From NCBI GenBank assembly GCA_964640655.1, contig CAZXFT010000006.1:73686-137685 (forward strand): a DNA stretch of 64,000 bases. Direction: 5' to 3'. A program made the position numbers and the translations under genes. How positions within the stretch are numbered: the stretch's first letter is position 1; every line of letters starts with the position of its first letter. Source of the stretch: an uncultured Bifidobacteriaceae bacterium. Its GTDB lineage: Bacteria > Bacteroidota > Bacteroidia > Chitinophagales > UBA10324. The notes below the pieces were generated by a model. The model saw nothing but the letters and a program-made list of their open reading frames with translations, made no database searches and was not told the DNA's origin. Positions 1-64,000 of the stretch are shown here, piece by piece.

Positions 1-66
1 AACCTTGGTGAGGTTCGTATCAGTGCCGGTCTTGGGTTTAATATCAATGCTGTGAAACAGAAATAA
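1..66 (+). CDS. 3' end of an unidentified gene (partial; 5' part lies outside the window)
   Basis: A frame-1 ORF runs from the window edge to TAA at 64-66 (..NLGEVRISAGLGFNINAVKQK*). The alternating hydrophobic pattern is compatible with a beta-barrel C-terminus. Confidence 0.25.
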   Translation, partial: NLGEVRISAGLGFNINAVKQK

Positions 67-124
67 TTCCTGATGTTTTTCAATTAGAGGAAGTTCGTAA
101 AACAATATTTTTTACTTTTATATA

Positions 125-670
125 ATGTATATCACTTATCAGCTTGATGAGAATGATTTCCTGATGTATCAGCTATTCGTTGCTTCACGCTCGCGACGAA
201 TCATAACTAAAAGACAAAGAAGTAGGTTAATTTTTGCTGTTGCGTATATAGCTGCCGGCTTATACTTCTACCTGCGAACTCAAATGGTTCTAGCATTTAC
301 ATTTACAGGATTTGGTATGTTGTGGTATGTCATGTACCCTTTATGGACGCGGTGGATTTACAAGCAACATTATAGAAATTATATCAGAGAAAATTATCAA
401 GGCCGTGTAGGTAAAACCGGCAGATTAGAAATTCATAATGACCTCATTATTGCTCGAGATGAAGCGAGCGAAAGTAAAATACAGATTACCGAAGTAGAAG
501 CAATATTTGAGATACCCTCCTTTATCTTTATCAAAATCAAAAATGGTCACTACTTCATTTTACCTCAAAATAAAATTCAACCATTCGATGAGCTCAGAAA
601 TACGCTTCTTGAAATAGCAGCGCAATTACACATTCCTTACAGTAAGGATGCTGATTGGCAATGGAAGTAA
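125..670 (+). CDS. hypothetical membrane protein (YcxB-like architecture)
   Basis: 181-aa ORF with an ATG start. Two adjacent hydrophobic helices (about residues 35-75) are followed by a soluble domain. No diagnostic motif was found. Confidence 0.45.
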   Translation: MYITYQLDENDFLMYQLFVASRSRRIITKRQRSRLIFAVAYIAAGLYFYLRTQMVLAFTFTGFGMLWYVMYPLWTRWIYKQHYRNYIRENYQGRVGKTGRLEIHNDLIIARDEASESKIQITEVEAIFEIPSFIFIKIKNGHYFILPQNKIQPFDELRNTLLEIAAQLHIPYSKDADWQWK

Positions 671-926
671 TTGCTGGGTAAGGAAGAAAATTATTGTTCC
701 AAAAATCAATCATCAATACACATAACTCCTTCATCAACCTGAGCCATCAAACACTACTTCTCTCAGAATGCTGATTTCTCATTAGCTCAAATTTTGAATT
801 GATAACAGGATAAATAAAACATCTATCTGAGGAATAGTAGACTGAGAATTTCATGATTAATCGCTTCCGATATATATTCTTAATCAATATAAAAAAGCAT
901 GAACTTTTATCTAAGCAGAATATTTT

Positions 927-1403
927 CTATTTACTATTTATCGCTTTTCTATACTGTGCAGCTTCTCTGAAATATTTCAAAGGCACCATCAACATTCCAA
1001 AACACTCCCCTTCTTCCTTTCCCAAATGTTTATGATGCACCTTATGTGCTTTGCGAATGGCACGGAAGTATAGATTATCGGTGCGTGAAAACCAGGAGAA
1101 GCGCTGATGAATTAATACATCGTGTACCAAAAAATAACAGATTCCATAAAAAAGAATACCCAATCCAATATAGAACCGAAAATCGAAACCTGCTTCGGCT
1201 CCAAAGAATATAAGCAACGAAGAAGGAACAGCATATATCAGAAAGAAGAAATCGTTTTTTTCGAAAAAGCCTGGCCGCACCTGATGATGATCTTCATGAA
1301 AGTACCACATAAAACCGTGCATCACAAACTTGTGAGTGAACCAGGCCATAAACTCCATAAAGAAGAAAGTAGCAATAATAATGATCAAATAAAAGGGTGT
1401 CAT
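927..1403 (-). CDS. crtZ: beta-carotene 3-hydroxylase
   Basis: His boxes HKFVMHG, HEDHH, HDVLIHQ and HKVHHKH, plus hydrophobic segments. The 158-aa size is typical of CrtZ (fatty-acid hydroxylase superfamily). Confidence 0.85.
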   Translation of the reverse strand: MTPFYLIIIIATFFFMEFMAWFTHKFVMHGFMWYFHEDHHQVRPGFFEKNDFFFLIYAVPSSLLIFFGAEAGFDFRFYIGLGILFYGICYFLVHDVLIHQRFSWFSRTDNLYFRAIRKAHKVHHKHLGKEEGECFGMLMVPLKYFREAAQYRKAINSK

Positions 1404-1416
1404 ACTAGATGCAAAG

Positions 1417-2262
1417 TTAATAACTCATCAGGTGATCGCGAACCGCTTCCATCAACCACATTGGCGTAGAAGTCGCACCACAGATACCAACGCTATCGCC
1501 GGTTTCAAACCATTCAGGCTTAATTTCGGATATCGATGAGATAAAATGAGTATTTGGATTTGTTGCCTTGCAGGTATTGAACAACACTTTACCATTTGAA
1601 GATTTTACACCAGCAATGAAAATAACTTTATCGTATCTTGTAACGAAGCGCTTAAGTTGCTCATCGCGATTGCTCACCTGACGGCATATTGTGTCATTGG
1701 TGGTCACTTCAAAGCCATTCTCTTTTAATCTGGCATCAACATCAAAAAGCAGTTGTGTGCTTTTTGTTGTTTGACTATACAGGCTAAACCTTTTAGGCAG
1801 AGTATCTAACATAAGTTCTTCAAACTTTTCAAAGACTACTGCTTTACCATTTGTTTGACCCAATAAACCTGCAACTTCAGCATGCCCGTGCTTGCCCAGT
1901 AGGTAAATGGTTTCACCTTTATCGTGTGCGGCTTTAACCCGCTGTTGTAACTTAAGCACTACCGGACAGGAGGCATCAATAAGTTGAATGTTGTTGTTGA
2001 TGGCAAGTTCATAGGTGGAAGGTGGTTCGCCGTGTGCACGAATTAACACCTTAACATCTCTGAGTTCCTTGAGTTTTTCATGATTAATAATGACCAGTCC
2101 CATTTTTCGGAGGCGGAATATTTCCTCGTCGTTGTGTACTATGTCGCCAAGACAGTAAAGTAAGCCATCTTCTCGTAAAATATCTTCAGCCATTTGTATG
2201 GCGTATACAACACCGAAACAAAACCCCGATTGCTGATCGATAGTAACCTGTAAGGACAACAT
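1417..2262 (-). CDS. ispH: 4-hydroxy-3-methylbut-2-enyl diphosphate reductase
   Basis: LytB/IspH signature regions SGFCFGV, AHGEPPSTY, DASCPVV and DTICRQV. The start is set at the second ATG (MLSLQVTIDQQSGFCFGV). An ATG at 2277 is an alternative. Confidence 0.9.
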   Translation of the reverse strand: MLSLQVTIDQQSGFCFGVVYAIQMAEDILREDGLLYCLGDIVHNDEEIFRLRKMGLVIINHEKLKELRDVKVLIRAHGEPPSTYELAINNNIQLIDASCPVVLKLQQRVKAAHDKGETIYLLGKHGHAEVAGLLGQTNGKAVVFEKFEELMLDTLPKRFSLYSQTTKSTQLLFDVDARLKENGFEVTTNDTICRQVSNRDEQLKRFVTRYDKVIFIAGVKSSNGKVLFNTCKATNPNTHFISSISEIKPEWFETGDSVGICGATSTPMWLMEAVRDHLMSY

Positions 2263-2313
2263 CGCACATTGTAACATTTAACCTTGTGCATTGTTTAATA
2301 ATTATTTTAGAAA

Positions 2314-5300
2314 TTAATTCTCGTTCACAAAGCGCTGCACATCGGCAACAAGCTTAGTGAAATCGGTCTTGATTCCCGGCCAGAATTGTTCAACTTCAAT
2401 ATGATTAGCTGCTTTGGCAGAGGCTTCCATTTTACGCATATTCTCGGTCAATACAGCATAATTAAATGCAGAAATAGTACCGCGCATCTTATGTGATATT
2501 TCGTTCACCTCTTTCATATCGCGTCCGTTAACAGCCATTTCCAATGAGTTGATTTGTTTGTCGGCTGACTTAAGCAACAATCCGGAAATATCTTTCATCA
2601 AACCAAGATCGTTCATACACTGCTCCTTGAACTTGTAGATATCAAAACAATATCCATTTTTAAGTTGCAATTCTTTCTTTGATACTGCCTGAATAGTATT
2701 ATCAATTGGTGCGTCTATAGTTCCAAATATAGACGCCAACAAGTCAAATACTTGTTCTGTTTTGATAGGTTTTGAAATGTAATGATCCATACCGGCTTCT
2801 ATACATAGGTCTTTGAACATTTTAATAGCATGTGCGGTCATTGCTATAATAGGGATGTGGTCTCCACGCTCCTTTTCTATCTCACGTATGCTACGTGTGG
2901 CTTCATAACCGTCCATTTCAGGCATTTGGACATCCATCAGTATCACATCATACTTATTGATCTTAAATAAGTTAACTGCTTCTAATCCATTATGGGCTAT
3001 GGTAATATCGTGCCCCTGATTACCGAATACTGCACGACCTAGTTTCTGATTAATTACATCATCCTCAGCATACAGAATTTTTAAAGGTCTTACCTGTTTA
3101 TGAATGGGAGCAATAACCTGTTTTTCGCGAATAACACTTCGGTTAGATTTTTGACGGAACATTTTGTTGATTTCAACCAGAAGTTCCTTGGTCAATACCG
3201 GCTTGGTTAGAAATCCGTCTAACTGATGTTCAGCCATTCCCTGTTCATCTAATGAAAGATTCAAGCTTGATAGAATGACAATTTTTGGGAAGCCATATAT
3301 GGCTTCATTTTGTCTAATATAATCCGTTAGCATCAATCCATCCATCTCCGGCATTTGCATATCAAGAATCAAAAGATCATATAAATTTGATTTTGCCGCA
3401 GCTTCATTCAATTTTTGAATACAATCAGGACCATCTTCTGCAATACTTAACACTCCTACCAGCTTGGACAACTGACCGTCGAGGATTCGTCTGTTTGTTG
3501 CATTATCATCAACCACCATCACAGTCATTGATTTTAAGAAATCTATGTTAACCGGCAACGCATCCTGAACTGCTATACCTATACCAAAATTTACTGTGAA
3601 ATGAAAAACACTACCCTTGCCCAATGTACTGTTCACAAACATTTGACCCTCCATCATATTAACCAATTTACGAGTGATGGTTAATCCCAAACCTGTTCCG
3701 CCATACTTTCGTGTAGTTGACCCATCGGCTTGCTGGAATGGTTCAAAAATGTTTTTGATTTTGTCTTCAGGAATACCAATTCCTGTGTCAGAAACATATA
3801 CATGTAGTGTAGCTTGTTGGTCGTTTTTATTTTCAACTACAACACGAACAGATACCTCTCCTACTGAAGTAAACTTTAATGCATTACCAACAAGGTTTAC
3901 TAATATCTGACGGAAACGACCCGGGTCTCCAATAAGAACTTCCGGTAGGTCATCATTGATTTCAAGTATAAGTTCAATACCTTTTTCTTTAGCCTTAATT
4001 AATAACAGACGTAAAGTTTCACTTATAACTTCGCGAGGGTCGAATTCAATAAATTCCAAATCCAGTTTACCTGCTTCAATTTTGGAAAAGTCGAGTATGT
4101 CGTTTATAACTATTAGCAGGTTTTCGGCTGAAGTTTTTACTAAATCAACGTAACCACGTTGTTCATCACTGAGCTTTGTTGCTAAAGCCAAATCAGTCAT
4201 ACCCAGAATACCGTTCATTGGTGTTCTGATTTCGTGACTCATATTAGCGAGGAACTCACTTTTTGCTCTGTTCGCACTTTCAGCAGCATCCTTAGCCCGC
4301 AATAATTGTATCTCGGCATTCTTAGCAGGTGTAACATCACTTGCCGTGCCACGATAACCAATAATATTACCTTGAATATCGTAGTAAGGTGTGCCACTCA
4401 TTGAAAGATAAATCTCCTCACGACGTTTGGTATAAATCTGAATTTCTATGTTTTTAAATGGATGTCCTTCCGAAAATATTTTCTTCATCAAAGACATATC
4501 ATTCAATTTGCTGGATGCGAGCAAATCGTAAAATGTTTTACCATACAACTCACCTGGCATATATCGGATTGCAGTGAAAACGCGCTCTGATAAATAGGTA
4601 AGTTCAAGTTTCTGATTGGTTTCCCAAATAAACTCACCAGCTGCATCGGTAACATCACGAAAACGTTGATCACTGATGCTTAATGCAATTTCAGTCTTCT
4701 TACGATTGCTAATCTCATCTTTGAGTTCTTCTTTTTGTGAGAAAGACTTTAATAAAGAGCGCGCTAACGCGCCAAACTCATTGTTTTCTTCAGACAAACC
4801 TCTGATCTCAATAGGATTTTCTGTGGCTAATGATTTGGTAATACTGGCTAATGGCGAAGTAATCCAGTTGTAAATCATTACCAATAAAAGCAACAAAATG
4901 GCAATACAAAAGATCAGGTTATAATAAAAGTTTCTGTTCGATGAATCCATAAACTGCAGATACATCAATGCAGGAACTTCTATGGAAACATAAGCAAGTG
5001 TATTTCCGTCTATATCTGCTAAGGGACGCAACGATGTAAAAGAATTTTTATCCTTTAGGTTGTTTAATGACCCAAGACATTCGTTTTCGTCTTTGCCAAA
5101 GCATAGTTTGATAGTTCCGTTTGTTAACAGGCCTAATTCGTTCAGGTATAGTTCATCCCAAAGTCTTGCTACAAACAAATATCCGCCTCTAGTACTTTTG
5201 CGTTCACGGTCGTTGCGCTTGTGTATGGGAGCACCACGCATTTCAATAACTGAGTTGTTGTGTTTAACAAAAAACTGCGGATATACATTGGATGTAATAG

Positions 5301-5754
5301 TGTTGTTGGATGCAAATAATTTTTTGATTTCAACAGGGTTCAAATACAATGCATCACTCATATTTTTGTAACTGTCATACGCAGAGTAAACCGTATTAAA
5401 AGATGTATCCAGCACCCAAACTGTTGAGTAACCATATTCATTGATTAAGGAGTTGATAGTGTTTCTCTCTATAAAATTTACCTCTTTAGCATTCTCCTTT
5501 TTTGTAATGGTGTCGGATATGATGTTCACATAATTGAACAATAAATCCGATAACGAAAACTCGTTTGTTACAATACGAAGATCTTCACTTTTCAGTTCAA
5601 TGATCTTTGACATGTTCACGCTATTCTCACGTATTTTCAGTTCAATTAATTCATTGAATGATTGTGATTCAAAGTATTTATTTAGCCCAAATCCGGCTAG
5701 GAAGAGAACAAAAAATAGTGTTGTTATTAATATAATACGAAACTGAATCTTCAT
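2314..5754 (-). CDS. hybrid sensor histidine kinase / response regulator (sensor domain, PAS, HisKA, HATPase, 2x REC, HPt)
   Basis: An N-terminal TM, an extracytoplasmic region of about 270 aa and a second TM. These are followed by a PAS-like segment, the H-box [17 protein letters not shown] (ATPase G2), two receivers ([20 protein letters not shown]) and a C-terminal HPt (HKMRGT). Confidence 0.9.
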
Positions 5755-5800
5755 ATAGGGGCTAAATAACCAGGTGTTTTAGGTTTGATTAGGTATGAAA

Positions 5801-6628
5801 TTACTTTTTTGAAAAACTGTATGCTACCGTTAATCCACCGTTAGCTAATACACCTTTACGCTGGTTAGAATATGAACGCATAAAATTACTAAACAGACTG
5901 AACTGTGGTTTAAAGGTTATCCGATCAGAAACTTCATAGGTTGCAAACAACTCAACCCTTGAATTACGCAATGTTTGAGGTGCGTTGTTCTTAGATTTGA
6001 TAATAAATTCTGATTTAGGTTGAACCGGAACAAAAAATTCAGTGAAAGCAGCATTTCCCCAACCCATTAAAACCCGGGTATCTATACTTAAGCGATGATT
6101 TACACGAGCTTCCTTATAAAAACCATACTCAACTTGAAATGCTCCAAAATTTCCACACACATCAACCATTGGATTAATCATAACACCTACCGGCTCTAGT
6201 TCATATTTTACTGCAGTGCTGAGTAAGGTGGTGAAGATGTTTTTAAAGTTAGAAGGATAGAAAAATGATGTCAGCTGAGGAACTACAGATAACTGTTGCG
6301 TTAATCTTTTTTCATAGCTTACAAATAAGTTTATGTCCGGATTGTATTTGCTGCCGTTATTAACCATTAGAGGCATGTGACTCCAACTTTGAATCTTTAA
6401 ATCTCCGTATTGAGCCAACAAACTAGGACGGGTTACCACACCGGAGTAAAATTCAATCCCTTTCCAGACATAACTGTTCGTAAGGGTTTGTTCTGTGCTG
6501 TATTTCCAATGAGGTTTTTCCTTAAACACAGTTGTGTCAGTAGCAATCAGGAGACCTGAGGCTTCTTGTGCATAGGATGATACCGTAATTAACATACAGA
6601 TAATCAACAAATTGTAATGAATTTTCAT
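5801..6628 (-). CDS. hypothetical outer-membrane beta-barrel protein
   Basis: Signal peptide (..VSSYAQE), alternating amphipathic strands throughout, and aromatic-rich C-terminal strands. No family was recognised. Confidence 0.45.
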   Translation of the reverse strand: MKIHYNLLIICMLITVSSYAQEASGLLIATDTTVFKEKPHWKYSTEQTLTNSYVWKGIEFYSGVVTRPSLLAQYGDLKIQSWSHMPLMVNNGSKYNPDINLFVSYEKRLTQQLSVVPQLTSFFYPSNFKNIFTTLLSTAVKYELEPVGVMINPMVDVCGNFGAFQVEYGFYKEARVNHRLSIDTRVLMGWGNAAFTEFFVPVQPKSEFIIKSKNNAPQTLRNSRVELFATYEVSDRITFKPQFSLFSNFMRSYSNQRKGVLANGGLTVAYSFSKK

Positions 6629-6727
6629 AGTGAAAGACGATTTTGATGTTTAGATAATCGGCTCTCATTACGAAAGTTATTTTGAATTGTTATTAATGGC
6701 TACCTATTTGTAGGTATTTTATTTGAA

Positions 6728-7420
6728 TTACGCCTGAACTCGGCGTTTTTCTGACCATTCGAAGATGGTAATATTCATCATTAAAAGTACGAAAGAATAC
6801 ATTGTATCTTCAACCGGTATAGTGTGTATTCTGAATCCGCAGTTTTCATTGTCATTATAAAGCACAACCGGCATTGCTGTTAGAATTCCATTTACTACAA
6901 GAAATGGAATGAGATGAATGAGATAAGTTACTGAGATTACTTTTACAAACCGACCTTTGAAAATGAAATAGTAGATGATACTAATAATTGCAGAGAAAAC
7001 TGCAGTTACAAAAGTGTAGAGTTTAGAAAAACTAATGATGGCTATACAAGCAAAGAGTATGGTAAGAAAAAGAAAAAACTTCCCTGCTGTGCCGGAGCTG
7101 TTATCCATTGGCCAGCGTGTTCTGAAAATGATATAGATAAAAAGGCAACTAAAGGGAATAGTGAGAAAGAAAAGGCATTCCTCTAAGGGCAAATTATAGA
7201 TATTAATTCCGATAAGATATTGATAATTAAATGACCATACACCTGATTGTGTGAATAGAATGTCCCAAATAATAAAGAATGTCGCAATTAAAAAAACACC
7301 AGGTGCTAAGTGTAACCAATATCTGTGATAGGCTACCTTTTTGTCAAAACTCAGAGCAAGCGGCCCTAGTACCGTTAGTAAGTTGATGAGTAAATATGTA
7401 TATGGCTTTAGTGTATCCAT
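6728..7420 (-). CDS. lycopene cyclase domain-containing membrane protein (fused CrtYc/Yd type)
   Basis: 230 aa and polytopic. The N-terminus YLLINLLTVLGPLALSFDKK and an internally repeated TM pattern are typical of the small lycopene-cyclase-domain family. It sits in the crt cluster and overlaps the upstream ORF by 13 nt. Confidence 0.7.
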   Translation of the reverse strand: MDTLKPYTYLLINLLTVLGPLALSFDKKVAYHRYWLHLAPGVFLIATFFIIWDILFTQSGVWSFNYQYLIGINIYNLPLEECLFFLTIPFSCLFIYIIFRTRWPMDNSSGTAGKFFLFLTILFACIAIISFSKLYTFVTAVFSAIISIIYYFIFKGRFVKVISVTYLIHLIPFLVVNGILTAMPVVLYNDNENCGFRIHTIPVEDTMYSFVLLMMNITIFEWSEKRRVQA

Positions 7421-7908
7421 TGTTCCAACTGGTTCAACTCAGCATTAGAGCATAGTTTATGATACTTTAAAAATGCAATGACATTCTTTGCCGATGTTCT
7501 TCCGGCTATGGCTACATAGTTATTAAAATGAGATATAAGCACTTGCTTATCCTCTTTTATGTGATGGCTCATACCTAGGATTGAAGGCGTGTACTGTTCC
7601 ACAGTGAGTCGCAAATAACGAAACTCCGGATTTTTTGAGTCTTCTTGAATCACTTTTTCAAAAACATCTCCTGCCTGTGAAACTGTTTTAATTTTGGAAT
7701 AGGGATTTATCTGAAACTGAGCTGTTGACGCTGTCAATGCAGCAATGAATGCTGTGGTTGTAGGTGAAGGATTCCGTGTTTCTTTTAAAAACTTCAAATA
7801 AGCCATACATTGTTTTTCATCATTGACAATGTCAGAATAATTGTTTCTCAGATTAAGTAATGAAAATGAATCCTGAATAATAATCAGACACAGGATGAAA
7901 GGCATCAT
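7408..7908 (-). CDS. hypothetical protein embedded in the carotenoid operon
   Basis: 166-aa ORF with a hydrophobic N-terminus (MMPFILCLIII) and a predicted helical remainder. It overlaps the crtB stop by 4 nt (ATGA) and the cyclase start by 13 nt. No recognisable motif. Confidence 0.5.
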   Translation of the reverse strand: MMPFILCLIIIQDSFSLLNLRNNYSDIVNDEKQCMAYLKFLKETRNPSPTTTAFIAALTASTAQFQINPYSKIKTVSQAGDVFEKVIQEDSKNPEFRYLRLTVEQYTPSILGMSHHIKEDKQVLISHFNNYVAIAGRTSAKNVIAFLKYHKLCSNAELNQLEQWIH

Positions 7909-8741
7909 ATTTTGTTCAGCTTATTTACTACATAGCATTGTGCAAGCAGCCATGCCTTTTGTGAATCTGTAACTCTGAATCGGATTTGTTGTACAGCCGA
8001 CGCAGATTGTTGCTTAATTTTCTGAAAAAGTTTTTTATAATAAACATAAGCAAGATAAACACCAAGGCGTGAGCCAACAGGTAACATTCTTATTCCCTTC
8101 AATGCCTCATCAAAATCTGCCTGAATGTCTTTTTCAATTTCAAGTTTATCATGCTCTGAAAACTCTTTGAAGTTGACATTTGGAAAATAAACGCGACCAC
8201 GAACTATATAATCGCTTTTTAAGTCGCGTAGAAAATTGACTTTTTGAAAGGCAGCACCAAGCCTCCGTGCATATGGTTTGAGCCGTTCATACTCTTCTAC
8301 ATTGCCTTCGGTAAAAATATGCAGGCACATTAAACCTACTACTTCCGCCGAGCCATATATGTATTCATGATAACCACTTGAATCGTAATGATTTTTTTGT
8401 AGATCAAGTTCCATACTATACAGGAAAGCATCTGTCAGTTCCTTTTCAAATCCAAAACGATTTGCAACAAGTTGATAGGAATGCAAAACCGGATTTAAAC
8501 TTATCTTTTCTTCTAAAGCCCTGTATGTTTCATTTTTAAAACGCTCGAATAACTCATATTGATTGGTATGATAAAAGGTGTCAACAATCTCATCTGCATA
8601 ACGAACAAAGCCATATACTCCATAGACAGAATCGCGATATTCTTTGGCCAAGGTTCTGATGCCAAGCGAGAACGAAGTACTGTAAAGGTTCGTAATGACC
8701 TTACTGCTCTTTAATGCTGATTTATCAAATAACTCCATCAT
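7905..8741 (-). CDS. crtB: phytoene synthase
   Basis: YSTSFSLGIR.., YGFVRYADEIVD and DLQKNHY..Y.YGSAEVVG are squalene/phytoene synthase Asp-rich regions. The gene is adjacent to crtI. Confidence 0.9.
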   Translation of the reverse strand: MMELFDKSALKSSKVITNLYSTSFSLGIRTLAKEYRDSVYGVYGFVRYADEIVDTFYHTNQYELFERFKNETYRALEEKISLNPVLHSYQLVANRFGFEKELTDAFLYSMELDLQKNHYDSSGYHEYIYGSAEVVGLMCLHIFTEGNVEEYERLKPYARRLGAAFQKVNFLRDLKSDYIVRGRVYFPNVNFKEFSEHDKLEIEKDIQADFDEALKGIRMLPVGSRLGVYLAYVYYKKLFQKIKQQSASAVQQIRFRVTDSQKAWLLAQCYVVNKLNKI

Positions 8742-10209
8742 CTTGTAAAATACGTTCGGTTACTAAGTTTGAACTGATAACGACTATTGGCAAGCCGGTA
8801 CCAGGAGTTGTACTAGCTCCTACATAATATAAGTTACTGAATTCTTCATCTTTGTTAGATGGTCTGAAAGCGCCAATCTGTTTCATATCGTGCGCTAAGC
8901 CTAATCCACTTCCTTTATAAAGGTTAAACTTATCACGCCAATCAACCGGGGTGTAAATGGTTTTTGTTATAGTGTTTGCATGGATGTCATAACCTATTCG
9001 ATTCGATAAATCTTTGATGATATTGTCGGTTAACTGTTCTTTATCACTCCAATCACTTTTATAACGTAAATCGGGAACCGGGCACAGTATAAAGATATTT
9101 TCACATCCTTCGGGTGCACACTCAGGATTAGACTTTGAACTCACATTCACATAATAATAGGGCTTATCAGGACTTATTGATGTTGTGAATATTTTATCGG
9201 CGTATTGTTTAAAGTTATCGCCAAGGAAATAATTGTGATGATGAATATTATCTAGCTTTCCTTGTACACCAAGGTATATAGTAAATGGAGCTAAAGTCCA
9301 ATGCAGCGTATCGAGTTTATCCTCCGAATACTTTTTACGTTTTAACACTGAACCTCTAAAAGCTGCAGCATCGCTGTTAATTACAAACTTGTCCGATTTC
9401 CAGACACGACCGGTCTTGTCAATTAACTCTGCCTTGTTTCCTACTGTTTGTTTATAGGAAACTATTTCGGTGTTAAATACGAACTCAACCCCACGATTCT
9501 TTAGTATGTCAGTTATCTTGGTAACAATGTCATACATACCACCTTTCACATTCCAATAACCATCGTGTTGTAGTTCGGTATAGTTTAGTAAGCTGTATAC
9601 TGCAGGAGTGTTAAATGGTGTGGCACCCAAAAAAAATGCAACCAGAGAAAAAATGATTTTTACATCTTCGGATTCGAAGTGCTTGTCCAGTTCATTCCAC
9701 ATAGAGCGAAACATAAATGGCGCATGCTTTAATGGTACCGTAGATAAGGACATAAAATAGTGAAGCATAGTATTAAAGTTGCGCTTAATCACTTTATGTT
9801 CTGTATCGTGAAAAATGCTTGCTGCACGTTTCAAATATTTAGTGGCCTTGCGTTCAAAATCAGGTTCAATTTCCTGAAACTCTTTAGCCAGTTTATTTAA
9901 GTCTTTATGTATGAAATAGGGTTTTGAACGATTGGAGAAATAAACAGAATATACCGGGTTTAGCTCGTTAAAATGGAGTGGGTTCTTAATTCCGCAGTAA
10001 TTGAATAATTCTTCAAACTCATAACTCATACTAAAAAATGACGGACCTATGTCGAAACTGAAACCATCTTTAACCAATCGATTGAGTCTGCCGCCAGCCT
10101 GATGATGTTTATCTATGATAGTTACTTTGTAACCTTTAGAAGTTAGTCGAAGAGCTGTTGCTAATCCGCCAAGACCGGCACCAACAATTGTAACGTGTTT
10201 ACCCTGCAT
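8725..10209 (-). CDS. crtI: phytoene desaturase
   Basis: N-terminal FAD fold VTIVGAGLGGLATALRL and C-terminal YYVGASTTPGTGLP. The 494-aa size is typical of CrtI. Confidence 0.9.
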   Translation of the reverse strand: MQGKHVTIVGAGLGGLATALRLTSKGYKVTIIDKHHQAGGRLNRLVKDGFSFDIGPSFFSMSYEFEELFNYCGIKNPLHFNELNPVYSVYFSNRSKPYFIHKDLNKLAKEFQEIEPDFERKATKYLKRAASIFHDTEHKVIKRNFNTMLHYFMSLSTVPLKHAPFMFRSMWNELDKHFESEDVKIIFSLVAFFLGATPFNTPAVYSLLNYTELQHDGYWNVKGGMYDIVTKITDILKNRGVEFVFNTEIVSYKQTVGNKAELIDKTGRVWKSDKFVINSDAAAFRGSVLKRKKYSEDKLDTLHWTLAPFTIYLGVQGKLDNIHHHNYFLGDNFKQYADKIFTTSISPDKPYYYVNVSSKSNPECAPEGCENIFILCPVPDLRYKSDWSDKEQLTDNIIKDLSNRIGYDIHANTITKTIYTPVDWRDKFNLYKGSGLGLAHDMKQIGAFRPSNKDEEFSNLYYVGASTTPGTGLPIVVISSNLVTERILQDDGVI

Positions 10210-10255
10210 AAATAATAAAGTTTAACATATAAGCATGCTGATTGTTCGGTGCAAT

Positions 10256-10948
10256 TTATTGAAAATGGTTTTCTTGATTGGTGACTAATTGTTTGTGAAT
10301 CTGAATTGCACGGAATGAATATCTAATGCCAACAAGCAAAGAAGCAAATGCACCAAATAAGATAAGCGTATTGTTGCTAATCATTAAAAAGTAATCATAT
10401 GAACCATGAAAAAATATTGCCGCAGCTAATCCTATCAACTTATACGATTTAGGATAACTACGCATTGCAGCTAAACCATAAAAATGCCCCATCAGTACTG
10501 CGAAAGTTGCATGAGCTGGAATAGCAGTAAACATGCGCATAATAGCCACATTTAATCCTCCCTGCATAACATAGAAAATGTTTTCAAGAGTAGCAAAACC
10601 CATAGAAATAAAAACACTGTATACAATTCCATCAAATGGCTCATCGAATGACTTTTGCCGCGTAGAATATCTATCAAGAACAAAATACTTTACAAACTCT
10701 TCTATAAAACCTATAATTAAAAAAGATTCAATAGCCGTTCTTAAATAAAGATTATTGATCCCTAAAATTGAAACGTCCAGCATATTCTCAATAAAAGCAG
10801 CTGGAAAGACAGTACATGCACCCAACAGGAAGCTGTAAAAAAGTACAGAGCGTGGCTCACCACGATAGGCATCCTTCACATAGATGTATAAACATATGAC
10901 AACTGCAGGCCCTAATGTGATAGCAGCAAGTATCAGATATTGTAACAT
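10256..10948 (-). CDS. PrsW-family intramembrane metalloprotease
   Basis: Polytopic membrane protein with the PrsW signature motifs EEFVK, FATLEN and HGSYD. The start is set at ATG 10948 (MLQYLILAAITLG). The longer track ORF (to 11053) would run through a terminator hairpin and overlap the sigma gene. Confidence 0.8.
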   Translation of the reverse strand: MLQYLILAAITLGPAVVICLYIYVKDAYRGEPRSVLFYSFLLGACTVFPAAFIENMLDVSILGINNLYLRTAIESFLIIGFIEEFVKYFVLDRYSTRQKSFDEPFDGIVYSVFISMGFATLENIFYVMQGGLNVAIMRMFTAIPAHATFAVLMGHFYGLAAMRSYPKSYKLIGLAAAIFFHGSYDYFLMISNNTLILFGAFASLLVGIRYSFRAIQIHKQLVTNQENHFQ

Positions 10949-10961
10949 ATTCGGTGAAAAT

Positions 10962-10990
10962 AAAAAAACCCGGATAAGTACCGGGTTTTT
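10962..10990 (-). terminator. intrinsic-terminator-like hairpin between the sigma gene and the PrsW-like gene
   Basis: Minus-strand transcript: AAAAA-CCCGG-UACUUAU-CCGGG-UUUUUUU. It begins 22 nt after the sigma stop, and its U-run ends 13 nt before the PrsW ATG. Confidence 0.55.
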
Positions 10991-11012
10991 ATGATGCTGG
11001 ATGTAATTTTGA

Positions 11013-11522
11013 TTAATAACGAACAATTCTTTTTTGCAACTCTTTGCGTGCAAAAAATATTCGGCTTTTTACTGTTCCTAGTGGCAGGTCTAATTCGTCG
11101 GCTATCTCCTGATACTTGAATCCTTTATAATGCATCATAAAAGGAACGCTGAAATCTTTACTGATTGAGTCCATAGCGCGTTCAATTTCCTGCATCACCA
11201 TGTTGCTCTCACCTGAATTTTTTAAAACCGGTGAGTAAGACACCAATAATTGTTGCCCCTCTGTGTTGTCTGCAACTACTACCCTTTTAGAGGCACGACG
11301 ATAGTTGTTGATAAAAATGTTTCTCATAATAGTAAACAACCATGCTTTGAGATTGGTCCCTTCTGAGAATTTGTCTTTGTATAGTAATGAACGGTAAACC
11401 GTTTCCTGAATCAGGTCACGTGCATCGTCTGAATTTTTAGTAAGGTTATAGGCAAACGGATAAAGAGTTTCGCTGTGATTAACAACTTCTTCTTCGAATT
11501 TGATAGGGAGTGTAGCAGACAT
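11013..11522 (-). CDS. ECF-type RNA polymerase sigma-70 family factor
   Basis: 169 aa. Region 2 reads DLIQETVYRSLLYKDKF..NLKAWLFTIMRNIFINNYRR. Region 4 reads YQEIADELDLPLGTVKSRIFFARKEL. The start is set at ATG 11522 (MSATLPIKF). The upstream extension in the track uses TTG in low-complexity AT-rich sequence. Confidence 0.85.
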   Translation of the reverse strand: MSATLPIKFEEEVVNHSETLYPFAYNLTKNSDDARDLIQETVYRSLLYKDKFSEGTNLKAWLFTIMRNIFINNYRRASKRVVVADNTEGQQLLVSYSPVLKNSGESNMVMQEIERAMDSISKDFSVPFMMHYKGFKYQEIADELDLPLGTVKSRIFFARKELQKRIVRY

Positions 11523-11565
11523 TTTGTTTAACAGTTTTTTGTTTTCGTTCAACAAAAGTAATAAT

Positions 11566-11577
11566 TTGTTTAAACAA
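11566..11577. promoter_or_regulatory. perfect 12-bp palindrome TTGTTTAAACAA upstream of the sigma gene (candidate operator)
   Basis: The palindrome lies 44-55 nt upstream of the sigma ATG. AAACAAA recurs three times in the same leader. It is an AT-rich context, so chance occurrence is possible. Confidence 0.25.
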
Positions 11578-11728
11578 AACAAGTTTTTATTAAACATTTT
11601 TTTCAGCAAAAGAATAATAAATTCGGAATAGAACTATAAAAGTCAACAGAAACGGCTATTTAGGGCCATTAGGGGGCATTAAATTTTGTTGAAAATAATC
11701 TTTATTCTATTAAACAGAACAAGGAAAA

Positions 11729-12622
11729 TCAGTTCTGACTCATCTTTAGGTCTATTGAACTGACTATTTCTGATAGTTCATTGAAAGTGACAATATTATT
11801 TGAAGACTTGATATTATTCTTTGAAATCTGGTAACCGGACAAACAACACTGTACATTATTCAACTTGGTTTGAAGTATTTCGATATGTGCATATATACTC
11901 TCGTCATCCGGTGTTGCAGTGAATACACTGTAAAGTTGATCTGGTTTATAATATTCAACTATACTTAGTAAGTCGTTGAGAGGAACCGATTGTCCTAAGT
12001 ATATAACCTGATATCCTCTTGACTTAAGGGAATAGTACAAAAACAATAAAGGTATTTCGTGCAGCTCATTTTCTGGTAAATAAAGGACTGCTTTAAGAGA
12101 TGTACCTGAATTAGAAGGCATCAATCCGTCTATGGCGACAATCATCTTCTGACGGATAAGATTTGAAATAAAATGTTCCTGAGCAGGTGTGATGGTACCA
12201 ACTTGCCACATAATACCTATACGACGAAGAAATGGTAGAACTATTTGTATCATAGCCTTTTCAAAGCCGTGATGAAGGATGGCGTTAGAAAAAGTTTTAT
12301 CAAAGCGCGACTCATTCAACTCGTTCATAGAGAGTATGAGAGCATCAATCAGTGTATCTCTGCCGGTATTTTGATTGAGTAATTCTGAAACTGCATGTTC
12401 TATTTCAGATTGAGACATTTCAGCGATATTAGAGATTTTGTACCCCGACTTATTGAGTAATGATACATTCAGTATCAACCGCAATTCATTATCACTGTAT
12501 TCGCGAATATTCCCTTCGCTGCGCTTTGGGTTTATCAACCCATAGCGCTGCTCCCATATACGAAGCGTGTGGGCTTTAATGCCGGAGAGATGCTCTAAAT
12601 CTTTGATACTGTACGTACTCAT
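11729..12622 (-). CDS. MerR-family transcriptional regulator with B12-binding domain (CarH/LitR-like photoreceptor candidate)
   Basis: MerR HTH YSIKDLEHLSGIKAHTLRIWEQRYGL. W-x9-E-H signature WQVGTITPAQEH. Rossmann-like C-terminus with an E-x-H loop (ENELHEIP). Confidence 0.8.
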   Translation of the reverse strand: MSTYSIKDLEHLSGIKAHTLRIWEQRYGLINPKRSEGNIREYSDNELRLILNVSLLNKSGYKISNIAEMSQSEIEHAVSELLNQNTGRDTLIDALILSMNELNESRFDKTFSNAILHHGFEKAMIQIVLPFLRRIGIMWQVGTITPAQEHFISNLIRQKMIVAIDGLMPSNSGTSLKAVLYLPENELHEIPLLFLYYSLKSRGYQVIYLGQSVPLNDLLSIVEYYKPDQLYSVFTATPDDESIYAHIEILQTKLNNVQCCLSGYQISKNNIKSSNNIVTFNELSEIVSSIDLKMSQN

Positions 12623-12687
12623 ACAAGTGGCTCTAACACCAAAGAAAGCATAATGTTTAAAATATACTAAAATATTTTTGAACGCAT

Positions 12688-13326
12688 CTAAATCAAATTG
12701 GCCAGTATAAAGAAGGCCAACTGTATTACAAATATATATGGTGCGAAATCGTTACGCAGCTTAGATTTTGATGCTAAAAGAGATAGGACAAAAATGTAGG
12801 ACAAGCCAAACCATACTGCATAATTTTTTAGCGGCACTTTATTATCAGCCCATGACCACATTCCTGTTCTGATAGCAACCGGTTCAATTAAAACATCAAG
12901 TGCTACCAGCATTATAGCAGCAAGCAAGGCATTACCAAAGGCTCCAAATTTTAAATTCTTGACCAGCGAAGTTGTGCTATAAACCAATATCAACCAGTTA
13001 ATACCAATGACTAATGGAGTGTTAAATGCTTTCAAACCCAGGGCTCTGCCATATTTGTATTCACCAAAGATTTGTCCGGTGTTAACACCAACAGCCTCAA
13101 CAACAAATGAGACAACATAGATACCGGACAGGAATGCAATTATTCGAAAGTTCCAATGCTTTTGATAGAAAAGCATAGTGCCAAACACGATTAATAAATG
13201 AAAAGGAGCCAGTCTCTGAAATATGTCTTGCAGACCGCTGTATCTCAAACAAATCAAACCAACAACATGCAGAACCGATAAAAAAATTAAGGGTTTGGTA
13301 AAGTTGGCAGATTTCTTATCGCTCAT
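12688..13326 (-). CDS. polytopic membrane protein, DUF422-like / carotenoid-biosynthesis-protein-like
   Basis: 212 aa with about 7 hydrophobic helices. Its position directly upstream of the crt regulator matches the family usually annotated 'carotenoid biosynthesis protein'. The assignment rests on architecture and context only. Confidence 0.5.
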   Translation of the reverse strand: MSDKKSANFTKPLIFLSVLHVVGLICLRYSGLQDIFQRLAPFHLLIVFGTMLFYQKHWNFRIIAFLSGIYVVSFVVEAVGVNTGQIFGEYKYGRALGLKAFNTPLVIGINWLILVYSTTSLVKNLKFGAFGNALLAAIMLVALDVLIEPVAIRTGMWSWADNKVPLKNYAVWFGLSYIFVLSLLASKSKLRNDFAPYIFVIQLAFFILANLI

Positions 13327-13368
13327 AGATGATATCGCTTCAGCAAAATAAAAGCAAAGACTTCAGTA

Positions 13369-14652
13369 TTATCGGGAAAGCAATGAAAAAAATGTTTGTG
13401 CTTTAAGTAGACATTCTTCATACTCCATTTCTGGAATCGAATCGTAGGTAATAGCGCTGCCTGTATGATAGGATGCGTAGCGTGTTTGAGCATTATAAAG
13501 CAATGTTCTTATGATTACATTAAAATCAAAATCTCCATCAGGATTGATATAACCGAGGCAGCCCGAATACACATTTCGTTTGGTGTCTTCCAATTGTTCA
13601 ATGCGTTTCATCACTTCTATCTTAGGTGCACCTGTCATAGAACCCATTGGAAAAGTAAGTCTAAGTGCATCTATGGGATGCACATCCTGTCTGAGTTCAG
13701 ATGTAATGGTCGAAATCATTTGATGAACGTTCGAATATGAATAAACCTGACATAGTTCTCTGACACTCACACTACCTGTTTCAGATGAACGAGTCAGATC
13801 ATTGCGAACCAGGTCAACAATCATTACATTCTCGGCACGCTCTTTTTCATTGATCTGTAATTTTAGTTTATTCTCTTCGTCTTGAGAAGAATTGACTAAA
13901 TCTCTTGCTGCTGTGCCTTTGATGGGTTGAGAGATTAATGTGTTTCCGGCCTTCTTTAAAAATCTCTCAGGACTACAGCATACCACGTAACAATCAACTA
14001 CTTTTAAAAACGATCCAAAAGGCATCATCGAGACTTTATTCATTTTTTGATAAAGTGTAAATGGATCTGCTATAAAATCTTCTGCATAGAATTCCTGGCA
14101 ATAATTCAACTCATAATAATTACCGTCCACTATATCTTGTTTGATTTGATTAACACTGTTAAGGTATTTCTCTTTTGGTGTTCTGTTTGAAATGTTGGTC
14201 AGAGAAACAGAATATTTCCTTGAGTAATCTGAAGCTAAATTCAATTGGGAATAAATAACTTCGGGAAATTCAGCATCGGATTCAATGATCAATTCATTGC
14301 GTGACTGACGAATAAGTATTATGGGATTAAAGAAGAAGATTTCCGGGAATGAAGTATGTTCTTCATTGCCCGATTGAATATTTATAGTTTCATTCTTCAC
14401 ATCATAACCAATATACCCCAGCAGCCAATTTTTCTTATTGAACAAAGATTTCAATTGATTCCAACATGAGCCGTCTGAGAAAGGAATGCACTCAGCACCT
14501 GTAGCTAGCAAGATTTCAAACGACGAGAATTCATCATTCAAATAATTGTTAGAATCAAGAATGATCAGGTATGGGTTACTACTATAGAGGGAATAAAAAT
14601 GATATCGAAGCCTGTCAACTTCGAGCGGAGCAAAAACACCGCGATGTTTCAA
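13369..14652 (-). CDS. pabB: aminodeoxychorismate synthase component I (chorismate-binding enzyme)
   Basis: C-terminal chorismate-binding motifs SPERFL, PKGTAAR, ENVMIVDLVRND, FPMGSMTGAPK and GCLGYI. The short N-terminal half is typical of PabB. TTG start. Confidence 0.75.
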   Translation of the reverse strand: MKHRGVFAPLEVDRLRYHFYSLYSSNPYLIILDSNNYLNDEFSSFEILLATGAECIPFSDGSCWNQLKSLFNKKNWLLGYIGYDVKNETINIQSGNEEHTSFPEIFFFNPIILIRQSRNELIIESDAEFPEVIYSQLNLASDYSRKYSVSLTNISNRTPKEKYLNSVNQIKQDIVDGNYYELNYCQEFYAEDFIADPFTLYQKMNKVSMMPFGSFLKVVDCYVVCCSPERFLKKAGNTLISQPIKGTAARDLVNSSQDEENKLKLQINEKERAENVMIVDLVRNDLTRSSETGSVSVRELCQVYSYSNVHQMISTITSELRQDVHPIDALRLTFPMGSMTGAPKIEVMKRIEQLEDTKRNVYSGCLGYINPDGDFDFNVIIRTLLYNAQTRYASYHTGSAITYDSIPEMEYEECLLKAQTFFSLLSR

Positions 14653-14682
14653 TTGTATAAGTGGTTGATAGAATTGACCTGA

Positions 14683-14895
14683 TTAATAATCATCATCGTC
14701 GTCATCGTTATAGCCTTTTATGGCATCTAACTTAAAGTCGTTGTCGAAGTTAAATTCTTCAAAGTCTTCGTCAATTAATGAATCATCATCGTCGTCTCCT
14801 TTCTTGCGAGATGATTTTTTAGGACTTGCTTTTTGCGGAGCAGCCTTTTTGGCCGCTTTTGCGGCGGCTTTCTTGCCGGGTTTATTGGTTTTCAT
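14683..14895 (-). CDS. small block-polyampholyte protein (histone-H1-like basic head, poly-Asp aromatic tail)
   Basis: 70-aa ORF with an ATG start. Residues 1-33 carry 13 Lys/Arg (KKAAAKAAKKAAPQKASPKK). Residues 34-70 carry 19 Asp/Glu with interspersed Phe/Tyr and end in DDDDDDY. Confidence 0.55.
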   Translation of the reverse strand: MKTNKPGKKAAAKAAKKAAPQKASPKKSSRKKGDDDDDSLIDEDFEEFNFDNDFKLDAIKGYNDDDDDDY

Positions 14896-14955
14896 GTAGA
14901 TGTGTTTCGATGCGGGAGTAAATTTTCTCAGGAACTTTTACAATATCAATATTTC

Positions 14956-16233
14956 TTAAGAAAAAATTTTCAGATTTTCCATGTCAATCAATTGTTCACG
15001 CTCTGGTCCTATAGAAAGTAAAGCTACCTTAACATTGGTTTTAGCCTCAATATATTTTAAGTATTTGAGCAAAGCATCAGGCATGTGTGTGGTATTAAGT
15101 TCTTTTCCAGCCCACCCTTCAACCCTCTCATAGAGTGGTTCTACCGGTGTGTTGCACAAATCATATGGCACTTCGTTAGTTTTGAAACCATCAATCTTGT
15201 ATTGAGTGCATACTTCAATTTGTTTAAAAATTGAAAGAACATCTGCTTTTGTAATAATCAATTTGGTGGTGCCGCTCAACATAATGGTATAGTATAATAC
15301 CGGAAGGTCTAACCAGCCGCAACGGCGCGGACGACCTGTGGTTGCGCCAAACTCTGCACCTTCTTTTCTGATCAGCTCCCCTGTTTCGTCGTGTAACTCT
15401 GTTGGAAAAGGCCCACTACCTACCCTTGTACAATATGCTTTGGATATACCAAACACATCTCGGATGTGAGTGGGTGCAATGCCAAGACCTGTGCAAGCTG
15501 CAGCAGCCATAGTATTGGAAGATGTAACAAAAGGATAAGTACCAAAATCGATATCGAGCATAGAGCCTTGGGCTCCTTCCGCTAATACATGTTCTCCTTT
15601 GCGAAGCAATTCATTTACATAATACTCGCCATTAACCAGATTTTGAGTACGCAGATGTTCAATACCTGCAAACCATTGCTGTTCCAATTCTTCGAGGTTG
15701 AACGAAAAATGATATTGCTCGAGTAACCTGAGGTGCTTTTCTTTAAGTGCAGAGTATTTTTTCATAAACTCAGCGCTTTCAATATCACCTACCCTCAATC
15801 CGTTACGTCCTGTCTTATCCATATAAGCAGGACCAATTCCTTTTAAAGTAGAACCAATTTTATCGGCACCCTTTGACGCTTCAGATGCTGCATCCAGCAT
15901 TCTGTGTGTTGGTAGAATGAGGTGTGCTTTACGAGCAATAAATAAACTCTTCTTCAGTTGGTTTCCCAGAGATTCCAGCTTAGTCATTTCCACTGATAAG
16001 GTGATTGGGTCTATCACCACTCCGTTGCCTATAAGGTTTAGCATGCCCTCATTAAATATTCCTGAAGGCACTGTGTGCAATACAAATTTCTGTCCGTTTA
16101 TTTTCAAAGTATGACCTGCATTGGGTCCACCCTGAAAACGTGCAATCATAGAATAACGTGGAGCGAGGTAATCAACTATCTTACCTTTTCCTTCATCTCC
16201 CCATTGCAAACCAATCAATACATCTACTGCCAT
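14956..16233 (-). CDS. purA: adenylosuccinate synthase
   Basis: GLQWGDEGKGKIVD P-loop, GTTGRPRRCGW, 425 aa. Confidence 0.95.
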   Translation of the reverse strand: MAVDVLIGLQWGDEGKGKIVDYLAPRYSMIARFQGGPNAGHTLKINGQKFVLHTVPSGIFNEGMLNLIGNGVVIDPITLSVEMTKLESLGNQLKKSLFIARKAHLILPTHRMLDAASEASKGADKIGSTLKGIGPAYMDKTGRNGLRVGDIESAEFMKKYSALKEKHLRLLEQYHFSFNLEELEQQWFAGIEHLRTQNLVNGEYYVNELLRKGEHVLAEGAQGSMLDIDFGTYPFVTSSNTMAAAACTGLGIAPTHIRDVFGISKAYCTRVGSGPFPTELHDETGELIRKEGAEFGATTGRPRRCGWLDLPVLYYTIMLSGTTKLIITKADVLSIFKQIEVCTQYKIDGFKTNEVPYDLCNTPVEPLYERVEGWAGKELNTTHMPDALLKYLKYIEAKTNVKVALLSIGPEREQLIDMENLKIFS

Positions 16234-16297
16234 TGTTCTTTATTAAGCAGTAATATTAGCATGAAACTTTTTAGACTTGCACGACTTTTATAAACCG

Positions 16298-16645
16298 CTA
16301 ATGATGATGACCCTGCTTCTGGCAACAAGCAGGTAATTTATGATACGCGTCATGATCAGCTTTAATATTATCAGCATCATAACCCAATTTTGAAATTGTC
16401 TGGCTGATGGCATCGGCACTTGACTTAGTATTGTTAAAAACAACTGTTATTTCGGCTGTTTTTACATCCAAGACAGCAGACTTAACACCTGCTATAGCCA
16501 GCACAGCATCTTCAATACGTTTCTTACACATGTCGCATTGTGCAGAAGTTATAATGATGATGGTTTCTTTTTTCTTTTGGGCAAATGCATGCTCTCCTAT
16601 TGTAAAAATGACAAGAAGAGCGAGTAATAGATTTTTTGTTTTCAT
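16298..16645 (-). CDS. secreted heavy-metal-associated (HMA) domain protein
   Basis: Signal peptide, then an HMA fold with the CxxC metal site (SAQCDMCKKRIE). The C-terminal tail is PACCQKQGHHH. Confidence 0.8.
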   Translation of the reverse strand: MKTKNLLLALLVIFTIGEHAFAQKKKETIIIITSAQCDMCKKRIEDAVLAIAGVKSAVLDVKTAEITVVFNNTKSSADAISQTISKLGYDADNIKADHDAYHKLPACCQKQGHHH

Positions 16646-16668
16646 GATTTTTTATTGATTGGTTAAAG

Positions 16669-18879
16669 TTATTTAAAAGAGTATCGAATTCCGGTGTAAA
16701 CTATTCTGCCCATTATTGGACCCCAGATCATGGCTGCGTCAAAGCCGTTATCGAATGGAGCATAAGGATTGATGATGGGGTTATTTTGTGTAAAGGCATT
16801 CAGATTTTCGCCACCCACATACCATTCCAGGTTTTTCAACTGATATGTTACCTGCGAAAGTACCCTGAAGTATGATGGTGAGTATTGCCTGTAATTCTCT
16901 CCGGTATAATTCAAATTAGATGCTATGCGTTGCTCTCCTACCCACTGCACTGTGGCATCAATCTTCAGCTTTTTCTTAAACAAAGAATACGCAGCATTGA
17001 ACATTCCGCGCCATTGAGGTGTGAATGGACGTTGTAACAATTCATTATGATAGGTAACCTGAACCTGATTCCATTTTATTGCGCTAAGTAAATTCAGATT
17101 CTTAACGGGCTCGTATTGAACCTGAGCCTGTATACTGTTGGCATAAGAAACTCCTGATAAATTATAGAACCACAGTTGAGAATATGATTTATCAATATCC
17201 ACTACAATCTGATTCAGGAACTGCGTCCTGTATGCATCAACCGAAACCTGTAATTCACGTTCATTGACATCAAAGTTCTGAGTGTAGTTGATGCCGTAGT
17301 TGAGTGCATATTCCGGTTGCAAAATTCCATCAATAATTATCTCGCGTGAGGACACCAGATAATTCAGATTTTCCTGAATAATGTTGGCAACACGCCAGCC
17401 GTATCCTGCTGATGCACGAATAAAAGCTTCCTTGCCGAGTTTGTATCTCAGATGTATACGTGGTGCGGCATATATTCTTTGATTGTTATTGTAATAGTCA
17501 GCACGCAAGCCGGCAATGATTGAAAATTTATCGCCATTATCGTATGTCCATTCTGCAAATAATCCGGGAATAACATCGGTTCGTGAAAGATTGATGCTGT
17601 CAATGTTTTGTGTGTAACTGCTATACATCAATCCACCACCGAAACGATAGATAATTTTCTCATTGCGTGGTAACAGCTGAAAGTTTGAATTCAGATATAG
17701 TGTTTGTTCATTGGCATTATAAATTCTATTACCAATTTGAGTTTGCTGTTCATGATTTGCCAGGTTAATCTGCAAGCCTAACTCATTATTCTCATTGTGG
17801 AATAACTCCATGCATGTTTTGGCAAAAACTTCTTCACGATGGTATCGTGTACGAAACAGATACTTCTGAAAAACAGCACCGTCCGGCAAATGATGTACGT
17901 GCTTCAAAGTATTAAATGACTGTGCATCATCATAGTGAAATTTGAAACCAATATTCGTTTCCTTACCATGATTGCTGATGTGCTGCCAGCGATGAATTCC
18001 GGTGAATACATTGTAAACCGGATTATCCAGAAAACTATCTTTGTTAAAATCCATTTGTAATTGTGCCGAACTGCCATGCAGCATGGTCAGTGCTTTCCAT
18101 TTTTTAAAATTATTCCTGAAATAAGTATTTAGTTCTAAGCGCTGCTGTGAATTGGCATAAAGATTCAACATAAACTTATCGGCATCGTATGGTTTGATAA
18201 GTTCCACATCAATCTGACCGGTAATGCCTTCGTAGCTGTTTGCTACCGAGCCGGGACCTTTGCGTATGTATATGTTGTGAATAAATGGACCGGGCATTGC
18301 AGTTAATCCAGTAATAATATTCAATCCTCTTAAATCAGGAATCATATCCGTAAGCATTTGAACATAAATACCTGAAAGACCAAGCATTTGAATTTGTCTT
18401 TGACCGGTAACCGCATCAGCACTGCTGCCGTCAATTGTTGGATTACTTTCAAAACTCTCTGCCAGATTGCAACAGGCGTTTTTCTTTAAACCTTCAGAAG
18501 TAATCACTTCAGTCTTAAGAGTTTGAATGCTTGATATGTAAGACTCGTCGAGCTTACCTGTAATAATGACACCACTGAGTTGTGTGATATCCTGTAAGGT
18601 GATGTTGAGGTTATCGGGTACCAGAAATATGGTATCAGTTTTATATCCCGGATATGAACAGATAACGATGTCGTATTCCTCCGGCAGTTGAATAGAATAA
18701 AATCCGGTACTGTCGCTGTAAGTAAAAAATTTATTGTCTGCGGTATGGATTGATGCAAGATACAGTTTGTTGAGTTGCTGACCACTACTGCCTTGCACTA
18801 CACCGGAGTATGTTGTTTGAGCATAGCTAAATGCGATGCTCCAAGTAATTATTGTGGTAAAAATTGAAATGAATTTCAT
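16669..18879 (-). CDS. TonB-dependent receptor with N-terminal carboxypeptidase-regulatory-like domain
   Basis: Signal peptide, a CarboxypepD_reg-like beta-sandwich (YSGVVQG..GFYSIQLP) and a plug. The 736-aa barrel ends in GIRYSFK. The plug carries a vicinal Cys pair (KKNACCNLAESF). Confidence 0.85.
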   Translation of the reverse strand: MKFISIFTTIITWSIAFSYAQTTYSGVVQGSSGQQLNKLYLASIHTADNKFFTYSDSTGFYSIQLPEEYDIVICSYPGYKTDTIFLVPDNLNITLQDITQLSGVIITGKLDESYISSIQTLKTEVITSEGLKKNACCNLAESFESNPTIDGSSADAVTGQRQIQMLGLSGIYVQMLTDMIPDLRGLNIITGLTAMPGPFIHNIYIRKGPGSVANSYEGITGQIDVELIKPYDADKFMLNLYANSQQRLELNTYFRNNFKKWKALTMLHGSSAQLQMDFNKDSFLDNPVYNVFTGIHRWQHISNHGKETNIGFKFHYDDAQSFNTLKHVHHLPDGAVFQKYLFRTRYHREEVFAKTCMELFHNENNELGLQINLANHEQQTQIGNRIYNANEQTLYLNSNFQLLPRNEKIIYRFGGGLMYSSYTQNIDSINLSRTDVIPGLFAEWTYDNGDKFSIIAGLRADYYNNNQRIYAAPRIHLRYKLGKEAFIRASAGYGWRVANIIQENLNYLVSSREIIIDGILQPEYALNYGINYTQNFDVNERELQVSVDAYRTQFLNQIVVDIDKSYSQLWFYNLSGVSYANSIQAQVQYEPVKNLNLLSAIKWNQVQVTYHNELLQRPFTPQWRGMFNAAYSLFKKKLKIDATVQWVGEQRIASNLNYTGENYRQYSPSYFRVLSQVTYQLKNLEWYVGGENLNAFTQNNPIINPYAPFDNGFDAAMIWGPIMGRIVYTGIRYSFK

Positions 18880-18939
18880 CAGAAATGATTTTTAGTAATG
18901 AATGAAATGAAAGCGGAATAATTATCACGCATCAATTCA

Positions 18940-19293
18940 TCACAACCTAAACACCTGAATGTATATGAGATAGTTTTCTCCATGTAGAACAGGCGGAGAA
19001 GTGTCACAAGCAAAACAAAAATCAACACATTCAACGGATTGAACCGTTTGGTAAAACAAATCGGTTGAGAGGATTATAAACTCTGATAAAAACTGTACAA
19101 AATGATGAGTCAGCTGAAATACTGTATCCAGCTTTGAATAATACATGTGTGTTTCACATTTCTTTTTGGAATCGCAGCAGGCATGTGTTTCTTCAATGAC
19201 TGAAATGCCGCAACAACAATGATACAATGCTATACCATTAGTGGCAAGGGTAAAAACAATTAAGGTTAATATGACCAATGCTTTGCGCAACAC
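18940..19293 (-). CDS. small Cys/His-rich membrane-anchored protein
   Basis: 117 aa with a GTG start and an N-terminal TM. Motifs are LYHCCCG, THACCDSKKKCETH, ECVDFCFAC and SPP. From memory it resembles the small family named HYC_CC_PP in NCBI annotations; this is unverified. Confidence 0.5.
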   Translation of the reverse strand: MLRKALVILTLIVFTLATNGIALYHCCCGISVIEETHACCDSKKKCETHMYYSKLDTVFQLTHHFVQFLSEFIILSTDLFYQTVQSVECVDFCFACDTSPPVLHGENYLIYIQVFRL

Positions 19294-19331
19294 AATACAA
19301 AAGTATCACATCTATCCGGAATTGTATTTAA

Positions 19332-20201
19332 TTAGTGTTTCAACACCTCGTAGTCTTTATACAACGTCAGCAGTTTTGTATAAATAACTGCTTGGCGAAA
19401 GTCTTTTCTTTCCTGAGCAATAGACTTTGCACGTTTAAAGCCTCCGGTGTAATACCTGAAATAAATGGGAAATACGGTTGTAAATCCTTCGAGTACACCT
19501 ACTGTAACTATGCTGCGGGCTGTGAAAAAAAAGAATAGAGAAGTTATGGTGAGCGAGTTCAAACCATTTTTAATATCACCTGCATAAAATTGACCCGTAC
19601 CCGGAACAATCATAGATAGTATCATCGCCGTGTTCGGGTTCAATTTATTAACGTGTTGGAGTTCACGCCATATCTTATTATAACGCTCATACAACACCGG
19701 AGAACTTACAGAATCAAAAAGTGATGAGAAAAACCGCTCTGCCTGTTCAAAATCGTTGAGCCCATAATAAATACAGGCCTGATATAATTGAGTTTGTCTT
19801 TTTTCCTTTTCAGTATCATTATTCACAGCATATATATCCTGCAATGCCAGCATGTAATCTTTACTTATAATTAAGTTTTCTGCACGCTTCATCAGCAGTG
19901 CGTCTTTAAGACTGTCGTTATCAGTAGTGAAAAATGCCATATCATAATAGGCATTTGCTTTTCGCAAGCTATCCAAAGCGTTAAAGCAATCTCCAATTCT
20001 GATTAAGCAAGCAGTATTTACATCTCCGGGACTAAATAGTAAAACTCGCTGATAATGAATCACCGCACGCTGAAACTGTCTCTGAGCGAAAAGATGATCA
20101 GCATAATCCAGCGTTTGCCGAACATCCTGCGCCGCAGCAGTGAGGCTAATAAGAACCGAGAGAGATATAAATCTGCCTGCTCTTTTTAATAAGTTCATCA
20201 T
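19332..20201 (-). CDS. TPR-like repeat protein with C-terminal membrane domain (paralog B)
   Basis: The start is set at ATG 20201 (MMNLLKRAGRFISLSVLISLTAAAQD, a signal peptide). A helical-repeat middle is followed by IVPGTGQFYAGDIKNG and then TM helices. It overlaps the upstream paralog by about 56 nt. Confidence 0.6.
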   Translation of the reverse strand: MMNLLKRAGRFISLSVLISLTAAAQDVRQTLDYADHLFAQRQFQRAVIHYQRVLLFSPGDVNTACLIRIGDCFNALDSLRKANAYYDMAFFTTDNDSLKDALLMKRAENLIISKDYMLALQDIYAVNNDTEKEKRQTQLYQACIYYGLNDFEQAERFFSSLFDSVSSPVLYERYNKIWRELQHVNKLNPNTAMILSMIVPGTGQFYAGDIKNGLNSLTITSLFFFFTARSIVTVGVLEGFTTVFPIYFRYYTGGFKRAKSIAQERKDFRQAVIYTKLLTLYKDYEVLKH

Positions 20202-20973
20202 TTTTTGTTCGGTTAAATTTCTGTGCTGATTTGGCAGAGCCATAAATATTTCCAAGGTAAAATCCGGTGGAGAGACCGCCGAAAATCCAAAACTTTGCAC
20301 TTTCAAAACCATTACGATTATAGCCTCTATATGCCTGAAATGAAGTGGCAGAAAGCATAATCAAACTAATAGCTCCGTCTTTCCAGTTTCCTGTATAAAC
20401 TTTTCCGCTGCCGGGTATAATTGCAGACATTGCACCGGCAACAAACCCTGAACGATGCTTGACTTGCCTGCTTTGTTCCACTAACTTATCGAATGGTTCA
20501 AACAACAGTGTATTCATTGAATGTGAATCTGAATAAATCCGTTGAACTTCTTTCCAGTCAGATTTCTGAAAGGCATATTGTAAATTCATCAATCGTTTTA
20601 AGGTATCGTTAGAGATTTGTGAAGCAAACAAACCGAGTGTTTCACTCTTCTTCCCAACCAATAGTTTTGAATGCAACATAGCGGCGGTTTGGTTGGAGAA
20701 TTTGTCTTGATCAAACAAACGATTGGAAGCGGCTATGCCTTCATCATATTTAGAAGCACGCAGACAGGAACTCAGTAAAAAGTACTTGGCTGTATCATTT
20801 TGTTTGTTAAGGAATATGGCTCGTTCAAATTCATCTATTGCGGCTACATATTGACCGGAGAAATACAAATAACGGGCAAACTGCATAGTATGATTTTCAT
20901 CGAACAAATCAGTTTGTTGTGCGTGAGAAAATAAAGAGATGAAAGTAAGTATGAATAACGCGCCGTATTTCAT
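20146..20973 (-). CDS. TPR-like repeat protein with C-terminal membrane domain (paralog A)
   Basis: Signal peptide (..LFSHAQQ), a helical-repeat middle, then IIPGSGKVYTGNWKDG followed by TM helices. Its ATGA overlaps the stop of the YidD-like gene. Confidence 0.6.
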   Translation of the reverse strand: MKYGALFILTFISLFSHAQQTDLFDENHTMQFARYLYFSGQYVAAIDEFERAIFLNKQNDTAKYFLLSSCLRASKYDEGIAASNRLFDQDKFSNQTAAMLHSKLLVGKKSETLGLFASQISNDTLKRLMNLQYAFQKSDWKEVQRIYSDSHSMNTLLFEPFDKLVEQSRQVKHRSGFVAGAMSAIIPGSGKVYTGNWKDGAISLIMLSATSFQAYRGYNRNGFESAKFWIFGGLSTGFYLGNIYGSAKSAQKFNRTKNDELIKKSRQIYISLGSY

Positions 20974-21347
20974 TCCACAGGGTCAATAAATAATTGTCGT
21001 TTATAATCGTAAGGATATTTATCAGGATTTAATCCATTGCAACGTGTTAATCTGTCGAAGGTCATCAGCGAACCTAAAACGACACCTTTCTTATTGATGG
21101 CCTGCAAGGCATACTCTGAGCAGGATGGCGTAAAGGTGCAACTGGAGCCATCTTGCGAAGAGATAACACTTTTGTAAAGAATAAATAATGTAGTTAATGT
21201 AACTGTAACTTCATTAGTAGCGTTCCTTAAACTAAAATGATGATGATGCTTGTGCGTGTCAGCAGCATGCATAAGTCGATCAACATCCTGAGCCTGAGAA
21301 AAGCAGGAAAGACTAATAAGCGCTGGTGTTATAATTATAAATTTCAT
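20970..21347 (-). CDS. YidD-family (membrane protein insertion efficiency factor-like) paralog with signal peptide and His tract
   Basis: YidD core LYKSVISSQDGSSCTFTPSCSEYALQAINKKGVVLGSLMTFDRLTRCN. It is preceded by a signal peptide and DTHKHHHHF. Confidence 0.75.
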   Translation of the reverse strand: MKFIIITPALISLSCFSQAQDVDRLMHAADTHKHHHHFSLRNATNEVTVTLTTLFILYKSVISSQDGSSCTFTPSCSEYALQAINKKGVVLGSLMTFDRLTRCNGLNPDKYPYDYKRQLFIDPVE

Positions 21348-21999
21348 TTTCGTTGGTGGCGTTCACTACAATGTTCTTATAGGTAGTTACCTTGTAATAT
21401 TCTTTTCCGTTGATGTAGTTTATCTGAGTAATCTGTGTAGGAAAATTCAGTCCGTTGACCGTTATATAATCTGTAAAAAACTGCTTCGATAAAATGTTGT
21501 CCTTATTATCGAAGAAAATTAATCCATGGAGCATTCTTTTCTTTTGCGAGATAAGTATTTTGCCGGTAAGTTCTTTCAGTTTGGTTGTAGAAGGCTCCCA
21601 CGTGGATATTACCAGGCTGTCCTCTTTAGATACATCTGTGAGTATAAAAATTCCATTGGAGTTTAAACCGTAATTGGAAAGATTACTCGACAATGCAAGA
21701 TTGAAGATTGAGAACTGCAACAGGTTAACGGCTTTTTTCTTTTCTGAAAGTTTGTTGTCTTTTATTTCATAGAAAAATGAATCAGATAATACCTGAAACA
21801 GTTTCTTTGGAAAAGAAATATTGTAAACCAACTTCTTGGTGTTCTTATCAAAATAAACAGTACCCATAGTCAGGTTGGATGTACCATCCGGTAAGTTTTC
21901 TTTGATGCTAAACCCGGTTTTTATACGATAGTGTTGCTGTGCATTAGTTACGGAGAAAATGCATAATAAAATAAGTATTGCAGTGAGGTTCTTAAACAT
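21313..21999 (-). CDS. hypothetical secreted protein (LolA-like fold suspected)
   Basis: The start is set at ATG 21999 (MFKNLTAILILLCIFSVTNAQQ). An all-beta pattern of about 200 aa is reminiscent of LolA/lipoprotein-sorting folds. The track extension to 22065 begins inside a terminator hairpin. Confidence 0.45.
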   Translation of the reverse strand: MFKNLTAILILLCIFSVTNAQQHYRIKTGFSIKENLPDGTSNLTMGTVYFDKNTKKLVYNISFPKKLFQVLSDSFFYEIKDNKLSEKKKAVNLLQFSIFNLALSSNLSNYGLNSNGIFILTDVSKEDSLVISTWEPSTTKLKELTGKILISQKKRMLHGLIFFDNKDNILSKQFFTDYITVNGLNFPTQITQINYINGKEYYKVTTYKNIVVNATNENEIYNYNTSAY

Positions 22000-22034
22000 A
22001 GGTGCTTTTTTGCACGGGCTTGCAAATATGGTGC

Positions 22035-22065
22035 AAAAAAAATGTCCGGCACTGTGGCCGGACAT
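22035..22065 (-). terminator. rho-independent terminator downstream of ORF 22090-22554
   Basis: Minus-strand transcript: AUGUCCGGC-CACAGU-GCCGGACAU followed by UUUUUUUU. That is a 9-bp GC-rich stem, a 6-nt loop and 8 U. Confidence 0.7.
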
Positions 22066-22089
22066 TTAATATGCTTTGACTAAAATCTA

Positions 22090-22554
22090 CTAATCTACGC
22101 TGGAAGCCCAGAAAGCTGAACCACCGAAGATCAACACTACGAAGATGATATACAGCAAGAAGCCGCCAACCCATCCAACTAAGCAACCATAAAGGGCTTT
22201 TTTGGTTTCATCAGAATCTTGAGTAACTAAATAAGTAATCAGGATACCAATCCATCCAAGTACACAACCCCAGATGAATGAAGGAATGCCTAAAGCACCT
22301 TCTGTTAATGCAGATAAAGTTGATGTTGATTCAGTTAAGTTAACGCCATTGATAATGTCGTTGTTTTCAGTTTGCAACTGATCCAATGTAACACCCTCAT
22401 GAGAAGCTACATAGTTTTCTACTTGAGATAACTGATTCATTTCGGCATTCACTTTGTTTTTGTTCAATTGGAACAATGATGCATTTCCTGCTGATGCACT
22501 AAAGATAACGCAGGAGCTTGCTACAAAAGCAAGTAAAAGAGATTTGATTTTCAT
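22090..22554 (-). CDS. hypothetical secreted/membrane protein
   Basis: Signal peptide, a polar Asn/Gln-rich region, and two C-terminal Gly-rich TM helices (GCVLGWIGILI, GCLVGWVGGFLLY). Confidence 0.5.
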   Translation of the reverse strand: MKIKSLLLAFVASSCVIFSASAGNASLFQLNKNKVNAEMNQLSQVENYVASHEGVTLDQLQTENNDIINGVNLTESTSTLSALTEGALGIPSFIWGCVLGWIGILITYLVTQDSDETKKALYGCLVGWVGGFLLYIIFVVLIFGGSAFWASSVD

Positions 22555-22628
22555 AGATATTTGTTTGAGGTTTTAATTAGTAATGTGACAAAAGTATTGA
22601 ATCAGATTAAAAAAACAACTTTTTCTTC

Positions 22629-23504
22629 TCACAATGCAGAAGTTTCTGCTTCGCGAACGATTTTTTTCACCAAACCCTGTAACACATTTCCCTGCCCACA
22701 TTCAATAAATGAACGCGCGCCATCATTGAACATATGCTGAACACTTTGTGTCCATCTGACAGGGGCAGTTAACTGAGCTATTAAATTTTGTTTGATGATG
22801 TTTTCATTCCTAACCGGTTCGGCATTTACATTTTGATACACCGGGCAAACAGGTTTTGAAAAATCTGTAGACTCAATGGCTTGTTGCAACTCAATACGTG
22901 CAGGCTCCATTAACGGTGAATGGAATGCTCCGCCAACATTTAAGACAAGCGCTCGTTTGGCTCCGGCTGCCTTCATTGCCTCGCAGGCTTTGTTAACACT
23001 TTCCAATGAACCGCTGATCACCAACTGACCGGGACAATTATAATTTGCGGGAACCACAACACCATTTGTCTGAGCACATATTTCTTCCACCTTAGCATCA
23101 TCTAATCCTAGTATGGCAGCCATTGTTGAAGGCTGCAACTCACAGGCTTTTTGCATGGCCAATGCTCTTTTACTTACGAGTACCAAAGCATCATCAAATG
23201 TTAATGTTTTATTAGCAACCAATGCAGAAAACTCGCCGAGAGAATGCCCTGCAACCATATCAGGTTTAAAAGAATCGCCGGAAACTATGGCTTTGATAAC
23301 TGAATGCACAAAGATAGCAGGTTGAGTAACCCTAGTTTGTTTCAAATCATCTTCGCTACCATTAAACATAATGTCTGTTAATCGGAAACCTAGAATGTCA
23401 TTGGCTTTTTCAAAATATTCTTTGGCTAAAGGATTGGTTTCATAAAGTTCCTTGCCCATACCGGGGGTTTGAGATCCTTGTCCGGGAAAAATGTATGCTT
23501 TCAT
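22629..23504 (-). CDS. fabD: ACP S-malonyltransferase
   Basis: FPGQGSQ, GHSLGEFSA and GAFHSP motifs; 291 aa. Confidence 0.93.
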   Translation of the reverse strand: MKAYIFPGQGSQTPGMGKELYETNPLAKEYFEKANDILGFRLTDIMFNGSEDDLKQTRVTQPAIFVHSVIKAIVSGDSFKPDMVAGHSLGEFSALVANKTLTFDDALVLVSKRALAMQKACELQPSTMAAILGLDDAKVEEICAQTNGVVVPANYNCPGQLVISGSLESVNKACEAMKAAGAKRALVLNVGGAFHSPLMEPARIELQQAIESTDFSKPVCPVYQNVNAEPVRNENIIKQNLIAQLTAPVRWTQSVQHMFNDGARSFIECGQGNVLQGLVKKIVREAETSAL

Positions 23505-23526
23505 AGTTTAGATTTAATAAATGAAT

Positions 23527-23937
23527 TTATTCTTCGCCGTAATATTCGGCATAAATGTTTTCAGTTTCATACAGTTTAATACAATGAAGTTTGCACTCTA
23601 TGATATGAGGTTCTAATTGTTTCCATATGGCAATTGCCAGGTTTTCTGTAGATGGCATGATGTCTTTCAGAAACGGAACATCCATATTCAGATTCTTATG
23701 GTCAAGTTTATCCAATACTTCCTGTTGAATTATTTTACTCAACTGCTTTACATTCATAATAAATCCGGTATCTGGGTTGGGATTGCCTTTTACTGTTACA
23801 AACAGATTATAATTATGACCATGCCAGTTTTTATTGGCGCATTTACCAAATACCTCTACATTTTTTTCTTCACTCCACGAGTTATTGCGCACCATATGCG
23901 CTGCGTTAAAGTGTTCTTTTCTTGTTAAATAAACCAT
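23527..23937 (-). CDS. queD: 6-carboxytetrahydropterin synthase / 6-pyruvoyl-tetrahydropterin synthase family
   Basis: FNAAH, C.N.NWHGHNY and the PTPS family pattern. The start is set at the first ATG (MVYLTRKEHF). Confidence 0.85.
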   Translation of the reverse strand: MVYLTRKEHFNAAHMVRNNSWSEEKNVEVFGKCANKNWHGHNYNLFVTVKGNPNPDTGFIMNVKQLSKIIQQEVLDKLDHKNLNMDVPFLKDIMPSTENLAIAIWKQLEPHIIECKLHCIKLYETENIYAEYYGEE

Positions 23938-24013
23938 TGTGTGCAATTATTGCCGTGCAAATATAATTCGCTAATTTGCCTCATCGTATCTTTCCGGAAT
24001 CATTTCATTCATC

Positions 24014-24676
24014 ATGAAAGTATTACTTGTAGCCGCCACCGAACAAGAAATGACCTTAGGCACTGCATCTCTAAAAAAGTATAAACAAGGTCATTTGTTT
24101 ATGAAAGAAGCCTATGAAATACATCAAGTAATTACAGGATCCGGTATATTGAAAACATCTTTTCATTTAACTGAACACCTCATCAGCAAAAGGTATGATC
24201 TGGTCGTAAACATTGGCATCTGTGGCGCTTTTGAACGTCTGCTCAATATTGGTGATGTTTTACGTATTCAACGAGACCGGCTTGCAGACTGGGGAGTTGA
24301 AGAAAACAAAGTATTCAAAGATGTTTTTGAAATGAGATTGGAAGATGACAAGTCGTTTCCCTTTGAGCACGGTTGGATATATGATTCTATTCCAGTGGCA
24401 AAAAAAAATATCCAACACTTAAAATCTGTAGACGGATTTACCGTAAATACCATTCGGGTAAAGAATTTGAATCGTTTTGATAGTAATGTCTATGCCGAAA
24501 CAGAATCAATGGAAGGTGCTGCCTTCCTGTATGTATGCCGTCAGTTGAATCTGCCATGTTTGCAAATTCGTGCAGTATCCAACTATGTAGGAGAGCGAGA
24601 TAAATCAAATTGGGATATTCTCAAAGCCTTACGGAATCTGAGTTCTTTTCTTGAAGAAGAATTCTTCGCAGTATAG
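24014..24676 (+). CDS. mqnB: futalosine hydrolase-like nucleosidase (PNP/UDP phosphorylase superfamily)
   Basis: The N-terminus MKVLLVAATEQE, the GICGAF and ESMEGAAF motifs, and the 220-aa size match the MqnB/MTA-nucleosidase family. Confidence 0.6.
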   Translation: MKVLLVAATEQEMTLGTASLKKYKQGHLFMKEAYEIHQVITGSGILKTSFHLTEHLISKRYDLVVNIGICGAFERLLNIGDVLRIQRDRLADWGVEENKVFKDVFEMRLEDDKSFPFEHGWIYDSIPVAKKNIQHLKSVDGFTVNTIRVKNLNRFDSNVYAETESMEGAAFLYVCRQLNLPCLQIRAVSNYVGERDKSNWDILKALRNLSSFLEEEFFAV

Positions 24677-24681
24677 AAAAT

Positions 24682-25002
24682 TTAATACTTGAGTTTACTT
24701 AACTCTGCAATATCCACCGTTTTCAGGTTACGATAAATCATTACGATAATGGCTAATCCAATAGCAACTTCCGCAGCAGCAACAGCCATAATAAAGAAAA
24801 CTAAAATTTGCCCGGCGGCATTGGCATGAAACATTGAGAAAGCTACCAGCAATAGGTTTACTGAGTTCAACATCAACTCCACACTCATAAAAAGAATGAT
24901 TGCATTGCGACGGGTTAATACACCAATAACACCTATACAGAAGAGTATGGATGAGAAAGTAATATAGTACTCAATGGGTATATGTTGGAAAATTGAATTC
25001 AT
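24682..25002 (-). CDS. nuoK: NADH-quinone oxidoreductase subunit K
   Basis: 106 aa with three TM helices. Motifs are LMLNSVNL and [11 protein letters not shown]. It is the last gene of the nuo run. Confidence 0.9.
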
Positions 25003-25005
25003 ATG

Positions 25006-25521
25006 TTAAACGATTTCGGGTTCTTGGAGTGGATCTTTTTTGCTGAGAATTACGGAGCCAACCATAGCAATTAAAAATAACACTGAGGCTATTTCAAACG
25101 GTAACACATAATCGGTGTATAATACCTTGCCGAGTGTTTTTAATATACCCAAAGATGCATCAGCCGATGATTGTTGAATGAGTGTGTCTGAACGTTTCAG
25201 AGCAGATACTAATACTAGCATCAGAGAGCCTCCACTCAATACCCCTGCAGCAGGCAAGATGTAAGATGACTTGGCAACAGATTTCTGATTCAGATTTAAA
25301 AGCATAATCACAAACAGAAACAAAACCATAATAGCTCCAGAGTATACTATGAGGTGTACAATGGCCAGGAACTGTGCATTCAACAGGAGGTAATGACCTG
25401 CAATGCAGAAGAACGTGAGTATCAGATACAATACGCTGTGCACAGGATTTTTAGACATGACAACCATCAGAGCGCAGAAAACAGCAGTAAAGGACAGAAA
25501 GAAAAAAAGAGATAGTATCAT
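25006..25521 (-). CDS. nuoJ: NADH-quinone oxidoreductase subunit J
   Basis: Polytopic, with NPVHSVLYLILTF and YSGAIMVLFLFVIML. The start is set at ATG 25521 (MILSLFFFL), which abuts the nuoI stop. Confidence 0.85.
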   Translation of the reverse strand: MILSLFFFLSFTAVFCALMVVMSKNPVHSVLYLILTFFCIAGHYLLLNAQFLAIVHLIVYSGAIMVLFLFVIMLLNLNQKSVAKSSYILPAAGVLSGGSLMLVLVSALKRSDTLIQQSSADASLGILKTLGKVLYTDYVLPFEIASVLFLIAMVGSVILSKKDPLQEPEIV

Positions 25522-25522
25522 C

Positions 25523-26050
25523 TTAATTGTTTTTGGGTGGTATAGGTAATGCTGAGCCTTTATCAACAGCTTCTACTAATCGGTCTTTACCGTAGATGAA
25601 GTCTATGCGGTCGAAGCTGGCAGGAGCAATTTCTTTTTCGAGGAAGATGGCAGCCTTCGGACAAGCATCTTCACAGTAGCCACAAAAAATGCACCGTAAC
25701 ATATTGATTTCGTATTTGCTTGCATATTTCTCTTCGCGGTACAAATGCTCTTCACCAGGCTTACGCTCTGCTGATTCCATAGTAATGGCCTCAGCCGGAC
25801 AAGCTAAAGCGCATAAGCCGCAAGCCGTGCAACGCTCAGCCCCATTTTCATCGCGACGTAATACGTGTAAGCCACGATATACTTCGGGCAGTTCGCGTTT
25901 CTGTTCAGGATATTGTATAGTATTTTTTTTCTTGAAGAAATGACGAATGGTAATGCCCATTCCCTGAAGAATGGCAGGCAAATAAATGCGCTGAGCCAAA
26001 GTCATTTCTTTTTGTTCTATTACTTTCTTTCTGTTGGTTAATGATTGCAT
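25523..26050 (-). CDS. nuoI: NADH-quinone oxidoreductase subunit I
   Basis: Two 4Fe-4S ferredoxin motifs: CTACGLCALACP and CIFCGYCEDACP. Confidence 0.92.
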   Translation of the reverse strand: MQSLTNRKKVIEQKEMTLAQRIYLPAILQGMGITIRHFFKKKNTIQYPEQKRELPEVYRGLHVLRRDENGAERCTACGLCALACPAEAITMESAERKPGEEHLYREEKYASKYEINMLRCIFCGYCEDACPKAAIFLEKEIAPASFDRIDFIYGKDRLVEAVDKGSALPIPPKNN

Positions 26051-26064
26051 CGGAAGTACAATTT

Positions 26065-27123
26065 TTATGGGTTACCGAAAGAGGGTGAATTAAAAAGTGC
26101 CACTCCTATGCCTGTAAGCAGAATGTTAAGTAGTGCGAGTGGTATCAACATTTTCCAACCAAGATTCATCAATTGGTCGTAACGGAAGCGTGGCAGGGTC
26201 CAGCGAATCCACATAAAAAAGAAAATGAAGAAGAAAATTTTAGCAAAGAATAAAACTGTGCCTACAAGGGTTACTAAATTTTGAGATTGAGTTATGTCGA
26301 GCAACTGATCCATAAAAGGAAAGTTATATCCACCAAAGAATAATGTTGCCATCACCGCACTTGAAATAAACATATTGATGTATTCCGCAAAAAGGAAGAA
26401 GCCCAGTTTCATAGAACTATATTCTGTATGGTAACCACCAATTAATTCTGTTTCGCATTCGGGCAAATCGAATGGCAAACGGTTACATTCAGCAAAAGCA
26501 CAAGTGATAAATATTAAAAAGCCCAATGGCTGATACCAGATGTTCCAGTTGAAACCATGTTGTTGGTCAACGATTTCCTTAAGGCTTAATGTTCCTGTTA
26601 CCAATAACAAAGCAATGATGCTGAGCCCCATACCTATTTCGTAACTAATCACTTGGGACGAAGCACGAATGGCACCTAACAGTGAGAACTTATTGTTGGA
26701 AGCCCAACCGCCAATCATTATTCCATAAACACCAATACTAACCACAGCGAAAATGTATAGTAAACCAAAGTTGAGGTCAGTGATTTGTAATGGGAAAGTA
26801 ACACCAAATAAAGTAAATTTATCACCCCAGGGAATGACAACACCTGTCATTAATGCGGCCACCATAGCAATAGATGGCCCCAGGATGAAGAGAAATTTGT
26901 TGGATGCAACCGGAATAATTTCTTCTTTCAAAAACATTTTTACACCATCTGCCAAAGGCTGTAACATACCACCTGGGCCGAAGCGATTAGGTCCTAAGCG
27001 GTCTTGCATAAACGCCGCTACTTTGCGCTCAGCGAATGTGGTATATAATGCTATGAGCATAGTGATGGCAAACAAAGCCAAAATTAAAACCATACTCGGT
27101 ATGTAAGGTGTCAAGTCCATCAT
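26065..27123 (-). CDS. nuoH: NADH-quinone oxidoreductase subunit H
   Basis: ERKVAAFMQDRLGPNR and PFDLPECETELIGGYHTEYS are ND1 family signatures. Confidence 0.93.
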   Translation of the reverse strand: MMDLTPYIPSMVLILALFAITMLIALYTTFAERKVAAFMQDRLGPNRFGPGGMLQPLADGVKMFLKEEIIPVASNKFLFILGPSIAMVAALMTGVVIPWGDKFTLFGVTFPLQITDLNFGLLYIFAVVSIGVYGIMIGGWASNNKFSLLGAIRASSQVISYEIGMGLSIIALLLVTGTLSLKEIVDQQHGFNWNIWYQPLGFLIFITCAFAECNRLPFDLPECETELIGGYHTEYSSMKLGFFLFAEYINMFISSAVMATLFFGGYNFPFMDQLLDITQSQNLVTLVGTVLFFAKIFFFIFFFMWIRWTLPRFRYDQLMNLGWKMLIPLALLNILLTGIGVALFNSPSFGNP

Positions 27124-28109
27124 ATCGTGAAGCTATTCCATTTACTGTTATCTAATTTAGTGTAAAGCACTTCAGGTAATGCTTTGGTGTCTTTCTCATA
27201 GTGATTGGCACTTATTACAGACTGTCGTTTTATTTCGCGTGGTCCGTCTACAACCCACTCGTAAGCATTCTTATGGTTAAAGCGGCAATCATTGCAGATA
27301 AACTCTTTCACCTCACCATATTCATCCTTGCGTGCTGTTACACGGTAGACATCATCGCCACGCATCCACAGCACGGCTTTGCCGCAGCACTTGCTGCATT
27401 CTCGGTGTGCATCAACAGGTTTGGTAAACCAAACTCTGTTACGGAAACGGAAGTGCTTATCAGTTAATGCTCCTACAGGGCACACGTCAATCATATTGCC
27501 AGAGAAATCGTTTTCAATAGCTTTATGTATGTATGTCGAAATTTCAGATTTATCTCCGCGCCACATTATACCGTGCACACGTTCGTTGGTCAGTTGGTCG
27601 GCAACCATAGTACATCGGTAGCATAGAATGCAACGATTCATATGCAACTTAATGTCTTTACCAATATCAATCATTTCATAAGTACGGCGTTTAAACTCAT
27701 AGCGTGTATTCTGTCTGCCGTGTTGAAAGGCAAAATCCTGCAGATCGCACTCACCGGCCTGATCGCAAATGGGGCAATCGAGAGGATGATTGATTAATAG
27801 AAATTCAACAATACCGTTTCTGGTTTCTAGCACTTCTGGTGAAGTGATGTTTTGAACCACCATACCATCCTGTGCTGCTGTGCAGCAAGAAGCTACCAGT
27901 TTAGGCATAGGACGAGGGTCAGCAGCAGAGCCTTTGGTCACTTTTACTAAACATGCACGACACTTGCCACCGCTGCCCTTAAGTGTGCTGTAATAGCACA
28001 TAGCAGGTGGCACAATGTCTCCACCAACCTTTCGGGCAGCATTCATGATGGTCGTGCCTTGCTCTACCTGAATGTCGTGTCCGTCAATTGTAATTGTAAT
28101 CAATGCCAT
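27120..28109 (-). CDS. nuoG: NADH-quinone oxidoreductase subunit G, short form (Fe-S N-terminal module only)
   Basis: The start is set at MALITITIDGHDIQV. The 2Fe-2S and 4Fe-4S motifs are CYYS..GKCRACLV, HPLDCPICDQAGEC and RCILCYRC. At 329 aa it has no molybdopterin-like domain. Confidence 0.85.
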   Translation of the reverse strand: MALITITIDGHDIQVEQGTTIMNAARKVGGDIVPPAMCYYSTLKGSGGKCRACLVKVTKGSAADPRPMPKLVASCCTAAQDGMVVQNITSPEVLETRNGIVEFLLINHPLDCPICDQAGECDLQDFAFQHGRQNTRYEFKRRTYEMIDIGKDIKLHMNRCILCYRCTMVADQLTNERVHGIMWRGDKSEISTYIHKAIENDFSGNMIDVCPVGALTDKHFRFRNRVWFTKPVDAHRECSKCCGKAVLWMRGDDVYRVTARKDEYGEVKEFICNDCRFNHKNAYEWVVDGPREIKRQSVISANHYEKDTKALPEVLYTKLDNSKWNSFTI

Positions 28110-28111
28110 AT

Positions 28112-29479
28112 TTATATGGTTGTTGTTGCAGTTTGATATAATTTTTCTTCGGTGCTCCTTAATAAGCCGTAATTTCTTTTCTGAGAAAGCTCGGGCTCTG
28201 AAACGTGCCATTCAAACTCTTCGCGGAAGTGGCGTATAGCACTGGCTACCGGCCATGCTGCTGCATCGCCAAGAGGACAAATTGTGTTCCCATCTATTTT
28301 ACGTTGTATGTCCCACAGTAAATCAATGTCGCTCGATTTACCATGACCATACTCCAGGTTGTGCAATACTTTTTCCATCCATCCGGTTCCTTCACGGCAG
28401 GGGCTGCATTGCCCGCAACTTTCGTGATGATAGAAACGAGTGAAGTTCCAGGTGTTGCGAACGATACAGGCATCTTCATCATAAACGATGAATCCACCAG
28501 AGCCCAACATGGTACCACTGGTAAAACCGCCTTCATTCAATGATTCATAAGACATCAAACGGTCTTTACCTTCTGCTGTTTGCAGGAAAAGTTCAGCAGG
28601 AAGTATGGGTACGGATGAGCCACCTGCCACCACAGCTTTTAGGCGTTTACCATTGGCTATGCCACCGCAGTATTCATCAGAGTATAAAAAGTCTTTTACC
28701 GGAAGAGAAAGGTCTATTTCATAAACTCCCGGCTTGTTGATGTTGCCGCAAGCTGAAATCAATTTAGTTCCTGTACTTCGTCCAACACCAAACTTGGCAT
28801 ATGCATCGCCACCATTGTTAAGTATCCATGGCACGGCTGTAATAGATTCCACATTATTCACCACCGTTGGATTTCCGTATAAACCCTGAATAGCAGGAAA
28901 TGGTGGTTTAATGCGAGGGTTACCTCGTTTACCTTCCAGTGATTCAATCAATGCTGTCTCTTCGCCGCATATGTATGCTCCTGCACCGCAATGAACTACT
29001 ATATCAAGATGATAACCTGTACCAAGAATGTTATGACCTAAGTATCCGTTTGCCTTCGCTTCGCTAACAGCTTTCCATAATATTTCATAAATCCATTTAT
29101 ACTCTCCGCGTATGTATATAAAACTGAGGTTGGCTTCCAGTGCGTAACTTGATGTGATAATTCCTTCTATTAGCAAGTGAGGAATCTTTTCCATCAGATA
29201 ACGGTCTTTGAAAGTACCCGGTTCCGATTCATCGGCATTTACAACAAGGTAGCGTGGTTTACCGGATTTTTTATCGATAAAACTCCACTTCATACCCGTA
29301 GGAAAACCTGCACCTCCACGGCCACGCAAGCCGGACTTTTTAACTTCTTCCACCACTTCGACAGGAGTCATTTGTTTCAGCGCTTTTTCCACCGAGGCAT
29401 AACCACCGTGTTGTTTGTATACATCGAAGGTGTTAATGCCTGGAACATTGATGTGTTCCGTTAGTATCTTCTTTCCCAT
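28112..29479 (-). CDS. nuoF: NADH-quinone oxidoreductase subunit F
   Basis: GLRGRGGAGFPTG (FMN/NADH site) and ESCGQCSPCREG (N3 cluster). Confidence 0.94.
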   Translation of the reverse strand: MGKKILTEHINVPGINTFDVYKQHGGYASVEKALKQMTPVEVVEEVKKSGLRGRGGAGFPTGMKWSFIDKKSGKPRYLVVNADESEPGTFKDRYLMEKIPHLLIEGIITSSYALEANLSFIYIRGEYKWIYEILWKAVSEAKANGYLGHNILGTGYHLDIVVHCGAGAYICGEETALIESLEGKRGNPRIKPPFPAIQGLYGNPTVVNNVESITAVPWILNNGGDAYAKFGVGRSTGTKLISACGNINKPGVYEIDLSLPVKDFLYSDEYCGGIANGKRLKAVVAGGSSVPILPAELFLQTAEGKDRLMSYESLNEGGFTSGTMLGSGGFIVYDEDACIVRNTWNFTRFYHHESCGQCSPCREGTGWMEKVLHNLEYGHGKSSDIDLLWDIQRKIDGNTICPLGDAAAWPVASAIRHFREEFEWHVSEPELSQKRNYGLLRSTEEKLYQTATTTI

Positions 29480-29482
29480 ATA

Positions 29483-30025
29483 TTAAACCACCCAGTTTTC
29501 GTGTTTGTAATCTACCCTGTTGCGGAGTTGCTCTAAAAGTGCATCTACTTTTTCAGGAGTATTCAAATGTTCATAATAGTATTTGCCCACCTGCATCATT
29601 GGTGCATAGCCACAAGCACCCAGACATTCTACACCTTTAACGGTAAACATGTTGTCGGAAGAAGTACCGCCAGGTTTAATGCTCAGTTTGCTGCACAAAT
29701 AATCAATCAACCATTCGGCACCACGCACAGCACAAGGTCCGGTATGACATACTTCCAGTAAAAATCTGCCAACAGGGTTCAGGTTAAACATACTATAAAA
29801 GGAAGCCACTTCGTAAACTTCCACCGGTGTAATCTTCATTAAATGTGCAACGTAATCCATGGTATCCACACTCAGCCAGTTGTCGTTCTCTTCCTGAGCT
29901 ATATGCAATAGAGGTATCACAGCGCTTTTATGTTTTCCGGCAGGATAGCGCTCCATAATTTCTTTAGCCTTGGCTAAAGCGGCTTCAGAGAACTGTACCG
30001 GTTTATTTGTTTTAACTGCTAACAT
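29483..30025 (-). CDS. nuoE: NADH-quinone oxidoreductase subunit E
   Basis: Thioredoxin-like 2Fe-2S motifs: EVCHTGPCAVRG and ECLGACGYAPMMQV. Confidence 0.9.
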   Translation of the reverse strand: MLAVKTNKPVQFSEAALAKAKEIMERYPAGKHKSAVIPLLHIAQEENDNWLSVDTMDYVAHLMKITPVEVYEVASFYSMFNLNPVGRFLLEVCHTGPCAVRGAEWLIDYLCSKLSIKPGGTSSDNMFTVKGVECLGACGYAPMMQVGKYYYEHLNTPEKVDALLEQLRNRVDYKHENWVV

Positions 30026-30045
30026 AATTTTCGTTCAATTTTTTA

Positions 30046-31254
30046 TTAAGCATCCAGTTCACCGGCAATTACATTTAAACTACTTAAACCCACAATGGCA
30101 TCGGAGATGTAAGCCCCCTTAGCCATCTCAGTAAATGCCTGATAATAGATGAAGCAGGGACGACGGAAATGCAAGCGATATGCCGCACGACCACCATCAC
30201 TAATAAGGTAGAAACCAAGTTCACCATTTGCTCCTTCTACTGAATGATATATTTCACCCTGAGGGGCATCTATTTCACCCATTACTATTTTGAAATGATA
30301 AATCAAGGCTTCCATATTTTGATATACTTCCACTTTTGGAGGCAGGTAGTATTCCGGAGCATCGGCATGATAGGGTCCTTCGGGTAAATTATCCAAAGCC
30401 TGCTTGATGATACTCAAACTTTGACGAATCTCTTCGTTGCGAACCATAAAGCGGTCGTATGTATCGCCGGTGGTTCCCACAGGAATGATGAAGTCAAAAT
30501 CTTCATAAGAAGAATAGGGATTCATTACGCGGACATCGTAGTCCACACCTGTTGCACGAAGATTGGGTCCCGAAAAACCATAGCTTAATGCAAACTCCGG
30601 TGTAACCGGTAATGCTCCGCGCGTGCGGTCTATGAAGATGCGGTTGTTAACCAATAGGTTTTCAAATTCTTTAAACGCCTTAGGGAATTCTGCAAGAAAC
30701 TTTTCTAGCTTATTAAATGCAATGTCATTGAAGTCGCGCTCCATACCTCCCACTCTGCCTATATTTGTAGTTAAGCGCGCACCGCATATTTCTTCCCAAA
30801 TCTCATAAATCTTTTCGCGCTCCTGCATCATGTATAGAAAGCCAGAAAAAGCACCAGTGTCAACTCCGAGAATAGAATTACAAATAAGGTGGTCAGCAAT
30901 ACGTGCAAGTTCCATGACTATTACGCGTAGGTATTGCGCACGCTTTGGAACCTGTATTCCCAATAATTTTTCAACTGTCATATGCCAACCCATATTGTTG
31001 ATCGGGGCAGAACAATAGTTCAAACGATCGGTCAGTGGCGTTACCTGATAAAAAGGACGGTGCTCGGCAATTTTTTCAAAGGCACGATGGATATAACCTA
31101 TGGTGGAATCGCCGCTGAGTATGCGCTCGCCGTCTATCTCTACAATGTTTTGAAATACGCCATGTGTGGCGGGGTGTGTTGGACCTATATTTAGTGTGAT
31201 GGTCCCTTTTTCTATGGTATCCTCCGTGTGTATTTGTTTGTTTTCTGAGCTCAT
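30046..31254 (-). CDS. nuoD: NADH-quinone oxidoreductase subunit D
   Basis: NIGPTHPATHGV, and the C-terminus LSSLNVIAGELDA (49-kDa subunit family). Confidence 0.94.
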   Translation of the reverse strand: MSSENKQIHTEDTIEKGTITLNIGPTHPATHGVFQNIVEIDGERILSGDSTIGYIHRAFEKIAEHRPFYQVTPLTDRLNYCSAPINNMGWHMTVEKLLGIQVPKRAQYLRVIVMELARIADHLICNSILGVDTGAFSGFLYMMQEREKIYEIWEEICGARLTTNIGRVGGMERDFNDIAFNKLEKFLAEFPKAFKEFENLLVNNRIFIDRTRGALPVTPEFALSYGFSGPNLRATGVDYDVRVMNPYSSYEDFDFIIPVGTTGDTYDRFMVRNEEIRQSLSIIKQALDNLPEGPYHADAPEYYLPPKVEVYQNMEALIYHFKIVMGEIDAPQGEIYHSVEGANGELGFYLISDGGRAAYRLHFRRPCFIYYQAFTEMAKGAYISDAIVGLSSLNVIAGELDA

Positions 31255-31269
31255 CTTGTCTTGTTTATA

Positions 31270-31776
31270 TTATCGGCCAAACATTTCATCTTGCTTATCA
31301 ACTCTGGTGTTGTCCTCAAGCGGGTATTCTTTGCGCAGCGGATAGATGCTCATTTCATCAACATTCAAAATACGGCGCAGGTCGGGGTGACCATCGAAAT
31401 GAATACCATAGAAATCGTATGTCTCACGCTCCATCCAGTTAGCAGTGGGATAAACCTTTACGACTGACTTGATATGTGGCACTTCACCCGGAATGCGCGC
31501 CTTAATACGTAAGCGGAAGTTATGCACCAGACTGTGTAGATGATATACAACTTCAAATTTTTCTTTGTCATCCGGCCAGTGAACACCACAGAGGTCGGTG
31601 AGGAAAATAAATTGCATCTCCTCGTCATCGCGAAGGAAATAAAACAGCTCGACGTTTTTGGAATGATCAATACTGATAGTGAGCATTCCCCATGGTTCGT
31701 ATGCCTTTGTAATGGCATTACCGAATTTTTCTTTAATGCGGTTAAATACGTGCTCGTTGGTTAGTGTGCTTGACAT
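31270..31776 (-). CDS. nuoC: NADH-quinone oxidoreductase subunit C
   Basis: 30-kDa subunit pattern ANWMERETYDFYGIHFDGHPDLRRIL. Confidence 0.9.
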   Translation of the reverse strand: MSSTLTNEHVFNRIKEKFGNAITKAYEPWGMLTISIDHSKNVELFYFLRDDEEMQFIFLTDLCGVHWPDDKEKFEVVYHLHSLVHNFRLRIKARIPGEVPHIKSVVKVYPTANWMERETYDFYGIHFDGHPDLRRILNVDEMSIYPLRKEYPLEDNTRVDKQDEMFGR

Positions 31777-32339
31777 TAGTCTGTTTTAATTCCGTAAGAT
31801 TCCAATAACTTTTTATACTCGGGAGAATTGCGGCGGCGCAGCGGTTCGTTTTTTACCAAATCCTGTATGCGCATAAATCCGTCTATGATTTGTTCAGGTC
31901 TTGGAGGGCAGCCTGGCACATAAACATCTACCGGTATAATCTGATCAATACCCTGAAGTACGCTGTATGTGTCGAATATACCACCACTTGAGGCACAAGC
32001 ACCCACCGCTATCACCCAACGTGGTTCACTCATTTGCTCATACACCTGTTTCAAAACTGGTCCCATTTTTTTAGCAATAGTTCCCATCACCATAAGCAGG
32101 TCAGCCTGACGTGGAGAGAAACTGATACGCTCAGCACCAAAACGGCTAAGGTCGTATGTTGTACCCATTGTTGCCATAAACTCAATACCGCAACAGGAAG
32201 TAGCAAATGGTAATGGCCAGATGCTATACTGACGTGCGAAGCCAACAGCTTTATCGAGATTGGTGGCAAAAAAGCCGGGGCCGGCTAAACCTTCAGGAGC
32301 ATCTACTATGGTGGGCTTTGGAATTGCTATGCTTGACAT
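31776..32339 (-). CDS. nuoB: NADH-quinone oxidoreductase subunit B
   Basis: SCCGIEFMA, GACASSGG and VPGCPPRPE (N2 cluster ligands). Confidence 0.94.
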   Translation of the reverse strand: MSSIAIPKPTIVDAPEGLAGPGFFATNLDKAVGFARQYSIWPLPFATSCCGIEFMATMGTTYDLSRFGAERISFSPRQADLLMVMGTIAKKMGPVLKQVYEQMSEPRWVIAVGACASSGGIFDTYSVLQGIDQIIPVDVYVPGCPPRPEQIIDGFMRIQDLVKNEPLRRRNSPEYKKLLESYGIKTD

Positions 32340-32383
32340 AATTTATTTATTTGTTACAATTAACAACTTATTAATACTTTAGT

Positions 32384-32752
32384 TTATTGGTCCCAATCGA
32401 GTGCACCTTTGCGAATAATATAAAAAAATCCACTGAGCAGCAATCCCATGAACACAAACATGGTAACCACACCATACACACCCAATTCTTTGAAGTTGAT
32501 AGCCCAGGGATAAAGGAAGATAACCTCAACATCGAAGAGCACAAATAGAATGGCTGTGAGAAAGTATTTAATGGCAAAAGGTTGGCGAGCGTTACCCTCG
32601 GGGTTAATACCACTTTCGAAAGGCTTTAGCTTTTTTACTGTTTTAAGTTTGGGACCTACAAAGTGGGTTACAAACATGGTTAAGCCCACAAAACCTGCTG
32701 CCAGTAATAACTGTATCGCAATGGGGAAATAACTGCTTAATTGATTAGTCAT
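32384..32752 (-). CDS. nuoA: NADH-quinone oxidoreductase subunit A
   Basis: 122 aa with three TMs. FESGINP, AILFVLFDVEVIFLYPWA (ND3 family). Confidence 0.9.
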   Translation of the reverse strand: MTNQLSSYFPIAIQLLLAAGFVGLTMFVTHFVGPKLKTVKKLKPFESGINPEGNARQPFAIKYFLTAILFVLFDVEVIFLYPWAINFKELGVYGVVTMFVFMGLLLSGFFYIIRKGALDWDQ

Positions 32753-33105
32753 GCGCGTTTTTTCGGAGCAGCAAAATAACTAAACTACAAACAGTAAAAC
32801 AAGGTAACATCATAAGGGGCTAATAAGAAAGGGGGTGTGGAAAATGTATAGTTTATGAATACGTATTGCTGACAAGGTAAAGCAAGAAACGGAAGTTATG
32901 AATTTCCATCTGGCTTATTTATGAACTCTGAAGTTTGAAATTTTGAAAGCATCAAATAATTTCAGGAAGTAGTGATTAGTAGTGGTATGACAAAAAATAA
33001 GACCCAAGAAGCCAGTGAGAGATTAAAGCATAGTCTTAATCAAAAGACCTTGTAAAAGAAAATGTCTTGTTTCGGGTATTTTTGAAGCGAACGGTATTCT
33101 AAAGC

Positions 33106-34065
33106 GTGAAAATTTCGAACGAAACTAAAGTAGGTGTATTGGCAAGCATTGCCATAGTGTTATTAATAATTGGTTATAATTTTCTGCAAGGCCGCGATTT
33201 TTTTACCTCTTCAAATATATATTATGCAAAGTATAAGTATGTAGATGGATTAGCGCTGTCAAATCCTATAAAGCTGCACGGTATGAATGTAGGTCGAGTA
33301 ACAGAGATGAAACTGGATAAGGACAAAGAAACTGTAGTAGTGAAATTTAACGTACGAAAGGATATTGAAATTCCATTCGGTACAATAGCTAAAATTGTTA
33401 GTGCAGATATACTTGGATCCAAAGCCATTGATTTGAATTTTTCAACAAACTCAAATAATCACAAGAATAAGGACACACTTCAGTCAGTAGTTCAGGAGAG
33501 CTTAACGAGTAGTGTACGTGCAGAGATTTTGCCGGTGAAACAAAAAGCGGAGAATCTGATAAGTTCAATTGATTCGGTATTGTTGATAGTGAAATCGGTG
33601 TTGAATCCTGATACGCGCAAGAGTTTAATTTCATCCGTTAATAATATTCAGGCTACCTTAGAAAACCTGAATGAGAGCACAGATCAGTTCAGCACTCTTT
33701 TAGAGAATAATGTGAAACGTTTGGATCGGATTTTTCAGAATATTGAAAGCATAACTGGTAATTTTAAAAACAATGAAGCCAACATTAATAAGTTATTGAC
33801 CAACATCAGCAGCATCAGCGACAGCCTTCAACAAGGTAATGTGAAACAAGTAATAAATGATGCAGCATACAATCTTGCTCAGGTGAAGTTGATATTGGAA
33901 AAGATAAACCGTGGTGAGGGCAATGTGGGACTTCTATTAAAAGATGATAACCTGTATAAGAATTTAGAAAAATCGTCGAAGGAGTTAGACCTGTTGATGG
34001 AAGATATTAGGCTGCATCCTAAACGGTATGTGCAGTTTTCAATTTTTGGAGGTGGTAAAAAGTAA
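33106..34065 (+). CDS. MlaD/MCE-family protein
   Basis: GTG start. KISNETKVGVLASIAIVLLIIGYNFL (TM anchor), the MCE domain (..V.GL...PIKLHGMNVGRVTEM) and a long helical C-terminus. Confidence 0.8.
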   Translation: MKISNETKVGVLASIAIVLLIIGYNFLQGRDFFTSSNIYYAKYKYVDGLALSNPIKLHGMNVGRVTEMKLDKDKETVVVKFNVRKDIEIPFGTIAKIVSADILGSKAIDLNFSTNSNNHKNKDTLQSVVQESLTSSVRAEILPVKQKAENLISSIDSVLLIVKSVLNPDTRKSLISSVNNIQATLENLNESTDQFSTLLENNVKRLDRIFQNIESITGNFKNNEANINKLLTNISSISDSLQQGNVKQVINDAAYNLAQVKLILEKINRGEGNVGLLLKDDNLYKNLEKSSKELDLLMEDIRLHPKRYVQFSIFGGGKK

Positions 34066-34087
34066 TCCAGAATAATTGAAGTATTCT

Positions 34088-34606
34088 TTAAATGTAGTTG
34101 GGATTGAACCAAGCCATAGGTACATCATTTTCCAATTCACCATTTGAGGATAATATGCGCCGTTCGAACAAACCTTCTTCTTTAAAGCCAAGAGTCTTGT
34201 AAAAAGTGATGGCACGTGTGTTCGATTCGCGTACGATTAACTCAACCCGTGCAATACTCTGATGATTGGCTGTAATATCCTGAAGTAGTGTTGAAAAAAT
34301 TCTGCGACCTATACCGGTACCCTGAAAGTCGGGATGAACAATAATCTGTAAATGACCTAATGTATGCTGTAGCGATTGTATGCCTGTAGGATATGTATGA
34401 ATTTCCGCAATGATAACTTCGTTATGAAATGGATTTTCAGCAACATAAATAAATCCACCACTTAATGCTTTATGTAATACCTCGTCAATAAATGCTTCGT
34501 TGATTTCATTGGTACTGCGCGAAATACCACCTTCAACGTCTGCCACACGCCGGTATAATTGCAACAAGGCTGAAGCATCTGCTTCGGTGGCTTTTCTAAT
34601 TTTCAT
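34088..34606 (-). CDS. GNAT-family N-acetyltransferase
   Basis: Acetyl-CoA motif A: VHPDFQGTGIGRRIFSTLL. 172 aa. Confidence 0.8.
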   Translation of the reverse strand: MKIRKATEADASALLQLYRRVADVEGGISRSTNEINEAFIDEVLHKALSGGFIYVAENPFHNEVIIAEIHTYPTGIQSLQHTLGHLQIIVHPDFQGTGIGRRIFSTLLQDITANHQSIARVELIVRESNTRAITFYKTLGFKEEGLFERRILSSNGELENDVPMAWFNPNYI

Positions 34607-34627
34607 TTGGGCAATTTACACAATCAA

Positions 34628-35512
34628 TTACTGAGGTATAATAAGGTTTTTGAACGAGGCATTATATCCAGCCCAAACACCAAGCCCACCATTGATATTT
34701 CCCTGAACAATTATGGGTGAACTGAATGGACCAACGCTATTAAGTTCAAACTCCAGAGAACGAAAGAAATTAAATGTGGAAAAGTCCACGTTAGACCACT
34801 TAACTGTAATGGTATCTCCTTTATAGAAATAACCATAGTCAGTAAAAACAGCAGTATCGTTTCTATTAACACCACGGTCTAAAGTGAAATCGAATGTAGT
34901 TCCATTGATAATATTATCGTCAAACACTGAACCGTATCCTGGTAAGAAATCACCACCGTTGCGGCTGGTAAAATATCTAACGTATTGCCCCAATTCAGGT
35001 GGATCGGTATAGCGACACATCAATCGCACTAGATCAGGCCGATCAGGTACTATATTATCTTTATACCAAAGCGAGTCGATCGGATAAGATTGTGGAATGG
35101 TAGTTACCGCAGAAACTTTTTGATTACCTGCTTCAATCCATAGTTGGTATGTTTTGTTCGGCTGTCCAACAATCTTTGCTGCTGAGGGGTCAATGAAAAA
35201 TACAGGGTCGGTGTAAATACCTACAGATACCCCTGCAGTATCGAAGGTGAGTTCTGAGAGTGTAACTGTATCAATGCCATCTGTTACTTTAATAATGGCA
35301 TTATTCACAAAGGTGTTACCAATGTCGCTCAATGACGTTTTACCATAGTATCTGGAATTGCGTGTGAGTATGATGAATGGGGGTTGTCCAGTTTCTATTC
35401 TGCCTTCTACGACCAGTTTTTCATCAAAATTGGGTTCTTTAAATAACACTTCTTTTTCGCAGGCAACCAAAGAAACAGAAATCAATAAGCTATAGAGAAT
35501 GAATTTATTCAT
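34628..35512 (-). CDS. DUF4249-like lipoprotein, partner of the upstream TonB-dependent receptor
   Basis: Lipobox (SLVAC) and an all-beta protein of about 290 aa. It lies 6 nt downstream of a CarboxypepD_reg-type TBDR, which is the usual DUF4249 context. Confidence 0.6.
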   Translation of the reverse strand: MNKFILYSLLISVSLVACEKEVLFKEPNFDEKLVVEGRIETGQPPFIILTRNSRYYGKTSLSDIGNTFVNNAIIKVTDGIDTVTLSELTFDTAGVSVGIYTDPVFFIDPSAAKIVGQPNKTYQLWIEAGNQKVSAVTTIPQSYPIDSLWYKDNIVPDRPDLVRLMCRYTDPPELGQYVRYFTSRNGGDFLPGYGSVFDDNIINGTTFDFTLDRGVNRNDTAVFTDYGYFYKGDTITVKWSNVDFSTFNFFRSLEFELNSVGPFSSPIIVQGNINGGLGVWAGYNASFKNLIIPQ

Positions 35513-35518
35513 GATGCA

Positions 35519-37861
35519 CTAAAATTTAAAGTTCCATGTAATGGAAGGAAGAATTGGAAAAATAGTTACTTGCTTAGCCTGAATGTTGATGACAGGATCT
35601 TGGAGAAATACACCGGTGATTTCGTCGTAAATGAAAAAAGGATTTAAACGATTGTAAACATTATATACACTGAATGTCCAGCTATCATCAACGTGTTTTC
35701 TTTTCTTGCCATCGTATGTAGCACTAATGTCCATTCGGTGGTATGAGGCCAGTCGGAATGAATTAATAGCACCATACTCAGTAACTACAGATCCTTCAAA
35801 GAAATATTTGGCCATAGGTAAAGTGTAAGCAATGCCTGTGTTGTATACGAAAACAGCACCAAAGGTCCATCGCTCATTGATGCGGTAGTTTCCAACGATA
35901 GACAACACATGTCTTCTATCGAAACGATATGGAAATTTTTGACCACCATTCAGGTCGGGGAATTTGCGGTTTGTGTATGACAGTGTATAACTGACCCAGC
36001 CTGTGAAGTCGCCGGCTTTTTTATTTAGAAACAACTCAAGTCCTTTTGAATCACCGGTGCCGAACACAAAACTTTCTTCCAATTTTTCATTTGCCGATGG
36101 TGTATAGCCCTCTTTATATTCAATCTGGTTAAGCAACTTTTTATAATAAACCTCCACGGATGTTTCCCATTTGTTGTTGAAGAAATTTCGGAAGTAACCT
36201 AATGCATATTGGTATCCGACCTGAGGCTTAACATTAGCAGAACTTGGCACCCATATATCAGTAGGAAGCGTGGTGCCATTGTTGGCTACCAAATGTATGT
36301 ATTGGTTGTTAATGTTGAATGATGCCTTTACGCTGGATACTTTGTCAATGCTATAACGCACTAGGATTCTAGGTTCGAGGCGATGATAAAATTTCACCAG
36401 TTCGCCACTTTTCCACATCAAAGAATCGGTAGGTATTCCACGGAAGTCATAGATGTACTTTGTGTAAGGACCTACCTGACCAAACATGGAATATCGAAGA
36501 CCATAATTAATTTCAAGTTTTTCAGTGACAGTGTATTTATCTAATGCATATATTGCAAATTCGTGAGCAAACTGTGGGCCTATATTCTTAGGGTTAAACT
36601 CTGTATCTCCGCTTTGTCCACTAAACGTGCTTGGAGTGAAGCGATGAAAAATGTAGTTGGCTCCGAAATGAATTTCGTGTAAAGCATTCGGATAAAAATC
36701 AAAATCTGTCTTGATATTGTAATCACGAATTCCGGAGTAAAGCGTTATGGCAAAGTTGTTCTGGTCGGCAGTTACTTTAAAGTTGTATGAATTGTAAATA
36801 GCTGTCGTGTTCATAAACAGTTTGCTGTTGAACAGGTGATTCCATCTTACTGTGGTGGTTGCATTTCCCCAAGGAATGCTGATATTAAATTCATCATTTT
36901 TGAAACTGAAAATGTCACGGCCAAAGTACCCGCTAATGAAAAGACGGTCTTTATCAGAGAAAGTATAGTTAGCTTTTGCATTGAAGTCGTAGAAGTAATA
37001 ACCAGTACCCGAAAATTCCTGGTTCTTGATAAATGGCTTTGCAAGAATATCAATATATGTACGTCTGCCCGAAAGCATAAAAGATGACTTGTCTTTTACC
37101 AATGGTCCTTCCACAGTTGCACGGGATGCGATCAAACCAATACCGCCGGATGTATGATACGTTTTGTTGTTTCCTTCCTTCATTTGAATGTCTAACACAG
37201 AAGAAACACGACCGCCGTAACTTGCAGGAATACCTCCCTTATATATCGTTGCATTGTGAATGGCATCCGGATTAAACACAGAAAAGAATCCGAACAAATG
37301 TGAACTATTATACACTGTTGCTTCGTCGAGCAGAATTAAATTCTGATCGGGGCCACCACCCCGCACATAAAAACCCGCACTGGCCTCATTGCCACTTTGC
37401 ACTCCTGGTAACAGTTGAATGGTTTTAAGTATATCCACCTCACCAAAAATGGCTGGCAATGTCTTGATTTTTTCCATAGTCAACTCCACCCTACCCATAT
37501 CAGTGTTACGAATGTTGGCGTCTTCTTTATCGGCGGTGATGGTAACACCTTTTATCTGCTTGGCAGCAGTTTTCATCTCAATGTTGAAACGAAGATTTTC
37601 GTTGGCTGTAATTACAGTATCAATTCTATTATATCCCAGATAGGTAACCTGAAGGTGCAACGCGCCTTTCTCTGCACTAAGTGAATAGAAACCATACTCG
37701 TTTGTATATACACCTGTACCGGAAGGCAAGAGCACCACACCGGCGCCAATGAGGCTTTCGCCGGAGGCAGCATCTTTAATATATCCGCTAACAGTAACTT
37801 TTTGTGCAAAGGATGAAAAAGTGACACAGAGAAATGATAGTAGTATTAGCAGTCGGTACAT
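35519..37861 (-). CDS. TonB-dependent receptor with carboxypeptidase-regulatory-like domain
   Basis: Signal peptide, then VSGYIKDAASGESLIGAGV (CarboxypepD_reg). The plug contains DILKTIQLLPGVQSGNE. The 780-aa barrel ends in SITWNFKF. Confidence 0.85.
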   Translation of the reverse strand: MYRLLILLSFLCVTFSSFAQKVTVSGYIKDAASGESLIGAGVVLLPSGTGVYTNEYGFYSLSAEKGALHLQVTYLGYNRIDTVITANENLRFNIEMKTAAKQIKGVTITADKEDANIRNTDMGRVELTMEKIKTLPAIFGEVDILKTIQLLPGVQSGNEASAGFYVRGGGPDQNLILLDEATVYNSSHLFGFFSVFNPDAIHNATIYKGGIPASYGGRVSSVLDIQMKEGNNKTYHTSGGIGLIASRATVEGPLVKDKSSFMLSGRRTYIDILAKPFIKNQEFSGTGYYFYDFNAKANYTFSDKDRLFISGYFGRDIFSFKNDEFNISIPWGNATTTVRWNHLFNSKLFMNTTAIYNSYNFKVTADQNNFAITLYSGIRDYNIKTDFDFYPNALHEIHFGANYIFHRFTPSTFSGQSGDTEFNPKNIGPQFAHEFAIYALDKYTVTEKLEINYGLRYSMFGQVGPYTKYIYDFRGIPTDSLMWKSGELVKFYHRLEPRILVRYSIDKVSSVKASFNINNQYIHLVANNGTTLPTDIWVPSSANVKPQVGYQYALGYFRNFFNNKWETSVEVYYKKLLNQIEYKEGYTPSANEKLEESFVFGTGDSKGLELFLNKKAGDFTGWVSYTLSYTNRKFPDLNGGQKFPYRFDRRHVLSIVGNYRINERWTFGAVFVYNTGIAYTLPMAKYFFEGSVVTEYGAINSFRLASYHRMDISATYDGKKRKHVDDSWTFSVYNVYNRLNPFFIYDEITGVFLQDPVINIQAKQVTIFPILPSITWNFKF

Positions 37862-38039
37862 AAGTATAAAAGATGGTGCAAAGTTGATGACTGCATTAAT
37901 AAGAGCAGCCAGGTATTACACAGTCGGCGAAATTAGTTGTTAAGCTGTTTCAACACTAAAGTGAAGCTAATGTTTAAGTAAAATTATTATCGGGCAACAA
38001 TCATGTTACTTAGCACAAAAACAAGATTTAATCAAGGCA

Positions 38040-40403
38040 TTATCCTTTTTTCTTAAACCTAAAACCACCTTTACGTGGTGGTGCGTTCTTAGCTGCTTCC
38101 AGCAGTTCGAGGCAATCTTCAAGGCTCAACTTTTCAGGTTCGGTGTCTTTTGGCACTTTAGCGTTCAGTCTTCCTGACTTGATATACGGACCCCAACGAC
38201 CTACCAGGATACTAACACCTTGTTCTTTCCATTCTTTAATCACGCTGTTTCGCTTTTCTTCAATCAGTTCTATTGCCTGTTCAAGATTTATCTCATATGG
38301 ATCCATTCCTTTTTTCAGCGAAATAAACTTGCCTTCGAAAGTAATATATGGGCCAAAGCGACCAGTGTTTACTGTAATTTCTTTTTCTTCGTAAGAACCT
38401 ATTTTACGAGGTAAATCAAAAAGCTTTAGTGCGTCTTCCAGTGTGATAGTTTCCAGACTCATACCTGTTCGGAGTCCTGCCATGCGCGGCTTGGCATCAT
38501 CTTCCTGAGCACCAATCTGAACTATGGGACCAAAACGCGCCATACGAGCTATAACTTTTTTACCGCTAACAGGATCGACACCAAGTTCTCGTTCACCGGT
38601 AACGCGTTCAGCAGTTTCCAGAGTTTCTTCTACGTTCTTACTGAATGGCCCATAGAAATCGCCAATCATTTTCTCCCAGGAAATCTGTCCATTGGAAATA
38701 TCATCAAACTCTTTTTCTATTTCTGCTGTGAAGTTGAAATCAACAATCGATTTGAAGTTGGCTACCAAAAAATCATTTACCAGCATTCCAATGTCTGTAG
38801 GAAATAATTTATTACGCTCCACTCCGGTATTCTCTTCTGATTTACGATGCTTCACCTGGTTATTATCTATATATAGAATGTTAAATTCTCGTTTCACACC
38901 ATCGCGGCTACTCTTTTCTACATAACCACGTTTTTGAACCGTGCTGATCGTTGGTGCATAAGTACTTGGACGGCCAATACCCAACTCTTCCAATTTCTTT
39001 ACCAGCGAAGCTTCGTTGTATCGTGCAGGTGGACGGCTGAAACGCTCTGTGGCTGTAATATCGCTCAGCGACAATACATCACCTGCCTTTACGTCGGGTA
39101 ATAAACCTACCGTTGTATCCTCAGTACTTTCTTCATCAGTGCTTTCCATGTATACTTTCAGAAAACCGTCAAACAACAACACTTCGCCATTAGCAGCAAG
39201 TTCTTCGTTTGGTAGTTTAGAGATACCGATACGAACAGTAGTCTTTTCTAATTGTGCATCACTCATTTGAGAAGCAATGGTTCGCTTCCAGATGAGTGAA
39301 TATAATTTTTGCTCATCGGCTTCTCCATCAATTTCTTTGTCTTCAATATATGTAGGACGAATAGCTTCGTGGGCTTCCTGCGCATTGGCAGTTTTAGTTG
39401 AATAAGTTCTGTTTTGTAAATACTGATTACCATAAGTATTGATAATCTCGCTACTGATAGAACGCAATGCTGTTTCCGATAAGTTAGTACTGTCGGTACG
39501 CATATAGGTTATCTTACCGCTTTCGTACAATCGCTGAGCAATAGCCATAGTACGCGATACAGAGAAACCGAATTTACGAGCAGCTTCCTGCTGTAATGTA
39601 GAAGTTGTAAATGGGGCAGTCGGTGATTTTTTTCCGGGCTTTTTCTGCACATCTTTTACAGTAAACACGGAACCTACACATCCGTTAAGGAATTTTTCTG
39701 CTGCTTCCTGATTTGATTTGTTCTGTGGCAGTTCAGCTTTGATGGTCACTTTATTATTGAAGGCATCGGTGCCATGGAAGAGTGCCACCACCTTATAGGA
39801 TGATGACGATTTAAAAGTATTGATTTCACGCTCGCGATCAACAATAATACGCACTGCAACAGACTGTACACGACCTGCAGAAAGATTCTGACTGCCACGG
39901 GAAATTTTGCGCCAAAGAATGGGAGATAATTTAAAGCCTACTAAGCGATCGAGTACACGGCGTGCCTGCTGTGCATCAACTAAGGCTTTGTTCACAGTTC
40001 GTGGATTAGCTACTGCATCTTTTATAGCGCCTTTTGTGATTTCATGAAATACAATTCGTTTAGTTTTTTCTGCACTCAACCCCAGTGCTTCACACAGATG
40101 CCAGGCAATAGCTTCACCTTCGCGATCCTCATCCGTTGCCAGCCATACTTCGTTGGCATCTTTCATCATTTTTTTCAATTCCTTAACAACATCTTGCTTG
40201 TCTTCAGTTATTTCATAGACCGGTTTAAAATTGTTGTTTATGTCTATGGCTTTATCGGACTTAGGCAGATCGCGAATATGCCCGTAACTCGAGCGAACTA
40301 CAAATTTGTTGTCAAGAAATTTCTCAATGGTTTTAGCCTTGGCAGGACTTTCCACGATTAATAAATCTTTTCCGGCAACTTCAGATTCTTTCTTTTTAGC
40401 CAT
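38040..40403 (-). CDS. topA: DNA topoisomerase I
   Basis: TOPRIM LLIVESPAKAKTIEKFL, DEDREGEAI, and the active-site region GKITYMRTDS. The Lys-rich C-terminal domain has no zinc fingers. 787 aa. Confidence 0.95.
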   Translation of the reverse strand: MAKKKESEVAGKDLLIVESPAKAKTIEKFLDNKFVVRSSYGHIRDLPKSDKAIDINNNFKPVYEITEDKQDVVKELKKMMKDANEVWLATDEDREGEAIAWHLCEALGLSAEKTKRIVFHEITKGAIKDAVANPRTVNKALVDAQQARRVLDRLVGFKLSPILWRKISRGSQNLSAGRVQSVAVRIIVDREREINTFKSSSSYKVVALFHGTDAFNNKVTIKAELPQNKSNQEAAEKFLNGCVGSVFTVKDVQKKPGKKSPTAPFTTSTLQQEAARKFGFSVSRTMAIAQRLYESGKITYMRTDSTNLSETALRSISSEIINTYGNQYLQNRTYSTKTANAQEAHEAIRPTYIEDKEIDGEADEQKLYSLIWKRTIASQMSDAQLEKTTVRIGISKLPNEELAANGEVLLFDGFLKVYMESTDEESTEDTTVGLLPDVKAGDVLSLSDITATERFSRPPARYNEASLVKKLEELGIGRPSTYAPTISTVQKRGYVEKSSRDGVKREFNILYIDNNQVKHRKSEENTGVERNKLFPTDIGMLVNDFLVANFKSIVDFNFTAEIEKEFDDISNGQISWEKMIGDFYGPFSKNVEETLETAERVTGERELGVDPVSGKKVIARMARFGPIVQIGAQEDDAKPRMAGLRTGMSLETITLEDALKLFDLPRKIGSYEEKEITVNTGRFGPYITFEGKFISLKKGMDPYEINLEQAIELIEEKRNSVIKEWKEQGVSILVGRWGPYIKSGRLNAKVPKDTEPEKLSLEDCLELLEAAKNAPPRKGGFRFKKKG

Positions 40404-40498
40404 TGAAATATTGGTGTAAAATTTTTGCTATTGAAGTGCGCAAATAAACCAAAATTTTTTTTCAGACTTTTTTTGATGTTCATGAAGTGGATATACTC

Positions 40499-41833
40499 CT
40501 ATACTTTAGAGATGCTTTCTGTGAAGCGAATACCATACTGTTGAAGTTCCTGCAACACAGGTTCGTAAACTTCTTTAATTACCGGTAGATGAACTCCTGT
40601 CAATTTGCATTCATTGCGTACCAGTATCATTGCCAGGATACCAAGAGGTAGCCCTACAGTCTTGGCCATAGCCGTTTCGAGAGTATTATTCCCTATTACA
40701 ACCAATGATGAACGTAAAGCATATTTTGTTTTATTCTTTTTAAAAACAAAATCATGCACCATCACAATCATGTCTTTATCTCGTTTCTTCATCACCCACT
40801 TTTGTTCCATCAGTTGTTGAAGAATTTGTGCAGCTGTTGCTTCCTGTAGTTTTATCTTTTCGTTGCTAAACAATCCCATCCAACGCATCTTTTCAATTAC
40901 ATGGCTTTTAGGCTTCAACTTAAATAGTTTTGCTATTCTGTTTTCAATCTTTTTTTCATTGGATGTTGGTAGGTATGAAGTGAGCCAATCACTATAGGTA
41001 AGTGAAGAAGTATTTTGAATTACTATGCTGTCGTCTGTTAATCCAAGTTGCAGTAACACATTCCAGGCTTCGCAGTAACCTTCGCGTCGTAGTGTGGCGC
41101 GAATTAAAGTATCAACACCTTCTAAACCATACAAGGACTCGTAAGCTAACGAATCGCGATTGGCATAAGATTCAAAGCGACCGAATCCGGGGAGTTTAAT
41201 TTTTTCTATTTGAGTAAACAGTCTGTGATAGGGCAGATACTTTACATGCCCCTCCTGAACGAACTGTGCTGTGCCTTGCCCAGCCAGTACCACATTGCGA
41301 GGGTTCCAGGTAATCTTATAGTTCCAGGGATTGTCGTCACTTTCCGGTGCAACTAAGCCTCCGGTACTGCTTTTGAATGAAATAATATCCGCACGCTCAT
41401 CTTTCAAGCGATGAATTATTTCCATAGCACTCATATGATCAATACCGGGGTCTAGGCCCATTTCACCCATAAAAAGGAGACCATTCTTCTTCACAATCTC
41501 GTTCATTACTCGCAGTTCGGGAGTAAGGTAAGAAGCGGTAAGCAAGTGTTTCTTATGTGCAATACATAATTGTGCTGCCTTACTGTGAAGTGCGGGAGGC
41601 AATAATGAGATAATAATGTCGTGTTGTGATATAATGTCAGCCGCATGTTCATCGTCAATTGAAAAGCGAATGGCAGTGGCATTAGGGTGTTGATTAATTT
41701 TAGATTCAGCAAGTTCAAGTTGAATATCTGCTACGGTAACTTGAGTTTGATGAGTTTCAGATTGTTTCAGCAGGTATTTAATCAGCACGGTGGCCGAACG
41801 TCCGGCACCAATAACGAGAATCTTCTTGGACAT
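40499..41833 (-). CDS. saccharopine dehydrogenase family oxidoreductase
   Basis: N-terminal Rossmann KILVIGAGRSATVLIKYLL, GLDPGIDHM, and a 444-aa size typical of the family. Confidence 0.8.
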   Translation of the reverse strand: MSKKILVIGAGRSATVLIKYLLKQSETHQTQVTVADIQLELAESKINQHPNATAIRFSIDDEHAADIISQHDIIISLLPPALHSKAAQLCIAHKKHLLTASYLTPELRVMNEIVKKNGLLFMGEMGLDPGIDHMSAMEIIHRLKDERADIISFKSSTGGLVAPESDDNPWNYKITWNPRNVVLAGQGTAQFVQEGHVKYLPYHRLFTQIEKIKLPGFGRFESYANRDSLAYESLYGLEGVDTLIRATLRREGYCEAWNVLLQLGLTDDSIVIQNTSSLTYSDWLTSYLPTSNEKKIENRIAKLFKLKPKSHVIEKMRWMGLFSNEKIKLQEATAAQILQQLMEQKWVMKKRDKDMIVMVHDFVFKKNKTKYALRSSLVVIGNNTLETAMAKTVGLPLGILAMILVRNECKLTGVHLPVIKEVYEPVLQELQQYGIRFTESISKV

Positions 41834-41922
41834 TAATGTATTTGGTAAGTGTTAAACTATTTGCAAAGGTAACCGTTACTTTGCACCCCCGAATAGGTTC
41901 GGGTACAAACAAGCATTCATCA

Positions 41923-42408
41923 ATGAAAGAAATTACTCTCGAACAACACATTAAAGTGTGTAAGCAGCCGAAAGAATTACCGGCTGAATATCAACAGTTG
42001 CTTGAGGAAGCACATAAAGCAACAGAACATGCATATGCCCCCTATTCCAGATTTAGTGTTGGAGCTGCAGTTTTATTGAACGATGGTGCAGTAGTAATTG
42101 GAAGTAATCAGGAGAATGCGAGCTATCCGGTTGGTGTTTGTGCAGAGCGTGTTGCCATCACGGCAGCATCAGCTCAGCACCCTGGTGTAAAAGTGAAGGC
42201 CGTTGCTATTTCTGCTAAAGCTAAGCGTGGAAAAACCGATAATCCTGTAGCTCCCTGTGGTATTTGTCGTCAAACAATTTTGGAGTATGAGTTGCTGCAT
42301 CAACAAAATATTGAGTTGATTTTACAGGGTGAAACCGGTGATATTTATTGGATTCCATCAGCAAAAACACTACTTCCCTTATTCTTCTCGCACGATAATC
42401 TGAAATAA
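41923..42408 (+). CDS. cdd: cytidine deaminase
   Basis: Zinc motifs VCAERVAI and PCGICRQ. The start is set at MKEITLEQ. The track extension to 41836 lies in the divergent intergenic region. Confidence 0.85.
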   Translation: MKEITLEQHIKVCKQPKELPAEYQQLLEEAHKATEHAYAPYSRFSVGAAVLLNDGAVVIGSNQENASYPVGVCAERVAITAASAQHPGVKVKAVAISAKAKRGKTDNPVAPCGICRQTILEYELLHQQNIELILQGETGDIYWIPSAKTLLPLFFSHDNLK

Positions 42409-42480
42409 AGTCTTTGCTATTATGACCTGCGTCACGAAATGTTAATTTCTGCAGGGTTAACTTTGTAAAAATTTTAGTTA

Positions 42481-43227
42481 ATGATTGTAGTTATCTTCTT
42501 TATAAGCATTTGGTATTTGTCACTCTTTGTGCAAACTTTCTTTCATCACCGTTACTCTGCTCACCGCATGTTCACTATGTCTCCGTTAATGGAGAAGGTC
42601 TTTTATATTCTGGCCTGGATGTTTCAAGGTTCCAGCTATCTCAGCCCATATGCATACGGTATATTACACCGTATGCACCACGCCTATGCCGATACAGATA
42701 AAGACCCACATTCTCCCAAGTATTCCAAGAACCTGTTTGACATGATGTGGAAGACAAAAAATGTATACACAAGTATTGTATATGGTAAGATTCAGCCTGA
42801 AGAAAGATTCACCAAGAACATCCCCTTCTGGCCAGCTATGGAGCGTTTTGCAGACAGTTGGTTTTCGCGTATTACATGGGGTGTACTTTATACACTATTT
42901 GTAATATACTTTGCCACAGCGTGGTGGCAATTTTTGTTTTTACCCGTTATTTATTTAATGGCTCCAGTTCATGGTGCTATCATCAATTGGTATGCACATA
43001 AATTTGGTTACGCTCCCAATAAAGTGAACGATACCTCAAAGAACTTATTACCATTTGATTTTCTAATGTTGGGTGAGTCTTATCATAACAACCACCATAA
43101 GTTTGGTGGTCGCGCAAACTTCGGTCTTCGTTGGCACGAGTTTGATCCGATCTATCCTATCATCCTGTTGTTTAATGCACTCGGGTTAATCAAACTCAAA
43201 AAGAATAACGATCTTAACTATATGTAA
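42481..43227 (+). CDS. acyl-CoA/acyl-lipid (delta-9 type) fatty acid desaturase
   Basis: Three His boxes (HHRYSAH, HRMHHAYAD, HNNHHKF) and four TM segments. Confidence 0.85.
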   Translation: MIVVIFFISIWYLSLFVQTFFHHRYSAHRMFTMSPLMEKVFYILAWMFQGSSYLSPYAYGILHRMHHAYADTDKDPHSPKYSKNLFDMMWKTKNVYTSIVYGKIQPEERFTKNIPFWPAMERFADSWFSRITWGVLYTLFVIYFATAWWQFLFLPVIYLMAPVHGAIINWYAHKFGYAPNKVNDTSKNLLPFDFLMLGESYHNNHHKFGGRANFGLRWHEFDPIYPIILLFNALGLIKLKKNNDLNYM

Positions 43228-43285
43228 TGCAATGTATTTGGTTAGGGCACAAATTCTACTGAACTTTGTACCATAACCAAATAAT

Positions 43286-44506
43286 ATGGCCGTTACTCAG
43301 AAATTATCTCCCATTGAATTAGAAGACAAGTATGGCGCACATAACTATCACCCCTTACCGGTGGTATTAGAGCGCGGTCAGGGTGTATATGTATGGGACA
43401 CCAACGGCAAACGCTATTATGATTTTCTATCCGCATATTCAGCGGTTAATCAGGGACATTGCCATCCTGCCATCGTAGATACACTTGTTCAGCAAGCTTC
43501 AAAACTCACACTGACATCACGTGCTTTTCACAATAATTTACTTGGTGAATACGAGCATTATATCACCTCATATTTTGGGTATGATAAGATACTACCCATG
43601 AACACCGGTGTTGAGGCTGTCGAAACTGCTATTAAACTGTGCCGCAAATGGGCTTATCAAGTAAAGAAGGTTCCGGGTAATTCGGCGCGCATCATTTGTT
43701 GCGAAGGAAACTTCCATGGCCGCACAACCAGTGTCATCTCATTTTCAACCGACCCATTATCTCGCGAAGGTTTCGGACCATTTATGCCTGGGTATGTAAT
43801 TATTCCCTACAATGACCTGAAGGCTTTGGAACTTGCGCTACAAGAAGACAAGAACATTGCAGGTTTTCTTATTGAGCCAATCCAAGGTGAAGCAGGTGTT
43901 GTGGTTCCCGATGAAGGTTATTTGAAAAAAGCAAAAGCTCTCTGCGAAAAACATAATGTATTGTTTATTGCCGATGAGATCCAAACCGGCCTTGCACGTA
44001 CAGGCAAAATGCTGGCGTGTGATCATGAAGATGTACGACCCGATATACTCATTCTTGGCAAAGCGCTTAGCGGTGGAATACTACCCGTATCTGCTGTGCT
44101 TTGTGATGATGAAATCATGCTAACCATAAAACCCGGAGAACACGGTTCTACATATGGTGGCAATCCTTTGGCTTGTGCTGTTGCTCTAAAAGCACTGGAA
44201 GTTCTTAAGGATGAAAAACTAGCAGAAAACGCACTGCACCTTGGTGATATACTTCGCCGTGCATTATGCAAAATGGACAATGAGTTAATTACGCATGTTC
44301 GTGGAAAAGGCTTACTGAACGCTATTATTGTTAAACCTCGTAATGAAAAAGATGCATGGGATTTTTGTATAGAGTTAATGAAAAATGGCTTGTTGGCTAA
44401 ACCTACTCATGGCGATAAAATTCGTTTTGCGCCACCTCTTGTCATTACAGAAGAACAACTTTATGATTGTATTGCCATCATCGACAAAACGGTGAAGCAA
44501 TTCTAA
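43286..44506 (+). CDS. rocD: ornithine--oxo-acid aminotransferase
   Basis: [36 protein letters not shown], and the PLP lysine context ILGKALSGG. Class-III aminotransferase of OAT type. Confidence 0.88.
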
Positions 44507-44548
44507 ACATTTAGTTATTTCGCCACTTCAAAAAAATTAATAAAAAAT

Positions 44549-45091
44549 ATGCGTCTAATACCATTTGCATTGATGTTTTTGGTCATCACCATTTCATCCT
44601 GTACCAATAAAGCTAAAGACTACGCCGATATTCAAAAGATGTTTGATACCATTAGCATCAAACTGAAAGAAGGTTATGTGGACACTACATACCTGAATAA
44701 GACCGTAGCAGAAGTAAATAACTACGTGAATAAACATCCTAAAGACACACTCGCCGCTAAATTGCTATTCCAATCAGCACAGCAGTTAGAAGCACATCGT
44801 TTAGCCGAAAAAGCTGTCAAGGTTTTAGAAAGCATTCAAAAGGATTTTTCTGAAACATCATATGCAGCTAAAGCACTGCTGACAGAAGGATTTATCTATA
44901 ATAACGTGCTGCACGATTACGAGAACGCAAAGGTGAAATACAACGAATACTTAAGTAAATACAAAGACTTAGACAGTAATATGAGTCGTGATGTGCAACT
45001 GGAACTTCAAAATCTTGGAAAAAGCGCCGATGATCTAATTAAAGAATTTGAAGCAAAGTTGAATGAGGCTACTCAAGACAAGAAAAACTAA
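44549..45091 (+). CDS. hypothetical lipoprotein (helical/TPR-like)
   Basis: Lipobox VITISSC and a helical, Lys/Glu-rich body of about 160 aa. No family was recognised. Confidence 0.5.
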   Translation: MRLIPFALMFLVITISSCTNKAKDYADIQKMFDTISIKLKEGYVDTTYLNKTVAEVNNYVNKHPKDTLAAKLLFQSAQQLEAHRLAEKAVKVLESIQKDFSETSYAAKALLTEGFIYNNVLHDYENAKVKYNEYLSKYKDLDSNMSRDVQLELQNLGKSADDLIKEFEAKLNEATQDKKN

Positions 45092-45900
45092 ACCCTGTCT
45101 GTAACAATATCAGTAAGCAGTTGCTTGACTTCTACTAATGGAAGATTTGTTCTGATTTTTCCATTCTTAGCATAACTGATATTTCCTGTTTCTTCTGAAA
45201 CAACTATGGCAACAGCCTCACTGTGCTCTGTTATACCAACAGCTGAACGGTGTCTTAAACCGGAACGTGCCGGTAAGTCAGGGCTGTCGGATACTGGCAG
45301 TACGGAACCTGCGAATATGATTCGGTTGTGAACTATGATTGCAGCACCATCGTGCAATGGAGAATATTTATTAAAGATGCTTTCCAATAATTTTTCTGAG
45401 ACTAAAGCATGCAATGCCACACCGGGATTAGTTAAATCATGAAGCTTGAAATGATTGTTAAATACTAAAAGTGCTCCCGTTTTTGATTTTGATAAATTGT
45501 CTAAAGCGGCGAGCATTTCACCTACTAACCGTTCTTCTTCTCTAGTTTTTTGTCGCTTGCTGATATTCAGTTTAAAAGGTAAATTCATTTTTTCAGAAAT
45601 ACTGATGTCACCAAGTGATAACAGAAACTTTCTGATTTCAGGTTGAAATACTACTAGCATTGCTACAACACCGGCACTTACAAAAGCTCCCAATATTTCT
45701 GACAGAATATCAAGATTCAGCCATTTCACTAATTTATAAATCAGGTAAATCAATATCATACCGAGGAAGATATTAAGCCCCAGCGAGCCGCGTACCCTGC
45801 GATAGAATTGATATACCAGAATGAGAACCAATGTAATGTCTATCACATCAATCCACTCAAACTTGTAACCGAAAATTTTAAATAGCAGTACTAAATGCAT
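45088..45900 (-). CDS. cdaA: diadenylate cyclase (c-di-AMP synthase), membrane-anchored CdaA type
   Basis: Three N-terminal TMs followed by a DAC domain (GALLVF, DGAAII, RHRSAVGITE.SEAVAIVVSEETG). Confidence 0.87.
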   Translation of the reverse strand: MHLVLLFKIFGYKFEWIDVIDITLVLILVYQFYRRVRGSLGLNIFLGMILIYLIYKLVKWLNLDILSEILGAFVSAGVVAMLVVFQPEIRKFLLSLGDISISEKMNLPFKLNISKRQKTREEERLVGEMLAALDNLSKSKTGALLVFNNHFKLHDLTNPGVALHALVSEKLLESIFNKYSPLHDGAAIIVHNRIIFAGSVLPVSDSPDLPARSGLRHRSAVGITEHSEAVAIVVSEETGNISYAKNGKIRTNLPLVEVKQLLTDIVTDRV

Positions 45901-46738
45901 TCCAAAGTTTAATAGTCTGAACAGCCTCTTTTACATCGTGCACACGAAGTATGGTTGCTCCCTGTTGCAAAGCAAGCATATTTAAGGCAGTAGTACCGTT
46001 CAGTGCATCAACAGGATGAGTGTTTAATAAACGGTTTATCATACTCTTTCGCGAGAGGCCAGCCAGCATTGGCTTTCCAAGTGTAGTGAAAAGAGAAAGA
46101 TGTTTTAGCAAAGAATAATTATGCGATACTGTTTTTCCAAATCCGAAACCCGGGTCTATAATGACATCTGTTATTTCTTGTTCTCGAAGGTGGTGAATGC
46201 CTTGCAATAAAAAGGTGTAAACCTCTTTTACTACATCATCATACTCGGGATGCTGTTGCATAGTATGCGGTTCACCTTGCATGTGCATCAAAATATATGG
46301 GGCTTTGTTTTTGGCTACTACCTTCAGTAAATAATTGTCCATACTGCCGAATGAAATATCGTTGATGATATCAACACCCATTTCCAAGGCACGTTCAGCT
46401 ACTACTGAGTAAAAAGTATCGCATGAGATAAAAACACTGGGAAAATTTCTGCGCAACTCTGCTAATACATCTTTAATTCGCTCCCACTCCTCCTCTGCAG
46501 TAATACGATCAGCCCCAGGACGACTCGACTGTCCACCAATATCTATAATTGTAGCACCGTTTTCTATTATCACCGACGCCTGGTTAACAAGATGCGCCGG
46601 GGAAGACTTTGAACCATCATAAAAAGAATCCGGTGTACAGTTGAGAATACCCATAACCACAGGTGTTCTCAAATCTAATATCCTACCCCGGCAATTCAGG
46701 GTTTGTAAGGGATGAAATACAGTAGTTTTATCGTTCAT
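45878..46738 (-). CDS. folP: dihydropteroate synthase
   Basis: GILNCTPDSFYDG, IIDIGGQSSRPG and DPGFGFGK. The start is set at the first ATG (MNDKTTVF). It overlaps the cdaA start by 23 nt. Confidence 0.9.
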   Translation of the reverse strand: MNDKTTVFHPLQTLNCRGRILDLRTPVVMGILNCTPDSFYDGSKSSPAHLVNQASVIIENGATIIDIGGQSSRPGADRITAEEEWERIKDVLAELRRNFPSVFISCDTFYSVVAERALEMGVDIINDISFGSMDNYLLKVVAKNKAPYILMHMQGEPHTMQQHPEYDDVVKEVYTFLLQGIHHLREQEITDVIIDPGFGFGKTVSHNYSLLKHLSLFTTLGKPMLAGLSRKSMINRLLNTHPVDALNGTTALNMLALQQGATILRVHDVKEAVQTIKLWNAFSTAI

Positions 46739-46743
46739 TATTT

Positions 46744-47310
46744 TTGCAATCAATAATTCAACACTTGTCAGACAAAACTATTCAACAATATCAAGAGGCA
46801 GTTGCCAAAGCGCGCAACTTATTTGAAAAAAAGACAAAAGATTATGGCACATCGTGGCGCATTCTCCGTTTGCCATCTCTCACCGATCAGATTTTTATTA
46901 AAGCTCAGCGCATTCGCACCATTGATTTGAAAGGGCAACAAAAAATTGAGGATAACATAGAAAGTGAGTTCATTGGAATATTGAACTATAGTATTCTTGC
47001 CCTTATTCAAATAGAACTGAACGACGATAGTGGCAAGGAAATTGACTACGCGACGGCCATTCTGCTTTATGATAAAAAATGGAATGAAGCGATGCAACTG
47101 ATGCTACTGAAGAATCATGATTATGGCGAAGCCTGGCGCGACATGCGTGTAAGCAGTTTTACCGATTTAATTCTTATGCGCATCCTCCGCATCAGACAAA
47201 TCGAAGACAACGAGGGAAACACCATTGTCAGCGAGGGCATAGATGCCAACTTATTTGACATCATCAACTACTCTATTTTTGCATTGATAAAAATCTCTGA
47301 AAACAAATGA
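46744..47310 (+). CDS. DUF1599 domain protein (internally duplicated)
   Basis: Two copies of the same module: KTKDYGTSWRILRLPSLTDQIFIKAQRIR and KNHDYGEAWRDMRVSSFTDLILMRILRIR. Only TTG starts are available (46744 or 46765). It is divergent from folP. Confidence 0.7.
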   Translation: MQSIIQHLSDKTIQQYQEAVAKARNLFEKKTKDYGTSWRILRLPSLTDQIFIKAQRIRTIDLKGQQKIEDNIESEFIGILNYSILALIQIELNDDSGKEIDYATAILLYDKKWNEAMQLMLLKNHDYGEAWRDMRVSSFTDLILMRILRIRQIEDNEGNTIVSEGIDANLFDIINYSIFALIKISENK

Positions 47311-48440
47311 AATACTTTATCTGGTTTTGTCGCATCTTAATTGGTGTGTTGTTTATTTTCTCCGGTTATGTGAAAGCAGTTGACCCTATAGGTATGCAAT
47401 ACAAACTCGAAGAATACTTCGAGGTATTTCATATGGACTTTTTTATTCCATATGCCCTATACTTCTCCATTCTTTTGAATGCCTTAGAAATTGTACTTGG
47501 TGTGTTTACCATATTTGGTGTTAGAATGGTGCAAACCGCGTGGCTGCTCGTTCTCATCATTGTATTTTTTTTATTCTTAACCGGCTACTCGGCTGTTACC
47601 AATAAGATTACCGACTGCGGTTGTTTTGGTGATGCCATCAAACTATCGACCTGGGCTACCTTCTACAAGAATATCATCTTCCTCGGCTTGATCATTCCCA
47701 TTTTTATGTGGCGCAACAGAATTGAACCGTTGTTCGGTAAATTGCTAAGTAATATAATTTACTATGGTTCCATAATAACCTTTCTCGGCTTGCAGTGGTA
47801 TTGCCTGGAACACTTGCCTATCATTGATTTCAGGCCATACAAAGTAGGAAATGATATTCGTGAGCAAATGAGTATCCCTCCCGGAGCACCACGCGACAGT
47901 GTGGTTACCAAACTTATTTATAAGGACAAACGAAATGGAAAAGAGCAAGCCTTCCTGATGAATGAATTGCCTTGGGCTGATAGTATATGGATGTCTAACA
48001 ATGAATTTGTGAAACAGGAGAATCAGGTAGTTCGTGAAGGCTATCAACCTAAAATTAAAGATTTTAAAGTTTGGGATGAAGACAACAACGACTTAACATC
48101 CCTATTACTTGATTCCAATAAATATCAAATATGGATTGTGGCTTACGATATCTCTAAGACCGACATTAAAGGCATTGAACTAATTGCCCAACAGACTGCA
48201 GCATACGAACAGGCAGGTGCTAAGGTATTAGGATTGTCAGCTTCATCTTACACTGAGATTGAAGACCTTCGACACAGTACCAATTCCGCATATCCTTTTT
48301 ACTATGCCGATGGTACTGTTCTTAAAACAATTGTACGCGCTAACCCCGGCATTGTATTATTGAACGGCTCCAAGGTGCTGGCTATGTGGCATTATAATGA
48401 TACACCCACCGCAGAAGAGGTGAAGAAATATCTGAAATAA
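47307..48440 (+). CDS. DoxX-like membrane protein fused to a thioredoxin-fold-like C-terminal domain
   Basis: DoxX-like N-terminus RILIGVLFIFSGYVKAVDPIG with a DCGCFGD motif, then a soluble C-terminal half of about 200 aa. ATGA overlap with the DUF1599 stop. Confidence 0.6.
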   Translation: MKYFIWFCRILIGVLFIFSGYVKAVDPIGMQYKLEEYFEVFHMDFFIPYALYFSILLNALEIVLGVFTIFGVRMVQTAWLLVLIIVFFLFLTGYSAVTNKITDCGCFGDAIKLSTWATFYKNIIFLGLIIPIFMWRNRIEPLFGKLLSNIIYYGSIITFLGLQWYCLEHLPIIDFRPYKVGNDIREQMSIPPGAPRDSVVTKLIYKDKRNGKEQAFLMNELPWADSIWMSNNEFVKQENQVVREGYQPKIKDFKVWDEDNNDLTSLLLDSNKYQIWIVAYDISKTDIKGIELIAQQTAAYEQAGAKVLGLSASSYTEIEDLRHSTNSAYPFYYADGTVLKTIVRANPGIVLLNGSKVLAMWHYNDTPTAEEVKKYLK

Positions 48441-48459
48441 TCTGCAGTGCTCTGTGCAT

Positions 48460-48480
48460 TTTCGTTTCACATAAACGAAA
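48460..48480 (+). promoter_or_regulatory. stem-loop abutting the GTG start of the ABC permease
   Basis: TTTCGTTT-cacat-AAACGAAA: a perfect 8-bp stem with a 5-nt loop. It ends 1 nt before GTG 48482, and no U-run follows. Confidence 0.3.
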
Positions 48481-48481
48481 C

Positions 48482-49543
48482 GTGTTCCGGTATATCAGCA
48501 AACAGTTACTTTATGCACTAAGCGTACTAGCCGGTGTGGTGGTTACCGTGTTTATTTTATTTCAGGGCTTACCAGGCGATCCAGCCCGTCTCACTATGGG
48601 GCAACGCACCGATGCAGCTACACTTGAAAATGTTAATCGTGAACTGGGATTAGATAAACCCAAATGGAAACAGTTGTTATACTACGTCAATGATGTTTCA
48701 CCCATCAGCATACACGAAAACAGTACTTACAACAAAAACAAATTTCAGTTCATTGAATTGATTTCAGGCACATCACACGTTGTTGTTTTTAAAAACCCTT
48801 ATCTGAGGTATTCTTATCAATTGCAAAAGCCTGTTGCCGATATGTTGATGCAGGCATTACCTAACACCATCATACTTGCTTTGCTGGCCATTCTTTTTGC
48901 TTCTCTTATTGGCATTATCCTGGGCACATTTGCAGCTCTGAATCAAAACACCATCATAGACCGGGTGTTAGTAATTATCAGTGTTTCCGGAATTTCTTTT
49001 CCTTCGTTTTTCTCAGCCATTTTGTTTCAATGGTTATTTGCTTATGTTTTAGCCTCACTCACTCATCTGCCAATGACCGGAAGCCTCTATGAATATGATT
49101 TAGACGGTGTGGCCCATTTGAAATTAACAAACTGTTTGCTGCCAGTATTTACATTAGGCATAAGACCACTTGCTGTTTTTACTCAACTCACACGAAGTGC
49201 AATGCTCGATGTATTAAGTATGGATTTTATACGCACTGCACGGGCTAAAGGATTGCCTAAATGGAAAATTGTTTGGAAGCATGCCTTACGTAATGCTCTG
49301 AATCCGGTTGTTACAGCCATATCAGGCTGGTTTGCCGAAATGTTGGCTGGTGCATTCTTCATTGAGTTAGTGTTTAGCTGGAATGGACTAGGAAAGATGA
49401 CTGTTGATGCATTGAATAAAAATGACTTTCCTGTGGTTATGGGAGCGGTGCTCTTAGCCTCTACTGTATTTGTAGTGGTGAATCTATTAACCGATATTGT
49501 ATACGGAATCATTGATCCGCGAATACGAGCAGCGCAGTCTTAG
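48482..49543 (+). CDS. ABC transporter permease (DppB/OppB peptide-type), orphan
   Basis: GTG start, [16 protein letters not shown], and the EAA-type loop [26 protein letters not shown]. No partner permease, ATPase or binding protein is adjacent. Confidence 0.8.
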
Positions 49544-50577
49544 TCGAATAGTGAACCCGAGTTTGGTTTGTTATTTGTTTTTCCAAGATGTTGATATGCT
49601 TTGGCAGTGGCTTCACGTCCACGTGGTGTGCGTTTGATATATCCTTCCTGAATTAAAAAAGGTTCATACACCTCTTCTAAAGTACCCGGTTCCTCTCCTA
49701 CTGATGTAGCAATAGTTGTAATTCCAACAGGGCCTCCATCAAACTTATCAATGATGGTACTCAGGTAGCGATTATCCATTTCATCAAGACCATGTTCATC
49801 CACGTTCAGTGCTTTCAATGCCACGCGTGAGATGTTAATAGAAATTTTACCATCAGCTTTTACCTGAGCAAAATCGCGTACACGACGAAGCAAAGCATTA
49901 GCAATGCGAGGTGTACCTCTGCTGCGGCGAGCTATTTCATGCGCAGCATCGTCAGAAATTGGAGCATTCAAGATGTATGCTGAGCGTTTAATTATCTTTT
50001 TCAAAGTCTCCGCATCGTAGTAGTCCACTCTGGATACAATGCCAAAACGAGAACGTAAAGGAGAGGATAATAAACCACTGCGAGTTGTTGCACCTACGAG
50101 TGTAAAACGATTGAGTTTAAGTTGAATGCTTCGGGCATTAGGGCCATTGTCAAGGATGATGTCAATCTTGAAATCTTCCATAGCGGAATAGAGATATTCC
50201 TCAATGACTGTTCCTAAGCGATGTATTTCATCTATAAACAAAACATCACCTTCATCTAAGCCTGTAAGTAAACCGGCGAGGTCTCCTGGTTTTTCGAGAA
50301 CAGGGCCCGACGTCATTTTCATATTCACTCCCAGCTCGTGAGCAACAATATGTGATAAAGTTGTTTTGCCCAAACCGGGTGGTCCATGCAACAATAGATG
50401 ATCTAAAGGTTCCTGGCGCTGTTTAGCTGCCTGAATAAAAATTTTAAGATTCTCAACTATTCCCGACTGACCGGAGAACTCATCAAACAACTGAGGACGT
50501 AATACTTTCTCTATTTCTCTTTCTGTACTGTTCATTCCGGAATCTTCCGGTTGTAAAAATGAATCACGCATTGACAT
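49540..50577 (-). CDS. ruvB: Holliday junction branch migration helicase RuvB
   Basis: Walker [10 protein letters not shown], Walker [10 protein letters not shown], and [16 protein letters not shown]. Confidence 0.95.
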
Positions 50578-50670
50578 AACGCTGTGAAGTTCCGAATTCC
50601 TGAACGGAACAAAAACAAAAAAAGCCCACCACTTGCGCAGTAAGACTTTTATTGTTGCCTCTGGTATAAT

Positions 50671-51009
50671 TTATTTATTGCCGTTCAGTTGTGAGTTGTT
50701 ATAAATGTTCCATTGTTCCTGTGTGAGTACACCCTGTAACTGATTCAGGTAATTAGATCTGATGGTGTTAAGGGCATTGTTCGTCTCAACTTTGTTGGAA
50801 TTACGGTTATTCATAGCCTCATCGAGTTTTACCTCCCGTGTTTGAATAATCTGCTGAACCTGCTGAACTTGAACAGATGTAAGATTGAGTTGTGTCTTCA
50901 TTTGGTTGGTAAGGGCAACATAATTCGATGTTGTAGCATTAGTATTAGACTGTGCAAATACAGAAATACTTATTAAACTGAGTAAGAGAGCTAAAGTGTA
51001 TTTAAACAT
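50671..51009 (-). CDS. small periplasmic protein with LTxxQ-like motifs (Spy/CpxP-like?)
   Basis: Signal peptide (..SVFAQS), a helical Gln/Asn-rich body, LNLTSVQVQQVQQ and VLTQEQW. Confidence 0.4.
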   Translation of the reverse strand: MFKYTLALLLSLISISVFAQSNTNATTSNYVALTNQMKTQLNLTSVQVQQVQQIIQTREVKLDEAMNNRNSNKVETNNALNTIRSNYLNQLQGVLTQEQWNIYNNSQLNGNK

Positions 51010-51146
51010 GGTGTGTTTTTATACCCCTCAACGTGTCAATTTAATGAAGGTTTCAATTTAATATTATTACTGCTTGATGATAATACTAAGTGTAACATTC
51101 TAAAATTGACTAAGTAAAAGCGCTCGAATTACTAAAAAAACACAAA

Positions 51147-54100
51147 ATGAAATCGAGATTGCAATTAACACCCAAAACGACGGTTAAGGTATTTAACCGC
51201 CAACGTTTAATCATTGCAAGTACAGGATTTGCTCTTGCTTTGATGTTAGGTATTGGGGTATTTATGTATGGCAACTTTGGCAACAATACAGAATCATACG
51301 CAGCATTGGGATCCAATATGGGTTTTGAAAATAATACTACGGAATGGACATCTATTGCCGGAACCTGGGCTGTAAATTCAACAGTGAGTGACTGCAGAAG
51401 CGGTACAAAATCAATCAGGTGCTCTGCTACAACTACCGCTGCAAAATATAGAAACACCAATTCTACTATTACCATACCCTCTTCAGGCACCAACTATATC
51501 ACCGTTATTGCCTGGTCAAAAGCAAGCACAGTTAACGGCAGAGCTATGGTAGGTGTATTTAATACAAATAATAGTACAGAAAGCATGCCTTCCACTCTAA
51601 CAACATTAAACACATCCTCGTTTATTCAAATAACCTATACCGTTTTAGCAACTAACGGGCATACTTATATTCCTCAACTTCAGGCATCAACATCTACAAG
51701 TACCGGTAATGTCTTTTTCGATGATGTGATGATCTATACTTCCACCATATCATCTGTAGATGCCACTGCTCCTACTTCAGGCCAAACACTTAATGCAAGT
51801 GCTTCAGGCAATGAGATAACCTTAGGCTGGGCTAATGGTACAGATAACCAAAGCGGAATGGATGGTGTACTGATACTCCGTGCTTCGGGAGTGAATGTGA
51901 CTAACCAAGCAGTAAATAATCAAACGATGTATCATGCTTCATCTTCTACAGTAGGTCCAACAGCTGTTGGAAGTTTTACTGTCGTATATAATGGGCCTGT
52001 TGCTACGTCTACTATGAATAATCCGGGAGCAACCGGCACTTACACCTATCTTGTATATATGCGAGATAAAGCCTATAACTATACAACAACTCCGGCAAGA
52101 ATAATTGTTGTAAACGGCACAAATCTAACGGCGTCATTAACTGCAACCACACAACTAAGCGGATTATACTTGCCAGCAACTTGCACATTAAGTGTCAGCT
52201 CGGCAGCAAGTCCTACAATTTTATCGGGTTCTAATATTAATGTTTATGGCACGATAATAAATGCCGGTAATCTGTTAAACAATCAAGGTGGAACTGTAAA
52301 TATGAAAAATGCAAGTGTTTATAATTACAATAGAGATGGGTCTGTATCCGGCTTTCCTGTTTTAAATGCAGTTTGGGAAACAGGTTCAACATGCTTGATT
52401 AGTGGAGTTAAATTTACCGCACCACAGGGTTTGAACCAAACTTTCCATCACTTTACTTGGAATTGTAATGAACAAACATCGGCGGTTTCGTTACCTAACA
52501 GTTTCAATGTTAATGGTAATATTTCTTTTATTGACTCCGGTCCAGGAAATAGTGTAAGAACCTGTTGGTTGAATGGTACCAATCAGTTTAAAGGAAACAT
52601 CAGTTGCACATCTAACGCAGATGTTTGTACCAACTATGGCAGTAATGTTAAATTAAACGGCACATCACAGCAAACCATAAGCTATAATGTATGGTTTCAA
52701 AATGTAGAGTTTAATAATCCTGCAGGCGTACACTTTACTACAGATATCTGGATGGATTCTCTTGTAGAACTTAAATCCGGAACTGTGACCATGGCTAGTG
52801 GAAAGAAATTTATGACGGAAAGTGGTGGTTCGGTTCAGTTTATGGGGGGAATTATTGGTGTTGCAATAGAACCATGGCCTTATGAGACCAATCCAACTTA
52901 TGACTTAACATATCACAGCGGTGGTACTACTTCATTAGAGTTAACTACATCGACAACATACTTGGGCAGATTAAACATAAACTGTCCCGGACAAGCAATA
53001 ACTCTGGATAAGGATGTACAGGTTAACACTGCCTTAAACATTAACGGAGGTAAACTCATAACAAACGGAAAATTATTATGGGTTAAACCAACAACTGCTG
53101 AAAGCGTAAGCGCAGCAAGCAGCAGTTACATACAAGGTTCATTGCGAAGAAATATTTCAAGCAGCGGAACGATAAGCTATAGTTTTCCTATAGGTAGCTC
53201 CTCTTCTAAACAGGAAGTAATTGTTAAATCATATAGCTTAACAGGAATTACATATCTGACTGCCAGTTTTAATTCAACATTTACAGGTGCACCACCCAAT
53301 CCTAATACCTGTAAGATAAATGGTACACCGGTAACTTCTCTATTAAATAACGGATTCTGGACAGTAGAACCAAATCAACAACCCACATCCGGTAATTATG
53401 AAATAACTCTGAAAGCCGGCGGGTTTACTAACGGTGCAGCCAGCCCATTATACTACGGTATTGTTAAAAGAAATAACAGCAGTGATAACTGGTCCAGCAT
53501 AGGTACTCACGTAAACTCCACTCAATCACTCTCGAATGGAGTAGCATCAGTTACACGAAGTGGTCTAATATCATTTTCTGATTTTGGAGTAGGTTTCGGT
53601 GGAGGAATATTACCTATAACACTGAGCGATTTCTCGGCAGAAAAATATGAGAACGATAAAGTAATGATTCGCTGGGTTACATCAGCAGAATTAAACAATG
53701 CCTATTTTAGTTTAGAGCGCAGTAACAATGGTATTGACTTTGAAATGATCAATGAACAAGAAGGTGCAGGAACCAGTACCATTTCACATGAGTATGAATT
53801 CCTTGACGAGAATCCTCTCATGAGTACAAACTATTACAGACTGAAACAGGTTGACTTTGACGGACAATTTACATATGGCCCAATAAAACAAGTAACACTC
53901 GCACAACGTGGAAGTGAAATACAAAGCACAAATGAGCTGACAATCTTTCCTAACCCCAATAATGGACAATTTTCAATATCAGGAATAAAACCAACGGGTA
54001 GTTCAGAGAAAATAAGAGTGGTGGTGATGGATATTAAGGGAAGTATAGTAACACAAACTGAATTTAATGACGGTGACCCAGTCAAAATGGATATCAGTGA

Positions 54101-54182
54101 TAGACCACCTGGAACTTATATGGTGCAGATAACAGACACCAATCAAAAAACAATTACGAAACAGATCATCGTTAACAGATAA
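51147..54182 (+). CDS. large T9SS-secreted surface protein, paralog 1
   Basis: Long-n-region signal peptide (..ESYA/ALG). A CBM-like jelly-roll start follows (MGFENNTTEWTSIAGTW), then an FN3-like segment and an Asn/Gly/Thr-rich beta-rich middle. A pre-CTD Ig-like module (MIRWVTSAELNNAYFSLERS) leads into a T9SS type-A sorting domain (LTIFPNPNNGQFSI..GTYMVQITD..TKQIIVNR). Confidence 0.8.
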   Translation: MKSRLQLTPKTTVKVFNRQRLIIASTGFALALMLGIGVFMYGNFGNNTESYAALGSNMGFENNTTEWTSIAGTWAVNSTVSDCRSGTKSIRCSATTTAAKYRNTNSTITIPSSGTNYITVIAWSKASTVNGRAMVGVFNTNNSTESMPSTLTTLNTSSFIQITYTVLATNGHTYIPQLQASTSTSTGNVFFDDVMIYTSTISSVDATAPTSGQTLNASASGNEITLGWANGTDNQSGMDGVLILRASGVNVTNQAVNNQTMYHASSSTVGPTAVGSFTVVYNGPVATSTMNNPGATGTYTYLVYMRDKAYNYTTTPARIIVVNGTNLTASLTATTQLSGLYLPATCTLSVSSAASPTILSGSNINVYGTIINAGNLLNNQGGTVNMKNASVYNYNRDGSVSGFPVLNAVWETGSTCLISGVKFTAPQGLNQTFHHFTWNCNEQTSAVSLPNSFNVNGNISFIDSGPGNSVRTCWLNGTNQFKGNISCTSNADVCTNYGSNVKLNGTSQQTISYNVWFQNVEFNNPAGVHFTTDIWMDSLVELKSGTVTMASGKKFMTESGGSVQFMGGIIGVAIEPWPYETNPTYDLTYHSGGTTSLELTTSTTYLGRLNINCPGQAITLDKDVQVNTALNINGGKLITNGKLLWVKPTTAESVSAASSSYIQGSLRRNISSSGTISYSFPIGSSSSKQEVIVKSYSLTGITYLTASFNSTFTGAPPNPNTCKINGTPVTSLLNNGFWTVEPNQQPTSGNYEITLKAGGFTNGAASPLYYGIVKRNNSSDNWSSIGTHVNSTQSLSNGVASVTRSGLISFSDFGVGFGGGILPITLSDFSAEKYENDKVMIRWVTSAELNNAYFSLERSNNGIDFEMINEQEGAGTSTISHEYEFLDENPLMSTNYYRLKQVDFDGQFTYGPIKQVTLAQRGSEIQSTNELTIFPNPNNGQFSISGIKPTGSSEKIRVVVMDIKGSIVTQTEFNDGDPVKMDISDRPPGTYMVQITDTNQKTITKQIIVNR

Positions 54183-54183
54183 C

Positions 54184-54213
54184 AAAAAAGCGGGGTAATG
54201 TCCCGCTTTTTTT
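54184..54213 (+). terminator. rho-independent terminator after T9SS paralog 1
   Basis: AAAAAA-GCGGG-gtaatgt-CCCGC-TTTTTTT, immediately after the TAA at 54180-54182. Confidence 0.8.
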
Positions 54214-54287
54214 ATTGTATTCTCCTAATTACACCATGAAACATTTTATAATTAATGAGGTAAAAACGCCTCGGTAAAAACATCACC

Positions 54288-57200
54288 ATGAGAAAATTAT
54301 CACCATTTAATCGTGTAACAACAGCAGTAAAGCAACGACAGCGTATAGTTATTCTTTCCACACTGTTGTTAATAATAATTTCCGGAGCGATATTAGTTTA
54401 TTTAAATACAGGAAATCAAAAAGATGCCTATGCTGCATTGGGAAATAACATGGGCTTTGAAAATTATTTAACAGAATGGACCACTATAAATGGTACATGG
54501 AACTCAACATCTGCCGACAAACGAGGAGGAACAAGAGCTGTGCTCTGTTCTGCAAATAGCACCGAAGCAATACTTAGAAATAATAATTCAACAATTACCA
54601 TACCTTCATCCGGCACAAACTATATAACCGTTATTGCATATGCCAAAGCGAGTGCAATAACTGGACGTGCACGCTTAGGAGTGTTTAATACCAATTCATC
54701 TACCGAATCGCTTGCTGCAAGTACAACATCACTTACAACAAGTGGTTACACACAATTAACTTTTAATCTGTTAGCTACAAACGGACATACGTACGTACCT
54801 GTGCTCTGTGCTCAAACAAGCAGCGGTAGTGCTAATATTTACTATGATGATGTTATCATTTACACATCAACAGCAACAACAGCAGACATTACTAATCCGG
54901 TAAAAGGACAATCATTTAACGCTACAACTTCGGGCACTCAGATTAATATGAACTGGACTAATGGTACAGATGCTCAAAGCGGCATAGGTGGTGTTATGGT
55001 GCTACGTACCACCGGATTGACAAGTGCTTCAGCAGCTTTAACAAATCAGCTTACATATCATCCGAGTAACTCATCAATCGGGCCAACCTCAGTTTCAGGA
55101 TTTAATGTAGTTTATAATGGTAGTACAGTTACATCTATTAATAATAACCCGGGTTCTTATAATACTTACACCTATTTAATCTATACTCGAGATCGTGCAT
55201 ACAACTATTCGTCAACTCCTATCAGACTCTATGTCATCAATGGAACTAATTTGTCACAGTCGTTATCTTCTAATATCAGTTTAGATGGCTTATGCATTGC
55301 TTCTACATGCACTTTAAATATTAGTAATAACAGAATTTTAACTTTTGAAAATAATGCACAAGGAAACATATTCGGTTACATTAACAGCACGGGAACAATA
55401 ATTAGTGGTAGTAATGTAAGCATCAATATGAAAAATGGTAGCACCTATGAATACAGCCGCGAAACACAATGGAACGAAACAACTCCTATCCTTCAAGCTA
55501 ATTGGGAATCAGGTTCTACTTGCTTAATTACAGGCTTAAAGGCATATTCTGTTTCCGGATTTGATCAAAACTTTCATCATCTAGTATGGAATTGCTCTTC
55601 ACAGCAATTTAAATTTCAATTTCCTGTTAATAGAACAATAAATGGTAATCTAAACATTCAAAACACATCACCGGGCAATAGTAACCGCAGTTTTTGTTTC
55701 AATGGGGATTGTACCATAAAAGGAAATCTAACTTACAATAACAATACTGCAACAGTTATCTGTAATACAAATAGTAAGATAATAATAAACGGCTCATCAC
55801 AGCAAAGTATTACCGGTAACTTCTTCTTTGAAAATTTACAGGTTGATAATGCCGCCGGTGTATTATTATACGATAACCAAATAATTAACAATACGCTATT
55901 CTTAACTTCAGGTAACCTCAATATGAATAGCAAAACCATTCAAATGGTCAATGGATCGCTTATTACCAGAGACGGAGGTTCTATGTCGAATGGCACTCTG
56001 GATATATATGAAGCATGGAATGCTGCAAACCGTTATAATCTCAGATATACTGTTGATTGCACATCAGGAGTTGAGTTGATTTCTTCAAGCACACGATTAA
56101 ACAATCTAACTATTGATGTGCCTAACAATGGCGCAGTTACATTAAACAAACACGCTGTAGTTAACGGAACACTCACATTGACTAATGGCAAAATAGTTAG
56201 CGGCAGTTATGAGGTAAGAGTGATACCTACAACTGCGAACTCTGTTTCTTTTACTTCAAACAGTTTTGTAGAAGGATTCTTGCGCCGCAACATTGTTAAT
56301 GCAGGTAATGTAAACTATGATTTTCCGGTTGGATTTGATGACAAACTGCAATTAACAACTATTACGGCTAAAGCCTTATTGACTACATCAAGTATTGTTG
56401 CCAGTTTTTCACCAAATATAACAGGTGCGGCTCCTGTACCATCTACTTGTAAAATTGGTGCAAGCGGTATTACCACTTTGCTTGATAACGGTATATGGAC
56501 AATTGAACCTAACGTTCAGCCCACAGGAGGCAACTACGACATCACTGTAAAATCACAAGGCTATACCAACGGATACTCCAATCCTATGGGTTACTGTATT
56601 ATCAAGCGGAACAATTCATCCAGTGCATGGCAATCAATTGGTACTCATAGTAACCTCACACAATCCATTGATGCCGGTGTTGTAACTGTTAAACGCTCTT
56701 CCTTGACCAGTTTTTCTGACTTTGGTGTTGGCTTTGGTAGTGGCTATAACTTGCCTATATCCTTAAGTTCTTTTGAAGTTAAGCAACACGAAACCGATAA
56801 AGTGAAAATTACATGGACTACTGCTGCAGAATTAAACAATGCTTACTTCAGCTTAGAGCGCAGTGTAAACGGAACTGATTATGAAATGATAAACGAACAG
56901 GAAGGAGCTGGAACAAGTACGGTTCCGACCAGTTACCAGTATATAGATAAGTTTCCAGTGAGCGGTATAAACTATTATCGTTTAAAACAAGTTGACTTCG
57001 ATGGTACATATACCTATGGCCCTGTTAAACAAATTTCACTTAGTCAATCAGTGAACAACAACAATCCACTTGCTAACCTTTCGGTTTACCCTAATCCTAC
57101 AACAGGAATTGTAAATGTTTCCAATGTTCAGTTAACCCAATCGCCGGTGATAATTAAGGTCTATGACATCGGCGGTCAATTTATTAAGCAACTCACTTAT

Positions 57201-57317
57201 AATGATGGAAATAATATTCAGTTCAATCTAAACGACCAGACACCGGGTGTTTATATGATGATAATTTCAGATCAAAACAATAATTCTTTCACTAAACAAA
57301 TAGTTCTACAACCATGA
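54288..57317 (+). CDS. large T9SS-secreted surface protein, paralog 2
   Basis: Collinear with paralog 1 over the full length. Features are signal peptide ..DAYA/ALG, MGFENYLTEWTTINGTW, KITWTTAAELNNAYFSLERS, and the CTD LSVYPNPTTGIVNV..GVYMMIISD..TKQIVLQP. Confidence 0.8.
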   Translation: MRKLSPFNRVTTAVKQRQRIVILSTLLLIIISGAILVYLNTGNQKDAYAALGNNMGFENYLTEWTTINGTWNSTSADKRGGTRAVLCSANSTEAILRNNNSTITIPSSGTNYITVIAYAKASAITGRARLGVFNTNSSTESLAASTTSLTTSGYTQLTFNLLATNGHTYVPVLCAQTSSGSANIYYDDVIIYTSTATTADITNPVKGQSFNATTSGTQINMNWTNGTDAQSGIGGVMVLRTTGLTSASAALTNQLTYHPSNSSIGPTSVSGFNVVYNGSTVTSINNNPGSYNTYTYLIYTRDRAYNYSSTPIRLYVINGTNLSQSLSSNISLDGLCIASTCTLNISNNRILTFENNAQGNIFGYINSTGTIISGSNVSINMKNGSTYEYSRETQWNETTPILQANWESGSTCLITGLKAYSVSGFDQNFHHLVWNCSSQQFKFQFPVNRTINGNLNIQNTSPGNSNRSFCFNGDCTIKGNLTYNNNTATVICNTNSKIIINGSSQQSITGNFFFENLQVDNAAGVLLYDNQIINNTLFLTSGNLNMNSKTIQMVNGSLITRDGGSMSNGTLDIYEAWNAANRYNLRYTVDCTSGVELISSSTRLNNLTIDVPNNGAVTLNKHAVVNGTLTLTNGKIVSGSYEVRVIPTTANSVSFTSNSFVEGFLRRNIVNAGNVNYDFPVGFDDKLQLTTITAKALLTTSSIVASFSPNITGAAPVPSTCKIGASGITTLLDNGIWTIEPNVQPTGGNYDITVKSQGYTNGYSNPMGYCIIKRNNSSSAWQSIGTHSNLTQSIDAGVVTVKRSSLTSFSDFGVGFGSGYNLPISLSSFEVKQHETDKVKITWTTAAELNNAYFSLERSVNGTDYEMINEQEGAGTSTVPTSYQYIDKFPVSGINYYRLKQVDFDGTYTYGPVKQISLSQSVNNNNPLANLSVYPNPTTGIVNVSNVQLTQSPVIIKVYDIGGQFIKQLTYNDGNNIQFNLNDQTPGVYMMIISDQNNNSFTKQIVLQP

Positions 57318-57341
57318 TGTAACAACTACAATTGCGTTAGG

Positions 57342-57369
57342 AAAGGCTGCAGCAATGCGGCCTTTTTTT
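57342..57369 (+). terminator. terminator hairpin between convergent T9SS paralog 2 and thiF
   Basis: AAAGGCTGCA-gcaa-TGCGGCCTTT followed by a T-run (7 T in total). The stem has one G-U wobble. The T-run overlaps the thiF stop codon. On the minus strand the hairpin is followed only by UUUC. Confidence 0.65.
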
Positions 57370-58492
57370 ATGTATTCATATAAGCACGTAAACCGCCTTT
57401 CAACTGATACACATTGGTATAACCCTTATGCAGCTGAAGATAGTTTAATGCATCAGCACTGCGCTGCCCCACCTGACAATAGACGATTACTTTTTTGTCG
57501 CGCGGTATTTCAAAAAAACGTGCGCGTAAATCGTTCAAAGGAATTGACAGACCACCAATATTTAAAAGTTCATGTTCGAAAACTTCTCTGACATCTACCA
57601 GCAGGAAAGGTTCATTGGATCGAGTAAGTTCTTTAAGTTCAGCAGGTGACATTTCACGAATACTCTGGGCATCAGCAGAGTTTACATGACAGAAATTTTC
57701 ATAGTATATATCATCTTCGAGAGGTGCATTTTTTAATTTGGTTACGTCCTGTTCACTGCGCGAGTAACCAAATACTTGTTGTTGATGATTCAACAAGTTA
57801 TAAACTGCATACTGATTAATCAGTGCACTACCAATACCTGTAATGATTTTAATTGTTTCCAAAGCCATTAATGTTCCAATGAACCCAGCTACAGCACCCA
57901 AAACACCAATCTGATCGCAGGAAGGAGAATCGAAACTAGAAGGTGGCAATGGAAACAAACAACGATAAGTACCACTGCGCTCCTTTTCGTTAATCGGTGC
58001 ATTGAACACAGCAAGTTGACCCTGATACTGAAAGATGGAACCGGAGATAAATGTCTTATCTGTTTTAACACAGATGTCATTAATTAAATATCGAGTGCTG
58101 AAATTATCACTGCAATCCATAATGATATCATACGGCATCAGCATATCAAAAGCATTGTCGGCAGTGAGTTTCTTTTCTATAGCTTCAACTTGTATATATG
58201 TATTTCTGATTTCAAGTTTGAGTTTTGCCAGCATAGCTTTAGACTTACCTACGTCCTGCATATTGTATAATACCTGCCGCTGCAGGTTGCTGATTTCAAC
58301 TTGATCGTGATCTATTAATGCCAGTCTACCAACACCGGCAGAAGCCAAATACATAGCAGCCGGACAACCCAAACCTCCTGCACCAACTATGACTATTGAA
58401 GAATTCTTCAATTGAAGTTGTGCTTCCGCTCCGAAGTTATTCAACAACAATTGTCTGTTGTAATACTGTATTTCCTGCTCACTTAAACTCAT
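57368..58492 (-). CDS. thiF: ThiF/MoeB-family adenylyltransferase with C-terminal rhodanese domain
   Basis: VGAGGLGCPAAMYLASAGVG, LIDHDQVEISNLQRQ, and a C-terminal rhodanese with the active-site loop YCQVGQRS. It is the last gene of the thi operon. Confidence 0.8.
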   Translation of the reverse strand: MSLSEQEIQYYNRQLLLNNFGAEAQLQLKNSSIVIVGAGGLGCPAAMYLASAGVGRLALIDHDQVEISNLQRQVLYNMQDVGKSKAMLAKLKLEIRNTYIQVEAIEKKLTADNAFDMLMPYDIIMDCSDNFSTRYLINDICVKTDKTFISGSIFQYQGQLAVFNAPINEKERSGTYRCLFPLPPSSFDSPSCDQIGVLGAVAGFIGTLMALETIKIITGIGSALINQYAVYNLLNHQQQVFGYSRSEQDVTKLKNAPLEDDIYYENFCHVNSADAQSIREMSPAELKELTRSNEPFLLVDVREVFEHELLNIGGLSIPLNDLRARFFEIPRDKKVIVYCQVGQRSADALNYLQLHKGYTNVYQLKGGLRAYMNT

Positions 58493-58498
58493 ATAACC

Positions 58499-59614
58499 TT
58501 AAGACAAACTAAACACATTTTCCCAATCCTTCCACACGGGCTGCAATCCTTTAGATTTTATAGCTTCTGCAACGAGTGCTGGACTTCTGGCATCGTCTAT
58601 TTCAAACTGCTCCAGTTCCTCCTGAGATACGGCATATCCGCCGGGATTTGTTTTGGAACCCGCACTGACAGATGTAATGCCTAAGGAAAATAGTTGATCA
58701 CGAAATGATGATTCTTCGCGAGTTGATAATGACAATTCCAAATCTTCATTGAAAATTCTGTAAGCACATATTAACTGCAACAATTCCTTATTGGACATTT
58801 CAAACTTAGGTGGTTCCATACCAATTGCAGGTCTCAGGCGAGGGAAAGAAATGCTGAATTTGGTTTTCCAATATTTCTTTTGAAGGTAGTGCTGATGCAG
58901 CGCTGTAAAGAAAGAATCCACGCGCCAGTTTTCTAAACCGAGCAAAACTCCCAGCCCAATTTTGTGAATGTTTTTTTCACCAAGCCTTTCCGGTGTTTGA
59001 AGACGATAAATGAAGTTAGACTTCTTGCCTTTAGGATGATATTTTTTATAGTTAGCCTCATGATAGGTTTCCTGGTAAACCAACACGGAATAAACACCGG
59101 CTCTAATGAGCCTTTCATATTCATCCGCATCGAGAGGCTGTACTTCAATAGATATATTATTAAAATGAGGTTTGACCAATTGAACTGCGTGTTCGAGATA
59201 ATCTATACCAACAGTTTTATTGGCCTCACCTGTAACGAGTAATAGATGGTCAAAACCCATGGCCTTTACAATTTCAACTTCACGCAATATTTGTTCATCG
59301 CTTAATCGTATACGAGGCAACTGGTTGTCGTATCTGAAACCACAGTAGGTGCATATGTTCTGACATTCGTTAGATAGATACATTGGAATGTACATCTGTA
59401 ATGTATTCCCAAAACGTTTTCTGGTAAGCTGATAACTCAACTGAGCCATTTGGGGAAGAAATCTGGCTGCACGTTCTGATACAAGTGCTAAAAAATCTTC
59501 CGGTGTACCCTGCCCTGCTCTGTTTAATGAACGCTGTATGTCCGAATCGGTGACAGATTGTAGTTTCAATTCAATCTGTTCCCATTTGTATTTATGAAAA
59601 AGTTCTTCAAACAT
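58499..59614 (-). CDS. thiH: 2-iminoacetate synthase (radical SAM)
   Basis: Radical-SAM CxxxCxxC (CQNICTYC), 371 aa, adjacent to thiG. Confidence 0.88.
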   Translation of the reverse strand: MFEELFHKYKWEQIELKLQSVTDSDIQRSLNRAGQGTPEDFLALVSERAARFLPQMAQLSYQLTRKRFGNTLQMYIPMYLSNECQNICTYCGFRYDNQLPRIRLSDEQILREVEIVKAMGFDHLLLVTGEANKTVGIDYLEHAVQLVKPHFNNISIEVQPLDADEYERLIRAGVYSVLVYQETYHEANYKKYHPKGKKSNFIYRLQTPERLGEKNIHKIGLGVLLGLENWRVDSFFTALHQHYLQKKYWKTKFSISFPRLRPAIGMEPPKFEMSNKELLQLICAYRIFNEDLELSLSTREESSFRDQLFSLGITSVSAGSKTNPGGYAVSQEELEQFEIDDARSPALVAEAIKSKGLQPVWKDWENVFSLS

Positions 59615-59619
59615 ATTAA

Positions 59620-60408
59620 TTACAGACTACTGATAAACTCTGTGAATGGACTTGAAGCGTGCGCTGTTTCAGAAACAAAAACACCATCTGTTTCAAAAGC
59701 TGTACGACCAGCTTCAACTGCCAGCCTGAAAGCATGTGCAACACGAACAGGCTCTGATGCAACAGCAATAGCAGTATTAACCAGTACCGCATCAGCACCA
59801 AGTTCCATTGCTTCTGCCGCCTGCGAAGGTTTTCCAATACCGGCATCAACAATAACAGGAACATTACTTTGCGAAATAATAATCTTCAACATAGCTTTTG
59901 TTTCCAAACCTCTGTTAGATCCTATTGGCGCACCAAGCGGCATAACAGCAGATGTACCTGCATCTTCAAGTCGTTTACATAATACAGGGTCAGCGTGTAT
60001 GTAAGGTAAAATAATGAAGCCGCGTTTAGCTAATTCCTCTGTTGCCTTCAGTGTCTCGATTGGGTCGGGTAATAAATATTTAGGATCGGGATGAATCTCT
60101 AACTTCAGCCAATTGGTTTCAAATGCTTCACGACACAATTCGGCACATAGAATTGCTTCTTCTGCATTACGCGCTCCACTGGTGTTAGGTAATAATTTCA
60201 CACCCAGCTTTTTTACAGCATGTAGTATGTCCTCATCGGCATGTAATTGATCTACACGTTTCAATGCAATGGTTACCATTTCTGTTTCCGATGCTGCGAT
60301 GCTTGTGCACATCAATTGATTGGATGCAAATTTTCCGGTGCCCAAAAACAATCGAGACTGAAATGTAAATTCTGCTATTTTTAAGCTATTGTTACCTGTA
60401 ATTTTCAT
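59620..60408 (-). CDS. thiG: thiazole synthase
   Basis: [55 protein letters not shown]. Confidence 0.92.
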
Positions 60409-61043
60409 GCTGTTGGTGATTTTGTAAATTGATAAATCATTTTTACGAGTGGTGCTGTGTTCCCCTTCGCTAATGCTTTAGTAATGGCAGATGATACAGC
60501 TATGTTGTATAATCCTAATTTTTTTAGTGTTTCTAAATCATCAAAATCGATTCCGCCTATGGCTACCAGAGGAATCGTTAAACTGAAATGTCTGTATTGT
60601 TCGATAATTTTCTTTAAACCTTCGGTTCCTAAAACCGGATTTAGTTTTTCTCGCGTGCTTGTGAATTTATATGGTCCGATGCCGGCATAGTCCGCAAAGT
60701 TATTTTGAGCAAAGATGATGTCTTGAATAGTGTTGCACGAATAACCAACAATCTTCTCGGGCAGCAATCGGCGACACAAAAAAAGTGCAGCATCCTCTTT
60801 TCCAACATGAACTCCGTCTGCATTGGATTTTGTAGCTACTTCAAGGTTGTCGTTAACAATAAAAGTCGTTTTGTATTTCGTCGTAATCTCTCTTATTTCT
60901 CTGGCTGTATCTATCCATTCTTTAAGTTCGGTATTCTTAGTACGGTATTGAATCCATCTGAAACCCGCTTTGCATGCGTCTTTCACTTGCTGTGTGTGCG
61001 GGTACTCTGCAATGTCGGCTGTTAAAAATTGAATGGGAAACAT
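60405..61043 (-). CDS. thiE: thiamine-phosphate synthase
   Basis: [28 protein letters not shown] and VAIGGI are TMP-synthase TIM-barrel motifs. ATGA overlap with thiG. Confidence 0.85.
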
Positions 61044-61055
61044 GTGCAGTATACT

Positions 61056-61811
61056 TTATGTAGTTGAAGGGTGATGCAAATGGTGTAACACGTTTTCTAT
61101 ATAATTCTCTAATGCCTTTTTTGAAATTTTATACGCCTCTTGCAAATCTTTTCCTTTTGCCATGCCTGCCATAATGCCCGAAGCCAACCGGCAACCCGTT
61201 CCTCTAATGTTATGATGCTCTGCTTTAAGAGGGCTATTATGAATATGTTGATGACCATCAAAGAACATATGGTCTGTAACAGCGGTTTCATTTTGCACAA
61301 TGGCCTTTAGTAAAAGATTGGTATTAGCTGTTATGAAATCAATTGCTGATTTGTCTGACAGCCCATTGCAAAGAATTTCAAATTCTTTTTTATTGGGGGT
61401 AATGAGATAAAATCTTTGAAAAAAAGATTCTACATCGCGGAGTCTCCATTTATAAAATGAAAAACCACTGCTGCTGCTTCCAACAGTATCCCAGATAATC
61501 TTGACTTCGTGGTTTGCCTGGAAAAGCAGTTCTGTCAATGCAAATAACACTGCTGGATTTTCAATCAATCCAATTTTCACAAAGTCAATTTTATAATCTT
61601 TCAAGATTAGTCTTAGCTGTTCTTTCATCCACTCCGCATTCATCCAGTTCACAGCATAAAAGTGCCGGTTGTTCTGAATAGTGTCGGCACTAAGGACTGT
61701 ATGAGGCGATACACCCATATTCAGGCAGGTTTCGTAGTCGGCTAAAATGCCTGCACCACCTGTTGGGTCAAAACCCCCAATCAACAAACAGCCAGATTCA
61801 AATCCTTGCAT
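61056..61811 (-). CDS. thiD: hydroxymethylpyrimidine/phosphomethylpyrimidine kinase
   Basis: GFDPTGGAGILAD and HNIRGTGCRLASGIMAG are ribokinase-fold ThiD motifs. It overlaps the upstream gene by about 31 nt. Confidence 0.85.
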   Translation of the reverse strand: MQGFESGCLLIGGFDPTGGAGILADYETCLNMGVSPHTVLSADTIQNNRHFYAVNWMNAEWMKEQLRLILKDYKIDFVKIGLIENPAVLFALTELLFQANHEVKIIWDTVGSSSSGFSFYKWRLRDVESFFQRFYLITPNKKEFEILCNGLSDKSAIDFITANTNLLLKAIVQNETAVTDHMFFDGHQHIHNSPLKAEHHNIRGTGCRLASGIMAGMAKGKDLQEAYKISKKALENYIENVLHHLHHPSTT

Positions 61812-62437
61812 TTGTCCAATACTTTTTTGAATTCAGCAATCGGGTCGTTTCCTTGCCAGATAATACCCAGCAATCCAAAACCGGCAAAGCCATAGTCTTT
61901 TACTTCAGCAACTTTGTCGGCAGTAACACCTCCAAGCGCAATAACTTTATATTTGGTTTTTTGTAAAGCTGCACGCAGAGAGGTTTCGTTGAAGGTGCTC
62001 TTGTGTCCAAGCTTAGAAATGCTTTCAAAAATGGGATTTAAAAAAACATAGCGATAACGCGGGTGAAAGTGCTTCAAACTGTGTATGACATGAAATGAAG
62101 TGCTTATCTGTAAATCCGGTCTTCGATATTGCAAATACTTTAGCATAAACCAGGTATAGAACTTATTATTCTTCCTGTGACGTTCGGTGAGGTGTATTCC
62201 TTTTATTTTAAACTGCGCAGCAAGTTCGTGGTGTGTGTGAATGATAATTCGGTCCATATATTTTGGATCGAACTTGTTGAGATAGCTTCTCAGTTTTTCA
62301 GTGGAATATTTTGGCTTACGAACATGATATTGACTTAAACCTAACCTAAACATTTCCATAACCAGCCCATGTTCTTCAGGGTAATCTTTTTCAGGGCTGA
62401 CCAAAATGACTCTTAATGGTTTATCTGCAGGCAACAT
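61781..62437 (-). CDS. second ThiE-family protein (TenI-like or divergent TMP synthase)
   Basis: LRVILVSPE.., YHVRKPK, GIHLTERH and VIALGGVTADKV follow the ThiE/TenI TIM-barrel pattern but are clearly divergent from the 60405-61043 copy. Confidence 0.65.
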   Translation of the reverse strand: MLPADKPLRVILVSPEKDYPEEHGLVMEMFRLGLSQYHVRKPKYSTEKLRSYLNKFDPKYMDRIIIHTHHELAAQFKIKGIHLTERHRKNNKFYTWFMLKYLQYRRPDLQISTSFHVIHSLKHFHPRYRYVFLNPIFESISKLGHKSTFNETSLRAALQKTKYKVIALGGVTADKVAEVKDYGFAGFGLLGIIWQGNDPIAEFKKVLDKCKDLNLAVC

Positions 62438-62457
62438 TGATATATAATTTGGGGTGA

Positions 62458-64000
<1,543 letters not shown>

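Follow-up and report, generated by a model that had tools for sequence, protein, structure and literature searches.

A probable B12-dependent light switch acting on an ECF sigma factor beside Bacteroidota carotenoid genes, with a PrsW-family protease that is most likely an ordinary neighbour

In a 64-kb window (the whole stretch of DNA analysed, 64,000 nucleotides), a regulator of the B12-photoreceptor type is followed on the minus strand by an ECF sigma factor, a PrsW-family membrane protease and a set of carotenoid genes. In the SigW-RsiW-PrsW system of B. subtilis, PrsW performs the site-1 cleavage of the membrane anti-sigma RsiW. The locus raises the question of what controls its sigma factor and whether PrsW takes the part of an anti-sigma. 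A sequence-only reading of the window had proposed that light acts through a B12 sensor and the ECF sigma on the crt genes, and that PrsW occupies the anti-sigma slot and could process or replace the sigma's membrane partner. The first proposal is supported by the CarH-like residues and fold of the regulator, a recurring gene order and an operator-like repeat at the sigma promoter; the idea of PrsW as a replacement for the missing anti-sigma is largely unsupported.

The carotenoid genes downstream of prsW are arranged on the minus strand as the sequence-only reading had them. They comprise the phytoene desaturase gene crtI (8725-10209; NCBIfam crtI_fam, 365 bits against a cut-off of 238), the phytoene synthase gene crtB (7905-8741; Pfam SQS_PSY, 8.9e-40), an ORF of 166 aa (7408-7908), and a gene for a fused lycopene cyclase with two CarR-type domains (6728-7420; Pfam Lycopene_cyc, 2.1e-34, in two stretches). 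The 166-aa product, with a hydrophobic N-terminus, belongs to an uncharacterised family: it has no Pfam or NCBIfam match, is matched by 1126 cluster representatives at E<=1e-3, and is shared by L016 alone among the fetched loci. Directly upstream of the regulator, also on the minus strand, lies a gene for a CruF-like carotenoid 1',2'-hydratase (12688-13326; Pfam Caroten_synth, 8.7e-25; NCBIfam CruF, 6e-24, under its cut-off). The same position is also occupied in L016, L083, L005 and L167.

The order of MerR-B12 regulator, sigma and then crtI or idi recurs in dozens of Bacteroidota loci. Among 68 related sigma loci with sufficient downstream DNA, the gene next after the sigma is crtI in 34, idi in 14 and prsW in 7. 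In most relatives the crt genes stand directly behind the sigma with gaps of about 5-40 nt, and loci of the crtI type are tightly packed and operon-like; the cultured Algoriphagus lutimaris has the order CruF-CrtZ-MerR-sigma-crtI-crtB-cyclase. Of the linkages on which the sequence-only reading had built, MerR-sigma-crt is widespread in Bacteroidota. The sigma-prsW adjacency has a far narrower range: the PrsW-adjacent sigmas form a single clade, in which the adjacency is kept in 8/8 members, whereas at least 48 orthologous sigma loci outside it lack a neighbouring prsW.

The prsW ORF as first read covers 10256-11053; its homologues begin at Met36, so that the real gene is probably 10256-10948 on the minus strand, encoding 230 aa. 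The product was correctly recognised as a polytopic protein with PrsW motifs. It matches Pfam PF13367 (8.2e-35; 120.6 bits against a cut-off of 23.5), and its catalytic motifs EE, ExN, H and HGxYD are intact and invariant in 30 homologues (residues E83, E84, E122, N123, H146, H181 and D185). In the AlphaFold2 model (mean pLDDT 88.6) the protein is a wholly helical, compact bundle with loops of at most 10 residues, and no sigma-binding, extramembrane or other extra domain is predicted. We take PrsW to be an ordinary membrane protease with an intact catalytic site, from a family that occurs throughout Bacteroidota.

A feature overlooked by the sequence-only reading is a terminator-like hairpin on the minus strand (10955-10990; 10-bp stem, 7-nt loop, followed by a U tract), which lies past the stop codon of the sigma gene and ahead of the start of prsW. 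Its folding energy is -13.7 kcal/mol (z -3.05), and L083 retains a hairpin at this place with a different stem and loop sequence.

PrsW beside the sigma is most likely an ordinary neighbour and no anti-sigma substitute. The slot that it was thought to fill is empty in most orthologous loci, where crtI or idi comes directly after the sigma. PrsW homologues in turn have neither a sigma gene next to them nor crt genes within 10 kb in 76 of 80 loci, and L081, a close relative with the order CruF-PrsW-OMP-HK, has prsW in place without MerR, sigma or crtIB. The PrsWs next to a sigma have the same length and motifs as those elsewhere and form no separate paralogue group in the tree. We suggest that prsW arrived behind the sigma once, in one lineage, and that its product would be no anti-sigma and at most co-expressed with the crt genes.

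PrsW could be a non-regulatory member of the light-induced set, encoded by the first gene of a prsW-crtI-crtB-orf166-cyclase transcript and serving membrane-protein quality control under light damage, a reading that we hold to be unlikely, though not strongly so. The prsW-crtI gap is 46 nt on the same strand and contains no recognisable crtI promoter, and the order prsW-crtI-crtB is also found in L002 and L016. However, in L083, L084 and L006 prsW follows the sigma with no crtIB after it; in L002, L005 and L006 prsW is closely preceded by a common motif similar to a housekeeping -7 box; and the region upstream of prsW carries no operator repeat and no shared dyad motif.

It is quite unlikely that PrsW has been recruited to the light response in this lineage, either cutting an unlinked anti-sigma or other membrane protein on light damage or acting as a member of the sigma regulon; were it so, carotenoid synthesis would merge the B12 light signal with a membrane-damage signal.

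That PrsW is the sigma's working partner within the clade, cleaving an anti-sigma encoded elsewhere or tethering or processing the sigma at the membrane, appears very unlikely. The pair stays together in all eight clade members even though identity drops as low as 54% for the sigma and 41% for PrsW, and the neighbours on both sides of the pair change across the clade; an adjacency that outlasts its rearranged flanks could reflect selection. The catalytic residues are intact, and a multi-pass membrane anti-sigma, the six-helix CarR, is known in a light response (PMC8156234). Nevertheless, the loci that lack an adjacent prsW (at least 48) also lack an adjacent anti-sigma, and the window holds no anti-sigma candidate. 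The homologues that stand apart from sigma and crt genes, the solitary prsW of L081, the terminator here and in L083, the lack of a soluble domain and the likeness of sigma-adjacent PrsWs to all others also argue against such a partnership. If PrsW were such a partner, a membrane-damage input would be added to the B12 light input; only if this minority reading is true does the PrsW question matter.

The sigma gene (11013-11522, minus strand, counted from Met30) encodes the 169-aa ECF sigma described by the sequence-only reading, with the Pfam domains Sigma70_r2 and r4_2 and without N- or C-terminal extension. Among NCBIfam models it passes the generic sigma70-ECF model only; among solved structures, M. 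tuberculosis SigH and S. coelicolor SigR are the nearest to it, and it has 7996 homologues at E<=1e-10. No anti-sigma-like ORF lies between or beside the regulator, sigma and prsW genes, in agreement with the earlier reading; the other ORFs there are of 22-43 aa, most of them overlapping these three genes. Nor does the whole window contain a small ORF with the HxxxCxxC motif of ZAS anti-sigmas, and no anti-sigma-like gene was found at any of the 68 related sigma loci. The lack of an anti-sigma is a trait of the whole family, beyond this window alone.

A putative housekeeping-type (Bacteroidota sigmaA) promoter precedes the sigma gene at 11553-11583 on the minus strand, where we read CTTG (11583-11580), N19 and TACTTTTG (11560-11553). 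Around it lies an inverted repeat, TGTTTAA-N16/17-TTAAACA, which across loci is present in 1-3 copies between the MerR and sigma genes. In the window (repeat coordinates are without strand), the proximal copy 1 (11525-11554; one mismatch, spacer 16) begins within the -7 box and ends 2 nt short of the sigma ATG. The distal copy 2 (11567-11596; spacer 16) is perfect and conserved across loci. Copy 3 (11687-11716; TGTTTAA-N16-TTAAACA with one mismatch) lies directly after the MerR stop codon, at a position matched by a copy in Algoriphagus L167. A weak copy (12654-12684; two mismatches, spacer 17) about 30 nt upstream of the MerR-B12 start is possibly an autoregulation site; at least 11 other loci have copies closer to the consensus ahead of their MerR gene.

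The repeat is rare outside this setting. One perfect copy and four within one mismatch are present in the window, compared with 0.0 and 0.4 expected from shuffles. Most loci have copies upstream of the sigma, with only 8 matches in control loci (1.25 Mb), and the repeat is almost confined to the regulator-sigma gap plus, often, the region upstream of the regulator gene. In 26 of 61 loci the proximal repeat overlaps, or lies right against, a TAnnTTTG box; a relaxed pattern raises this to 44 of 61. The T and ACA that are fixed in the CarH consensus nAnnTnnACAn (as given in PMC8156234) are present in the half-sites; 57 and 62 of 112 half-sites fit the whole consensus, arranged as inverted pairs with the 16/17-nt spacer. 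We read the inverted repeat as the operator of the repressor, the protein bound presumably being the MerR-B12 regulator.

The -35 and -10 elements of an ECF promoter could be spaced by 16/17 nt as well. In an alternative that we judge clearly unlikely, the repeats are the sigma's autoregulated promoter (-35 TGTTTAA, -10 TTAAACA) and the MerR-B12 protein acts elsewhere or otherwise. The spacing is typical of ECF promoters, and the repeats also precede sigma homologues that have neither MerR nor crt genes within 10 kb (L117, L135 and L098). On the other hand, the repeat is truly palindromic, which fits binding by a dimeric protein, and its right half ends 1-15 nt before the start codon (2 nt in the window), a distance that varies too much and leaves too little room for a -10 box. 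The left half is overlapped by the housekeeping -7 box TAnnTTTG, further copies stand upstream of the MerR gene, and the half-site resembles the CarH recognition repeat.

[quoted passage not shown] The profile searches suggested with the sequence-only reading, which matched the sigma and PrsW as described above, matched the regulator to MerR_1 (8.4e-15) and B12-binding_2 (7.2e-8); MerR was also found (5.3e-9), and B12-binding remained below its cut-off (1.5e-3; 18.8 bits against 32.1). Compared with Thermus CarH by phmmer (E 1e-18), the tryptophan, the Glu-His pair and the axial histidine all line up: residues 3-72 align with the DNA-binding domain, and WQVGTITPAQEH aligns with W131..E141-H142 of CarH. 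W139, E149 and H150 of the motif W139-x9-E149-H150, on the four-helix bundle, correspond to these three residues, and ELHEIP stands opposite ERHEIG, which carries the axial His177 of CarH, matching it to His188 on the Rossmann domain. W139, E149 and H150 show no variation among 37 or among 41 homologues (two alignments); as for the axial histidine, 36 of 37 orthologues have it, and the 41-sequence alignment shows no exception. The best Foldseek matches of the AlphaFold2 model (mean pLDDT 85.5, pTM 0.73) are Thermus CarH 5C8D and 5C8E (E about 4e-15; 3.7e-15 for 5C8D), and the isolated CarH cobalamin-binding domain superposes with a TM-score of 0.75-0.78 and an rmsd of 3.5-3.9 Å. As judged from alignment and model, the regulator has the DNA-binding domain, Wx9EH cap, axial His and overall fold of the AdoCbl photoreceptor CarH; the sequence-only reading had described the MerR domain, the W-x9-E-H signature and the E-x-H loop.

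The regulator departs from the full classical motif ExHx2G-x41-SxV/T-x22-27-GG (PMC8156234). It has E186-L-H-E-I-P191, 40 residues, S232-V-F and then S262-G263, so that the motif is kept in part and reads ExHxxP for ExHxxG, SxF for SxV/T and SG for GG. G263, the second residue of the GG pair, is the only one of the two that is an invariant glycine in the 41-sequence alignment. The proline had been thought unusual; its position proves variable among the 37 Bacteroidota orthologues (G 27, S 7, P 2, L 1). The score for the NCBIfam equivalog NF052513 (CarH), 103.6 bits, is far under the cut-off of 400, which marks the regulator as a distant CarH relative and no equivalog. These scores, the sub-threshold B12-binding match and the degenerate Rossmann motif with P191 and SG for GG would suit a B12-independent relative, like Myxococcus CarA or class II LitR, or a sensor of B12 availability and not of light, but this is highly improbable: CarA is without Wx9EH (PMC8156234), whereas about 40 homologues of the present regulator keep W, E and H as well as the axial His, and the model superposes on the CarH cobalamin-binding domain.

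We conclude that the locus is probably a light switch of the CarH/LitR type that controls an ECF sigma lacking an anti-sigma. In the dark, the B12-loaded regulator would occupy the repeats and block the sigma promoter. In the light, the upper ligand of the cofactor would be destroyed, the repressor would leave the DNA and the sigma would be produced. With nothing predicted to sequester the sigma, we propose that it is active once made. In most relatives crtI, crtB and the genes behind them would be read through from the sigma's promoter. Given the terminator after the sigma in the window, the sigma presumably drives a separate promoter for prsW-crtI-crtB-orf166-cyclase here. Upstream of prsW or crtI, no sigma-dependent promoter motif and no shared motif was found.

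B12-based photoreceptors have so far been studied in Thermus, Bacillus, Myxococcus and Streptomyces, and the literature searched yielded no mechanistic work on them in Bacteroidota, a phylum whose pigmented members abound in sunlit waters and soils. The comparison defines a conserved compact module, in which a repressor resembling CarH and three sites with the inverted repeat are joined to carotenoid genes and an ECF sigma without anti-sigma; this module could account for light-induced pigmentation in Bacteroidota. Its presence in cultured Algoriphagus and related genera makes it testable, and it could give parts for light-controlled expression in Bacteroidota, as LitR-LitS does for Streptomyces.

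The PrsW of the window belongs to the same Pfam family as B. subtilis PrsW, PF13367, and shares its catalytic Glu-Glu and His residues. It differs in scoring under the cut-off of the NCBIfam PrsW equivalog NF033739 (148.7 bits against 225), and no RsiW-like substrate gene lies within the window.

The M. xanthus CarQ-CarR system likewise uses an ECF sigma for light-induced carotenoids and encodes a polytopic membrane protein beside it (PMC8156234). There, however, the membrane protein is a six-helix anti-sigma of the DUF1109 type that binds CarQ, light acts via singlet oxygen, and carQ and carR are translationally coupled (PMC8156234), whereas the membrane protein of the window is a PrsW-family protease with no DUF1109 match and a terminator separates its gene from the sigma.

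The CarH proteins of Thermus thermophilus, Bacillus megaterium and Myxococcus xanthus (PDB 5C8A-F; PMC8156234) share with the regulator their domain order, Wx9EH cap, axial His and fold, and their 11-bp recognition repeat has the fixed T and ACA positions seen here. Sequence identity is about 20%, with the P for G and SG for GG differences noted above. CarH operators consist of 3-4 tandem direct repeats, and CarH represses crt genes directly, with no sigma (PMC8156234). The module's operator geometry stands in contrast to these tandem repeats: its half-sites are inverted, with centres 23-24 bp apart, in 2-3 separate copies, and a sigma factor intervenes.

Within Bacteroidota, a paper on Echinicola marina lists Cyclobacteriaceae carotenoid clusters with 'merR' and 'rpoE' (PMC8683446). 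These share the common module form of MerR, sigma, crtI, crtB and cyclase, some with ispH; unlike the window they have no prsW, and the genes are only listed there, without analysis of B12, light, operator or anti-sigma.

A precedent for the design is found in S. coelicolor, in which LitR represses litS and LitS drives crt promoters with the consensus GCATCCR-N15-CVGAAD (PMC11519972). In both, the gene for a MerR-type B12 regulator adjoins that of an ECF sigma next to carotenoid genes; the sigma's promoter is the proposed target of the regulator, and the published LitR-LitS model likewise has no anti-sigma (PMC11519972). The differences are of phylum and layout: litR and litS are divergent with bidirectional promoters (PMC11519972), whereas the genes of the window are in tandem with three repeats between them, and most Bacteroidota loci have the crt genes packed operon-like right behind the sigma. 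As read from its sequence, the locus probably represents a Bacteroidota form of this known design, a cascade of the LitR/LitS type.

Profile searches bore out, assignment by assignment, a gene run on one strand, most of which the sequence-only reading had described. The run lies on the minus strand and comprises pabB (13369–14652), a CruF-like carotenoid gene (12688–13326), the CarH/LitR-like regulator of 297 aa (11729–12622), the ECF sigma factor (169 aa counted from Met30; 11013–11522), an ORF of the PrsW intramembrane protease family (10256–11053), crtI (8725–10209), crtB (7905–8741), orf166, an ORF of 166 aa located between crtB and the cyclase (7408–7908), and a fused lycopene cyclase (6728–7420). 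Because all PrsW homologues begin at an internal methionine, Met36 of the window ORF, the real prsW gene most likely spans 10256–10948, and the annotated start of the database copy is probably wrong. That copy (265 aa, TTG start) is longer at its N-terminus by 35 residues (10949–11053, minus strand), which overlap the 3′ end of the sigma gene and a terminator-like hairpin.

Several flanking features were recorded. The pabB gene (aminodeoxychorismate synthase) precedes the CruF-like gene by 42 nt (12688–14652, minus strand), and this pairing is kept in two relative loci, L081 and L083. A 70-aa ORF at 14683–14895 (minus strand), lysine/alanine-rich in its N-terminal half and aspartate-rich in its C-terminal half, matched no family; L081 and L083 also have a 70-aa gene call in this place, flanked by purA and pabB. 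The interval 2314–6628 (minus strand), 3′ of the crt genes, encodes a 1146-aa protein that looks like a hybrid histidine kinase, paired with a 275-aa ORF whose N-terminus resembles a signal peptide and which matched no family. The L081 homologue of the 1146-aa protein contains CHASE4, PAS, HisKA, HATPase and receiver domains, and in L081 and a third relative locus, L084, the homologous pair lies directly 3′ of prsW. An Rfam scan of the window returned no family, the cobalamin riboswitch included.

Among solved structures, the top phmmer match of the regulator is Thermus thermophilus CarH (E 1e-18, residues 3–222). In this alignment, WQVGTITPAQEH of the regulator corresponds to the CarH W131-x9-E141-H142 cap, and ELHEIP to ERHEIG, which bears the axial His177. 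The W, E and H of the cap are invariant in all 37 orthologues from related loci, 36 of which also have the axial His; W139, E149, H150, E186, H188 and E189 are invariant in 41 database homologues. The AlphaFold2 model (pLDDT 85.5) consists of a winged helix, a helical bundle and a five-stranded Rossmann domain, and Foldseek matched it to full-length CarH (E about 4e-15) and to isolated cobalamin domains (TM 0.75–0.78). The classical B12 motif, ExHx2G..SxV/T..GG (PMC8156234), is retained only in part, Pfam B12-binding scored under threshold, and the NCBIfam CarH equivalog model reached 103.6 against a cut-off of 400; the partial motif and these sub-threshold scores count against full CarH membership. 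The glycine-to-proline change in the ExHxxG loop, which had been flagged as unusual, is lineage noise rather than a special feature: the position is G in 27, S in 7, P in 2 and L in 1 of the orthologues, and mostly S in the closest database homologues.

We mapped the window proteins onto 80 metagenome loci with sigma homologues (45–62% identity). Where at least 700 nt 3′ of sigma were available (68 loci), the next gene is crtI in 34 and PrsW in 7; 14 of the other 27 have a type-1 isopentenyl-diphosphate isomerase. The isomerase stands in place of crtI in L099, L106–L108, L112, L116, L120, L132, L138, L139, L142, L146, L157 and L163. A MerR-B12 gene lies upstream of sigma in most loci where the contig extends far enough. 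The crtI-type loci have the order sigma-crtI-crtB-idi-crtD-cruF-(about 160-aa ORF)-cyclase with minimal gaps, resembling a single operon. The cultured Algoriphagus lutimaris (GCA_017051705.1) has CruF-CrtZ-MerR-sigma-crtI-crtB-cyclase-IspH, and the crt cluster of Echinicola marina contains merR and rpoE, which were listed without further analysis (PMC8683446). The module of MerR-B12 regulator, sigma and carotenoid genes is widespread and can be tested directly in cultured relatives. With a CarH-like regulator and a module order that recurs across loci, the proposed path from B12 sensor through sigma to crt genes, as far as comparative evidence goes, is well supported.

The inverted repeat TGTTTAA-N16/17-TTAAACA emerged when the sequences 5′ of sigma were aligned. 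A perfect copy (11567–11596) and two copies with one mismatch, the proximal one at 11525–11554 and another at 11687–11716, precede sigma, and a weak copy (12654–12684) precedes the regulator gene. The window holds one perfect and four near-perfect repeats (0.0 and 0.4 expected); a one-mismatch repeat at 23338–23368 lies inside an ORF and was judged to be due to chance. Across loci, sigma is preceded by one to three copies and, in at least 11 loci, the MerR gene is preceded by copies as well; control loci totalling 1.25 Mb gave only 8 matches. In A. lutimaris, three copies are likewise laid out between MerR and sigma, the first of them followed by a hairpin; this region (L167, 8896–9076) makes the cultured strain a ready experimental model.

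The 3′ end of the proximal copy is 1–15 nt upstream of the sigma start codon across loci. In 26 of 61 loci, rising to 44 when the pattern is relaxed, its left half overlaps or abuts TAnnTTTG, the −7 element of Bacteroidota housekeeping promoters. In the window, CTTG-N19-TACTTTTG is read at 11583–11553, and the proximal repeat begins within the −7 box. The half-site agrees with the CarH recognition repeat, nAnnTnnACAn (PMC8156234), at its fixed T and ACA positions, but the half-sites are inverted rather than tandem. We infer that the repeats are candidate operators of the regulator, which would occlude a housekeeping promoter of sigma. They might instead constitute sigma's own promoter; this is less likely, because the right half is too near the start codon and its placement too variable for a −10 box. 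As candidate operators, the repeats also occur apart from the regulator: L117 (9867–14830), a relative locus with neither a MerR gene nor crt genes to within 10 kb, has a sigma homologue with two repeats. This sigma is 2–3 kb upstream of two genes that by eye resemble a polyprenyl synthetase and a photolyase, a layout that hints at a repeat-plus-sigma unit in a wider light response.

An anti-sigma had not been recognised from the sequence, and none was found: the ORF survey gave no anti-sigma-like ORF between or beside the regulator, sigma, prsW and crt genes, and no small HxxxCxxC ORF of the ZAS type within the 64-kb window. HxxxCxxC occurs only in two large ORFs (363 and 455 aa), taken to be Nuo-type respiratory subunits. 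Since no anti-sigma-like gene is present in any of the sigma-homologue loci compared, A. lutimaris included, the absence is a family-wide property. The orf166 product was considered as a hidden anti-sigma and rejected: its hydrophobic segment lies right at the N-terminal end, leaving no space for a sigma-binding domain in the cytoplasm, it matches no Pfam or NCBIfam model, and among the 167 fetched loci it recurs only in L016, at an identical position. Its family is large and uncharacterised, comprising 1126 cluster representatives (E≤1e-3) of about 150–180 aa, and R21, E95, R97, R100, P108 and D120 are invariant.

It had also been proposed that PrsW takes the place of the anti-sigma. Its catalytic residues do not vary across 30 homologues. 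AlphaFold2 predicts (pLDDT 88.6) a compact bundle of helices joined by short loops, without a soluble domain; nothing in the PDB matched it significantly, the best TM-scores (0.53–0.57) being to multi-pass membrane subunits (7tm3_6, 5a63_C). In a census of 80 homologue loci from reference genomes across Bacteroidota (42–51% identity), sigma adjoins PrsW in only four; the other 76 have no adjacent sigma and no crt genes within 10 kb. The usual neighbours in Flavobacteriaceae are a peptidase, a NUDIX gene and acyl-CoA carboxylase subunits. In 20 of these 80 loci (L001–L080), all from Flavobacteriaceae, prsW is directly 3′ of a NUDIX gene (e.g., L013, 9432–9998), which is isopentenyl-diphosphate isomerase-like but under the family cut-off (85.7 vs 127 bits).

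Three closer relatives were read as natural experiments. L083 has CruF-MerR-sigma-PrsW without crtIB downstream, L084 has MerR-sigma-PrsW-OMP-HK, and L081 has CruF-PrsW-OMP-HK, with MerR, sigma and crtIB absent at the locus; a MerR-B12 database match thought to lie on the L081 contig proved to be on a different one. In the window, a hairpin with a U tract (−13.7 kcal/mol, z −3.05) separates sigma from prsW, and L083 has one at the same place with a different stem sequence. No usable shared promoter motif was found in eight prsW upstream regions, by eye or by exhaustive dyad search; the best dyad (4 of 8 sequences, up to 3 in shuffles) sits in the conserved sigma coding end. A search for the operator repeat in front of prsW and crtI gave only a two-mismatch match with an 18-nt spacer straddling the crtI start codon, a class at chance level (15 found, 7.4 expected).

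Because PrsW-adjacent sigmas form one clade in the sigma tree, the adjacency arose once; in the PrsW tree, the sigma-adjacent copies form no distinct paralogue group. Taken together, the census, the three relatives, the trees, the hairpin and the fold speak for PrsW as an ordinary protease that adjoins sigma by descent in one lineage. Its proposed role as an anti-sigma substitute is largely unsupported, given the 76 loci without sigma or crt genes, prsW alone in L081, the intergenic hairpin and the missing soluble domain. Among the 68 sigma loci, prsW comes next in just 7; the pair is nevertheless retained by every one of the 8 members of its clade, although their flanks have been rearranged, and this sustains a minority case for partnership.

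In Streptomyces, the litS promoter is repressed by AdoCbl-bound LitR, and LitS in turn drives transcription from crt promoters (PMC11519972). The wiring proposed here would be similar, but the phylum, gene orientation and operator geometry differ, and the crt genes are usually right behind sigma. The locus is unlike Myxococcus CarQ-CarR, in which CarR, a six-helix DUF1109 anti-sigma, holds the sigma factor (PMC8156234), and unlike B. subtilis SigW-RsiW-PrsW in that the 64-kb window encodes no anti-sigma substrate. In the main text of the ECF reclassification paper, which mentions neither carotenoid nor PrsW contexts, 16 ECF groups have no canonical regulator, and some of these may be regulated solely at the transcriptional level (PMC7826278). 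The locus is a variant of the known B12-regulator/ECF sigma/crt design.

What the first reader, a model, noticed from the sequence alone, without database searches (positions are those of the whole stretch)
16298..19293. Cys-rich small protein + TonB-dependent receptor + secreted HMA protein, all carrying an A-C-C vicinal-cysteine motif: candidate thiophilic-metal handling module
SEEN, in three consecutive co-directional genes with gaps of 60 and 23 nt:
- The 117-aa membrane-anchored protein has LYHCCCG, THACCDSKKKCETH and ECVDFCFAC.
- The TBDR has a vicinal pair in its plug (KKNACCNLAESF), which is unusual for plug domains.
- The signal-peptide HMA protein has the canonical CxxC site (AQCDMC) plus the tail PACCQKQGHHH.
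- The tripeptide A-C-C therefore recurs in all three products.

ESTABLISHED:
- HMA CxxC sites bind Cu(I)/Zn/Cd/Hg.
- TBDRs import scarce metals and metallophores.

INFERENCE:
- This may be a relay in which a soft metal, or a metal-thiolate ligand, passes from the receptor plug to a periplasmic HMA chaperone and on to a membrane Cys-rich acceptor.
- The direction (uptake or sequestration) is unknown.
- From memory the small protein resembles the uncharacterised family that NCBI calls HYC_CC_PP. I know of no experimental description of the trio.
Basis: partly seen in the sequence, partly recalled or inferred. Interest (0 to 1): 0.68.

Follow-up and report, generated by a model that had tools for sequence, protein, structure and literature searches.

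The report
Conserved cysteine-pair metal uptake trio
Three adjacent genes (a small membrane protein, an outer-membrane TonB-dependent receptor and a secreted metal-binding HMA protein), each carrying paired cysteines, form a widely conserved but unstudied Bacteroidota gene module that most likely brings a sulfur-loving metal such as copper or zinc into the cell envelope.

Summary
Three co-directional minus-strand genes sit at 16298-19293 with gaps of 60 and 23 nt, and every quoted motif is present.

- **Receptor.** All 120 listed homologues, down to 34% identity, keep the plug motif ACCNL[AS]ESF. So do all 83 receptors in a neighbourhood census. Four neighbouring paralogous receptors lack it.
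- **Synteny.** The small gene lies just upstream in 75 of 83 loci. An HMA domain with CxxC and a Y..LP.CC tail is present in 74 of 83. It lies downstream, in between, or fused to the receptor's periplasmic N-terminus.
- **Small protein.** It misses the NCBIfam HYC_CC_PP model, but profile-profile comparison places it in that family (97.9%, E 5e-13). Pfam calls the family DUF8199.
- **Not conserved.** The Ala of "A-C-C" varies in two of the three proteins, and the third Cys cluster of the small protein is lineage-specific.
- **Other context.** One HYC_CC_PP gene precedes a CusA/CzcA efflux pump.
- **Neighbours.** Sporadic neighbours are metal-homeostasis genes for Cu and Zn/Cd.
- **Literature.** I found no description of the trio.

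My best reading is TonB-powered uptake of a thiophilic metal, passed by thiolate exchange to periplasmic partners. The metal and the relay order are untested.

The parts
18940..19293 (-). Small Cys-rich membrane-anchored protein (117 aa, GTG start). It is a divergent member of the HYC_CC_PP (NF047658) / DUF8199 (PF26622) family.
   Evidence: The ORF is listed. The NCBIfam and Pfam models give no hit. hhalign of its subgroup against typical HYC_CC_PP gives 97.9%, E 5e-13, over the full length. A family member lies just upstream of the receptor in 75 of 83 loci. Only the N-terminal helix 2-25 is modelled with confidence.
19210..19221 (-). H25-C26-C27-C28, at the periplasmic end of the transmembrane helix. 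It takes the place of the family's H-Y-C motif.
   Evidence: C26, C27 and C28 are invariant among the four closest relatives. The family column Y26-C27 is 92-100% conserved.
19174..19185 (-). H37-A38-C39-C40, the vicinal pair of the small protein.
   Evidence: H37, C39 and C40 are invariant in the subgroup, while A38 varies as A/S/D. In hhalign this pair aligns with the family's C-x-C-G site, and the single C46 aligns with the family's CC.
18991..18996 (-). P100-P101, the 'PP' motif about 16 residues before the C-terminal FRL.
   Evidence: PP is 98% conserved in the family, and the C-terminus is [FY]R[IV] or FLI in most members.
16669..18879 (-). TonB-dependent receptor (736 aa). Layout: signal peptide, CarboxypepD_reg-like N-terminal domain (residues 22-97), Ton-box-like LSGVIITG (about 101-108), plug, and a beta-barrel modelled with about 22 strands.
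   Evidence: Searches give the ORF and weak Pfam hits. The AlphaFold2 model has pLDDT 79 with a confident barrel. Foldseek matches ZnuD, BtuB, Cir and OprC at probability 1.0. The search found 1560 homologues.
18451..18477 (-). Plug motif A135-C136-C137-N-L-A-E-S-F143. The vicinal cysteines lie at 18469-18474.
   Evidence: The pair is invariant in 120 of 120 homologues and in every census receptor. It aligns to the two residues just before the conserved NLxDAL plug helix of 9gbc_A.
16298..16645 (-). Secreted (periplasmic) HMA protein of 115 aa, with a signal peptide, a CxxC site and a Cys-Cys/His tail.
   Evidence: PF00403 scores 36.4 bits. CopZ and MerP-type NCBIfam hits fall below their cutoffs. 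The same protein type occurs in 74 of 83 loci.
16526..16537 (-). C37-D-M-C40, the canonical HMA metal-binding loop.
   Evidence: CxxC is present in 99% of the family's HMA modules.
16301..16345 (-). Tail Y101-H-K-L-P-A-C107-C108-QKQGHHH115. The vicinal pair lies at 16322-16327.
   Evidence: [YFH]..[LIVM]..CC occurs in 100% of 78 strong HMA modules. The form with Pro occurs in 81%, and a His within 14 residues after CC in 73%. The fused versions carry the same tail.
19298..19305 (-). TACTTTTG, a match to the Bacteroidota -7 promoter consensus TAnnTTTG, 4 nt upstream of the GTG start. This is a weak, consensus-only feature.
   Evidence: It was read directly from the sequence. TTTG-type words are the most enriched 7- and 8-mers upstream of the small gene in 72 loci. 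The consensus itself is from my own knowledge.

Best explanation
This is a three-part, envelope-spanning system for handling a thiophilic metal. It is conserved across Bacteroidota and Ignavibacteriota.

**Proposed mechanism (inferred).** The outer-membrane TonB-dependent receptor takes up the metal. My favoured candidate is Cu(I), with Zn(II) second. An invariant vicinal dithiol lies in the N-terminal part of the receptor's plug, about 28 residues after the Ton box. This dithiol holds the metal or passes it on. TonB-driven remodelling of that part of the plug exposes it to the periplasm. There the metal moves by thiolate ligand exchange to a periplasmic HMA chaperone. The chaperone has a CxxC site and a flexible Cys-Cys(-His) tail. 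In many species it is physically fused to the receptor's periplasmic N-terminus.

The small HYC_CC_PP protein is anchored in the inner membrane by one helix. It exposes His/Cys motifs to the periplasm and acts as a membrane-tethered metal-binding partner: an acceptor, a buffer or a gatekeeper. No inner-membrane transporter is conserved in the locus. The likely destination is therefore the periplasm and its metalloproteins.

**Shown here.**
- Conservation of the genes, their synteny, the fusions and the motifs.
- The TonB-dependent receptor fold.
- HMA membership.
- Family membership of the small protein.

**Inferred, not shown.**
- That the proteins bind metal.
- The direction of transport.
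- The identity of the metal.
- The order of transfer.
- The periplasm-facing position of the plug CC.
For: **Conservation of the receptor motif.** CC is invariant in the plug of 120 of 120 homologues down to 34% identity. It is present in all 83 census receptors. It is absent from four paralogous receptors.

**Synteny.** Architectures among the 77 loci where the first motif screen found a receptor ORF:

| Order | Loci |
|---|---|
| S-T-H | 25 |
| S-H-T | 15 |
| S-[H fused to T] | 15 |
| S-T | 8 |
| other | 14 |

(S = small protein, T = receptor, H = HMA protein.) Searching from the small protein side, 7 of 8 loci carry the same CC receptor.

**Fusions.**
- HMA plus the CC tail is fused N-terminal to the receptor's N-terminal domain and Ton box. 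One protein carries two tandem copies (L040).
- Two proteins carry the module at the C-terminus instead.
- Both ends of a TonB-dependent receptor are periplasmic.

**HMA module.** CxxC is present in 99% of HMA modules and the CC tail in 100%.

**Neighbours.** Among 120 same-strand neighbours:
- extra HMA: 9
- HMA-MauE: 7
- HMBD: 6
- AraC regulators: 4 (the one I read, L031, has an N-terminal CxxC)
- thioredoxin/redoxin: 4
- multicopper oxidase: 3
- CDF: 3
- ArsR: 3

A CPC-type P-type ATPase sits in L031 (sequence read), and a similar HMA-bearing 743-aa protein sits in L074.

**Small protein.** It has one transmembrane segment and nearly invariant Y-C, CC and PP motifs. The family has 5704 cluster representatives.

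**Precedents.**
- A plug cysteine is an essential Cu ligand in OprC (PMC8610252).
- Thiol relays through CxxC and vicinal Cys pairs are established for MerP/MerT/MerA (my own knowledge).
Against: - There is no experimental or structural evidence of metal binding for any of the three proteins.
- The AlphaFold2 model is unreliable exactly at the plug CC (pLDDT 32-56 for residues 99-171). Whether CC faces the periplasm or the outside is therefore unknown.
- The small protein could not be modelled (pLDDT 54).
- One family member precedes a CusA/CzcA efflux pump, which does not fit a dedicated import acceptor.
- Neighbour genes split between Cu and Zn/Cd systems.
- Strict anaerobes with little known need for copper, such as Parabacteroides distasonis, carry the trio. 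Their HMA tail lacks CC.
- Eight census loci lack an adjacent HMA.
- I found no shared operator or riboswitch.
Confidence: 0.55

Rival explanations
1. The hardware is the same but the purpose is protection rather than nutrition. This would be a mer-like or cop-like system. It would draw a toxic soft metal (Hg, Cd, Ag or excess Cu) onto thiols for controlled sequestration or hand-over to efflux and oxidation systems. The small protein would serve both uptake-side and efflux-side machines.
For: - The HMA protein's best non-CopZ hits are MerP and MerTP, including the signal peptide region.
- Vicinal Cys pairs are the hallmark of MerT, MerF, MerA and ArsD (my own knowledge).
- Some loci sit with CopA-type ATPases, multicopper oxidase, HMBD proteins, CDF and ArsR.
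- HYC_CC_PP occurs directly upstream of CusA/CzcA.
- A Haliscomenobacter plasmid copy lies near CusA.
Against: - In the window and in most loci the trio sits among housekeeping genes with no reductase, efflux pump or regulator: purA, pabB, ftsK, trxB, smpB.
- It is spread across the phylum in at least 600 species genomes. That pattern fits a core nutrient function better than an accessory resistance function.
- MerP, MerT and CopZ model scores are all far below their cutoffs.
Confidence: 0.15
2. The cysteines are not simple ion ligands. Either the receptor imports a metal-thiolate complex, a metallophore or a sulfur compound, or the vicinal pair acts as a redox switch. In the second case a strained vicinal disulfide would gate the plug, and the HMA protein and small protein would act as its thiol-disulfide partners.
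For: - Thioredoxin/TlpA-like and HMA-MauE genes recur next to the trio. This suggests that thiol redox state needs maintaining in the periplasm.
- The receptor has no other invariant Cys or Met ligand. Only partly conserved His residues occur, at positions 268, 376 and 476.
Against: - No biosynthetic genes for a ligand are conserved in the 83 loci.
- The HMA CxxC fold is a dedicated metal-ion site (established knowledge).
- A redox-maintenance role for the thioredoxin-like neighbours is equally compatible with the main explanation.
Confidence: 0.15
3. The cysteine pairs are structural (disulfides or packing). The gene adjacency would reflect co-expression of unrelated envelope proteins, with no metal relay between them.
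For: There is no direct metal-binding evidence. The plug and small-protein models are of low confidence.
Against: - Repeated independent fusions of the HMA-CC module to the receptor.
- Gene order varies between loci (S-T-H and S-H-T) while the gene content is retained.
- CC is invariant at 34% overall identity.
- Metal-related genes are enriched among the neighbours.
Confidence: 0.04

Closest known systems
OprC / NosA TonB-dependent copper importer (Pseudomonas)
   Same: [quoted passage not shown]
- A plug cysteine is essential for that binding (PMC8610252).
- The overall fold matches at Foldseek probability 1.0.
   Different: - OprC uses a CxxxM (plug) plus HxM (barrel) site. Cys143 lies about 68 residues after the Ton box (residues 68-75), near the extracellular side.
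- Here the only invariant soft ligands are a vicinal CC about 28 residues after the Ton-box-like segment.
- No CxxxM-HxM motif is present.
- Identity is 13%.
- OprC has no HMA or HYC_CC_PP partner.
MerP-MerT/MerF mercury uptake relay, with the NmerA and C-terminal CC of MerA
   Same: - A periplasmic, signal-peptide-bearing HMA protein with CxxC.
- A small membrane protein with vicinal cysteines at the periplasmic end of its first helix.
- Metal moved by thiol ligand exchange (established knowledge).
- MerP and MerTP appear among the HMA protein's hits.
   Different: - No outer-membrane receptor exists in mer systems, and no MerA or MerR exists here.
- MerP scores 31.6 bits against a cutoff of 92.55.
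- The small protein has one transmembrane segment and no cytoplasmic Cys pair, so it cannot carry a metal across the inner membrane by the MerT/MerF route.
- No sequence similarity to MerT or MerF was detected.
HYC_CC_PP family (NCBIfam NF047658) = DUF8199 (Pfam PF26622)
   Same: - N-terminal transmembrane helix.
- An aromatic-Cys motif at the end of that helix.
- A CC motif and a PP motif.
- A C-terminal [FY]R[ILV].
- hhalign 97.9%, E 5e-13, over the full length.
- The same position upstream of the CC receptor.
   Different: - The window protein and its closest relative fail the NF047658 model. Typical members score 29-57 bits against a cutoff of 28.
- Its cysteine pattern is shifted: HCCC / HxCC / single C, against HYC / CxCG / CC.
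- The family itself has no described function.
ZnuD (Neisseria) zinc TonB-dependent transporter
   Same: It is the best structural match, at E 5e-23. It is an outer-membrane importer of a borderline or soft metal ion.
   Different: Identity is 14%. The match reflects the generic TonB-dependent receptor fold: BtuB, Cir, FepA and OprC score almost the same. As far as I know, ZnuD binds Zn through His/Asp-rich loops rather than vicinal Cys.
CrtA (BfrG) copper TonB-dependent transporter family of Bordetella
   Same: It is a recently defined TonB-dependent transporter subfamily dedicated to copper supply for periplasm-facing oxidases. No inner-membrane partner is needed (PMC12914433).
   Different: It imports chelated copper and relies on an invariant His. 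The paper mentions neither cysteines nor HMA. It comes from Proteobacteria.
Bacteroidota TonB-linked receptors with an N-terminal CarboxypepD_reg-like domain (SusC-like; 9gbc_A)
   Same: The N-terminal domain plus plug give the best sequence match to a solved structure (9gbc_A, E 6e-18). PF13715 also hits.
   Different: 9gbc_A has S-T where this family has C-C. No SusD-like partner is present; the partners here are the HMA and HYC_CC_PP proteins.

Membership tests
TonB-dependent receptor (TBDR/TBDT) | 22-stranded beta-barrel closed by an N-terminal plug domain | tested here: met
   The AlphaFold2 model has a confident barrel (pLDDT 85-93). Foldseek gives probability 1.0 to many solved TonB-dependent transporters. 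Homologues carry PF00593 and PF07715. The window protein's own Plug hit is below threshold (E 0.03, 15.3 against 23.9 bits), and the plug is poorly modelled.
TonB-dependent receptor (TBDR/TBDT) | Ton box preceding the plug | tested here: inconclusive
   A Ton-box-like LSGVIITG lies at about residues 101-108, between the N-terminal domain and the plug. The family profile has L-x-E-V-E-V at the same place. I judged this by resemblance to consensus only.
HMA (PF00403) metallochaperone domain | Pfam model above gathering score, with a CxxC loop | tested here: met
   PF00403 gives 36.4 bits against a cutoff of 24.8, E 6.7e-9. The loop is C37-D-M-C40.
CopZ / MerP equivalogs (NCBIfam) | Score above the curated cutoff of the CopZ or MerP models | tested here: not met
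   CopZ scores 43.4 against 95 and 42.3 against 91. MerP scores 31.6 against 92.55. The protein has the HMA fold but is not one of these named chaperones. It also has a signal peptide and a CC/His tail that CopZ lacks.
HYC_CC_PP (NF047658) / DUF8199 (PF26622) | Match to the family HMM above its cutoff | tested here: not met
   There is no hit even at E<=10. The closest relative, L003, also fails. Typical members from the same genomic position pass at 29-57 bits.
HYC_CC_PP (NF047658) / DUF8199 (PF26622) | Homology over the full length and shared architecture (transmembrane helix, aromatic-Cys, CC, PP, C-terminal [FY]R[ILV]) | tested here: met
   hhalign gives 97.9%, E 5e-13, over 114 aligned columns. 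An iterated HMM scores it at 1.4e-17. The motifs are present. The genomic position is the same in 75 of 83 loci.
OprC-type copper TonB-dependent transporter | CxxxM (plug) plus HxM (barrel) copper site | tested here: not met
   The only columns with C, H or M at 50% or more are C136, C137, M165, H268, H376, H(409), H476 and M(726). There is no CxxxM or HxM pattern. OprC residues are from PMC8610252.
MerT / MerF mercury transporters | Two or three transmembrane helices with a periplasm-side Cys pair and a cytoplasm-side Cys pair | tested here: not met
   150 of 157 family members, and the window protein, have one hydrophobic segment. The cytoplasmic N-terminus is 3-4 residues long and has no Cys. 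No NCBIfam or Pfam hit was found.

The most novel reading that the evidence does not exclude
This would be a previously unrecognised, phylum-wide route of metal acquisition. The plug of a TonB-dependent receptor itself carries the metal on an invariant vicinal dithiol. When TonB unfolds that segment, the plug delivers the metal straight to an HMA chaperone. The chaperone is either tethered, as a fusion to the receptor, or free. A membrane-anchored HYC_CC_PP protein would complete an all-thiolate bucket brigade. If so, this is the first TonB-dependent receptor with a built-in periplasmic metallochaperone. It would also be the main copper (or zinc) entry route of Bacteroidota, gut species included.
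Probability: 0.3. Interest if true: 0.8.

Novelty: new variant of a known kind. Interest (0 to 1): 0.62.

Why it matters
How Gram-negative bacteria bring copper, zinc and other soft metals across the outer membrane is known for only a few proteobacterial receptors: OprC/NosA, ZnuD and CrtA. For Bacteroidota it is essentially unknown. Bacteroidota are dominant in gut, soil, freshwater and marine habitats.

This module has several features that make it worth pursuing:
- It is present in at least 600 species genomes.
- Its receptor signature is simple and invariant (ACCNLxESF).
- It has two dedicated partners, and natural fusions tie the HMA protein to the receptor.
- It gives a function hypothesis to a family of about 5,700 sequence clusters that is currently labelled DUF8199 / HYC_CC_PP.
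- It predicts a transfer chemistry (vicinal dithiol to CxxC/CC) known until now mainly from mercury resistance.

It can be tested directly in cultured carriers: Parabacteroides distasonis, Chitinophaga, Dyadobacter, Segetibacter and Arcicella.

Tried and rejected
**Searches and models that gave nothing.**
- Direct family assignment of the small protein: NCBIfam and Pfam gave no hit even at E<=10. The word-indexed homologue search also gave no hit. Homology was recovered only through neighbourhood-derived profiles.
- AlphaFold2 of the receptor: the barrel is good, but the plug around CC has pLDDT below 50. The orientation of CC could not be read.
- AlphaFold2 of the small protein: pLDDT 54, with only the transmembrane helix reliable. 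I ran no fold search on it.
- Foldseek against the PDB: it gives only the generic receptor fold. The ZnuD top hit says nothing about substrate.
- Rfam scan of the whole window: no riboswitch or other RNA.
- k-mer search for a shared operator upstream of the small gene in 72 loci: only promoter-like TTTG words emerged.
I replaced it with 8 single look-ups.
- Pfam at E<=10 on 18 typical HYC_CC_PP members, to look for a link to other small Cys-rich metal-system proteins (I had DUF2946 and CzcI in mind from memory): nothing.
- Nine literature searches: no paper on the trio, HYC_CC_PP or DUF8199.

**Readings I rejected.**
- The A-C-C tripeptide as a meaningful motif.
- OprC-type site equivalence.
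- Membership in MerP, MerT or CopZ.
- The upstream TPR/DUF5683/YidD genes as part of the module. They are conserved only in the two closest relatives.

Full report
**1. Observation.** The window carries three co-directional minus-strand ORFs:
- S, the small protein: 19293..18940, 117 aa, GTG start.
- T, the receptor: 18879..16669, 736 aa.
- H, the HMA protein: 16645..16298, 115 aa.

The gaps are 60 and 23 nt. H is a bona fide HMA domain (PF00403, 36.4 bits) behind a signal peptide.

T scores poorly against Pfam. CarbopepD_reg_2 gives 2e-4 and Plug gives 0.03, and no NCBIfam model hits. Its AlphaFold2 model nevertheless has a confident beta-barrel and N-terminal domain. The model matches solved TonB-dependent transporters at probability 1.0.

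S hits no family model, even at E<=10.

**2. Is it more than chance?** In this window 8 of 63 long ORFs contain a CC dipeptide, so three in a row is already unlikely. Conservation settles the question.
- The homologue search for T returned 1560 proteins. All 120 listed, down to 34% identity, carry ACCNL[AS]ESF at the same plug position.
- In the 80 loci kept, plus L001, L002 and the window, every family receptor has the CC.
- Four unrelated receptors lack it: a second one in the window (35519-37861) and those in L053, L086 and L088.

**3. The trio is the unit.** I built profiles iteratively from the ORFs flanking T.
- An S-like protein lies immediately upstream, on the same strand, in 75 of 83 loci.
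- An HMA module with CxxC and the tail [YFH]..[LIVM]..CC is present in 74 of 83 loci.

Gene content is kept while gene order varies:

| Order | Loci |
|---|---|
| S-T-H (as in the window) | 25 |
| S-H-T | 15 |
| S-[H fused to T] | 15 |
| S-T | 8 |
| [H fused to T] | 4 |
| rarer forms | remainder |

One rarer form is a receptor with two tandem HMA-CC modules (L040). In the fusions, H sits N-terminal to the CarboxypepD_reg-like domain and the Ton-box-like segment. Two database proteins, P0089 and P0103, carry it at the C-terminus instead. Both ends of a TonB-dependent receptor are periplasmic (established knowledge), so H works in the periplasm.

Searching from S gives the same picture. Of eight family members looked up independently of T, seven sit next to a CC receptor, with H between or fused. 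One sits directly upstream of a CusA/CzcA heavy-metal efflux pump.

**4. What S is.**
- Close relatives (L001, L002, L003) conserve the transmembrane helix, H-CCC, H-x-CC, one further Cys, PP and the C-terminal [FWL]R[LI]. They do not conserve the third cluster ECVDFCFAC.
- Typical upstream proteins from other loci pass the NCBIfam HYC_CC_PP model at 29-57 bits against a cutoff of 28. Database members carry Pfam PF26622, DUF8199.
- Profile-profile comparison of the window subgroup with typical members gives 97.9% probability, E 5e-13, over the full length.

The window protein is a divergent member with a shifted cysteine pattern.

A full HMMER scan found 5704 cluster representatives at E<=1e-3. 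They are almost all stand-alone proteins of about 125-135 aa with one hydrophobic segment. Nearly invariant positions are Y13 and G19 in the helix, Y26-C27, C55-C56, P111-P112 and the terminal [FY]R[IV]. AlphaFold2 gave no usable fold beyond the helix.

**5. Where CC sits in T.** The profile alignment to the closest solved structure, 9gbc_A, puts C136-C137 on the two residues just before the conserved NLxDAL plug helix. That is about 28 residues after the Ton-box-like LSGVIITG.

In OprC the copper-binding Cys143 lies about 68 residues after the Ton box (residues 68-75) and pairs with Met147, His323 and Met325 (PMC8610252). This family has neither that spacing nor a CxxxM-HxM pattern. Apart from CC, only partly conserved His residues are candidates, at positions 268, 376 and 476.

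From my own knowledge of TonB-dependent receptor mechanics, the N-terminal third of the plug is the part that TonB pulls out. A dithiol there could be carried toward the periplasm. The model is unreliable in exactly this region (pLDDT 32-56 for residues 99-171), so this remains inference.

**6. Which metal, and which direction?** Only the trio is conserved. Among 120 same-strand close neighbours, the recurrent families are metal-related:
- extra HMA: 9
- HMA-MauE fusions: 7
- HMBD: 6
- AraC regulators: 4 (the L031 example has an N-terminal CxxC)
- thioredoxin/redoxin: 4
- multicopper oxidase: 3
- CDF: 3
- ArsR: 3

A CPC-type P-type ATPase lies in the Dyadobacter locus L031, and a similar HMA-bearing 743-aa protein lies in L074. 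This confirms a link to soft or borderline metals but splits between Cu and Zn/Cd.

Points favouring copper:
- No inner-membrane importer is conserved in any locus. That fits a periplasmic destination, as for bacterial cuproenzymes.
- The thiolate/His ligand set.
- The Cu-type neighbours.

Points favouring zinc or another metal:
- The trio occurs in strict anaerobes such as Parabacteroides distasonis. There the H tail is GCP plus a His-rich stretch rather than CC.
- Most H tails end in His.

In the window the trio sits among housekeeping genes, with purA downstream. I found no riboswitch and no shared operator. A TAnnTTTG-type promoter element lies 4 nt before the S start.

**7. Comparison with known systems.** The system works like a TonB-dependent metal importer (OprC/NosA, ZnuD, CrtA) joined to a MerP/MerT-style thiol relay. 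It is a member of none of those families; the membership table gives the failed tests. The component families are catalogued: HMA, TonB-dependent receptor, HYC_CC_PP/DUF8199. I found no description of the trio, of the invariant plug dithiol or of the HMA-receptor fusions in the searchable literature.

**8. Verdict.**
The functional module and its metal link are well supported by comparative evidence. The relay order, the metal and the direction are open. The A-C-C tripeptide and the third Cys cluster are not meaningful.
- Novelty: a new variant of a known kind, namely TonB-dependent metal acquisition.
- Interest: 0.62.
- Confidence in the proposed mechanism as a whole: 0.55.
- Confidence that this is a conserved metal-handling module: about 0.85-0.9.

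Noticed in passing
L084 5001-9197: An HYC_CC_PP/DUF8199 gene (34.4 bits to NF047658) lies directly upstream of a split CusA/CzcA heavy-metal efflux RND transporter and an OEP gene. The small-protein family therefore also accompanies efflux systems, not only the CC receptor.
   Followed up: partly
L088 7434-10079 (Haliscomenobacter hydrossis plasmid pHALHY01): An HMA-like protein here has the metal loop GVCCNGD, a vicinal CC in place of CxxC. It precedes a variant receptor with AACCDLAGCFET. A second receptor without CC and a CusA/CzcA gene follow.
   Followed up: partly
L087 7302-10592 (Parabacteroides distasonis, record labelled 'plasmid 17'): The trio is present in a cultured gut species (WP_005855442, WP_005855444, WP_005855446). 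Its HMA tail lacks CC and reads GCPVPP...EHTHAH. The 'plasmid' record carries ftsK, trxB, smpB and metH, so it looks like a chromosomal fragment.
   Followed up: partly
L081 8392-9435 (and two other Bacteroidales loci): A 347-aa secreted protein whose mature N-terminus begins QCCGGGSGS is encoded just downstream of the trio. It has no Pfam family.
   Followed up: no
L071 7304-8041; also L012, L042, L064, L066, L037: Proteins of about 245 aa with an N-terminal HMA (CxxC) fused to a MauE-type membrane domain recur next to the trio (7 of 120 neighbours). Thioredoxin/TlpA-like genes recur there too. Together they may form a periplasmic thiol-maintenance set.
   Followed up: partly
window 19332-21347 (-): Upstream on the same strand lie two TPR proteins with a DUF5683-like C-terminus. 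Their ORFs overlap by about 167 nt, so the start of the 19332-20312 gene is probably later than listed. A YidD-like protein (PF01809) with a signal-like N-terminus and an HKHHHH run also lies there. The block is conserved only in the two closest relatives (L001, L003).
   Followed up: partly
window 14683-14895 (-): A 70-aa protein with a Lys/Ala-rich N-terminal half and an Asp-rich C-terminal half lies between purA and a chorismate-binding (PabB-like) gene. An ORF of identical length occupies the same position in L001 and L003.
   Followed up: no
window 11729-13326 (-): A 297-aa ORF that reads to me like a MerR-type regulator with a B12-binding-like C-terminal part (by eye; no family scan run) sits next to a membrane protein. 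The counterpart of that membrane protein in L001 hits PF04240 (Caroten_synth). This may be a light-regulated carotenoid module.
   Followed up: no
window 35519-37861 (-): A second TonB-dependent receptor-like ORF in the window matches the family profile only weakly (47.7 bits) and contains no CC. I used it as an internal negative control.
   Followed up: partly
L040 4218-7073: A 951-aa receptor carries two tandem HMA modules at its N-terminus. Each module has its own CxxC and Y..IHGCCKYRDE tail.
   Followed up: no

Follow-up and report, generated by a model that had tools for sequence, protein, structure and literature searches.

What does a YidD-domain protein do when it is encoded with a signal peptide, between a LolA-like protein and two TPR proteins? 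To our knowledge YidD is nearly universal in bacteria. In E. coli the canonical protein is an accessory of the YidC insertase. Its gene is normally found in the context rpmH-rnpA-yidD-yidC (PMC10502375). The window, i.e., the whole 64,000-nucleotide stretch of DNA that was analyzed, carries a YidD-like gene in a different setting, and an earlier note had regarded it as possibly part of a seven-gene system that included a metal module. Our main reading, to which we give a probability of about 0.6, is that four of these genes form the core of a conserved envelope cassette, the products of which act as a periplasmic complex handling hydrophobic cargo, and that the metal genes are unrelated to it. 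The features are as follows, in positions of the window.

22589-22596, minus strand: TACTTTTG, in the fabD-sm154 spacer, 35 nt upstream of the sm154 start
22090-22554, minus strand: sm154, small membrane protein of 154 aa, frequent fifth cassette member
22032-22067, minus strand: intrinsic terminator, directly 3' of sm154
22021-22030, minus strand: CATATTTGCA, invariant block between the terminator and the LolA-fold gene
21313-21999, minus strand: LolA-like gene, 228 aa; signal peptide cleavage predicted between TNA and QQ
20970-21347, minus strand: YidD-like gene, 125 aa; signal peptide at residues 1-19, cleavage predicted between SQA and QD; H-K-H-H-H-H tract at residues 32-37 (nt 21237-21254) within a variable linker; YidD core at residues about 46-125 with Cys70, Cys76, and Cys103
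20146-20973, minus strand: TPR-A gene, 275 aa; signal peptide with cleavage between SHA and QQ, TPR region, C-terminal domain of ~95 aa with IIPGSGKVYTGNWKDG and GFYxGNIYGS
19332-20201, minus strand: TPR-B gene, 289 aa, start MMNLLK; signal peptide with cleavage between AAA and QD, TPR region, C-terminal domain with IVPGTGQFYAGDIKNG and PWfqRYYxGG
19298-19305, minus strand: TACTTTTG, -7-like box inside the 38-nt gap
18940-19293, minus strand: Cys-rich ORF, GTG start
16298-19293: Cys-rich/TonB-receptor/HMA unit, outside the cassette

The four genes at 19332-21999 are real and make up the core, consisting of the LolA-fold protein, the exported YidD paralog, TPR-A, and TPR-B. The tight junctions described before were found at the coordinates: the LolA-like and YidD-like genes overlap by 35 nt, the YidD-like and TPR-A genes by ATGA and the TPR-A and TPR-B genes by 56 nt, and a 38-nt gap separates the 3' end of TPR-B from the Cys-rich gene. 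We found the same block in about 70 further genomes, usually with the small two-helix membrane protein sm154 upstream. Carriers were Cytophagales, Saprospiraceae, Chitinophagales, Bacteroidales, and Flavobacteriales together with a few Spirochaetota; cultured ones include Emticicia, Marivirga, Cyclobacterium, and Jiulongibacter. Exact matches to the LolA-like protein were on Logan contigs carrying this locus, and the YidD-like protein matched exactly only on a contig of 1.5 kb. TPR genes were present in 78 of the first 87 loci. In 63 of 65 cassettes the YidD paralog was preceded by the LolA-fold gene, a second TPR gene was found in all 70 cassettes with enough flank, and of the 61 cassettes for which 1.7 kb or more of flanking sequence was available, 54 had sm154 upstream, some of them carrying 1-3 tandem copies. 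The reading frames of TPR-A and TPR-B overlapped in 89% of loci (median -35 nt) and those of YidD and TPR-A in 56%. Several genomes (L016, L052, L067, L068, and L070) contained two cassettes, each with its own YidD-like copy. The four core genes always occur together, in constant order and with mostly overlapping reading frames. With sm154 they constitute a five-gene envelope unit which is widespread in Bacteroidota and previously unstudied; the literature on YidD with Bacteroidetes, paralog or periplasm, and on DUF5683, gave no description of the YidD family of the cassette. An Rfam scan gave nothing specific.

In Bacteroidetes, substrates of signal peptidase I are marked by a glutamine after the cleavage site (PMC5837995). 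The corresponding pattern, a small residue and then Q beyond the hydrophobic region, was found in 64 of 70 YidD-like proteins, 49 of 52 LolA-fold proteins, 64 of 68 TPR-A, and 68 of 72 TPR-B proteins, while sm154 did not follow this rule (4 of 42). All four core proteins have signal peptides of the signal peptidase I type, and therefore they act beyond the cytoplasmic membrane.

The conserved YidD core reported by the earlier note was recovered with both curated models, PF01809 (E = 5.6e-19, 68.1 bits against a cut-off of 27) and the TIGR00278 equivalog (63 bits against 40). Over this core the protein is ~47% identical to canonical YidD from other phyla, and it keeps both the C-x5-C...C pattern and the terminal DPV. 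C70, C76, C103, and D122 were invariant in the family alignment as well as in the alignment with canonical YidD, and the paralog retains all YidD-invariant residues including the three Cys. Whereas canonical YidD has about 70-100 aa and no signal peptide, the paralog has 125 aa with a cleavable signal peptide and a linker of about 25-30 aa. It has SSQD in place of the canonical ISPxx, a TFDRLTRCNGL motif and, according to the alignment, a ~10-residue insertion between RCNGL and the terminal DPV; the latter accounts for what had been taken as a C-terminal extension. The canonical yidD genes from the same scan, which served as controls, lacked the N-terminal extension. The paralog is encoded between LolA-fold and TPR genes in the window and at ~70 loci, and never near rnpA or yidC as in the canonical arrangement. 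Taken with the family-wide signal peptide, this context supports the proposal that a YidD fold has been repurposed outside the cytoplasm and outside rnpA-yidD-yidC. The AlphaFold2 model of the YidD-like protein was of moderate confidence (pLDDT 73, linker 56-57), and neither a Foldseek search of the PDB with this model nor a profile search of PDB sequences with the family returned a match, there being no solved YidD structure for comparison. A lipoprotein signal at Cys15 was considered and rejected, since this Cys is not conserved.

It could be argued that the signal peptide is cleaved but that the helix before the first Cys is a stop-transfer anchor, so that only the short linker reaches the periplasmic partners and the YidD core remains on the cytoplasmic side, where it lies in E. 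coli. Such a topology would leave YidD at its known site of action. The helix (residues 46-65) also has a fairly hydrophobic character, with a Kyte-Doolittle mean over 17 residues of 1.15 for the family and about 1.5 for the window, and the positive charges present in the amphipathic helix of E. coli YidD have been lost from it. On the Hessa scale, however, it was TM-grade in none of the 70 members (+5.5 to +17 kcal/mol) and resembled the soluble LolA-fold control (median +10.7) rather than the TM helices of sm154 (median -0.8). An invariant Lys59 lies inside the helix, and the invariant acidic SSQD follows it while a K/R residue is on its N-terminal side, which is the wrong way for the positive-inside rule. 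We consider a cytoplasm-facing core unlikely. The hydrophobic moment of the helix was 0.22-0.31 in the paralog compared to 0.63 in E. coli YidD, i.e., the cationic amphipathic character has been lost.

The second component is an exported protein with a predicted LolA-superfamily fold. Its AlphaFold2 model (pLDDT 92.2, pTM 0.83) matched 3buu (E = 2.6e-10), LolA3 9tp6 (E = 3.4e-9) and many LolA and LolB structures in the PDB; Foldseek gave 84 matches at E <= 0.001, and among the 50 listed most were LolA, LolB or other members of the LolA superfamily. As in LolA and LolB, the predicted structure is an unclosed beta-sheet trough with internal helices, preceded by a signal peptidase I signal peptide, and it shares about 13 strands and a short C-terminal helix with LolA3. 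The open beta-barrel and helical plug of LolA are thus present in the model, but LolA (PF03548) membership was not found at the sequence level. The window protein had no Pfam or NCBIfam match at E <= 0.1, and within the family, which comprises 657 clusters at 50% identity and has an invariant Q21, LolA_like was matched weakly by 2 of 34 members and DUF4292 by 3 of 34. A profile search of PDB sequences with the LolA-fold family did not recover LolA sequences. Orthology with P. gingivalis LolA3 was rejected at the sequence level, since identity is ~10% and the profile gave no PDB match. The gene context differs as well, as neither lolCDE nor lolB adjoined the gene in the loci examined, whereas the YidD paralog was always adjacent.

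The fold matches included RseB (2v43, E about 5e-5), and as all components are periplasmic the cassette might sense envelope stress or lipids in the manner of RseB/MucB, with the LolA-fold protein sensing mislocalized lipid or LPS and signaling via the TPR proteins. With a TM-score of 0.28 the RseB match is a weak one next to the LolA-type matches, neither the cassette nor the genes adjacent to it in ~75 loci encoded a sigma factor, an anti-sigma domain, a kinase or any further output domain, and the YidD domain would be left without a role. This makes a sensory function quite improbable.

TPR-A and TPR-B are paralogous, with 24% identity between them (BLASTP E = 5e-12). Of the architecture that had been described for both, the signal peptide, the repeats and the shared I-x-P-G-x-G-x-x-Y-x-G-x-x-K-x-G motif were confirmed, while the "TM helices" proved only marginally hydrophobic. 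The best 19-residue windows scored +6.3 kcal/mol in TPR-A and +2.2 in TPR-B (family medians +5.9 and +3.0) compared to -3.0 for sm154 of the window, and membrane integration of the two TPR proteins on hydropathy is doubtful. A cytoplasmic end would be consistent with their C-terminal tails, which are rich in K/R. TPR repeats were recognized: TPR-A matched ANAPC3 with 29.4 bits against a cut-off of 27.2, and TPR-B of the window had sub-threshold TPR matches only. Family members reached E = 1e-14 for TPR_2. The two proteins fell into separate orthologous groups, TPR-A in 78 of 78 loci and TPR-B in 76 of 76. They are an ancient duplicate pair, both members of which have always been retained.

The start of their C-terminal domain has the motif I-x-P-G-x-G-Q-x-Y-x-G in common with DUF5683 (PF18935) and TM2-type PGxGQxY proteins. 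DUF5683 was matched by 38 of 71 TPR-A/TPR-B family members (E < 0.01); TPR-B of the window scored 20.8 bits against a gathering score of 26.7, over profile positions 2-24 of 151, and TPR-A of the window had no DUF5683 match. The N-terminal signal peptide and TPR domain set both apart, as neither is part of the DUF5683 definition. YfgM, with PpiD at SecYEG, and BamD are periplasmic TPR scaffolds or chaperones of envelope machines. TPR-A and TPR-B resemble these, as well as CpoB/YbgF and PorW/SprE, in having exported TPR domains of the kind that serve as periplasmic protein-binding scaffolds. The resemblance is generic TPR similarity with no family-level match; an NCBIfam scan of the TPR families found nothing specific apart from weak similarity to several such scaffolds. 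They differ from them in that the two paralogs always occur as a pair and have a C-terminal domain that is distinctive.

The earlier note had extended the locus to the Cys-rich, TonB-receptor, and HMA genes, with the conserved Cys and the His tract suggested to perform metal or thiol chemistry, and the seven genes possibly forming a single envelope system. The seven genes are indeed contiguous on one strand with only the 38-nt gap between the two groups, and no terminator was found between TPR-B and the Cys-rich gene, so co-transcription with the metal genes is possible in the lineage of the window. The clade with the H-K-H-H-H-H tract is also the clade with the adjacent metal module, and His is mildly enriched in the YidD-like linker family-wide (3.8% compared to 1.4% in neighboring proteins; HxH or HH in 18 of 71 members). 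The module was, however, present in only one (L002) of the first 87 loci and absent from ~70 cassette loci; a functional link to the receptor and HMA genes is thus not supported, nor was a conserved co-occurrence of cassette and metal genes seen. The module adjoins the cassette only in relatives with an identity of 67% or more, where nuo, fabD, and purA are syntenic too; with the whole neighborhood retained in this clade, adjacency of the metal genes weighs no more than that of purA, and their co-occurrence with the His tract amounts to a single evolutionary event. Conversely, L097 and L100 have the TonB-receptor-HMA pair and lack the cassette. The His tract is restricted to one clade and not a family feature, and lies in a variable, low-confidence linker predicted to be disordered. 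In cytoplasmic YidD the three Cys are just as invariant, hence they are not an export adaptation. A homologue search with the Cys-rich ORF found none, and by tblastn it was conserved only in the close clade. Since the module is confined to one clade, the receptor-HMA pair occurs without the cassette and the His tract is clade-specific, neither the metal or thiol role nor the seven-gene system is supported, and we regard this interpretation as very improbable. The Cys-rich/TonB-receptor/HMA genes are an unrelated neighboring unit. The second TACTTTTG box, located inside the 38-nt gap, probably marks the boundary, although it is a consensus match conserved in only two of four close relatives. 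The conserved unit extends in the other direction, to include sm154 upstream of the terminator.

The former Pfam name "haemolytic domain" derives from the lytic activity of B. subtilis YtjA (PMC3573977), and an exported YidD-domain protein might accordingly be a membrane-lytic factor with accessory or immunity proteins. This is hardly credible for a chromosomal, vertically inherited locus among housekeeping genes that gave no match to defense systems in a PADLOC scan and encodes a protein ending in the canonical DPV, which lacks a C-terminal domain for type IX secretion and any other route across the outer membrane. That the protein is simply the housekeeping YidD with a mis-called start, as its equivalog score, its name in NCBI records and the finding of no further yidD in the 64-kb window would allow, can be dismissed as regards the start and is otherwise extremely improbable, because the hydrophobic N-terminus and Q-rule site are kept in ~70 orthologues down to 40% identity, next to signature motifs of its own, a context without rnpA or yidC, and two copies in genomes with two cassettes.

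The periplasmic complex of our main reading is proposed from gene linkage only, and might work as follows. TPR-A and TPR-B would together make up a heteromeric scaffold, either within the inner membrane or next to it. The trough of the LolA-fold protein would shield a hydrophobic cargo, and the YidD domain, acting from the periplasm, would help this cargo into or out of a membrane. The cargo might consist of acyl chains, of a lipid or lipoprotein, or of the hairpin of sm154, which may be either a membrane partner or a client of the complex. There is precedent in that LolA paralogs can serve one dedicated pathway, as do LolA2/LolB2 of the flexirubin cluster, and in that Bacteroidota appear to possess Lol-independent trafficking (PMC11885536; PMC13103446).

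A more specific proposal, with an outside chance of being right, is that the cassette is a previously unrecognized insertion or extraction pathway on the periplasmic side, by which a hydrophobic client would pass between the inner and outer membranes, bypassing the classical Lol route. TPR-A and TPR-B would then organize the exported YidD and a dedicated LolA-fold carrier around a lipidated cargo or the sm154 hairpin. Bacteroidota are viable without all known LolA and LolB proteins (PMC11885536), and work on P. gingivalis points to alternative lipoprotein routes (PMC13103446); the cassette, which is conserved and has a LolA-fold carrier of its own, is a tangible candidate for such a route. If the proposal is true, the cassette might represent one of the "alternative trafficking routes" that have been deduced from the viability of LolA/LolB-null Bacteroidota, and the pathway would be the first defined biochemical role for the YidD fold. 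A YidD paralog across the membrane with four fixed partners in any case offers a new way to learn the function of this fold. NCBI records label family members "membrane protein insertion efficiency factor YidD." The exported paralogs bear this name and pass the equivalog cut-off; the annotation is probably misleading with respect to both location and role.

The N-terminus of the fifth member, sm154, is signal-like. It is followed by a conserved helical segment and, at the C-terminus, by two clearly hydrophobic helices (residues about 88-109 and 124-146) that form a hairpin; hydrophobicity was TM-grade in 49 of 59 members. It belongs to no Pfam or NCBIfam family, and an assignment as pilin was rejected because the T4SS-pilin matches were too weak (4 of 35 members, best E = 2.9e-4). 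The strong terminator that had been noted upstream of the LolA-like gene was substantiated: an 11-bp G+C-rich stem (22067-22040) is followed by 8 U, and the hairpin has a folding energy of -22.1 kcal/mol (z = -6.4 compared to shuffles). It was invariant in five relatives while its flanks diverged, and a hairpin with a T-run, unrelated in sequence, was found at the same position in 27 of 52 distant loci. With this terminator at its 3' end sm154 may be a separate transcription unit, and as it is thereby separated from the core its expression level may differ. The first TACTTTTG box, upstream of sm154, matches the Bacteroidota -7 box TAnnTTTG exactly, as a consensus match only; TAnnTTTG is rarer than expected in the window (43 matches compared to 80 ± 8). 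The invariant block CATATTTGCA, picked out by phylogenetic footprinting, is a -7-like box with one mismatch and possibly the promoter of the four-gene operon.

The LolA-like gene, the YidD-like gene, TPR-A and TPR-B form a cassette, a gene set that is new and widely conserved and in which a known domain is placed in a new compartment. Full-text searches of the literature turned up neither an exported YidD, nor the cassette, nor a function for DUF5683, a family matched by the TPR proteins. The cassette and the genes downstream of it in the window are:

21313-21999 (-), ORF, LolA-like gene
20970-21347 (-), ORF, YidD-like gene
20146-20973 (-), ORF, TPR-A
19332-20201 (-), ORF, TPR-B
18940-19293 (-), Cys-rich ORF, GTG start
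16669-18879 (-), ORF, TonB-dependent receptor
16298-16645 (-), ORF, HMA protein
14956-16233 (-), ORF, purA

The ORF coordinates bore out the tight junctions described in the earlier note, i.e., a 35-nt overlap, an ATGA overlap and a 56-nt overlap, followed by a 38-nt gap. TPR-A and TPR-B were found to be paralogous (E = 5e-12), with the motif I-x-P-G-x-G-x-x-Y-x-G-x-x-K-x-G common to both.

The YidD domain was clear in the YidD-like protein (PF01809, E = 5.6e-19; TIGR00278, 63 bits compared to a cut-off of 40). Family members pass the TIGR00278 equivalog cut-off, and where annotated they therefore carry the NCBI name "membrane protein insertion efficiency factor YidD". On some contigs (L088-L090) the gene was not called, and a gap was left between the LolA-fold gene and TPR-A. 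A database search gave 78 homologues of 97-154 aa, 25 of which were aligned (alignment A1). Nearly all of these had an N-terminal hydrophobic segment, followed by a variable linker and an invariant core (F55, Y58, K59, S63, Q65, D66, C70, F72, P74-Y79, G88, G92, F97-R99, R102, C103, G105, Y111, and D122). All YidD invariants are conserved in the exported paralog. Compared to canonical YidD, the paralog has SSQD instead of ISPxx, carries a TFDRLTRCNGL motif and has a 10-residue insertion ahead of the terminal DPV; what had been described as a C-terminal extension is in fact this insertion. Its Cys triad, which the earlier note had linked to metal or thiol chemistry, is common to cytoplasmic YidD and so is no adaptation to export. 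The helix before the first Cys is no longer cationic amphipathic as in E. coli YidD, with a hydrophobic moment of 0.22 in the window paralog and a family median of 0.31, compared to 0.63 in E. coli YidD. The AlphaFold2 model of the YidD-like protein was of moderate confidence (pLDDT 73), and no solved structure in the PDB resembled it.

We proceeded to compare the N-termini from 80 loci found by scanning 185,579 species genomes. Nearly every cassette-linked YidD-like protein opened with M-K/R and a hydrophobic run, and then had a small residue preceding Q. Canonical YidD proteins from the same scan (Nitrospiraceae, Gallionella, Spongiibacteraceae, and Aquimonas) had about 25 residues ahead of the first Cys, without a hydrophobic segment. 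A small residue and Q past the hydrophobic region is the Bacteroidetes signature of signal peptidase I substrates (PMC5837995). This Q-rule, on which the export call rests in place of SignalP, was found for 64/70 YidD-like, 49/52 LolA-fold, 64/68 TPR-A and 68/72 TPR-B proteins; by this signature all four core proteins are clearly predicted to be exported. The export of the YidD-like protein proposed in the earlier note is thereby supported family-wide. A housekeeping yidD with a mis-called start was ruled out, since the segment and the Q-rule occur throughout the family and the canonical controls have neither. The helix before the first Cys was also considered as a second membrane anchor. Summed over 19 residues on the Hessa scale, its values lay between +5.5 and +17 kcal/mol in each of the 70 members, resembling the soluble LolA-fold control and not the helices of sm154, a small upstream membrane protein of 154 aa. 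These values rule out a second anchor, and the charges flanking the helix, which run against the positive-inside rule, are also opposed to it.

Six-frame ORFs from the first 87 loci were screened with HMMs built from the window proteins. The LolA-fold gene was matched in 75, the TPR genes in 78 (two per cassette) and sm154 in 64. The Cys-rich ORF, the receptor, the HMA gene and purA were matched in one or two loci, and the seven genes noted in the window do not form a conserved unit. The order sm154, LolA-fold, YidD, TPR, TPR was near-invariant. Allowing for flank length, the LolA-fold gene was present in 63/65 cassettes, the second TPR gene in 70/70 and sm154 in 54/61. Overlapping junctions were found in 89% of loci for TPR-A/TPR-B and in 56% for YidD/TPR-A. 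Linkage and coupling of the four core genes are obligatory. The TPR-A and TPR-B positions formed separate orthologous groups (78/78 and 76/76 loci), each with its own conserved C-terminal motifs, which fits an obligate hetero-oligomer.

Cultured carriers included Marivirga, Cyclobacterium, Emticicia, Lacihabitans, and Jiulongibacter. Examples of assemblies with the cassette are Marivirga atlantica SM1354, Cyclobacterium roseum SYSU L10180, Emticicia sp. BO119, Jiulongibacter sediminis JN14-9 and the MAG chromosome OZ252236.1. Among MAGs the cassette was found in many Saprospiraceae, Chitinophagales, Bacteroidales, and Flavobacteriales, and several Spirochaetota were also carriers. Several MAGs labelled Bifidobacteriaceae or Deltaproteobacteria look like mis-binned Bacteroidota contigs. 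One of the latter, L037, had the sole rearranged cassette seen, with the YidD-like gene located past the TPR pair, about 1 kb downstream, and not between the LolA-fold gene and TPR-A. Some genomes carried two cassettes, in tandem in Marivirga atlantica (L016) and divergently oriented in L052, L067, L068, and L070. In these four loci the second four-gene type was more divergent in sequence and had kept the signal peptide; copies of sm154 were located between the two cassettes. The second-type YidD-like protein of L070 has ISPQ in place of SSQD, with the signal peptide still present.

The earlier note had linked a suggested metal or thiol chemistry of the YidD-like protein to the downstream receptor and HMA genes, and took the seven genes for a possible single envelope system. 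The metal module (Cys-rich ORF, receptor and HMA gene) adjoins the cassette only in relatives at least 67% identical in the YidD-like protein (L002, L088, and L091-L093), where the neighborhood is collinear throughout, from nuo via fabD to purA. In L003, at 57% identity, synteny was kept on the upstream side and the genes downstream of TPR-B differed. Two metagenome contigs (L097 and L100) had receptor relatives of 35-38% identity adjoining an HMA gene, with no cassette gene on the contig; therefore the receptor-HMA pair is a unit of its own. The linker of the YidD-like protein is only mildly enriched in His family-wide (3.8% compared to 1.4% in neighboring proteins), with HxH or HH in 18/71 members. 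The His tract itself is confined to the clade with the adjacent metal module, and its region in the window model has a pLDDT of 56-57 and no secondary structure. That the strongest His tract is found in the very clade with the metal module counts as one event only, too little to bear the metal hypothesis. The seven-gene system is not supported on these grounds, and the metal module is a neighbor of the cassette.

The Cys-rich ORF (18940-19293), which precedes the receptor and HMA genes, has an N-terminal TM helix and, within this clade, a conserved sequence (ATNG[VI]ALYHCCCG..ACC..KK.C.TH...SPP). It was overlooked by gene callers on several contigs, and a protein-database search found no homologue.

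The LolA-like call held at the level of fold and failed at the level of sequence. Neither the window protein nor any of its 82 database homologues matched Pfam or NCBIfam. The AlphaFold2 model (34 sequences; pLDDT 92.2, pTM 0.83) gave 84 Foldseek matches in the PDB at E <= 0.001, led by the LolA-superfamily entry 3buu (2.6e-10), P. aeruginosa LolA and P. gingivalis LolA3 (9tp6, 3.4e-9), with many further LolA and LolB entries. The model firmly predicts a LolA fold for this exported protein. When 1.84 billion representative proteins were searched with a profile, 657 clusters were found at E <= 0.001, the best 150 of which were mostly about 180-280 aa. The protein therefore represents a distinct, unnamed family. 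LolA2/LolB2 are dedicated to a flexirubin locus, and a mutant without all five LolA/LolB proteins is viable and still exports surface lipoproteins (PMC11885536). P. gingivalis can do without LolB, which is not a partner of LolA3 (PMC13103446).

The C-terminal domain of the TPR proteins (about 95 aa) matched DUF5683 through the PGxGQxY motif only (E < 0.01 in 38/71 family members). Of the TM helices claimed for this domain, three hydrophobic stretches were indeed found, but all were marginal; the best windows were +6.3 kcal/mol for TPR-A and +2.2 kcal/mol for TPR-B (family medians +5.9 and +3.0). TPR-B may plausibly be an integral membrane protein; for TPR-A this is unproven.

Altogether, we suggest that the four core proteins would form a periplasmic complex. 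The TPR pair may serve as its scaffold and the trough of the LolA-fold protein as a shield for a hydrophobic moiety; the YidD domain would act on a membrane from the periplasmic side. We give this overall statement, an exported and linked four-gene core with such a complex, a confidence of 0.6; any specific cargo deserves far less weight.

In the sm154 protein the N-terminus is signal-like, a helical segment is conserved and a TD-DK-ETKKAL loop lies between two truly hydrophobic helices; it is a bona fide membrane hairpin partner. Its family matched no named family in Pfam or NCBIfam; weak T4SS-pilin matches were seen in 4/35 members (best E = 2.9e-4). The Q-rule applied to 4/42 sm154 proteins, compared to about 90-95% of the four core proteins. 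At several loci sm154 was present in one to three tandem copies.

The gap between sm154 and the LolA-fold gene has a median of 65 nt. In the window it holds the strong terminator reported earlier, a hairpin (22067-22040, minus strand) followed by 8 U, with -22.1 kcal/mol and z = -6.4; 0/200 shuffles folded as well. The hairpin and the CATATTTGCA block right after its U run (22021-22067, minus strand) were invariant among five relatives, including L002, L008, L091, and L093, where the flanking sequence had diverged. A hairpin and T-run of unrelated sequence was found at the same position in 27/52 distinct distant loci. The arrangement seems to be a conserved device by which expression of sm154 is kept separate from that of the four genes downstream.

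The Bacteroidota -7 box TAnnTTTG was strongly depleted in the whole 64-kb window, with 43 matches on both strands compared to 80 +/- 8 in shuffles (100/100 shuffles held at least 43), which fits selection against spurious promoters. On the minus strand of the cassette region, exact matches were located 35 nt upstream of sm154 and in the 38-nt gap between TPR-B and the Cys-rich gene; there was none upstream of the LolA-fold gene. From the hairpin and these consensus matches we read sm154 as probably expressed at a level different from that of the four-gene core, either as its own unit or through a leaky terminator, and a separate promoter may serve the metal genes. One close relative (L092, 5527-6378) had an extra gene between fabD and sm154, encoding a DUF4190 protein of 283 aa.
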